NCBI GenBank assembly: GCA_965369655.1
Contig: CBDUQR010000037.1
Coordinates: forward strand, 1-27,768
Origin: an uncultured bacterium
GTDB taxonomy: Bacteria > Zixibacteria > MSB-5A5 > JAABVY01 > JAHJOQ01
Length of the DNA: 27,768 nt
Direction: 5' to 3'
Below are positions 1-27,768 of this stretch, one piece after another. Position numbers and translations under genes: made by a program. Position 1 is the stretch's first letter. The number at the start of each line of letters is the position of its first letter. Below the pieces are notes generated by a model, which saw only the letters and a program-made list of their open reading frames with translations, did not search any database and had not been told where the DNA came from.

Positions 1-3
1 TAT

Positions 4-595
4 TATAGCTGTTCTCAGAATAACTTTCCGATTGCTGTGGTTTTTTGGGTATGTTCGGGGTTGTTGATGACGTCGAGGATGTCTTGGTCGAGGCGGTCAA
101 TGAGTTGGTCGACATTCTTGCATACATAGTTGTTGAACCATCGAGCCTTCATGACCAGCCATATCCGCTCAATAGGGTTGAGATCGGGTGAGTAAGGCGG
201 CAGATACTCCGGTCCCCATCCGTGCCAGTTAGTTGTCTTCCGTTTGTGCCATGAAGCGTTGTCCAGAATGAGGATGTTTTGGGGTCTTTGGAATACTATG
301 GACTTGTCCGCTTCATCGAGGAAGGCCTGAAAGGTCTCCGAGTCGGAGTGGGAAGTTTCGATGGCAAAGAATTCGCCCGTACGCGGGCAGACCATGCCCA
401 TGACGTTCATGCGAAGATGGTCGCCGTTCCTGGTGCTGCGGGTCTTGTTGCCTTTCTTGTCCCAGCGCCGTCTGGGACGCGGATCGCCCTCGAACCCTGA
501 CTCATCGGCAAACCAGATATCCACATCGGGCTCCTGGCAAAGTTCCCCGAGTTGTTGCCGAAACGCCTCTCGTTGGGCTTCGTCCTGACGGTCGG
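4..595 (-). mobile_element. Truncated IS630-family insertion sequence (right end and DDE half only)
   Basis: The transposase stop (15-17) lies inside a terminus reading TA-TAGCTGTTCTCAG, consistent with an IS630 end next to a TA target. The left end is missing. Confidence 0.8.
15..595 (-). pseudogene. IS630 transposase, C-terminal DDE domain; N-terminal HTH region absent
   Basis: The catalytic triad motifs FADESG, ILDNASWH and PDLNPIE are present, as is YLPPYSP. The frame continues upstream of GTG524 (DRQDEAQREAFRQQL) but closes at TAG 615-617 with no proper start. Confidence 0.88.
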
Positions 596-1461
596 ACAGA
601 GATCGTGATGGTGACTATCATTGGAATCAGAGCTTGAGATTTCACAAGACCAATCTTGAGAAGATGTTGAGTCAGCTGCTCATCGACAGGCACTTTTCCC
701 CGTCCGCATTCCGCGCTGGTTGGACTTGGGAGAATAATGAGATGTCCAAATTCTTGGAATCAGTGATCCCATTTGATTTCTCAGGCAACCCACCACTTTT
801 GAGGCATGATTACTTCCATGATCCTGTGAGCAACGTGTTTGATTGGTCTGAAATGCAAGTACGTTGGGGCTATTATCATCCGAGTGAGTCAAATTACCAA
901 CTGCCGGGAGATATGAATAGGGCGGTCTTCGCTTGCCTTTCATACACAATGTTTAATCGCGCGTTGGATCGCGCTTTCACCAGGGCGAGGAGCGGAAAGT
1001 GTGCAGTGGTAGTGGCTGATTACCTTCACAACACAGCCACGATGCTGCCCCACTTGCGGTCTGTTCATGAGGCTCTTATTGACAGGAGCAGCACTTATGG
1101 CGTTGACTTCGTGTTTGTAACTGCATCTGAGCTTGCGAAGATAGCAATTAGCTCAGTCGATTCTTTGGCGCCAAACCTAACGATTTCTGATCAGGAAGTA
1201 CCGTCAGATTCGATACTGACAATAGTCTCTTCTGAACCGTTGTTCGCCGATCCATACGTTGTGGCTCGGTGCGAGGGAATTCCTTATATAAGACTCGAAC
1301 CTGAACGGATCAACGAAACCACATGGACGGTCGAGATTTCTTGTCTGTGCGGTAATTCACTGTTGGGTATTACAGTTGGGGCATGCGATCAGTCTGGAAA
1401 CACGGTGATCGTCTCAAAACGATTGGGTTCCACTGGCACTCCAGAGTATCATACCAACTAA
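592..1461 (+). pseudogene. 5'-truncated gene remnant, possibly polysaccharide-deacetylase-like with a C-terminal beta-rich domain
   Basis: The frame is open from 589 (SDRDRDGDYHWNQ) with no credible start or RBS. The PSAFRAGW motif resembles NodB-type P-x-x-FR-x-G-W. The product call is weak. Confidence 0.5.
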
Positions 1462-1637
1462 GCCCTTTGCTAAGGCACCGTTCTACCTGCAGAATTGGTT
1501 TCCGCGACCTTAGCGATTCAATCGAAAAAGTTTCATTCTTGAACAGCAAAAGAGTGCTCTGTGCATTGTTGGCGCATGATTTCGGTCGATAACTATAATA
1601 GATGTAGGAAGCCGTGATTTTGCTCCGAGGTTGTGTC

Positions 1638-2177
1638 ATGAGTCGATTGACTGTTTTTCTTGCCTTTGCACTGTGCGTTTCTGTTATTCTGATAAGTATT
1701 TCCTCAGCTTCGCAGAATGAAGCCCAGGCTCAACGTTTCAAGCGAGAGCTGTACAGGGTGATTCTCGACAGGGATATCACTGACAGACCGGCCCTCGTGA
1801 CAACATGGCAGAAATATGGCGAGATGAAAGCAAAATGGCGCTCGGAACTCTTTTACGCAGAATTCCCGAGCGAATCGAAATATCGTTACACTTTCAAAGA
1901 AGAACTTGAATGCCGGGCTTTTCTCGCTGAACAGTGGTCGATCATCAGGAAACAAAACTCCAGATTTACTGACTCTTATCTCGACAACCTCGTCAAAGTG
2001 AAGGATTCCCGCTACTTCAGAGAATATATCTACAGCCATTTCAGGAAAGGCTCGTGGCAAATCGATGGCGACAAGTTGTTCCTCGACGAATACAAGAAGT
2101 GGCGGAAGAAGCACCTCAAAGGACCGAAAAAAGAGACCCGCGTCAAGCTGGAGAAGATTGAACTGGCTGAGTGGTAA
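1638..2177 (+). CDS. Secreted hypothetical protein
   Basis: ATG1638 has GAGG upstream. The N-terminus looks like a signal peptide (MSRLTVFLAFALCVSVILISISSA). TATAAT lies at 1594-1599. Confidence 0.7.
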   Translation: MSRLTVFLAFALCVSVILISISSASQNEAQAQRFKRELYRVILDRDITDRPALVTTWQKYGEMKAKWRSELFYAEFPSESKYRYTFKEELECRAFLAEQWSIIRKQNSRFTDSYLDNLVKVKDSRYFREYIYSHFRKGSWQIDGDKLFLDEYKKWRKKHLKGPKKETRVKLEKIELAEW

Positions 2178-2271
2178 GCTGCACAATCTGCCACCCACGC
2201 ACAATATCCACTATTTCTAATCATCTGACCTAATCGAAGTCTGAGTTATTCCGATGTCAACAGAATATCGC

Positions 2272-2299
2272 TTGCCTAATCATCGATGGGATATATATT
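2272..2299 (+). promoter_or_regulatory. Putative sigma70 promoter for the hbd-like/ackA operon
   Basis: TTGCCT-16 bp-TATATT, about 50 bp upstream of ATG2352. Confidence 0.4.
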
Positions 2300-2351
2300 C
2301 CTCGACTGAAAATCGTATGTGCCACAGGCATCAACGAGGCGGGATACTACA

Positions 2352-3245
2352 ATGGATGCTTTCAACAAAATCTGTGTCGTCGGAGCGGGATCGATGGGTC
2401 AGGGAATCTCCCGTGTGGTCGCTGCGACCGGCATCGAAGTCATACTGATGGATAAGGATTTGAATCTTGCGGTCAGGGGCGTAGATCGTATTTCTGATGA
2501 GCTCGACCACGAGATCGCAAGGTGGGGAATTACCGAGTCGGAGAAGCGCGCGATCCTGGCGCGGATCGAGCCGGTCTCCGATTTCAAAGCGATCAAGAAC
2601 GTCCGCATGGTGATCGAGGCAATTCCTGAAGACCTTGAGGCAAAGCGTCTGCTCTTCGCGCATCTCGACAACATCTGCAGATCTGACGCGATCATCGTAT
2701 CGAACACGTCGACGCTGTCAATCACTGAGCTGGCGGCTACCACGAATCGCGCTGACAGAGTTATTGGTCTCCACTTCCTCAAGCCGGTTCACCGGGTGCC
2801 AATTGTCGAGATCGTGCGTGGCCTGAATACGTCCGAGGAGACCGTTGCCGCGATCAGGGAATTTGCTGGCCAGCTCAACAAGACTCCGGTGATGGTGTAC
2901 GAGTACCCGGGGTTTATCGTTACTCGCATCATCGTGCCGTTCCTGAATGAGGCGATGCATGTACTAATGGAGGGGATCGCTTCCGCCAAAGATATCGACA
3001 CGGCGATGAAGATGGCATTCGGCCTCGAGATGGGGCCGCTTCGGCTCGCAGACATGATTGGCCTCGATGAACTGATGCACTGGATGGAGAATCTTCTTCA
3101 TGAGTTGTCCGAGCACAAGTACAACCCTTGCCCGCTCCTGCGCAAGATGGTGCGAGCAGGGCACCTCGGTGTGAAGACAGGCCAGGGTTTCTACAAATAT
3201 GATGAGGATGGCAATGCGATTCAACCGGTGGAGGGAATCCAGTAA
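2352..3245 (+). CDS. hbd: 3-hydroxyacyl-CoA (3-hydroxybutyryl-CoA) dehydrogenase family protein
   Basis: Motifs VVGAGSMG (Rossmann), EAIPE, SNTSTL, GLHF, MGPLRLADMIGLD and LGVKTGQGFY. Confidence 0.9.
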   Translation: MDAFNKICVVGAGSMGQGISRVVAATGIEVILMDKDLNLAVRGVDRISDELDHEIARWGITESEKRAILARIEPVSDFKAIKNVRMVIEAIPEDLEAKRLLFAHLDNICRSDAIIVSNTSTLSITELAATTNRADRVIGLHFLKPVHRVPIVEIVRGLNTSEETVAAIREFAGQLNKTPVMVYEYPGFIVTRIIVPFLNEAMHVLMEGIASAKDIDTAMKMAFGLEMGPLRLADMIGLDELMHWMENLLHELSEHKYNPCPLLRKMVRAGHLGVKTGQGFYKYDEDGNAIQPVEGIQ

Positions 3246-4447
3246 TGAAGGTCCTCGTGATAAATTGCGGTTCGTCGTCGGTCAAATACCAGTTGATCGA
3301 TACGGACAAGAAAGAGAGCCTTGCGAAAGGCGATGTTTCTCGTATCGGAATGACCGGTGCAGTGCTGACGCACAAGCCGGAAGGCGGCGAGATGGTCAAG
3401 ATTACGGGAGAGATGCTTGACCATATCATGGCGATCGAGCAGGTGATAAATGTACTCATGTCGCCTAAGCATGGCGTTATCGGGGACAAATCGGACATCG
3501 ATGCAGTTGGACATAGGGTCGTCCATGGCGGGGAGCAATTTACCGAGTCGGTATTGATCGACGGCGATGTGCTCGTCGAATTGCGGCATCTCATCGACCT
3601 CGCTCCGCTCCACAATCCGCATAATATAAAAGGTATCGAAGCGTGTATGAGGGCGCTGGAAGGCACTGCTCAGGTAGCTGTGTTCGATACTGCACTCCAC
3701 CACCAGATGCCGGACTATGCATATATTTATGGACTGCCGTATGTTTTCTATTCGAAGTACAAGATTCGGCGGTATGGTTTTCACGGTATGTCTCACAGGT
3801 TTGTCTCGGTGCGCGCAGCCGAGATGATGGACAGGCCATATGAGGATCTCAAGATCATCACGGCTCATCTCGGAAACGGCGCTTCTGTCACTGCGCTCGA
3901 CAGCGGTGTGTCGATTGATACGTCGATGGGCCTGACTCCGCTCGAAGGTCTCATGATGGGGACGCGTTCGGGTGATATTGACCCTGCGATAATTCTCCGG
4001 ATCATGGGCACCGAAGAGCTGTCGCTTCATGAAGCGAACACGCTTTTGAACAAGCACTCCGGATTGATGGGAGTCTCCGGTCGTTCGTCCGACATGCGCG
4101 AAATAATCGAATCGATGGACGACGACAGGATGCGGGCGCGCCTCGCGTTTGAAATGTATTGTTACCGGTTGAAGAAATACATTGGATCATACATGGCTGC
4201 GCTCAATGGCGCGGACTGTATCGTGTTTACCGGCGGAATAGGGGAGAACGCTCCCCGTGTCAGGGCTGAGACGCTGAAGAACATGGATTGGTTCGGTGTT
4301 GAACTCGATGACAAGGCCAACGAAGAAGCCGTCGGGTGTGAAGCCGAGATATCGACGAGAGACTCGAAGGTGAAGGTCCTTGTCGTACCAACGAACGAGG
4401 AATTGGTCATCGCGATGGATACAAAAAGGATTGTCAGCGAGCAGTGA
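3245..4447 (+). CDS. ackA: Acetate kinase
   Basis: Motifs VINCGSSSVK, GHRVVHGG, LAPLHN, YGFHG, HLGNGAS, GTRSGDIDP, FTGGIGEN and TNEE. TAATG overlap with the upstream gene. Confidence 0.97.
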   Translation: MKVLVINCGSSSVKYQLIDTDKKESLAKGDVSRIGMTGAVLTHKPEGGEMVKITGEMLDHIMAIEQVINVLMSPKHGVIGDKSDIDAVGHRVVHGGEQFTESVLIDGDVLVELRHLIDLAPLHNPHNIKGIEACMRALEGTAQVAVFDTALHHQMPDYAYIYGLPYVFYSKYKIRRYGFHGMSHRFVSVRAAEMMDRPYEDLKIITAHLGNGASVTALDSGVSIDTSMGLTPLEGLMMGTRSGDIDPAIILRIMGTEELSLHEANTLLNKHSGLMGVSGRSSDMREIIESMDDDRMRARLAFEMYCYRLKKYIGSYMAALNGADCIVFTGGIGENAPRVRAETLKNMDWFGVELDDKANEEAVGCEAEISTRDSKVKVLVVPTNEELVIAMDTKRIVSEQ

Positions 4448-4574
4448 TGGCGGCTTGTCATTGATTTTACGGTGTTAGCGAGGTTAGTTCATAAATCAGC
4501 AGGTTGAAGAGAATGCGGATTTTGTCCGTGCAGTGGAGCATGGGCAATGACTTCTTTGGCATTGGAGGCAGGCA

Positions 4575-5429
4575 TTGAATGAGATAGTCTACAAAAAAGA
4601 CCTATGCCCGAAGATCACTTTGTTCAGGATCAAGACGCCGGAACTTGTCCGGAGAGCGAAGGCGGGGCAGTTCATTATTCTGAGAGCATACGAGGATTCC
4701 GAGAGAATCCCAATGTCGATCGGCGGGCTTGACAGAGACAAGGGCCTGTTGACTATTGTGGTGATGGAAGTGGGCAAGTCGTCCGCTGAGATCGTGAGAA
4801 TGGAAGAGGGTGAGCGATTCCTCGATGTTGTCGGACCTCTCGGCGTTCCCACGCACATCGAAGATTTCGGAGGAACCTGTGTAGTGGTCGGCGGCGGCGT
4901 CGGCATCCCGCCGATTCTCCCAATAGCGGAAGAAATGAAGGAGCAGGGCAACAAGGTGGTTGGAATCATCGGCGCCAGAAGCAAGGACTTGCTGATATAT
5001 GAGGACGAGCTTGGATCTGTCTGCGATGATCTGATCATCACCACGGATGATGGCTCGAAAGGCATGAAAGGGTTCGTCACTAATGCGCTCCAGAAGCTGA
5101 TCGACGACGGAGAAAATATCAAGTTTGTTATGGCGGTCGGGCCGGTTATCATGATGAAGAATGTCGCAAAGACGACTGAACCGCACGGTATCAACACGTG
5201 GGTCTCGCTGAATCCGATCATGGTTGATGGGACCGGTATGTGTGGTGGATGTCGCGTATCTATCGACGGCAAGTCCAAATTCGCGTGTGTTGACGGTCCT
5301 GATTTTGACGCTCACAAGGTCGATTTCGACGAGTTGATGATGCGACAAACGATGTACATTCCGCAGGAGAAAGCGGCATACGAACAGTATCTCCACAAAT
5401 GCAAGATTGGCTTGGGTCGCAACTCGTGA
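4575..5429 (+). CDS. nfnA: NADH-dependent reduced ferredoxin:NADP+ oxidoreductase small subunit (NfnA/SudB)
   Basis: TTG start after GGAGG. Motifs AGQF, ERIP, GPLG, GGGVG and the [2Fe-2S] motif DGTGMCGGCRV...CVDGP. Confidence 0.92.
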   Translation: MNEIVYKKDLCPKITLFRIKTPELVRRAKAGQFIILRAYEDSERIPMSIGGLDRDKGLLTIVVMEVGKSSAEIVRMEEGERFLDVVGPLGVPTHIEDFGGTCVVVGGGVGIPPILPIAEEMKEQGNKVVGIIGARSKDLLIYEDELGSVCDDLIITTDDGSKGMKGFVTNALQKLIDDGENIKFVMAVGPVIMMKNVAKTTEPHGINTWVSLNPIMVDGTGMCGGCRVSIDGKSKFACVDGPDFDAHKVDFDELMMRQTMYIPQEKAAYEQYLHKCKIGLGRNS

Positions 5430-5459
5430 TCTGCCGAACAGACATCGGGGAGGAAGATA

Positions 5460-6899
5460 ATGCCTGATGAACTTGAAGGACTGGTTCTTGGTCAGATAGA
5501 GAAGAAACTGAGAATGAAAATCCCCCGGCAGGTGATGCCGGCTCAGGATCCGGGGGTGAGGAAACATAATTTCGACGAAGTGCCGACAGGTTTTACTCCC
5601 GAGCTTGCTGTGAAAGAAGCACAACGCTGTCTTCAGTGCAAGAAACCGGTATGTATCGATGGCTGCCCGGTTGAGGTCGATATCCCGGCGTTTCTCAACC
5701 TGGTCACAGAGGGTAAATTCAGCGAAGCGGCGAAGAAGATCAAGGAGACGAACTCACTACCTGCGGTATGCGGAAGAGTCTGCCCGCAGGAGGAACAGTG
5801 CGAGATCGTGTGTGTGCTGGCGAAGAAGCATACGCCGGTGGCAATCGGCCATCTCGAGAGGTTTGTCGCCGACTGGGAGCGCGAGCATAACGAAATGGTG
5901 ATTCCCGAAATAGCTCCGCCATCCGGCAAGAGAGTGGCTGTGGTCGGATCGGGTCCGGCAGGTTTGACGGTGGCTGGCGATCTTGTCAAGCTCGGCCACA
6001 GTGTGACTGTGTTTGAAGCGCTCCATAAAGAAGGCGGTGTTCTCGTGTACGGTATTCCGGAGTTCAGACTCCCGAAAGCGATCGTAAAATCTGAAGTCGA
6101 CTTTCTTGCAAGCATGGGAGTGGAATTCAAGACCTCTCACGTGATCGGCAAACTCAAGGGTATCGATGATCTATTTGAGGAGGGCTTCGATGCAATATTT
6201 ATCGGGACAGGCGCAGGCCTCCCGAATTTCATGGGCATTGAAGGTGAAAATTTCAACGGCATCTACTCTGCCAACGAATACCTGACGAGAAGCAATCTGA
6301 TGCGGGCATATGATATGGATGCGGCCGGCACACCGATCATGGCGGGTAAGCGCGTGGCGGTGCTTGGCGGCGGCAACACCGCTATGGATGCTGTCCGTAC
6401 GGGGCTTCGACTCGGCGCTGAGCATGCAGCGATCATTTACAGGCGTTCGAGACAAGAGATGCCTGCGAGAGACGAAGAGATTCACCACGCCGAGGAGGAG
6501 GGCATCGAGTTCCAGTTCCTGACGGCGCCGATCAAGTTTATCGGTAACAACAATGGCTGGGTCAGGCAGATGGAGTGTATCAAGATGGAGTTGGGCGAAC
6601 CCGATTCATCCGGAAGACGTCGCCCTGTCCCTATCGAAGGATCCAACTATATCATGGATGTCGATACAGTGGTTGTCGCTATCGGCAATTCATCGAATCC
6701 GTTAATTCCGCGCACTACGCCCGGTCTCAAGACAAACAAGTGGGGCAATATCATCGCTGATGACGACTCCATGCTGACGTCTCGCAAAGGTGTTTACGCA
6801 GGCGGCGACATAGTCACCGGTGGCGCGACGGTGATCCTTGCAGCAGGCGCAGGCAAGAAAGCAGCACGCGCAATCCACGAATATTTGCAGACTGTCTGA
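5460..6899 (+). CDS. nfnB: NfnB/SudA large subunit (GltD-like flavoprotein with two [4Fe-4S] clusters)
   Basis: Motifs RCLQC...CIDGCP, CGRVCPQEEQC, GSGPAG, YGIPEFRLPK, GGGNTAMD and YRRS. It follows nfnA, and there is no gltB nearby. Confidence 0.92.
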   Translation: MPDELEGLVLGQIEKKLRMKIPRQVMPAQDPGVRKHNFDEVPTGFTPELAVKEAQRCLQCKKPVCIDGCPVEVDIPAFLNLVTEGKFSEAAKKIKETNSLPAVCGRVCPQEEQCEIVCVLAKKHTPVAIGHLERFVADWEREHNEMVIPEIAPPSGKRVAVVGSGPAGLTVAGDLVKLGHSVTVFEALHKEGGVLVYGIPEFRLPKAIVKSEVDFLASMGVEFKTSHVIGKLKGIDDLFEEGFDAIFIGTGAGLPNFMGIEGENFNGIYSANEYLTRSNLMRAYDMDAAGTPIMAGKRVAVLGGGNTAMDAVRTGLRLGAEHAAIIYRRSRQEMPARDEEIHHAEEEGIEFQFLTAPIKFIGNNNGWVRQMECIKMELGEPDSSGRRRPVPIEGSNYIMDVDTVVVAIGNSSNPLIPRTTPGLKTNKWGNIIADDDSMLTSRKGVYAGGDIVTGGATVILAAGAGKKAARAIHEYLQTV

Positions 6900-6927
6900 T
6901 CGAATCTGGTTTCAAAGTTGACAATAC

Positions 6928-6956
6928 GACCGCGGGCTATGCTCGCGGTCTTTTCT
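6928..6956 (+). terminator. Intrinsic terminator after nfnB
   Basis: GACCGCGGGC-TAT-GCTCGCGGTC hairpin (one G-U pair) followed by TTTTCT. Confidence 0.8.
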
Positions 6957-7056
6957 GTGAATGGGCAGGGGTTGCCAGCACTCGATCTGATTCACAGCCT
7001 GATGGCAGGGATTACCTGTGCCTGCACGGCATTAGTCGTCGCAGCCTACAATTAGC

Positions 7057-7085
7057 TTGACATACGTATTTTGTCTGGTTAATAT
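7057..7085 (+). promoter_or_regulatory. sigma70 promoter of the yceD-rpmF-plsX-fab operon
   Basis: TTGACA-17 bp-TAATAT. Confidence 0.7.
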
Positions 7086-7094
7086 CGGAAGTTT

Positions 7095-7631
7095 ATGAGC
7101 GCGAAGCTGAACATACGGCAGCTTAAGACGGGGAAGTCCCGTCATGAGTTTGTCCTCGAAGGACCCGATCTTGAGTTTGACACCACCGACCCGCTTGAAG
7201 TGGTCGGCGCGAAGTTGTGGATAGATGTCGATAATCACGTCGAGGAGATCTATGTGAAGGGCGAAGCCGATGTGACGCTGAAGCTCGAATGCGCAAGGTG
7301 CCTGGAACCTTTCGACTTGAGCAGGGTTCATTCATTAGCGCTTGTGATCAAGCTTGCGCGAAGGGGAGAGATCGGCGGTCCGGATGGGCAGTCGAGCGAT
7401 GATTTTTTCGTGCTGGACGATGGTGCGGATGAATTTGATTTCGTTCCCATCATCAGAGAAAGAATGATCCTCTCGCTGCCGATGAAGCCGCTCTGTTCTG
7501 AGGATTGCAAGGGACTTTGCGCGAAATGCGGGACCAATCTCAACATTGGGAGTTGTGATTGTCCCAAGGACAGCGTTGACGAGCGATTCAGCGCGCTGCA
7601 AGAACTGAAGAAAAGCTACGGAGGAGAGTAG
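7095..7631 (+). CDS. yceD: DUF177/YceD family protein
   Basis: Motifs ECARCLE and LPMKPLCSEDCKGLCAKCGTNLN. It sits in the canonical position before rpmF. Confidence 0.93.
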   Translation: MSAKLNIRQLKTGKSRHEFVLEGPDLEFDTTDPLEVVGAKLWIDVDNHVEEIYVKGEADVTLKLECARCLEPFDLSRVHSLALVIKLARRGEIGGPDGQSSDDFFVLDDGADEFDFVPIIRERMILSLPMKPLCSEDCKGLCAKCGTNLNIGSCDCPKDSVDERFSALQELKKSYGGE

Positions 7632-7635
7632 TAAT

Positions 7636-7821
7636 ATGGCGCTTCCCAAGAGAAGACAGTCACACGCTCGTGGTGCGAAACGAAGGACACACTGGAAACT
7701 TTCGGCGCCCACGTTGACAGTTTGTGCCGAGTGTGGGAGCAAGAAGCTCGCGCATCACATCTGTCCGGAGTGCGGGTACTACGCGGGCAGACAAGTGATC
7801 ACACCGAAGACTTCGGAATAA
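7636..7821 (+). CDS. rpmF: 50S ribosomal protein L32 (zinc-ribbon type)
   Basis: MALPKRRQS...RRTHW, CAECG...HHICPECGYY. Confidence 0.97.
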   Translation: MALPKRRQSHARGAKRRTHWKLSAPTLTVCAECGSKKLAHHICPECGYYAGRQVITPKTSE

Positions 7822-7835
7822 TACGAATCCCGTTT

Positions 7836-8873
7836 ATGTCAATTAGAATTGCCGTAGATGCGATGGGTGGCGACCTCGGTCCTCAGGTTGTGTTGGCCGG
7901 GGCTCATCAGTTCCTTGTCGATTTTCCCGATGCCGACACTGAGATGGTCTTTATCGGTCCGAGGGAAGAACTGTCCGATTTGGTCAGCGATCTCGGATCC
8001 ATGACGGACAAGGTCTCAGTCAGGAATGCTGCTGATGTGATTGCGATGGATGACGCTCCGAAGGAGGGGTTCCGCAAGACGCAGTCATCGCTCGTGATTG
8101 CACACAAGCTTCTCAAAGCGGGCGAGGTCGACGCGGTTGTCTCGACAGGCAATACCGGCGCTATCATGGCGTCTGCGATACACAATCTCGGGAGAATGGA
8201 AGGCGTGACAAGGCCTGCAATAGCCGCTGCCTTCCCGACGTCCACCGATTATCCCTGTATTGTCCTCGACGTCGGCGCCAATGCGGACTGCAAGGTCGGA
8301 AACCTGCTCGAATTCGCCCACATGGGGGCGATCTTCTTTAGCTGCATGGTCGATGTGAAGAATCCGCGAGTCGCTCTGCTTTCCATCGGAGAGGAGAGCA
8401 ACAAGGGCAACGAACTGACAGTCGAGGCGCACAAGCGGATGATGGAGAACGGTCTCAATTTCATCGGCAATGTGGAGGGCAGGGATGTCCTGACCGGAAA
8501 AGCCGACGTCATCATCTGCGACGGCTTTGTCGGTAATGTACTGCTCAAGTTTGCAGAATCTATGAAATCATTTATATTCGGCAAGTTCAAGACACAGGTT
8601 TCGACGAATATTTTCTCTCGCCTGGGAGCCGGTCTGATGACCCCGTTTCTCCGCAGGCTGAAAAAGACATTCGATTATTCGCAATACGGCGGCGCACCGC
8701 TCCTCGGCGTCAACGGCGTTACAATAATCTGCCACGGATCGTCGAACGCTCTCGCGGTAAGAAACGCAGTCTTTACCGCCAATGAGATGGTTGCAAGGAA
8801 TGTAAACGACCATATCGGCAAGGGGCTTTCTTCAATACGCGCCTCGCTCAACCTTAAGGGAAATCTGAAGTGA
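7836..8873 (+). CDS. plsX: Phosphate acyltransferase
   Basis: Motifs IAVDAMGGD, STGNTGA, LDVGAN, GNVEG, DGFVGN and YGGAPLLG. The true start is ATG7836, not 7722. Confidence 0.96.
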   Translation: MSIRIAVDAMGGDLGPQVVLAGAHQFLVDFPDADTEMVFIGPREELSDLVSDLGSMTDKVSVRNAADVIAMDDAPKEGFRKTQSSLVIAHKLLKAGEVDAVVSTGNTGAIMASAIHNLGRMEGVTRPAIAAAFPTSTDYPCIVLDVGANADCKVGNLLEFAHMGAIFFSCMVDVKNPRVALLSIGEESNKGNELTVEAHKRMMENGLNFIGNVEGRDVLTGKADVIICDGFVGNVLLKFAESMKSFIFGKFKTQVSTNIFSRLGAGLMTPFLRRLKKTFDYSQYGGAPLLGVNGVTIICHGSSNALAVRNAVFTANEMVARNVNDHIGKGLSSIRASLNLKGNLK

Positions 8874-9862
8874 CCAGGATAAATGCTGTGATTACCGGTA
8901 CCGGTTCGTATGCGCCGGAGCGAATTTTGACGAATGCCGACTTTGAGAAAATGGTCGAGACCAGCGACGACTGGATTTTCAGCAGGACCGGGATCAAAGA
9001 GCGTCACATAGCATCCAACGGATCGGGCACATCAGAGCTTGCGCTCCGTGCCGGTCAGAGAGCTATGGAACAGGCAGGAATTGGACCGCAGGACTTGGAT
9101 ATGATAATCGTCGGGACGGTGACGCCGGACTACCAGGTGCCTTCAGCAGCCTGTATTGTGCAGGAAAAGATGGGTGCGTTCGGAGCGGCAGCTATGGATG
9201 TGGGCGCGGCCTGCGCGAGCTTTATTTATGGTCTGGCTACAGCTAACGGATTGATTCGTTCCGGACAGTACAAGAGAATTCTTGTCATTGGCGCCGAGAC
9301 GCTTTCTTCGATTACCAACTACCAGGATCGTGGAACTTGTGTGCTTTTTGGTGATGGTGCGGGTGCTGTAATTTTGGAAGCTAAGGAAGGTGATGAGCCG
9401 GAAGGAGTGCTTGGCAGCGTTCTCGAGACGGATGGCAGATACGCAAAGCTGCTCTGGATACCTGTGGGCGGCTCTGTGAGCCCGTTCAAGTCTGGCAGTG
9501 AAGATGAACCGAGAGTGTTCCTCGAAATGAACGGCAATGAGGTATTCAAAGTCGCCGTCAGGGCGATGGTGTCGTCATCGGAGAAAGTCTGTAAGAAGGC
9601 AGGCGTGAAGAAGGATGACATAGCTCTCTTCATCCCTCATCAGGCCAACATCAGAATCATCGATGCGGTCAGGAAACGACTCGGTCTGTCAACAGAAAAA
9701 ATGTTTGTGAATATCGAAAAGTATGGAAATACTTCGTCTGCGTCGGTCCCGTTGGCGCTCGATGAAGCTGTCTCTGCCGGTAGAGTAAAGCAGGGTGATC
9801 TCGTCCTGATGGTGGCGTTTGGCGGTGGACTCACCTGGGGCGCCTCAATCGTACGTCTCTGA
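8870..9862 (+). CDS. fabH: 3-oxoacyl-ACP synthase III
   Basis: Motifs AACASF, LFGDGAGA, PHQAN, GNTSSAS and FGGGLTWG. Confidence 0.96.
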   Translation: MTRINAVITGTGSYAPERILTNADFEKMVETSDDWIFSRTGIKERHIASNGSGTSELALRAGQRAMEQAGIGPQDLDMIIVGTVTPDYQVPSAACIVQEKMGAFGAAAMDVGAACASFIYGLATANGLIRSGQYKRILVIGAETLSSITNYQDRGTCVLFGDGAGAVILEAKEGDEPEGVLGSVLETDGRYAKLLWIPVGGSVSPFKSGSEDEPRVFLEMNGNEVFKVAVRAMVSSSEKVCKKAGVKKDDIALFIPHQANIRIIDAVRKRLGLSTEKMFVNIEKYGNTSSASVPLALDEAVSAGRVKQGDLVLMVAFGGGLTWGASIVRL

Positions 9863-9903
9863 TATTCTATGAAATCCAGAGTCGTCGTCACCTAAATTTG
9901 GAA

Positions 9904-9932
9904 TTGACAAACTGGATTGTGGCTATTAGATA
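9904..9932 (+). promoter_or_regulatory. Possible internal promoter upstream of fabD
   Basis: TTGACA-17 bp-TAGATA in the fabH-fabD gap. The -10 element is imperfect. Confidence 0.3.
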
Positions 9933-9957
9933 TGGCACAAACTGAGTGGCTCAGACT

Positions 9958-10896
9958 ATGATGAAAACGGCATACATATTCCCGGGTCAGGCATCCCAGT
10001 ACGTTGGGATGGCGTGCGACCTCTTTGACTCAAACGAAAACGTCAGGGATCTATATGCTTCAGCTTCGGCAATCCTCGGATTCGATCTCGCGGATGTCAG
10101 TTTCAACGGCCCTCTTGAAAAACTGACGAGGACGGAACATACGCAGCCGGCAGTGCTCGTGCACTCGCTTGCGGTTCTGACTCTGCTTGAGGATTGCGAC
10201 ATCAAACCCGACTACTGCGCCGGACATTCTCTCGGCGAATACTCGGCTCTTGCATGCGCAGGAAGTCTTTCGTTCGAGGATGCGATCTCCGCTGTTCGCG
10301 ACAGGAGCAGATTGATGAAGGCGGCATGTGACTCTACCGATGGCACGATGACCGCAGCTATCGGAGGGGATGCGGAGTCGATAGAGAGGCTAATTGCCGA
10401 CGCGGCTCCTTATGGAATACTCCAGCCCGCAAATTTCAACTCTCCCGGACAGATAGCGCTTTCCGGCGACAGGTCCGCAGTCGAGTTTGCGCAGGAGAAA
10501 TATAGAGATTTCGGTTTCAAGAGAATGCTTCCGCTCAAAGTTGGCGGAGCGTTCCATTCGCCGCTGATGCAGCATGCGGCCGATCGCATGGAAGCAGCAC
10601 TCTCCAGCCTGACATTTTTGCAGCCCAGGTGCCCTGTGGTAGCGAATGTGACGGCTGAGCCTGTCGCTGATCCTGATACACACAGGCGACTATTGGTTGA
10701 GCAGATCACTTCACCGGTGAAATGGACTCAGTCTGTACAGAAGATGTATGATCTCGGTGTGCGCAGGTTCGTAGAGATTGGACCGGGAAAGGTTTTGACC
10801 GGTCTCGTGAAAAAGGTCGTGTCTGACGTCGAGTTGACAAACATAGATAGCAAAGATGACGTAGAGCGCTATTTCGAAGTGCTGGAGACGGCATGA
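9958..10896 (+). CDS. fabD: Malonyl-CoA:ACP transacylase
   Basis: Motifs FPGQASQ, TQPA, GHSLGEY, GAFHS and EIGPG. The start is uncertain (9946, 9958 or 9961). Confidence 0.95.
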   Translation: MMKTAYIFPGQASQYVGMACDLFDSNENVRDLYASASAILGFDLADVSFNGPLEKLTRTEHTQPAVLVHSLAVLTLLEDCDIKPDYCAGHSLGEYSALACAGSLSFEDAISAVRDRSRLMKAACDSTDGTMTAAIGGDAESIERLIADAAPYGILQPANFNSPGQIALSGDRSAVEFAQEKYRDFGFKRMLPLKVGGAFHSPLMQHAADRMEAALSSLTFLQPRCPVVANVTAEPVADPDTHRRLLVEQITSPVKWTQSVQKMYDLGVRRFVEIGPGKVLTGLVKKVVSDVELTNIDSKDDVERYFEVLETA

Positions 10897-11633
10897 TTCT
10901 AAAAGACAAAGTCTGCCTGATTACCGGTTCCGCGAGGGGTATCGGCTATGCCATTGCCGAGGAGCTGGCTGCGAACGGCGCGAAAATCGTGCTTACAGAC
11001 GTTCTGGAGGATGTCCTGGATAAATCTGTCGAGAAACTTTCTTCGACAGGCGCCGAGGTGATCGGAATTCCGCTGGATGTATCGAATTCAGAGCAGGTCT
11101 CGGCGGCGGTCGACCGCGCAAAGGAATCATTCGGCAGTATTGATTTGCTCGTAAACAACGCGGGAGTGACGAAGGATACGCTTCTCGTGCGGATGAGTGA
11201 GGCGGACTGGGATTTTGTGTTGAGAGTTAATCTGAAGGGTGCGTTCCTCATGACTCAGGCTGTCGCTAAAGTTATGATGAAGCAGCGGAGCGGCAAGATC
11301 GTCAATATATCTTCCGTTGTCGGTCTTATGGGCAATGCCGGACAAGTCAACTACTCTTCATCGAAAGCCGGTCTGCTTGGACTGACGAAGTCGTGTGCTC
11401 GAGAGTTAGCTGGTCGGGGAATCTGCGTTAATGCGATCGCGCCCGGTTTCATCGAGACCGAAATGACAACCGTGCTCCCTGATGCCGCTCGTGCGGCGTT
11501 TCTCGAAAATATTCCCTTGAAGCGCGCCGGAACTCCGGCGGATATAGCGAAATCAGTTCTTTTCCTTGCGTCACCCTCGAGTGATTATATCACAGGACAG
11601 GTCCTCGGAGTGAACGGCGGATTGTATATGTAG
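10893..11633 (+). CDS. fabG: 3-oxoacyl-ACP reductase
   Basis: Motifs [17 protein letters not shown] and PGFIET. Confidence 0.96.
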
Positions 11634-11646
11634 AATACAGAAGGAA

Positions 11647-11695
11647 GTGGCATGGGCATCCTGCCCATGAATCACGGGCTGGAAGCCCGTGCCAC
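11647..11695. repeat. REP-like doublet (two inverted hairpins with GTGG/CCAC feet)
   Basis: GTGG-CATGGGC-ATCCT-GCCCATG-AAT-CACGGGC-TGGAA-GCCCGTG-CCAC. Confidence 0.7.
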
Positions 11696-11728
11696 CTCAC
11701 GGGATTATGTGATACAGGAGGTTTGCGA

Positions 11729-11965
11729 ATGTCGGTTGAAACCAAAGTCAAGGACATCATAGTCGAGCAACTCGGCGTCGATCCGGATCAGGTCACTCTC
11801 GAAGCATCCTTTGTGGATGATCTCGGAGCCGATTCTCTCGACACTGTCGAGTTGGTGATGGCGCTCGAAGAGGAATTCGGGATTGAGATTCCCGATGAGG
11901 ATGCTGAGAAGATTGCCACGGTCTCGTCTGCGATAGACTACATCGAGCAACACTCAGGCGAATAG
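11729..11965 (+). CDS. acpP: Acyl carrier protein
   Basis: Phosphopantetheine motif [23 protein letters not shown]. Confidence 0.97.
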
Positions 11966-11974
11966 TAGTTCTCT

Positions 11975-13228
11975 ATGGCCGATAGAAGATGTGTGATCAC
12001 CGGGCTGGGAGTAGTCTCTCCGCTTGGCTCTACGATTGAGACTTTTTGGGATGGTTGTCTGTCAGGCAGGAGCGGCGTCTCCCGAATTTCCTGCTTCGAT
12101 CCCGAAGGATACTCCACTCAAATCGCCGCGCAGGTCGATGGATTCGTAGCGGAGGATATCTTCGACAAGAAGGTAATCCGTCGTACCGACATCGTTCAGC
12201 TTTACGCGCTGTATGCTGCAGAGATGGCTCTTGCAGACGCGAGTCTCGATCTTGACAAGTGTGATCTCGATCGCTGCGGGTGTGTCATCGGGTCCGGTAT
12301 CGGAGGAATTCGCACGTTTGAGAATCAGCATTCGGTGTTGATGGAGAAAGGGCACTCCAAGGTGTCTCCATTTTTCATCCCGATGATGATTACTGACATG
12401 TGTGCAGGCTCTATCGCCCTGAAGTACGGCCTCAAAGGGATGAACTACGCGACAGTCTCGGCCTGCTCATCGGCAGGACATGCGATGTGCAATTCATATA
12501 TTAGCATCCTGCGCGGTGAATCCGATCTGGTTGTGTCTGGCGGCTCGGAGTGTGCGCTGACGCCGCTCGCGCTGGCGGGATTCTGTTCGGCGAGAGCGCT
12601 GTCGACAAGGAACGACGCGCCGGAGAAGGCTTCGAGGCCGTTCGACGTAGACAGAGACGGTTTCGTGATAGGCGAAGGTTCCGCCGTAGTCATACTCGAA
12701 GAGTATGAGCATGCTCGCAGGAGAGGTGCGAGGATCTACGCGGAAATGTGCGGTATCGGTCAGTCATGTGATGCCTACCATGTTATGGCTCCCTCGCCTA
12801 ACGGAGAAGGCGCCGCGCGAGCAATGCTGGCAGCTCTCAAAGATGCAGGGATCGAGCCTGAGAGAGTCGACTACATAAACAGTCACGGGACAGCGACCGT
12901 ACTCGGCGACATTGCGGAAGTCGATGCGATCAAGAGCGTGTTCGGCGATTACGCATACAAGGTTCCAGTGAATTCCACGAAATCAATGACGGGCCATTTG
13001 CTCGGCGCTGCAGGGGCTGTCGAGTCGGCAGTCTGCGCCCTTTCAATCTACCACGGCGTCATCCACCAGACCATCAATCTGGATAATCCTGACCCTAAGT
13101 GTGATCTCGACTTCGTCTCTGACGGGAAGCGCGAGATCGACATCGAGTACGCTTTGTCGAACTCTTTCGGGTTCGGTGGGCACAATGTCTCGGTGCTTTT
13201 CAAGTCCCTGAAAGGCGAGGAAGTCTGA
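11975..13228 (+). CDS. fabF: 3-oxoacyl-ACP synthase II
   Basis: Motifs SACSS, SRPFD, HGTAT, STKSMTGHLLGA and NSFGFGG. Confidence 0.96.
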   Translation: MADRRCVITGLGVVSPLGSTIETFWDGCLSGRSGVSRISCFDPEGYSTQIAAQVDGFVAEDIFDKKVIRRTDIVQLYALYAAEMALADASLDLDKCDLDRCGCVIGSGIGGIRTFENQHSVLMEKGHSKVSPFFIPMMITDMCAGSIALKYGLKGMNYATVSACSSAGHAMCNSYISILRGESDLVVSGGSECALTPLALAGFCSARALSTRNDAPEKASRPFDVDRDGFVIGEGSAVVILEEYEHARRRGARIYAEMCGIGQSCDAYHVMAPSPNGEGAARAMLAALKDAGIEPERVDYINSHGTATVLGDIAEVDAIKSVFGDYAYKVPVNSTKSMTGHLLGAAGAVESAVCALSIYHGVIHQTINLDNPDPKCDLDFVSDGKREIDIEYALSNSFGFGGHNVSVLFKSLKGEEV

Positions 13229-13235
13229 AATAGCC

Positions 13236-14024
13236 ATGCCACGCTCCAGGCGCACATGGCTGCCGACAGCGCTGGCGAGGCTGTTTCGCGGCAAGAGTGA
13301 ATTCGTCAGACTCGAAAACAGGATAGGATATCACTTCAGGGACACTTCGATTCTGCGCGAGGCCCTCGCGCACAGATCCTATGTAAAAACTGCGACTGCA
13401 CCTGTCTCTCCGTCCTTTGAGAGGCTGGAATTCCTCGGAGATTCCATTCTGGGGATGCTGGTCGCCGAGGAACTCTTCATGCTATACCCGGACTACTCCG
13501 AAGGCAGACTCACGAAGCTGAAGGCGGCTCTGGTAAATGAAATGACGCTTGCGTCGATCGCAAAGAGTCTGGATATCGGCGAGTTCATAATGCTCTCAGA
13601 TGAAGAAGCGAAGGCGGGAGGCCGCGAACGCCCATCGATCACGTCCGACTGTTTCGAGGCTGTGCTCGCGGCAATCTATATGGACGGTGGAATCTGTGCG
13701 GCGCGGCATTTCGTCAAGCACAATGTAATCTCGAGGATATCTGAAGTTCGCAACGACAAGTCGATCAAGAACTACAAAGGTGACTTGCTCGAATTGACTC
13801 AGGGGGAAGCTGCCGGCACTCCCAGATACGATGTGGTGGAGGAGTCTGGTCCCGATCATAACAAGACATTCACGGTGACTGTACATGGATTCGGCGTCGA
13901 GCTCGCGGTGGGGAGGGGACACTCCAAGAAGGAAGCGGAGCAGGAAGCGGCTCGGAAAGCCCTGTCGGCAGCTTTCAGGTATGCAGGAAACGGTCGCTCG
14001 AAACCGACAGATCAGGAGGATTGA
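13236..14024 (+). CDS. rnc: Ribonuclease III
   Basis: ERLEFLGDS signature, DCFEAVLAAIYMD, and a C-terminal dsRBD (GPDH...SKKEAEQEAA). Confidence 0.96.
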   Translation: MPRSRRTWLPTALARLFRGKSEFVRLENRIGYHFRDTSILREALAHRSYVKTATAPVSPSFERLEFLGDSILGMLVAEELFMLYPDYSEGRLTKLKAALVNEMTLASIAKSLDIGEFIMLSDEEAKAGGRERPSITSDCFEAVLAAIYMDGGICAARHFVKHNVISRISEVRNDKSIKNYKGDLLELTQGEAAGTPRYDVVEESGPDHNKTFTVTVHGFGVELAVGRGHSKKEAEQEAARKALSAAFRYAGNGRSKPTDQED

Positions 14025-14809
14025 TGAATATCGTTGTTTGTGTCAAACAGGTTCCTGAAATCGCGCTTATCAATGTCGATGAGGCGGAGGGAAAAGTTGT
14101 ATTTCCACAGGGTCCGGGAGTGATAAATCCATTCGATTCGTATGCGCTCGAAGAGGCGCTGCGGATCAGAGAGAAGTCGGGAGGCAAAATCACGGCGGTT
14201 TCTGTCGGCGGCAAGGAGACCGAGGTTGCTCTCAAAGAAGCGCTTGCGCTTGGAGTAGATGAGGCAGTCTGTCTCGATGACCCGTCGTTCGAGAATTCCG
14301 ACGGCCAGGCTCTCGGGTATATACTGGCTAAGGGAATCGATAAGATCGGGGATTGCGAACTGGTTCTCTGCGGAAAACAGGCTATCGATTCTGATAACGC
14401 GATGGTCGGTCCGGCGGTCGCCGAGAATATTGGTGCGGCCCAGGCGATGTTTGTCAGGAAGGTCGAGAGCTACGACGATTCGTCGATCATCGTGCAGCGT
14501 ATGACCGAGGACGGCTACGACACATGCGAGCTTGCTCTTCCTGCGGTGCTGTCTGTTGTCAAGGAGATAAATGAACCGCGGCTGCCTTCGCTGAAAGGCA
14601 AGATGAAGGCTAAAAAGGCGCAGATACCGCACTGGTCAGCGGCTGATCTTGGTGTCGATACGTCGCGAGTCGGCGCATCTTCGCCAAGCAGCGTTGACAA
14701 GGCAAAGAATCCTCCCCCGAGGCCCGAAGGCGAAATGATTTCCGGCGAGACTCCTGAAGAAATCGCCGATAAGCTGTTCACCAAACTGCGCGAGAATCAG
14801 GTGATCTGA
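14024..14809 (+). CDS. etfB: Electron transfer flavoprotein subunit beta
   Basis: Motifs VCVKQVP, INPFD, ALEEAL, CGKQAID and INEPRLPSL. TGATG overlap with rnc. Confidence 0.95.
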   Translation: MNIVVCVKQVPEIALINVDEAEGKVVFPQGPGVINPFDSYALEEALRIREKSGGKITAVSVGGKETEVALKEALALGVDEAVCLDDPSFENSDGQALGYILAKGIDKIGDCELVLCGKQAIDSDNAMVGPAVAENIGAAQAMFVRKVESYDDSSIIVQRMTEDGYDTCELALPAVLSVVKEINEPRLPSLKGKMKAKKAQIPHWSAADLGVDTSRVGASSPSSVDKAKNPPPRPEGEMISGETPEEIADKLFTKLRENQVI

Positions 14810-14849
14810 AACAGTCAATTTTCCAGTTCGATTGAATTGCACAAGAAAC

Positions 14850-14876
14850 AGGGTGAGCCAATGCGCTCACCCTTTG
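14850..14876 (+). terminator. Probable terminator after etfB
   Basis: AGGGTGAGC-CAATGC-GCTCACCCT hairpin with a short T tail. Confidence 0.6.
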
Positions 14877-14877
14877 C

Positions 14878-14932
14878 TGTTGTGTCAGTCCACACTTGTG
14901 GTAAGCCACAAGCAAGACCTGACACAACATTG
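14878..14932. repeat. RAYT-associated palindrome, copy 1
   Basis: Outer stem TGTTGTGTCAG...CTGACACAACA with inner hairpin CTTGTGG/CCACAAG. It is a near-identical direct repeat of 15523-15573. Confidence 0.85.
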
Positions 14933-14983
14933 AAAGTCTTTATACCTGCTAACGGGATTGTGACCTGGCGATCTTTTTCTGTT

Positions 14984-15020
14984 CTGTCAGGTCTTGCGCC
15001 GAAGGCGTGTGACCTGACAG
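14984..15020. repeat. RAYT-associated palindrome, copy 2 (inverted, different inner hairpin)
   Basis: CTGTCAGGTC-TTGC-GCCGAAGGC-GTGT-GACCTGACAG. Confidence 0.8.
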
Positions 15021-15030
15021 CGGAACACAT

Positions 15031-15510
15031 TTACATCCAGCCTTTCCAAATCGGCAATGGTCCTATTGTGTCTGCGAGATAATCACTGGCACTCGACCAT
15101 TTCCAGTCTTCAGGACTTCTCGCAAGCCCGCTTTTGACCGGGTTGTTGTGGATATACTCCAGCTTCGTTTGGAGAACATCTTCTGAGTATATCACCACTC
15201 TGTCATAACGTGGTTGCCAGATACCTCCAGTGATCCCGAAATCATAAGCCACTTTCTGAGACGTGTATTTCTTGAAATCCCGCATTAAATTGGACAACCT
15301 CTTGCCATCTACTAAAAGTAGCAGATGCAAATGGCTTGGCATTAGAGCGTAGCCGACAATTCTGGCTTCATATTTCCTGCAACAAAACTCAAGTGATTGA
15401 GCTAAAGCAGAGAGGAAACCTGGCATGTCACCAAGCCTCTCCCAGTGCTTGAAGGTTGTGGTAATGAAAAAGCAGTCCCCGAATTCCTGTCCCTTTGGCC
15501 GCAATCCCAT
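15031..15510 (-). CDS. REP-associated tyrosine transposase (RAYT, Y1 HUH family)
   Basis: Motifs FFITT, LMPSHLH (HUH), FKKYT, IWQ, YIHNNPV (catalytic Tyr) and DWKWSS. It is flanked by palindromes. Confidence 0.92.
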   Translation of the reverse strand: MGLRPKGQEFGDCFFITTTFKHWERLGDMPGFLSALAQSLEFCCRKYEARIVGYALMPSHLHLLLLVDGKRLSNLMRDFKKYTSQKVAYDFGITGGIWQPRYDRVVIYSEDVLQTKLEYIHNNPVKSGLARSPEDWKWSSASDYLADTIGPLPIWKGWM

Positions 15511-15516
15511 GATGCT

Positions 15517-15545
15517 AACATAGTGTCAGGTCACACTTGTGGCAA
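15517..15545 (-). promoter_or_regulatory. Putative RAYT promoter embedded in palindrome copy 3
   Basis: Minus strand reads TTGCCA-17 bp-TATGTT-6 nt-ATG. Confidence 0.55.
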
Positions 15546-15573
15546 GCCACAAGCAAGACCTGACACAACATTG
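15523..15573. repeat. RAYT-associated palindrome, copy 3
   Basis: GTGTCAGGTC-ACAC-TTGTGGCAAGCCACAA-GCAA-GACCTGACAC-AACATTG. Confidence 0.85.
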
Positions 15574-15601
15574 TATCAGCAGCTTGTCGTGTGCGAATCG
15601 C

Positions 15602-16414
15602 CTACTCACATTCAGAACAGGGGACAGGTCCTCCCCTGAACTCATAGTTCACCAGTCCCACTATATCAAGAAGATCGATCTTGTCATCGCAGTTGATATC
15701 TCCCGCCTGAAATGGTTCCGGGGGCGGTCCGTTGAGATAGATGAATGCGATCAGGTAGACGATGTCATCGATATCGATCCCTCCGATGCCGTCGGCATTT
15801 CCACAAATCTCAGAGAGCTTGACTACCGATACCGAACAGGGATTCTGTGAGTAGTGCGGTGTATAACCGGAACCGATGTTTGGATCAGCCGGGGTATGCT
15901 TGAATGCTCCGGCAGGCGGAAACAGAATCGAATCAAGATGCACTGTGAACCGGCCCGGCAGAGCCTGCTGGTCCCTGACAGCGAGATATATATCGGCGAC
16001 CTTGGAAGATTCTCCGATGGGCAGCAGGTTCGTGGAGAACGCCAATGCACCGTATTGGAATGCGTTCATCGTGTCACTCGGCATACGTCTGATTGCCGCG
16101 CCTCGGATATCGCCAACTCCGGGGTCGATGATTATCGTGTCGACGACAACGTTTGAGTCGACCGCCGGAGTCCACTCCTCGCCGCTCGTCCTTATTCTGA
16201 ACCCAAGCTGCAACCCTCCGAGACTGTCGTCAGTGAAGTGACAGGCTTCAATTGTGAACACTGTGTCGGTTGGCGTGAGTACCCAGATCGACTCCACAGG
16301 CATCAATCTGCATGTGTCTCGGATCCCGGGATCGGAGGCTTGACTCTGGGCAGCACAGATCTGGAAGGATAGAACTATGATTGTAAGCAGGGATGTGTTT
16401 ACCCAATATGCCAT
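15602..16414 (-). CDS. Secreted protein with a C-terminal dockerin type I-like domain and a possible cohesin-like beta-sandwich
   Basis: Signal peptide, plus duplicated Ca-loop/helix motifs CGNADGIGGIDIDDIVYLIAFIY and GDINCDDKIDLLDIVGLVNY. Confidence 0.85.
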   Translation of the reverse strand: MAYWVNTSLLTIIVLSFQICAAQSQASDPGIRDTCRLMPVESIWVLTPTDTVFTIEACHFTDDSLGGLQLGFRIRTSGEEWTPAVDSNVVVDTIIIDPGVGDIRGAAIRRMPSDTMNAFQYGALAFSTNLLPIGESSKVADIYLAVRDQQALPGRFTVHLDSILFPPAGAFKHTPADPNIGSGYTPHYSQNPCSVSVVKLSEICGNADGIGGIDIDDIVYLIAFIYLNGPPPEPFQAGDINCDDKIDLLDIVGLVNYEFRGGPVPCSECE

Positions 16415-16719
16415 GTGATATCCCCGGTATGGGGCGGTTCAGTTGTGATCTCACCGTACAGGGCGAAAGATACTGATTCGCACGCGAGTCAGCAAGTTAA
16501 ACTCCGGATGGAGTGGGTGTTCGATTTGCGCCGAATCTGATGGCAGGACAGTTTCATTCCTCGGCATGATCGACATCCCAGCGCAGAAACTGCGCAGGTC
16601 GGAGCGCGTAATGAGACGACGGGCTATTCAGGGGAGAGGAACATCTGCATTCGGCAGTCTGTTAATTGCCATAGAGATATGATCACGCAGAGGATTCTGA
16701 TTGTTGATGAAGAAAAGAC

Positions 16720-16748
16720 TTGACAAATTCTGCGCCAGGAGTTAAATA
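16720..16748 (+). promoter_or_regulatory. Putative sigma70 promoter for the small protein/TPR-bEBP operon
   Basis: TTGACA-17 bp-TAAATA in an AT-richer patch. The -10 element is imperfect. Confidence 0.45.
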
Positions 16749-16832
16749 ACAAACGGAGAGGTTATATCTACGATCATAGCAACAAGTTAATCTGTGGCGC
16801 AAGCCGTTTCTAATAAGTAGGAGGCGATCGAT

Positions 16833-17189
16833 ATGAAGCCTGCCGGACTCATGAAGCTCATTCTCTTGAGTTTCGCTCTGGTTGCCTTTTGGCTCGCTTC
16901 TGCTCCGGGCTTTGAGCATCCCTGGGATGACGATGAGGTCGTTGCCAGCGATTCGGGCGATGTCTACCTTGATGATATCACCCCTGAGCCGGGAACAGAA
17001 GAAATCGATGTTATCGTGTTCTTTGTTTCTCCGCGGTATTCAAGGCCATTCGGTTTTGGCCTGTTTATCATAAAAACCGGTGGAGGAACGGATGTCAGGA
17101 AAGACACGATCAGCAGAACTTCGATTCAGAGGACCAAAAGGCCGAGATCTGATCTGCCCGTTGGCAGACTGATTAACAATATGAAATGA
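16833..17189 (+). CDS. Small exported protein / candidate signalling propeptide
   Basis: AGGAGG lies 8 nt before the ATG. A signal peptide is followed by FEHPWDDDE. ATGA overlap with the next gene. Confidence 0.75.
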   Translation: MKPAGLMKLILLSFALVAFWLASAPGFEHPWDDDEVVASDSGDVYLDDITPEPGTEEIDVIVFFVSPRYSRPFGFGLFIIKTGGGTDVRKDTISRTSIQRTKRPRSDLPVGRLINNMK

Positions 17190-20137
17190 GTGCAAACCTA
17201 AGCAAGACTGAACACGTTGCCCCGGGAAGCCTGGACCACATTGAGTTGCTGATTTCTGAACTCAGGATTGATGATGCGGCTCAGGAACTAGAGAATTACC
17301 GGTCAAGGCTGAAGGCAAACCCAAGCCCAATCGCACAGGGCTGGGAACGTTACCTCTCTGCCCGAATCTCTCTGTCCCGTGCCGACTACCGAACTGCTTT
17401 GGAACTGGCGAAAAAATCGTTTGATGCGCTGCGCACGACCACTGAGAACAGCAAGATCGGCAAGATTCTTCTTTTGCTTGCAAAGATATCTCTTGCACTC
17501 GGAGACATGGAAGAGACTGAGAGTTACACGCGTGACGCTCTGGCGGCATTTCGCAGGATCAGGGACAGGGCCGGTATTTTCAGTTGCTACAATAAGCTGG
17601 CCTATGTGCACTTCGTTCGTGGTAGCTACGGGAAGTCGGCCAAGTATCTCCGGCGGACCATCGACAGCCTGCGCGGCCATGCGGTCGAGAACGAAAAAGC
17701 AGCTATCTCGCTTGCGCGCTACTCTGCGAACCTGGCCAGAGTGTACATACTTACCGGCGATTGGGATAAGGCAGCAGAGTTGCTCGAAGCCTGCATCGAA
17801 AAAAACCACCAGTATGGAGTCAAGCGATCGCTGATTCTGAACTACCTCTCGCTCGGATACCTGTCGACTCTTAAACGCAGCCAGCGTCATGCCTGGTACT
17901 GTCTCGAAGAAGCCAGACATCTGATCGAAAAGGAACCTCAGTACCTGCGTGAAGCCGTGATCCTGAAAGAATACCTCGGCAAGTACTACACAGAGTTTGG
18001 TGAGTCAGAAAAGGCGGTGAAAGTTCTTTCCGCGGGAATGATCGAAGCCGACCAGATTGCTCCTGACAGCGCTCTTACATCTCAGCTCTGCAGGCTCAGA
18101 GCCGAAGCCTTTCTTTCATTGGGAGAATTCGAAGACGCCCTTGCGGATGCAGAGCGTTCATTGCTGGTTGCCGAAAAGCTGGGTGAAAAGGTCGAGATCG
18201 CCCATTCGCTGCGCCTCGCCGGTATCGCCAAGGTTCGCCTTGGCGAGAAGAAGTGCGGCGTGCGGTTCCTGCACAAGTCCGAGGAGGCTTTCAGCGGACT
18301 TGGTGACAAATATGAAAAGGCGAGAGCGCTTCTTGATTTCGCGACCGATGGGTTTGTTCACGACTCCGAATACGACTACCGTCGCGCCCAGGCACATATT
18401 GTGACTGCAAGGTTTACTTTCGAAGAGTTGGAGAGCAGGTACTATCTGGCTGAGACCTGGATGGTCGAGGCAGCTCTCCATGAGCGTTACGGGAAATATG
18501 ATCTTGCGCTGAGGGCGGTCGAGGAAGCCGAGGGTCTGTTCGGATCGCTCGGAGAGATCGACAGGACTCGTATGGTTCGGGCGATGCGGCAGGCGATGGA
18601 GTCCAAACTTGTCGACCATGCGCTGTCGCCTCAGAACGAGTTCCTGCTGTTCAAGGAGTATCTCAACGACAACGAGTATATGAATGTGCGGCAGGGTAGT
18701 CTTACTGCCAATCTCGATGTTCTCACGAGGAGAATCGGAGCTGACTGTGCGATTGTAGCGATCGGCAATTCGGCGGATAGCGGTTTCAAGGTTCTCGCAT
18801 CGGTAAGGCTTGAAGATGACCGAGCCAGGAGCGTACTGAGGCAGGTGCGACCTTCTAACATAAATGAACTCAATGGAAGACCCGTGTTTGCATCTGCGCC
18901 GGATTTTGCCGGTGCTAACGGGTTCTCGAATCTCATCGACCAATTCCCCGAAGCTACAAGTGTAATGCTTCTTTCGCTGAGAATATCGGATCGGGAGACA
19001 GGCATGCTGCTGCTCACGAGAGACGCCGCAAGTTTGGGTGGGAAGTTCTTCGGCCAGCGTGACCTGAACTTCGCCGTGGCGTTCTCCGATGTGATTGTAT
19101 TCAAGGCAATCGAACAAGAGCAACAGGAACTCGCAGAAGACAATCGACGGCTCAGGCAGCAACTTGGCGAGAAGTGTGCATTCCCGAATATTGTCACGCG
19201 TGATGAAACGATACTACGCTTACTCGACAGGGTCGTGCAAGTGAAGGACTCACCAATATCCATCCTGATCGAAGGCGAGACCGGCAGTGGCAAGGATCTG
19301 ATTGCCAGCGCGTTACACTACAATTCGATCAGAGCGGGCAAGCGTTTTATCAGTGTCAACTGTGCGGCGCTTCCTGAGACATTGCTCGAGAGCGAACTGT
19401 TCGGATACAAGCGTGGAGCTTTCACCGGTGCGGATCGTGACAAAGCCGGACTGTTCGAGGAGGCCGACGGCGGGACTTTTTTCCTCGACGAAATCGGTGA
19501 GATGCCGTTGTCTATCCAGGTGAAGCTGCTGAGGGTTCTCGAAGACCAGGAGGTGGTCAGGCTCGGCGAGACCAGCGGGCGGAAAGTTGATGTTCGTGTC
19601 TTGTCGGCTACTAACAGGGATTTGAAAGTCGCGATGGCCGAAGGGGTGTTTCGGCAGGATCTCTACTATCGCCTCTCCGCGCTGACGCTGAAAATACCAC
19701 CGCTCCGTGACAGGCGTTCTGATATCCCATTGCTGATCGATCACTTCATGGAGAAGAGCGAGCGACAGATCAGGTTTGATCCGGAGGCGGCTCGGAAGCT
19801 GATAGAATATTCATGGCCCGGAAATGTTCGTGAACTAGAGAACGAAATCAGGAAACTCGTACTTCTGTGCGATTCGAGCGGCGTCGTCGACACAGACCTT
19901 CTTTCGAGGAAGTTCACTCGGGACCAGTCTGCGAGTGAAGCGCCGGATATCCCCGAACTCGACATATCGGCCAACGGATTCTCGCTCTATTCATACATTG
20001 AGGAATTCGAGAAGAAGTACCTGACCAAGGCTCTCAGTCAACACAACTGGGTCAAAAAGCATGCCGCAGCCGCGCTCAAGATTCCTGAATCGACTCTGCG
20101 CCTTAAGATCAAACAGTACGGTATCCAGAAGCCGTAG
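17186..20137 (+). CDS. sigma54-dependent transcriptional activator with a long TPR array, GAF-like domain, AAA+ and Fis-type HTH
   Basis: About 480 aa of TPR-like helical repeats, then GETGSGKD (Walker A), VNCAAL, ESELFG, GAFTGA (19415-19432), FLDEIGE, FRQDLYYRL, WPGNVREL and a C-terminal HTH. Confidence 0.93.
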   Translation: MSANLSKTEHVAPGSLDHIELLISELRIDDAAQELENYRSRLKANPSPIAQGWERYLSARISLSRADYRTALELAKKSFDALRTTTENSKIGKILLLLAKISLALGDMEETESYTRDALAAFRRIRDRAGIFSCYNKLAYVHFVRGSYGKSAKYLRRTIDSLRGHAVENEKAAISLARYSANLARVYILTGDWDKAAELLEACIEKNHQYGVKRSLILNYLSLGYLSTLKRSQRHAWYCLEEARHLIEKEPQYLREAVILKEYLGKYYTEFGESEKAVKVLSAGMIEADQIAPDSALTSQLCRLRAEAFLSLGEFEDALADAERSLLVAEKLGEKVEIAHSLRLAGIAKVRLGEKKCGVRFLHKSEEAFSGLGDKYEKARALLDFATDGFVHDSEYDYRRAQAHIVTARFTFEELESRYYLAETWMVEAALHERYGKYDLALRAVEEAEGLFGSLGEIDRTRMVRAMRQAMESKLVDHALSPQNEFLLFKEYLNDNEYMNVRQGSLTANLDVLTRRIGADCAIVAIGNSADSGFKVLASVRLEDDRARSVLRQVRPSNINELNGRPVFASAPDFAGANGFSNLIDQFPEATSVMLLSLRISDRETGMLLLTRDAASLGGKFFGQRDLNFAVAFSDVIVFKAIEQEQQELAEDNRRLRQQLGEKCAFPNIVTRDETILRLLDRVVQVKDSPISILIEGETGSGKDLIASALHYNSIRAGKRFISVNCAALPETLLESELFGYKRGAFTGADRDKAGLFEEADGGTFFLDEIGEMPLSIQVKLLRVLEDQEVVRLGETSGRKVDVRVLSATNRDLKVAMAEGVFRQDLYYRLSALTLKIPPLRDRRSDIPLLIDHFMEKSERQIRFDPEAARKLIEYSWPGNVRELENEIRKLVLLCDSSGVVDTDLLSRKFTRDQSASEAPDIPELDISANGFSLYSYIEEFEKKYLTKALSQHNWVKKHAAAALKIPESTLRLKIKQYGIQKP

Positions 20138-20208
20138 CAATTCCCCTTATTCTCACAGACACTGTTCGACCGTTGATATTTCCGTGTCATTGGTGGATTC
20201 TGTATTCT

Positions 20209-20237
20209 TTGCTTCTGATGCATCCATTGTATATTAT
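20209..20237 (+). promoter_or_regulatory. Putative sigma70 promoter (leaderless transcript)
   Basis: TTGCTT-17 bp-TATTAT-7 nt-ATG20245. Confidence 0.5.
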
Positions 20238-20244
20238 TCGGAAC

Positions 20245-21096
20245 ATGCGTACCGAATCGACAGACCCTCCTGCAGATAATCTCAGGCCGCTCGTAATCAC
20301 GGACGAGCGTTCCGATGGGTCCGCTGCCTATAATATGGCGCTGGATGAGTTGCTGCTCGATTCAGATCTGGCGTCTGGTCGTCTCGTCTGCAGGCTCTAC
20401 GGATGGCGCCCGGCTGCGGTTTCGATCGGTCGAAATCAGAAAGTTGCTGAATCTGTCAATATGGATGTTCTTCGGGAGGCGGATATCTCTCTTGTCAGGC
20501 GGCCTACAGGTGGGCGCGCGATTTGGCATGGCGGAGATGTCTGTTTTACATTCAGCGGACTCACACTCGGATCGGGTCAGGAAGTCTCGGCGTTCAAGAG
20601 CGATTACATGCGCGCGGCCTCGGCAATTGTTCGGATGCTCAGGTTTCTCGGAATTCAGGCGAACATCTCTGCCGGACGACCGATCGGCCAAGTTCCTGGA
20701 GGGGTCAAAAGCCCCTGCTTCCAGAGCTCAGGCAGATTCGAGATTACCGCAGGCGGCAGGAAAATGGTTGGAATCGCACAGTACCGGTTGGGTGATCGAT
20801 TCCTGATTCAGGGATCGATCAGGCGTTCAGCAATCGATGAGATGTATCGGAAGCTTTTCTTCGCGCCGGGCGATGTCGGGGACGCGGCGTATGATCAGTT
20901 GCGAAATACAGTGACGTCTATCGAGGAGATCATGAGGCGAAAGGTCGAATTCGGTGAGTTGCTCAAAGCATTCGTGTACAGCATCGAAGCACGGCTGTCA
21001 AACCGGATCGAATGGGCAGCTCATGTCGATAGGGCAACAATAGATAATATGAAAAATGAGAAATTCGACAACCGGGAATGGAACTACAGGTTTTGA
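20245..21096 (+). CDS. Lipoate-protein ligase family protein, LipM-like octanoyltransferase
   Basis: Motifs NMALDE, RLYGW, SIGRNQ, RRPTGGRAIWH, PCF, GRKMVGIAQ and QGSI. There is no LplA C-terminal domain. Confidence 0.88.
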   Translation: MRTESTDPPADNLRPLVITDERSDGSAAYNMALDELLLDSDLASGRLVCRLYGWRPAAVSIGRNQKVAESVNMDVLREADISLVRRPTGGRAIWHGGDVCFTFSGLTLGSGQEVSAFKSDYMRAASAIVRMLRFLGIQANISAGRPIGQVPGGVKSPCFQSSGRFEITAGGRKMVGIAQYRLGDRFLIQGSIRRSAIDEMYRKLFFAPGDVGDAAYDQLRNTVTSIEEIMRRKVEFGELLKAFVYSIEARLSNRIEWAAHVDRATIDNMKNEKFDNREWNYRF

Positions 21097-21335
21097 ATTC
21101 AACGTTTTCCCCCCGAATCAGTCTTAGTATATGGCGGACAAGCGAAAAAGCCCAAAAAGGGCTTGACACAACGGAGGTCGATTATGCTAATTAGGGCCTT
21201 ATGTAACAAGCACGTACCAGCCAGGGAAATGGGTGCGTGTTGTGCTGAGTTTAGCTACTTATACGGGCTCTTGAGCGCCGAGTTTCGCAGTTTATGAAAT
21301 AATGTTGTTCGCAGTATAGGACAGGAGGAGTGCAT

Positions 21336-24300
21336 ATGTTTCGTACCAGAAGAATGGTTCTGGTTTCGTTGGCGACTCTCATGGTTCTCTCCATTTGCGG
21401 CGTGACACAGGCCGCCGTGACCGGAAAAATCCAGGGATATGTTGTTGATAAAAAAACCGGCGAGGCGCTGATGAGTGTGGCAGTTCAGATTGTGGGAACC
21501 ACACAGGGTGATCTGACCGGTTCTGATGGCGACTACCTGATCTTGAATGTTCCAGCCGGAATCTATTCAGTAAAGTTCAGACTTGTCGGTTACAAGACTG
21601 TTCAGGTGGACGAAGTTCAGGTGATTACCGGACGTACCACCGATGTGACGGTCCAGATGGAAACGACTTCTATTGAGTCGGATATCGTGATAAGGGTGCA
21701 AGCCGAGCGAGACATCATGGAGATGACTAAGCCGACGAGCAATGTGACTATTTCAAAAGAGCAGATGGCAGTGATGCCGGTTCAAAATGTGGATGAGATT
21801 CTGGCGACGTCGGTTGGCGTCGTGAGGGGCCGTGATGGCGAGCTCCACATTAGGGGCGGTCGAAGCGGCGAGGTCTCGTATGTTGTGGATGGCGTTGAGA
21901 CCAAAGACCCGCTCGGCGGTCTCGGGCCGACCACAGCTGGCATGAACCTTTCGTCGAATACGATCGAGGAAATCCAGATCATCAAGGGCGGGTACGATCC
22001 GGAATATGGTCGCGCGATGTCCGGCATTGTTTCGATCAATACCAGGACCGGCACACAGACGACCATAGGGGAAATAGAGTTCTACACCGACAATTTCCGT
22101 GCCCCGAATCTTAACAAGTACTCCAACAATTTCGACAGGGTTTCCTTCGCGCTTGGCGGTCCTGAACCGTTTGTGGCCGGCCGGATATTGCCTGCGCTTG
22201 GAGTCGACTATTTCAAGGACAAACTCCTGTACTTCTTCTCGATTGATACGTACAAGACTGATGGCGGCTACTCCTTCAAGGAGTACACTTCGCCCGACAG
22301 GCAGCGTGACTGGCTCCAGAGGAATGTGCTCGGTTTCGATCTTCGCGATCGCCAGTTGAACAGTTTCGCGCTAACGAGCAACCTGACTTACAGAGTAACG
22401 AACAATATCAGGATGGTGTTCCACTACCAGGGCATTTGGCAGGATGAGACTATATTCTGGTGGAGTTACCGTTACACTCCTGCTACGGCGCCGGTAGGCA
22501 ATGACGTCAATCACAGGTTGTCCATGGCGTTTACGCACCAGCTAAACAAGTCGACATTTTACGAATTCCTCGTTGCGCGAGTATACCACGAGTACGCCAG
22601 AAAGCCCGATGATCCAAACAATCCGGGCTACGGTCGTACAGCGAAGAGTTTCCGGTTTGAGGACGAGTATGAGAGTTACACTGACAGGAATGGCAATGGC
22701 GTCTATGATGAGCCAGAGCCGTTTATCAATGTGTACTACGATACGAGCCATACTCATGGCGGTTCGCAGTACAATTTTGGCGATGTGTTTGTGTACAACG
22801 ACGAAGAAGAGCCGTACCACCTGTACGATCCGTGGGGGATTGACGATGAAATCTACCGATTTGATCCTGGGATGTTGGAGGATGATTACGTCTATAGTTA
22901 CGTCGACACGATCCTATGGGATTGGAACGGAGACGGTCACATCGGCTATAGCGATGGCGAGCCGTTTGTAGACCTGAACAACAACGGCAGGTGGGATCGA
23001 GGAGATAAGGTCGACAATGATCAGAATGGGAATAACAGATTCGATCCCGAACTTTCCAAAGTTCTTGTGGACAATCTGGTTGAGCCTTATACCGATGGCG
23101 ACGTCAACCTTGGTGAACCGTTCGATGACCTGAACGGTAATGGTGTTTACGATGAAGGCATTGACCGCTGGATGGGGTCGTTTGATCCGACAAGAAACCA
23201 GGATCTGAATAACAACGGCAAGTATGATGGTCCGGATGATCCGTGGACACGCGGAATTCCTTACATTGACCTCAACGCCAACGGCATCTACGATCCGCCA
23301 AACAGGTATTACGATAAAGGCGAGCCTTTCGTTGACTTGAATGGCAACAACAAGTGGGACCAGCCTACTGCATTTCTGATCGGTGGCTACCACGAGGGAA
23401 TCACCGGACCGGGTGAAGAAGCCCCCCACTTCCATGAAAACAGTTCAGAAACCTGGACGTTTGATTTCAAGCTCACCAAGCAACTCGTTCGTGAACATGA
23501 GTTGAAGACAGGATTCCAGATATTGCTGCGGGATTTCGATTATTCGGAGATGTCGAACCCGTGGTTTCGCCGCACGGGCGAGGAAGCCCTGCCTGACGGA
23601 GGGCCGTATCCGGATCGGGGTGCGAGACGTGATTTTTACCATCACGATCCGATCGAGGGAGCGTTTTTCCTTCAGGATATCGTAGAATATGGTTCTCTCG
23701 TTGCAAGGCTCGGATTCAGGTATGATTTCTTCTTCCAATCCAATGCGGTCGACTCTCTGGTTCCACACTTCGTGGAATATGGTAAAGGTGCAGTAGTCGA
23801 CAGTCGCGGTAAGATATCGCCGAGACTCGGGATATCATATCCTATCAGTGAAAGAGCCAAGATATATTTCAACTATGGACATTTCTATCAGTTGCCTCCG
23901 TACACTCGTATGTATCGCAGGCTCGGCCAGGACCGTGGCACGATTGGGAACCCTAATTTGGATTACCAGAAGACCGTGCAGTACGAGTTCGGAGTGCGCT
24001 ACAACCTGTCCGGCGACTATGTGCTCGATATTGCAGGCTTCTATAAAGACATCTTCGGAATTGTCAACGGTCAGCTCCTCAGCAGCGAGGCTAAGGGCTT
24101 GTACGATTTCGAGAATAGCGACTATGGTCGCGCCAGGGGTTTTGAGATTCAGCTCGAGAAGAGATATGGTGATTTCGTGTCCGGTTCAGTCAACTACACT
24201 TATGCGTTCGCTTATGGCAAGGCCTCGTCCGATCTGTCGAATTTCGAGGATCTTGCAGCAAACAGGAAGACTCCGATCAAGGAGTTTCCACTGGACTGGG

Positions 24301-24758
24301 ATATTCGTCATCTTCTCAATGTGAATTTCAGCTTGAGGATATCCAGAGCTGATCATCCCAGGCTGTTTGGTTATTCGATTCCGAACGATTGGTGGATCAA
24401 TTTCACCTGGCAGTTGCATTCAGGTTATCCGTTCACACCGGGTGAAAACTATCCGAATATGGAGGAGGAGGGGGGCGGAGTTCCTCTGACCAACTCTCTC
24501 AGAAAACCAAGCTTCTCGAACGTGAATGCGAGGTTCAGCAAAAGCTTCTCGATGGTCGGGATCGATTACTCGTTCCAGCTCTGGATCGACAATATCTTCG
24601 ATACCAGGAATATCGAGGACTTGCATGAGGAGACCGGTCGACCCGACACGAAGTCAATCGTCGGTGGCGTGGTCATTGGCGGAACCGACTATGATCAGGT
24701 CCCCTGGTATTACAGCCCGGGGCGAAACGTGAAAATCGGATTGACAATGAATTTCTGA
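21336..24758 (+). CDS. TonB-dependent receptor with an N-terminal carboxypeptidase-regulatory-like domain and an inserted Asp/Asn-rich repeat region
   Basis: Signal peptide, TGKIQGYVVDKKTGEAL, plug motifs LHIRGGRSGEVSYVVDG and GGYDPEYGRAMSGIV, barrel motifs SPRLGISYP and GNPNL, and a terminal Phe. RBS AGGAGG. Confidence 0.92.
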   Translation: MFRTRRMVLVSLATLMVLSICGVTQAAVTGKIQGYVVDKKTGEALMSVAVQIVGTTQGDLTGSDGDYLILNVPAGIYSVKFRLVGYKTVQVDEVQVITGRTTDVTVQMETTSIESDIVIRVQAERDIMEMTKPTSNVTISKEQMAVMPVQNVDEILATSVGVVRGRDGELHIRGGRSGEVSYVVDGVETKDPLGGLGPTTAGMNLSSNTIEEIQIIKGGYDPEYGRAMSGIVSINTRTGTQTTIGEIEFYTDNFRAPNLNKYSNNFDRVSFALGGPEPFVAGRILPALGVDYFKDKLLYFFSIDTYKTDGGYSFKEYTSPDRQRDWLQRNVLGFDLRDRQLNSFALTSNLTYRVTNNIRMVFHYQGIWQDETIFWWSYRYTPATAPVGNDVNHRLSMAFTHQLNKSTFYEFLVARVYHEYARKPDDPNNPGYGRTAKSFRFEDEYESYTDRNGNGVYDEPEPFINVYYDTSHTHGGSQYNFGDVFVYNDEEEPYHLYDPWGIDDEIYRFDPGMLEDDYVYSYVDTILWDWNGDGHIGYSDGEPFVDLNNNGRWDRGDKVDNDQNGNNRFDPELSKVLVDNLVEPYTDGDVNLGEPFDDLNGNGVYDEGIDRWMGSFDPTRNQDLNNNGKYDGPDDPWTRGIPYIDLNANGIYDPPNRYYDKGEPFVDLNGNNKWDQPTAFLIGGYHEGITGPGEEAPHFHENSSETWTFDFKLTKQLVREHELKTGFQILLRDFDYSEMSNPWFRRTGEEALPDGGPYPDRGARRDFYHHDPIEGAFFLQDIVEYGSLVARLGFRYDFFFQSNAVDSLVPHFVEYGKGAVVDSRGKISPRLGISYPISERAKIYFNYGHFYQLPPYTRMYRRLGQDRGTIGNPNLDYQKTVQYEFGVRYNLSGDYVLDIAGFYKDIFGIVNGQLLSSEAKGLYDFENSDYGRARGFEIQLEKRYGDFVSGSVNYTYAFAYGKASSDLSNFEDLAANRKTPIKEFPLDWDIRHLLNVNFSLRISRADHPRLFGYSIPNDWWINFTWQLHSGYPFTPGENYPNMEEEGGGVPLTNSLRKPSFSNVNARFSKSFSMVGIDYSFQLWIDNIFDTRNIEDLHEETGRPDTKSIVGGVVIGGTDYDQVPWYYSPGRNVKIGLTMNF
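22675..23367 (+). repeat. Eight intragenic (E)PF-x-D-x-N-x-N-G-x-[YWF]-D protein repeats
   Basis: DRNGNGVYD, DWNGDGHIG, DLNNNGRWD, DQNGNNRFD, DLNGNGVYD, DLNNNGKYD, DLNANGIYD and DLNGNNKWD. Confidence 0.85.
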
Positions 24759-24804
24759 GTAAGAGTATAGATATTTACTGTTTACGACAGGCTTGGAGGT
24801 ATAT

Positions 24805-25734
24805 ATGAAATATCGTAGTTTGGTTCTTCTTCTTCTTCTTCTGTTGCCATCGGTTGCGCTCTGCCAGTCGAAAGTCGGCCAGGCCGGTGCACAGTTTCTC
24901 GAAATAGGCGTTTCTGCGAGAGCAGTAGCTCTCGGAAACGCTTTTACCGCTGTTTCGGACGATGCTACGGCGGTATTCTATAATCCTTCGGGTCTGACAC
25001 AGTTGGATCAGAAGGAGATTGTGCTGACTCATATCTCATACGTCGCGGACATCAATTACGAATTCGCGGTGATCGCGCTGCCGCTTTACAGTTTCGGAGG
25101 CACGCTTGCGTTTTCGTTCTATGCGCTCGATGCAGGCGATATGCTCGAGACGACATATCAGAACTCACTGGGCACGGAAGGCCGCACTTTCACAGCCCAG
25201 GACCATGCGTTGGGGGTCAGTTACGCCCGCAGTCTGACGGATCACTTCAGCGTTGGCGTTACATGGAAGTTCATCGAGGAGAGGTATGCGGAAGAGAGAT
25301 CGATGGGCTGGGCGGCGGATGTCGGCACCACGTTCGATACGGGTTATCGCGGTATTAAGATGTCTATGGTGATCTCGAATTTCGGTCCGGACATGAGATT
25401 CATTACCGAGGACTATCCTCTTCCGATCAACTTCAAGTTCGGCGGCACCTTGAATCTGTTGGAAGGAGCCGATCACCGTGCAACATTCTCCGCTGAGGGA
25501 TCTCACCCGTCGGACAACTATGAATCGTACAATCTGGGTATGGAGTACAGTTACTCCGAGAAATACGCCCTGAGAATCGGTCAGAAGTTCCAGGAAGATT
25601 CAGCCTCCGGTATCGCATTGGGAGCCGGGCTGAGGTTGCCCATTTCCGATTACAGTCTTGGGATCGACTACGGGTTTCATGACTTCGGATTGCTGAGGAA
25701 CATTCACATGTTCACCGTCTCGATGAGATTTTAG
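24805..25734 (+). CDS. PorV/PorQ-like (UPF0164, FadL-like) outer-membrane beta-barrel
   Basis: Signal peptide, GAQFLEIGVSARAVALGNAFTAVSDDATAVFYNPSGL, amphipathic strands and a terminal Phe. Confidence 0.85.
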   Translation: MKYRSLVLLLLLLLPSVALCQSKVGQAGAQFLEIGVSARAVALGNAFTAVSDDATAVFYNPSGLTQLDQKEIVLTHISYVADINYEFAVIALPLYSFGGTLAFSFYALDAGDMLETTYQNSLGTEGRTFTAQDHALGVSYARSLTDHFSVGVTWKFIEERYAEERSMGWAADVGTTFDTGYRGIKMSMVISNFGPDMRFITEDYPLPINFKFGGTLNLLEGADHRATFSAEGSHPSDNYESYNLGMEYSYSEKYALRIGQKFQEDSASGIALGAGLRLPISDYSLGIDYGFHDFGLLRNIHMFTVSMRF

Positions 25735-25791
25735 TGTGATCCGACATGTATGTGATACAGGTATGCTACGAGGTAAATTGCGGAGGTTTGT

Positions 25792-27660
25792 ATGAATAGA
25801 AGACTGATAGAGATTGTCGTTGTTGCTGCCGTCACTTTTGCGGCAGTTTTATCGCTCCCGGGTTGCGGCACTCTGACAAACAAAGGGCCTGTTCCTGATA
25901 ACAGTGCGCCAGTGTGTTCGTTGGTGAATACGCCGACGGACGAGGCTGTTTTTACGCGCAACGAGCCGATTTACTGGTACGCCGTCGACAGAGATGGGGT
26001 AATTGTCAAGTACAAGTATTCCGTGGTGAAGTGGTCGGACTTGCCGATCGATCCGACGACTGGCGCTCCCAGTGTTCAGATTTATATCGACTCATCGAGG
26101 TTGGCCGGTTTCGATTACAGAGGTTGGGACTATACTATTATCGAGGATGATCCCAGGACGAGTACCAAATCCGCCACCAATGAGAAGATAAGGCTGTTCG
26201 CTGCTGAGGGCTGTGATACGTGCAGGCTGGAGCAGGTGTTTTTTGTGGTGGCGCTGGACGATCTGGGCGCCTGGTCGAATGTCCCGTACAGGGTGTTCTT
26301 TAGAACAAATCATCCCCCGAATACGAAGCTGGTGCCGGATAATGACGTTGGACGCAGAGTTCGATTTGGTCCTCACTTTGCTGGAACGTGCATTGAGGGT
26401 CTCACTGATATCGGTTCCGGGATTAGGATGTCATGGGAAGGTTCGGACATCATCGATTACCCCAGCCGTCAGCCCGACTTCGAGTACGAATGGAAAGTCT
26501 ATGGTCCGTTCGATGAGATTGTTGGTTTCAATGAAGATGCGGTGTTAGACACTGGGGTGGATTACAGTCAGTATACGAAGGATGAAGATATTGTCAAGAG
26601 TTCGTGGGACGAAGCCAGTCAGTCTGCCTGGACATCAAGGATATCCACTTCGCTCTTTGATCTCTTTCAAAATGTGGAATCCTCCGATTCCACTGTCACC
26701 AAGTACTTCGTCTTCTCCGTGAGGACGAGGGACGACGCCTACGTACCGGATTCTACGCCGGCGAATGCAGTGTTCAAGGCGATTCAACCCGCATGTGAGC
26801 GTCAGATCCTGATCATCGACGATGCCGCATACTATATGGGGTCTTACGGTGCGTTAGCGGGCGAATGCGGAACATGTTGGGATTACGGCGCGGATCTTCT
26901 TACCGAGAGATATGCGCCCTACTTCGACAGCATCTTCAGGGAGGCTGCCGGTTATGATGTTGATTACTACCACCGCATGTACGGTACTGAGCAGTACTAT
27001 GCTCCGGCTGCGGACGAAATATGTAAGTACAAACTCGTGGTTTACTATAGTGAGGATGTGGCGTATGGGCTCAGTAACAGTTGGCTGATCAGATTCTCCC
27101 AGTTCATGGACATTGGTGGCAAGGTGATGTTGTTCGGTCCGGAGCACTTCGCCAAACTTTCTGCTATGGGAGAACCTCCAGACTGGTTGAATGCTGGATA
27201 TATTGGATCTTTTTACTTCAATATTCAGGATCAGTACTGCTCCAACTGGAGTGTTGCTTTCCTGGACGGTCACCCAAATGAGGAATTTGCAGGCGCAGTC
27301 GGACTTACAGCGGATCTGCCGGAATCGCTTCGAGTCGACTGGGACGGACATCTCACGGAATATGTGATAAGCAGGAACCACAACATATGGAAGGGCGAGG
27401 ATCCGTATCCCTACGTCGGAGTACCTGGAGTCAACAACTATACGTCCTTCGGCCAGGCGGAAGGACTCTATCGTATCACGTCTGCGTATGGTGAGTTTGG
27501 ATCTCAGAACGGTGGTCTTTGCGGTTTTCGCTACGAGACCGGATTGATTGGCATCCCCTGGTTCAAATCCGCCGCGTTCGGCTTCCAGCTTTATTCACTC
27601 AAAGATGAGGATGCGATCGCGCTTCTCAGAGGTATGATCGACTGGTTTGACATAGACTGA
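25792..27660 (+). CDS. Hypothetical lipoprotein (beta-sandwich modules plus a C-terminal alpha/beta domain)
   Basis: GGAGG RBS, lipobox LPG-C25, module boundaries NSAP/NHPP/DSTPA, and ILIIDD starting the last domain. Confidence 0.8.
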   Translation: MNRRLIEIVVVAAVTFAAVLSLPGCGTLTNKGPVPDNSAPVCSLVNTPTDEAVFTRNEPIYWYAVDRDGVIVKYKYSVVKWSDLPIDPTTGAPSVQIYIDSSRLAGFDYRGWDYTIIEDDPRTSTKSATNEKIRLFAAEGCDTCRLEQVFFVVALDDLGAWSNVPYRVFFRTNHPPNTKLVPDNDVGRRVRFGPHFAGTCIEGLTDIGSGIRMSWEGSDIIDYPSRQPDFEYEWKVYGPFDEIVGFNEDAVLDTGVDYSQYTKDEDIVKSSWDEASQSAWTSRISTSLFDLFQNVESSDSTVTKYFVFSVRTRDDAYVPDSTPANAVFKAIQPACERQILIIDDAAYYMGSYGALAGECGTCWDYGADLLTERYAPYFDSIFREAAGYDVDYYHRMYGTEQYYAPAADEICKYKLVVYYSEDVAYGLSNSWLIRFSQFMDIGGKVMLFGPEHFAKLSAMGEPPDWLNAGYIGSFYFNIQDQYCSNWSVAFLDGHPNEEFAGAVGLTADLPESLRVDWDGHLTEYVISRNHNIWKGEDPYPYVGVPGVNNYTSFGQAEGLYRITSAYGEFGSQNGGLCGFRYETGLIGIPWFKSAAFGFQLYSLKDEDAIALLRGMIDWFDID

Positions 27661-27688
27661 CGATCGTCGTTCTGATTTCATTAAATAC

Positions 27689-27718
27689 GGGAGGAGACTC
27701 AGTCTCCTCCCTGTTTTT
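27689..27718 (+). terminator. Intrinsic terminator of the TonB-receptor operon
   Basis: GGGAGGAGAC-TCA-GTCTCCTCCC followed by TGTTTTT. Confidence 0.88.
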
Positions 27719-27768
27719 GTGTGCCGAGCATGTTTGACAACTTGGAGGTGAGAGTCCTCTACACAACC
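27719..27768 (+). mobile_element. 5' end of a group IIC intron (cut by the window end)
   Basis: GTGTGCCGAGCATG...GGTGAGAGTCC matches the GUGYG start and early domain I of class C introns, directly after a terminator. Confidence 0.75.

Follow-up and report, generated by a model that had tools for sequence, protein, structure and literature searches.

The closest described systems to the locus reported here are the RRNPP(A) pairs, namely Rap-Phr, NprR-NprX, PlcR-PapR, PrgX, Rgg-SHP, and AimR-AimP, which belong to Bacillota and their phages. The conserved element of RRNPP propeptides usually lies at the C-terminal end, and the arbitrium peptides furnish a precedent for a conserved core with variable flanks. 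Sigma54 activators, in turn, may be controlled by partners of the NifL, PspA, or HrpV type, which are cytoplasmic and act on the AAA+ domain. Among TPR proteins, LGN binds peptides in extended form along its inner groove, and in MalT a TPR-like sensor is coupled to an ATPase and to DNA binding. One RRNPP paper describes peptide signals as the Bacillota mode (PMC10075063).

The window analysed is a stretch of 27,768 nt from an uncultivated Zixibacteria bacterium, and all positions refer to that whole stretch. Its open reading frames include one for a small, predicted exported protein of 118 aa on the forward strand (16833..17189), with the ribosome-binding site AGGAGG (16819..16824, +) 8 nt before the ATG. 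The protein is laid out along its length as a signal peptide, an HPW motif, an acidic linker, a hydrophobic/aromatic patch, and a basic tail, just as the initial annotation had described it: a 118-aa ORF with a strong ribosome-binding site and a signal peptide, then (PGF)EHPWDDD and the three segments that follow. The N-terminus, MKPAGLMKLILLSFALVAFWLASAPG, has a hydrophobic core (KD19 of 2.12), and residues 1-26 (16833..16910, +) form the predicted Sec signal peptide. Judged by simple rules (the (-3,-1) rule and KD19) and not by SignalP, cleavage is more likely at A-P-G|F than after ASA, which would put Pro at +1, and the predicted mature N-terminus is F-E-H-P-W-D. FEHPWDDDE spans residues 27-35 and is followed by an acidic stretch, the hydrophobic patch (IDVIVFFV...FGFGLFII), and the basic tail. 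The HPWD motif (residues 29-32; 16917..16928, +) is the sole conserved element of the mature protein: P30, W31, and D32 are invariant among the 20 orthologues, while outside HPW the protein diverges, with a mean column identity of 15% over its whole length. Neither Pfam nor NCBIfam holds a family matching the small protein, and its relatives are annotated solely as 'hypothetical protein' of Zixibacteria. At E<=1e-3, the family runs to 316 library representatives, and [HDN]PW is present in 149 of the best 150 of them.

The stop of the small ORF overlaps (ATGA) the start of a 983-aa ORF (17186..20137, +), which encodes a cytoplasmic TPR-GAF-sigma54 AAA+-HTH transcriptional activator. It matched no NCBIfam equivalog at cut-off, and no transmembrane segment was predicted in it (maximum KD19 of 1.34). 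Pfam TPR families match within approximately residues 55-245, and the AlphaFold model (pLDDT of 87.8) shows a TPR superhelix of 23 helices at residues 15-479 (17228..18622, +), the proposed ligand-binding sensor of the activator. Residues 478-665, modelled at a pLDDT of 82.6, hold a GAF domain (approximately residues 482-620; 18629..19045, +) with a long linker helix behind it (624-664); the assignment comes from the fold of the model and from Foldseek, the PDB matches listed being GAF domains or GAF-containing proteins (E from 6.6e-6, probability of 1.00). There follow the Sigma54-interaction AAA+ domain (residues 669-835; 19190..19690, +; PF00158, Sigma54_activat, E of 1.2e-66), in which the GAFTGA loop can be read (residues 744-749; 19415-19432, +), then AAA_lid_14, and a Fis-type HTH_8 DNA-binding domain (residues 938-978; 19997..20119, +; PF02954, E of 2.6e-11). 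rpoN was found in the same genome. The ATGA overlap with a cytoplasmic 983-aa regulator, its TPR first half, and its sigma54 AAA+ part had all been called from the letters and were confirmed; the GAF domain had been missed.

Twelve polar residues of the TPR domain are invariant among 19 orthologues and 8 paralogues (D117, R123, R124, N136, N182, R185, S222, E262, Y263, Q300, R303, and E337), nine of which sit in the AlphaFold model on the alternate ('A') helices, those that line the groove of a TPR fold. The GAF domain is missing from the paralogues of ~800 aa, leaving the TPR as their sole sensory domain. The closest solved folds by Foldseek were the LGN/Pins TPR (E of 3.6e-10), APC5, and MalT domain III (TM of 0.75 over the target). 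A PDB profile search with the TPR returned LGN at an E of 3.6e-20 and Rap proteins at 7.7e-7 to 6.4e-4 only, and no RRNPP receptor appeared among the Foldseek matches listed through rank 50. The analogy to RRNPP drawn by the initial annotation thus holds for gene architecture and logic and fails for homology: it is LGN and MalT that the TPR resembles and not the RRNPP receptors, and membership was rejected since neither fold nor sequence rank makes the two homologous.

A small same-strand signal-peptide ORF lies directly upstream of the regulator in 95 of 95 evaluable loci of Candidatus Zixiibacteriota, a set including both orthologues and the ~800-aa paralogues. At all 20 orthologous loci, an ORF of 77-132 aa stands 5' of the regulator, with GGAGG ahead of the chosen start and its end placed anywhere from a 4 nt overlap to a gap of ~65 nt relative to the regulator start. 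The same pairing was seen in 18/18 further loci, 17 of these new, and in 58/58 evaluable loci (60 fetched), with regulator identity down to ~27-35%. Of 41 related genomes, 28 encode a full-length orthologue of the activator (27/40 relatives plus the source genome), and its TPR domain is found in 249 of the 285 genomes of the phylum, with up to about five paralogous pairs per genome. The motif is similarly tenacious: among the 95 small proteins, His is retained in 84, Pro in 92, and Trp in 93, the next residue is Asp, Glu, or Gly in 87, and the HPW core is identical across all paralogous pairs of any one genome. When 1,556 signal-peptide-like ORF/start combinations of 60-200 aa were scanned across the whole 2.99-Mb genome, [HD]PW[DEG] at residues 16-70 was found in only two distinct ORFs, both directly preceding the only two TPR-sigma54 genes of that genome. 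On a quick TPR tree, the small-ORF classes follow the TPR clades with four changes, the minimum, against a mean of 18.4 after shuffling (0/200 as low as four). The upstream exported ORF, the conservation of HPW, and the co-variation with the TPR domain, all three proposed as checks by the initial annotation, were found.

Ahead of the operon lies a perfect palindrome, GCGCAGAAACTGCGC (core CGCA-N5-TGCG; 16581..16595, without strand), a candidate operator or upstream activating sequence. Of the 20 orthologous loci, 19 have the core within the 350 nt that precede the small ORF, compared with 11 of 223 control windows; its invariable CGCA/TGCG arms would fit a DNA site and not an RNA stem, and the sigma54 promoters of paralogue loci and of family f2 have related palindromes ahead of them. 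A sigma70-type promoter-like site (TTGACA, 17 nt, TAAATA; 16720..16748, +) was read in the sequence, and (C)TTGAC[AT] recurs 105-152 nt before the small-ORF ATG at 20/20 orthologous loci; no -24/-12 element was found in the orthologous operon, either in the window or at the orthologous loci. In all nine HPWG[DE]-class paralogue loci, TGGCG[CT]A[AG]TTTTTGC is situated 87-96 nt before the small-ORF ATG, with a CGCA-N6-TGCG palindrome ~125 nt further upstream in eight, and this promoter was seen again in five loci fetched later. A canonical sigma54 promoter with palindromes upstream of one paralogue class suggests that the pair may be autoregulated.

We favour, with a probability of roughly 0.4, the reading that the HPW protein and the TPR-sigma54 activator form a cognate signal/receptor module, on account of the strict phylum-wide pairing, the specificity of the ORFs within the genome, the motif, the TPR residues, the co-diversification, and the signs of autoregulation. 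The receptor role is assigned to the TPR because its fold is nearest to the peptide-binding TPRs of LGN/Pins and because of its 12 invariant polar residues. A role of the small protein, whole or in part, as the direct TPR ligand is probable; a full route of export and return is somewhat doubtful. By that route, Sec would export the small protein and signal peptidase would expose the N-terminus x-x-His-Pro-Trp-Asp, whereupon a short HPW peptide might be freed, via the acidic linker, from the aromatic/basic C-terminal part and be brought back to the cytoplasm by a peptide permease. Conservation and a weak complex prediction would place this peptide in the concave TPR groove against the invariant Arg/Asn/Glu/Tyr/Gln. 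Occupancy of the TPR, together with input from the GAF domain, could then switch AAA+ ring assembly and with it sigma54-dependent transcription, including that of the pair itself in the paralogous copies.

Co-folding lends weak support to a contact between the small protein and the TPR. For TPR-GAF modelled together with the mature small protein, the ipSAE values were 0.44, 0.48, and 0.44 (best control, 0.00), a band in which, short of a high prior, a pass is wrong more often than not: the mark is reached by 58/80 solved complexes and 2/110 mismatches, and scores at the mark but <=0.60 come from only 7/80 solved complexes and from both mismatches. The runs had at least 28% of contacts in common with a partner pLDDT of 31-32, and no interface is reported. 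As for uptake, the candidate system in the genome comprises one OPT and one SBP_bac_5 match; OPT is equally frequent in families without the pair, only two genomes among the 22 with the pair have the shared palindrome ahead of OPT, and no transporter or protease gene is linked to the orthologous pair. The main problem of export-and-return is one of topology, the motif being predicted to be extracytoplasmic and the sensor cytoplasmic, and a truly extracellular signal would have two membranes to recross. Further points against the signal/receptor reading are the uniform HPW core among the pairs of one genome, which would leave specificity to the flanks or else allow cross-talk, the retained aromatic segment, which a mere propeptide would not need, and the sigma70-type, non -24/-12 promoter of the orthologous operon. 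The greater length of the small proteins compared with RRNPP propeptides, the N-terminal position of their conserved element, and the low rank of RRNPP receptors among the matches of the TPR likewise speak against it.

The topology problem is solved without a transporter if the precursor acts before it leaves, as an export-relieved anti-activator or Sec-capacity sensor. It would bind the TPR via HPW and hold the activator off (or on) until removed by Sec, and the output of the activator would report its clearance rate, which is the logic of FlgM/sigma28 or ExsE joined to stoichiometric co-synthesis like that of NifL-NifA. An unexported precursor acting as inhibitor is a variant of the envelope-located inhibitor or chaperone that the initial annotation offered as its alternative and makes a serious rival; we deem this explanation unlikely, though the foremost of the alternatives. 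Pairing, motif, and TPR conservation back it as they do the signal/receptor reading. All 95 of 95 family members begin with a TM-like segment, so that the signal peptide is never lost, and in 76/95 the motif lies 0-5 residues from the predicted cleavage site, with its His among the first five mature residues (position 3 in 40/95) by the (-3,-1) rule, crude as it is; such proximity is expected if the signal-peptide junction is recognised. A self-driven sigma54 promoter combined with an inhibitor would also give homeostatic negative feedback. The upstream small gene is translationally coupled through ATGA, ending 3 nt into the regulator start, at six of six family f1 loci (L001-L005 and L012), an arrangement also that of NifL-NifA. 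This coupling is not conserved, however, other families having gaps of 1-64 nt and a regulator with its own ribosome site, and the paralogues carry the motif 15-25 residues past the signal peptide. FlgM and ExsE leave the cell by gated secretion, whereas general Sec export runs fast and constitutively, and the explanation gives no role to the retained linker and aromatic segment.

Alternatively, the small protein could be the cargo of the operon, an exported effector with an extracytoplasmic job, for example a factor associated with the envelope or the surface whose HPW serves a periplasmic partner, protease, or metal, while the TPR senses something else and the co-transcribed activator regulates the paralogue copies. 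In the HPWG[DE] class, the small gene is the first to follow the palindromes and the sigma54 promoter, which makes regulation of its product plausible, yet the orthologous operon is without a -24/-12 promoter, and there the small gene would be no sigma54 target. Envelope-like features are common (net charge after the motif negative in 84/95, tail basic in 75/95, and an aromatic segment of >=4 W/F/Y per 12 residues in 60/95), a rhomboid protease operon adjoins one paralogue class at 5/12 loci, and the complex prediction is weak. Downstream in the window, Pfam identifies an LplA/B-like ligase (20173-21096, +; true start probably near 20245), an outer-membrane protein of 1142 aa with CarboxypepD_reg, Plug, and TonB-barrel domains (21330-24758, +), and a PorV/FadL-like outer-membrane protein (24793-25734, +), and these neighbours (20173..25734) possibly share a unit with the pair. 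In family f2, a palindrome and a sigma54-like promoter precede the LplA-like gene; both are absent before the LplA/B-like gene in the window. The three neighbours recur at 12/20, 13/20, and 12/20 orthologous loci, respectively, and no further gene matches the constancy of the pair (13/20 at best against 95/95). Since the paralogues have no sensor besides the TPR, and the TPR polar residues are as invariant as HPW in all classes, which is hard to explain with an unrelated, class-specific ligand, we consider operon cargo rather improbable.

Least credible by far is a membrane hairpin, in which an uncleaved N-terminal anchor and the patch as second span would leave HPW and the acidic loop in the periplasm and let the basic tail re-enter the cytoplasm to bind the TPR, a small sensor protein thereby tethering the activator: it obeys the positive-inside rule (loop acidic in 84/95, tail basic in 75/95) and comes near the inhibitor alternative of the initial annotation, but a second segment of TM-like hydrophobicity (KD19 >= 1.6) exists in only 6/95 small proteins (median of 1.02), two Arg residues break up the patch in the window, the tail is unalignable across families and acidic or absent in some (e.g. 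L045, L090, and L102), and conservation falls on the periplasmic motif, not on the tail.

The preferred signal/receptor module shares with RRNPP(A) a cytoplasmic TPR-type receptor adjoining a small Sec-signal-peptide gene, the possibility of several paralogous pairs per genome that diversify as units, and at least one class of pairs behind a promoter suited to its own kind of regulator. It differs in its host phylum, the diderm Zixibacteria; in its output, a sigma54 AAA+ activator where RRNPP has an HTH alone or a phosphatase; in a small gene placed upstream of the receptor and a universal HPW core; in small proteins of 77-132 aa, two to three times the length of RRNPP propeptides; and in a conserved element at the mature N-terminus. 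With NifL-NifA, PspA-PspF, and HrpV-HrpS, it has in common a sigma54 AAA+ activator (GAFTGA, HTH_8) under the proposed control of a co-transcribed protein, the ATGA coupling resembling that of nifLA, but the HPW partner has a signal peptide and would dock on a 465-residue TPR array; the literature listings yielded no description of a comparable TPR array in any enhancer-binding protein, nor did the literature searches yield one of an HPW protein/TPR-sigma54 cassette. FlgM-sigma28 and ExsE-ExsC-ExsD-ExsA likewise join an exported small protein to a cytoplasmic transcription factor, with export possibly the signal, although their secretion is of the gated type III, without TPR or sigma54, and that of the HPW protein would use an ordinary Sec-type signal peptide. 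LGN/Pins and MalT domain III, closest to the TPR sensor among solved folds and sequences, belong respectively to a eukaryotic scaffold and to a STAND ATPase that senses maltotriose, works with sigma70, and has no partner gene. LuxO, the quorum-sensing integrator of vibrios, is also a sigma54 activator serving as cell-signalling output and matched the activator as generic AAA+ only, below cut-off; it differs in its phosphorelay from membrane kinases sensing small molecules, with no TPR and no peptide gene. Set against these systems, the pair would represent RRNPP-like logic assembled from unrelated parts, in a diderm phylum and with a sigma54 output.

The small exported protein is encoded by an ORF of 118 codons on the forward strand (16833-17189), whose ATG at 16833 is preceded by an AGGAGG ribosome-binding site (16819-16824) and whose TGA overlaps the ATG (17186) of the activator ORF (17186-20137, forward strand, 983 codons). 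The initial annotation had drawn attention to this 118-aa ORF with its ribosome-binding site, signal peptide, EHPW motif and ATGA overlap with a TPR-sigma54 regulator, all of which are present in the ORF listing and the raw sequence. The N-terminus of the small protein in the window reads MKPAGLMKLILLSFALVAFWLASAPG, followed by FEHPWDDDE, an acidic stretch, a hydrophobic patch split by two arginines, and a basic tail. The protein matched no family in Pfam and had no usable match in the ESM Atlas, and its named relatives are entered as 'hypothetical protein' of Zixibacteria.

A narrow alignment of the TPR region returned close relatives at four loci, in Candidatus Zixiibacteriota. Full-length activator orthologues (36-83% identity) were found in 28 of 41 genomes, comprising 27 of 40 relatives and the genome of the window, and the TPR domain (residues 1-480) was matched in 249 of the 285 genomes of the phylum (~87%; 173 of the 198 of good quality), with no match to this query in the families f3 (0/3), f4 (0/5), f9 (0/10) and f19 (0/14). 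Many genomes yielded two to five TPR-domain matches, the extra ones being frames of ~780-830 aa in which the TPR array abuts the AAA+ domain without an intervening GAF domain.

In each of the 20 orthologous loci examined first, the regulator is preceded by an ORF of 106-132 aa on its own strand. The end of this ORF falls anywhere from 3 nt past the regulator start to 64 nt short of it, and its product has a hydrophobic N-terminus followed by [E/D]-[H/D/N]-P-W-D. The next 18 loci (17 new and one duplicate), seven of which are ~800-aa paralogues, were likewise all preceded by such an ORF. A third set was drawn from the DNA upstream of ranks 31-95 of the TPR-domain match list, leaving out the rows G014, G032, G033 and G025, which were already among the loci above, and G220, which stands at a contig edge; of its 60 regions, two were shortened to 277 and 73 nt by contig ends, and each of the 58 evaluable regions contained the ORF, with [HDN]PW in 55, HTW in one and EHP[ED]QE in two. 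Overall, a small signal-peptide ORF precedes the regulator at 95 of 95 evaluable loci, signal peptides being judged by hydrophobicity and the (-3,-1) rule rather than by SignalP; the recurrence of a small exported ORF before homologous regulators, which the initial annotation proposed as a check, is borne out.

The genome of the window (2.99 Mb) provided a chance control. It holds 44,609 ORF/start combinations of 60-200 aa, of which 1,556 have a signal-peptide-like N-terminus, and only two distinct signal-peptide-like ORFs carry [HD]PW[DEG] at residues 16-70, namely the window ORF and C29:4152-4493 (minus strand, on another contig), the latter lying directly upstream of the only other TPR-sigma54 gene in the genome. 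A third TPR match, on contig C8, is a generic TPR protein. The HPW-TPR-sigma54 pair is a real, strongly non-random, phylum-wide and previously unannotated two-gene module.

The sequences of the small proteins are conserved in little but the motif. Their alignment has a mean column identity of 15%, the only near-invariant positions being the start Met and the H, P and W of the motif (His in 84, Pro in 92 and Trp in 93 of the 95), which answers the check on HPW conservation set in the initial annotation. The residue after Trp is Asp, Glu or Gly in 87/95 and that before His is Glu or Asp in 68/95. An N-terminal TM-like segment is found throughout (95/95), and by the (-3,-1) rule the motif His falls within the first five mature residues in 76 proteins and at position 3 in 40; in paralogues the motif comes 15-25 residues later and forms part of a longer conserved string, FGP[IV]V[IL]xGHPWG[DE]. 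The chain after the motif is net acidic in 84/95 and the last 25 residues are net basic in 75/95, some proteins having acidic ends instead, and 60/95 contain at least four Trp/Phe/Tyr in a 12-residue window. This aromatic segment varies by family, appearing as two short beta strands in f1, where the C-terminal part is beta-hairpin-like, as a Trp-rich helix in f2, f8 and f13, and in one paralogue class as NFxxxFYLxYxVKK. Searching 1.84 billion representative proteins with a profile of these 95 gave 316 matches at E<=1e-3, the best 150 of which are 79-156 aa long and carry [HDN]PW in 149 instances and HPWD in 102.

Three other functions were considered for the small protein and rejected. An ATCUN-type Cu/Ni site (free N-terminus x-x-His) does not fit as a general function, given that His occupies mature position 3 in only 40/95, is replaced by Asp, Asn or Glu in 11/95, and in paralogues is separated by 8-15 residues from the closest cleavage site that the rule allows. 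For a SecM/MifM-type arrest or secretion-monitor leader, the conserved element adjoins the signal peptide and not the C-terminus, and the coupling to the regulator is unconserved. Similarly, a PEP-CTERM/LPXTG-like sorting signal was dismissed as the patch and the basic tail are conserved neither in sequence nor in type.

Turning to the activator, Pfam places TPR families at residues ~55-245, the sigma54-interaction AAA+ domain PF00158 at 669-835 (E 1.2e-66, its lid also being matched) and a C-terminal Fis-type HTH (HTH_8) at 938-978, and the GAFTGA loop can be read at residues 744-749. Residues 1-665 were modelled with AlphaFold from an alignment of 19 orthologues (pLDDT 87.8); the model has a continuous TPR superhelix of 23 helices spanning residues 15-479, then an alpha/beta domain at 482-620, joined to the AAA+ domain by a 40-residue helix. 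The alpha/beta domain was also modelled alone (residues 478-665, pLDDT 82.6). Every Foldseek match listed for it is either a GAF domain or a protein that contains one (bacteriophytochrome, Lcd1, DosS, PtsP and others; E from 6.6e-6, probability 1.00); in Pfam, no GAF match was obtained in the activator at E<=0.01. On the strength of the Pfam domains, the model and these fold matches, the architecture is TPR-GAF-AAA+-HTH. Neither a transmembrane segment nor a signal peptide is predicted in the activator, which has no membrane-spanning hydrophobic segment (maximum KD19, the hydrophobicity value used for such segments, 1.34). No named NCBIfam equivalog (NorR, NifA, PrdR, RtcR, NtrC, PspF, LuxO and others) reaches its cut-off; the best, NorR, scores 325 bits against a cut-off of 476, and the matches are confined to the AAA+/HTH part from residue 596 onward. 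With sigma54 itself encoded in the genome (Sigma54_DBD match on contig C1, E 1.2e-54), the activator qualifies as a true enhancer-binding protein, one whose sensory module is unusual.

Among the Foldseek PDB matches listed, the closest fold to the TPR array is the peptide-binding TPR domain of LGN/Pins (E 3.6e-10), with APC5 (TM 0.55 over the query) and MalT domain III (TM 0.75 over the target) also near. The structural comparison with RRNPP receptors (Rap, NprR, PlcR, PrgX, Rgg and AimR, the peptide-reading TPR receptors of Bacillota) suggested in the initial annotation turned out negative, in that none of them is among the matches listed through rank 50, where LGN, APC subunits, MalT and designed TPRs are found instead. 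A profile search of PDB sequences gave LGN at E 3.6e-20 and Rap proteins only at 7.7e-7, 5.1e-6 and 6.4e-4; judged by sequence, the Rap matches are generic TPR likeness. Twelve polar residues of the array (D117, R123, R124, N136, N182, R185, S222, E262, Y263, Q300, R303 and E337) are invariant in the 19 orthologues and eight paralogues compared, whose overall identity is 27-83%, and nine of them are located on alternate model helices (128-144, 170-190, 213-229, 254-270, 296-312 and 335-351). In TPR arrays, such alternate helices line the concave groove. N219, which is kept in 18 of 19 orthologues and is D, S, C or A in paralogues, is a candidate specificity position, a comparison that is confounded by descent. 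A conserved docking core with variable flanks would be expected to show this combination of an invariant sensor surface and an invariant partner motif.

The pairs have diversified as units. In a quick maximum-likelihood tree of 50 TPR domains, the class labels of the small ORFs, which were assigned by hand and which relatives share by descent, need four changes, the minimum for five classes, compared with a mean of 18.4 for shuffled labels (0/200 shuffles as low as four). This sequence comparison shows pairs that were duplicated and kept as units; of the co-variation proposed in the initial annotation, the tracking of the TPR tree by the small-ORF classes is thereby upheld, and co-adaptation is not demonstrated by the tree. 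Among the paralogue loci L163-L174, the sigma54-contact loop is GAYTGA in eight class-P1 activators and one of class P2 (L166), GSYTGA in L171 and GSFTGA in L172; orthologues keep GAFTGA. The second pair in the genome of the window (C29:1921-4493, minus strand) is composed of a 113-aa signal-peptide ORF with GDPWDD and a TPR-AAA+-HTH activator of ~740-779 aa that lacks the GAF domain and reads GAFTNA in its loop; a different palindrome, TACCATATTAATGGTA, overlaps the promoter-like region of this pair. At another locus (L168:9242-10023), two tandem small HPW ORFs of 131 and 115 aa precede one activator, and a second complete pair is found 3 kb upstream on the same contig. Five of 12 paralogue loci (L163, L167, L168, L171 and L174, of the GHPWG[DE] class) have a conserved operon divergent from the pair, encoding a rhomboid protease, a receiver-domain protein, a DsbD_TM/CcdA-like protein, DUF6599, a Tat-signal DUF362 protein and a polyferredoxin. 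The proximity of a rhomboid to a small signal-anchored protein hints at how the latter may be processed; both rhomboids in the genome of the window are located elsewhere, away from the pair.

In all 20 orthologous operons, the small-ORF ATG is preceded at 105-152 nt by (C)TTGAC[AT], itself followed after 17-18 nt by a TAnnAT-like hexamer, a sigma70-type promoter-like pattern that falls at 16720-16748 (forward strand) in the window. Further upstream, a CGCA-N5-TGCG palindrome is present in 19 of the 20 loci as against 11 of 223 control windows, the window copy being GCGCAGAAACTGCGC at 16581-16595; in f8, f13 and f17 it stands at a fixed 28 nt before CTTGAC. Its CGCA and TGCG arms are invariant and its centre is variable, as is typical of DNA sites bound by proteins. 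Rfam gave no match in the window, and a conserved promoter-terminator unit for a small RNA was looked for there and not found. Strict patterns revealed no convincing -24/-12 element near the window pair or its orthologues, and a loose sigma54 scoring matrix, with 2,308 matches in the genome, was non-discriminating. One -24/-12-like sequence, CGGAGTTTAACTTGCT, at 16506 (minus strand), lies 76 nt from the palindrome and faces the gene for a 270-aa protein, 92 nt before its ATG; it was set aside, since none of the 18 other orthologous loci scanned has an equivalent.

In the HPWG[DE] paralogue class, whose activators carry GAYTGA, a canonical sigma54 promoter, TGGCG[CT]A[AG]TTTTTGC, lies 87-96 nt before the small-ORF ATG in nine of nine loci and was found in five more, with a CGCA-N6-TGCG palindrome ~125 nt further up in eight of the nine. 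The simplest reading is that CGCA-N5/6-TGCG would be the site bound by this activator family, one class of which, or more, would drive its own operon. In f2 orthologues, a palindrome, TCGCAGAATTTGCGA, and TTGGCAYG-N4-TTTGT are found ~220 nt after the regulator stop and before an LplA-like gene, an arrangement which suggests that this gene may be a sigma54 target in that family. At the f2 loci L006-L011, L055 and L056, the order is a regulator terminator hairpin with a CGCAG…TGC loop, the palindrome, and then the TTGGCAYG-N4-TTTGT element, which is sigma54-like with T at -12 and ~85 nt before the LplA-like gene, the elements being ~100-230 nt past the regulator stop; the f2-type palindrome and sigma54-like promoter after the regulator are absent from the window.

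In RRNPP systems the mature peptide is excised outside the cell, brought back by an oligopeptide permease and bound by the receptor; the indirect pointers to such a route here are one OPT and one SBP_bac_5 gene in the window's genome and the complex prediction described below. The OPT transporter gene (C40:1161-3243, minus strand) and the locus L143 have the palindrome seen before the pair, here CGCAGTTTCTGCG, ~35 nt before a CTTGACT promoter-like site, and CGCAG-[AT]3-CTGCG copies also occur on contigs C6, C7, C10 and C33, giving six sites in all against ~0.4 expected by a rough estimate. A link between OPT and the pair was set aside as unusable for support, seeing that the palindrome precedes OPT only in this genome and G003 (two of 22 pair-bearing genomes) and that OPT is also present in families lacking the pair.

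The constancy of the pair is unmatched by any neighbouring gene. Upstream, plsX-fabH-fabD-fabG-fabF, rnc and an ETF-like gene keep synteny in 4-8 of 20 loci; downstream, an LplA/B-like ligase does so in 12, a 1142-aa CarboxypepD_reg, Plug and TonB-barrel outer-membrane protein in 13, and a PorV/FadL-like outer-membrane protein in 12. In most of the 14 loci compared, the gene for the 1142-aa protein follows a leader of 150-230 nt with a CTTGACA-type promoter (21097-21329 in the window), and in f1 the -35 of this promoter overlaps a hairpin, AAGCCCAAAAAGGGCTT, which scores as a minus-strand terminator. The ETF-to-pair synteny of other genomes is interrupted in the window by two genes. The first (15031-15510, minus strand) encodes an IS200-like Y1 transposase (PF01797, E 3.6e-9), on both sides of which (14837-15082 and 15445-15639) spurious ORFs encode the same string, …HTCGKPQARPDTTL…, so that the transposase gene seems to sit between copies of a repeated element, as REP-associated tyrosine transposases do. 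The second (15602-16414, minus strand) encodes the 270-aa protein, which is secreted, belongs to no Pfam family, has a C-terminal dockerin-like D/N-rich repeat as read from its sequence, and is without a counterpart near the pair in 20 other loci.

The best reading, to which a probability of roughly 0.6 is assigned, is a direct partnership of the small protein and the activator. It rests on the gene pairing, on the invariance of both the motif and the TPR residues, and on paralogues in which the TPR is the sole sensor. A complex of the mature small protein (residues 24-118) with the TPR-GAF part of the activator (residues 1-665), each modelled with its alignment, gave ipSAE values of 0.44, 0.48 and 0.44 compared with 0.00 for three controls, rated as 'weak support'. 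The ipSAE mark is reached by 58 of 80 solved complexes and two of 110 mismatched pairs, and at ipSAE <=0.60 by only seven of the 80 solved complexes and by both mismatches. The runs share at least 28% of contacts, with a partner pLDDT of 31-32 and the interface not given. Set against the strong genomic prior, the prediction may be taken as a small push towards binding and no more.

As to how the partners might meet, it is possible, at somewhat less than even odds, that the small protein is exported and cleaved, that a short HPW peptide is released, and that this peptide would be taken back up to bind in the TPR groove. Four features favour export and return: every small protein has a signal peptide and a cleavable junction, the motif comes to lie at or near the free N-terminus, the linker resembles a disordered, cuttable spacer, and one class has a self-driven sigma54 promoter, the classic layout of autoinduction. 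Topology is the difficulty in this account, the motif being predicted to lie outside and the sensor inside. In the chief rival explanation, binding would take place in the cytoplasm, where the sensor is predicted to be, before export, and export itself would be the signal; this is considered unlikely. It is improbable that the small protein is exported operon cargo that does not bind the activator, a proposal against which the shared invariance of motif and sensor residues counts. A membrane-hairpin tether is very improbable indeed, as a second TM-like segment, found in only 6/95 small proteins, counts against a two-span hairpin.

The widest formulation, with the odds rather against it, is that in Zixibacteria genetically encoded HPW peptides, exported through Sec, return to the cytoplasm, where TPR sensors fused to sigma54 AAA+ motors read them. 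The module would then be a convergent, non-homologous counterpart, in a diderm phylum, of the RRNPP quorum sensing of Firmicutes, with a core copy in most of the phylum, up to about five paralogous private channels in some lineages, and at least one class self-inducing via its own sigma54 promoter. Should the peptide be the ligand, the reach of peptide signalling would be widened, the TPR array would be a new sensory input for enhancer-binding proteins, and a portable, ligand-gated sigma54 switch would be at hand. Should the precursor be an export-relieved inhibitor, transcription would be coupled to Sec export in a new way. Either reading offers a function-level handle on the Zixibacteria phylum, for which we know of no cultured representative.

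Cytoplasmic TPR receptors that read peptide signals are textbook matter for Bacillota and their phages; to our knowledge, double-membraned bacteria are considered to lack such signalling and to rely on small molecules. As judged from titles and abstracts together with PMC10075063, a TPR-sensor sigma54 activator with a partner peptide appears undescribed, and the literature searched contained, by title and abstract, no work on sigma-54, no relevant work on quorum sensing and none on peptide signalling in Zixibacteria. Like other enhancer-binding proteins, the activator has a PF00158 AAA+ domain, GAFTGA, a Fis-type HTH and a sigma54 in its genome, yet the partners in NifL-NifA and PspA-PspF are cytoplasmic, whereas here 95 of 95 partners have a signal-peptide-like N-terminus. 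With RRNPP systems the module shares a cytoplasmic receptor with a TPR-type helical-repeat sensor (Pfam TPR, 23-helix model, no predicted transmembrane segment) and an adjacent small gene for a predicted exported propeptide at all evaluable loci. It differs from them in taxon, in an activator that is no sequence or fold relative of Rap, NprR, PlcR, PrgX, Rgg or AimR, and in its output, which in RRNPP is an N-terminal HTH or a phosphatase or protein-binding activity and here a sigma54 AAA+ domain with a C-terminal HTH_8. The RRNPP-like pair put forward in the initial annotation therefore stands as regards the upstream ORF and its HPW motif, is unproven as a reading, and does not extend to the receptor being an RRNPP relative; the module works like RRNPP, to which it is closest in logic, and is not a member of it. 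Its signature, combining presence in ~87% of sampled genomes, an invariant three-residue motif, equally invariant sensor residues, an expansion of paralogues and a self-driven promoter, is of the kind that led to the discovery of RRNPP, from whose own signature it is set apart by unrelated parts and the output through a sigma54 motor.
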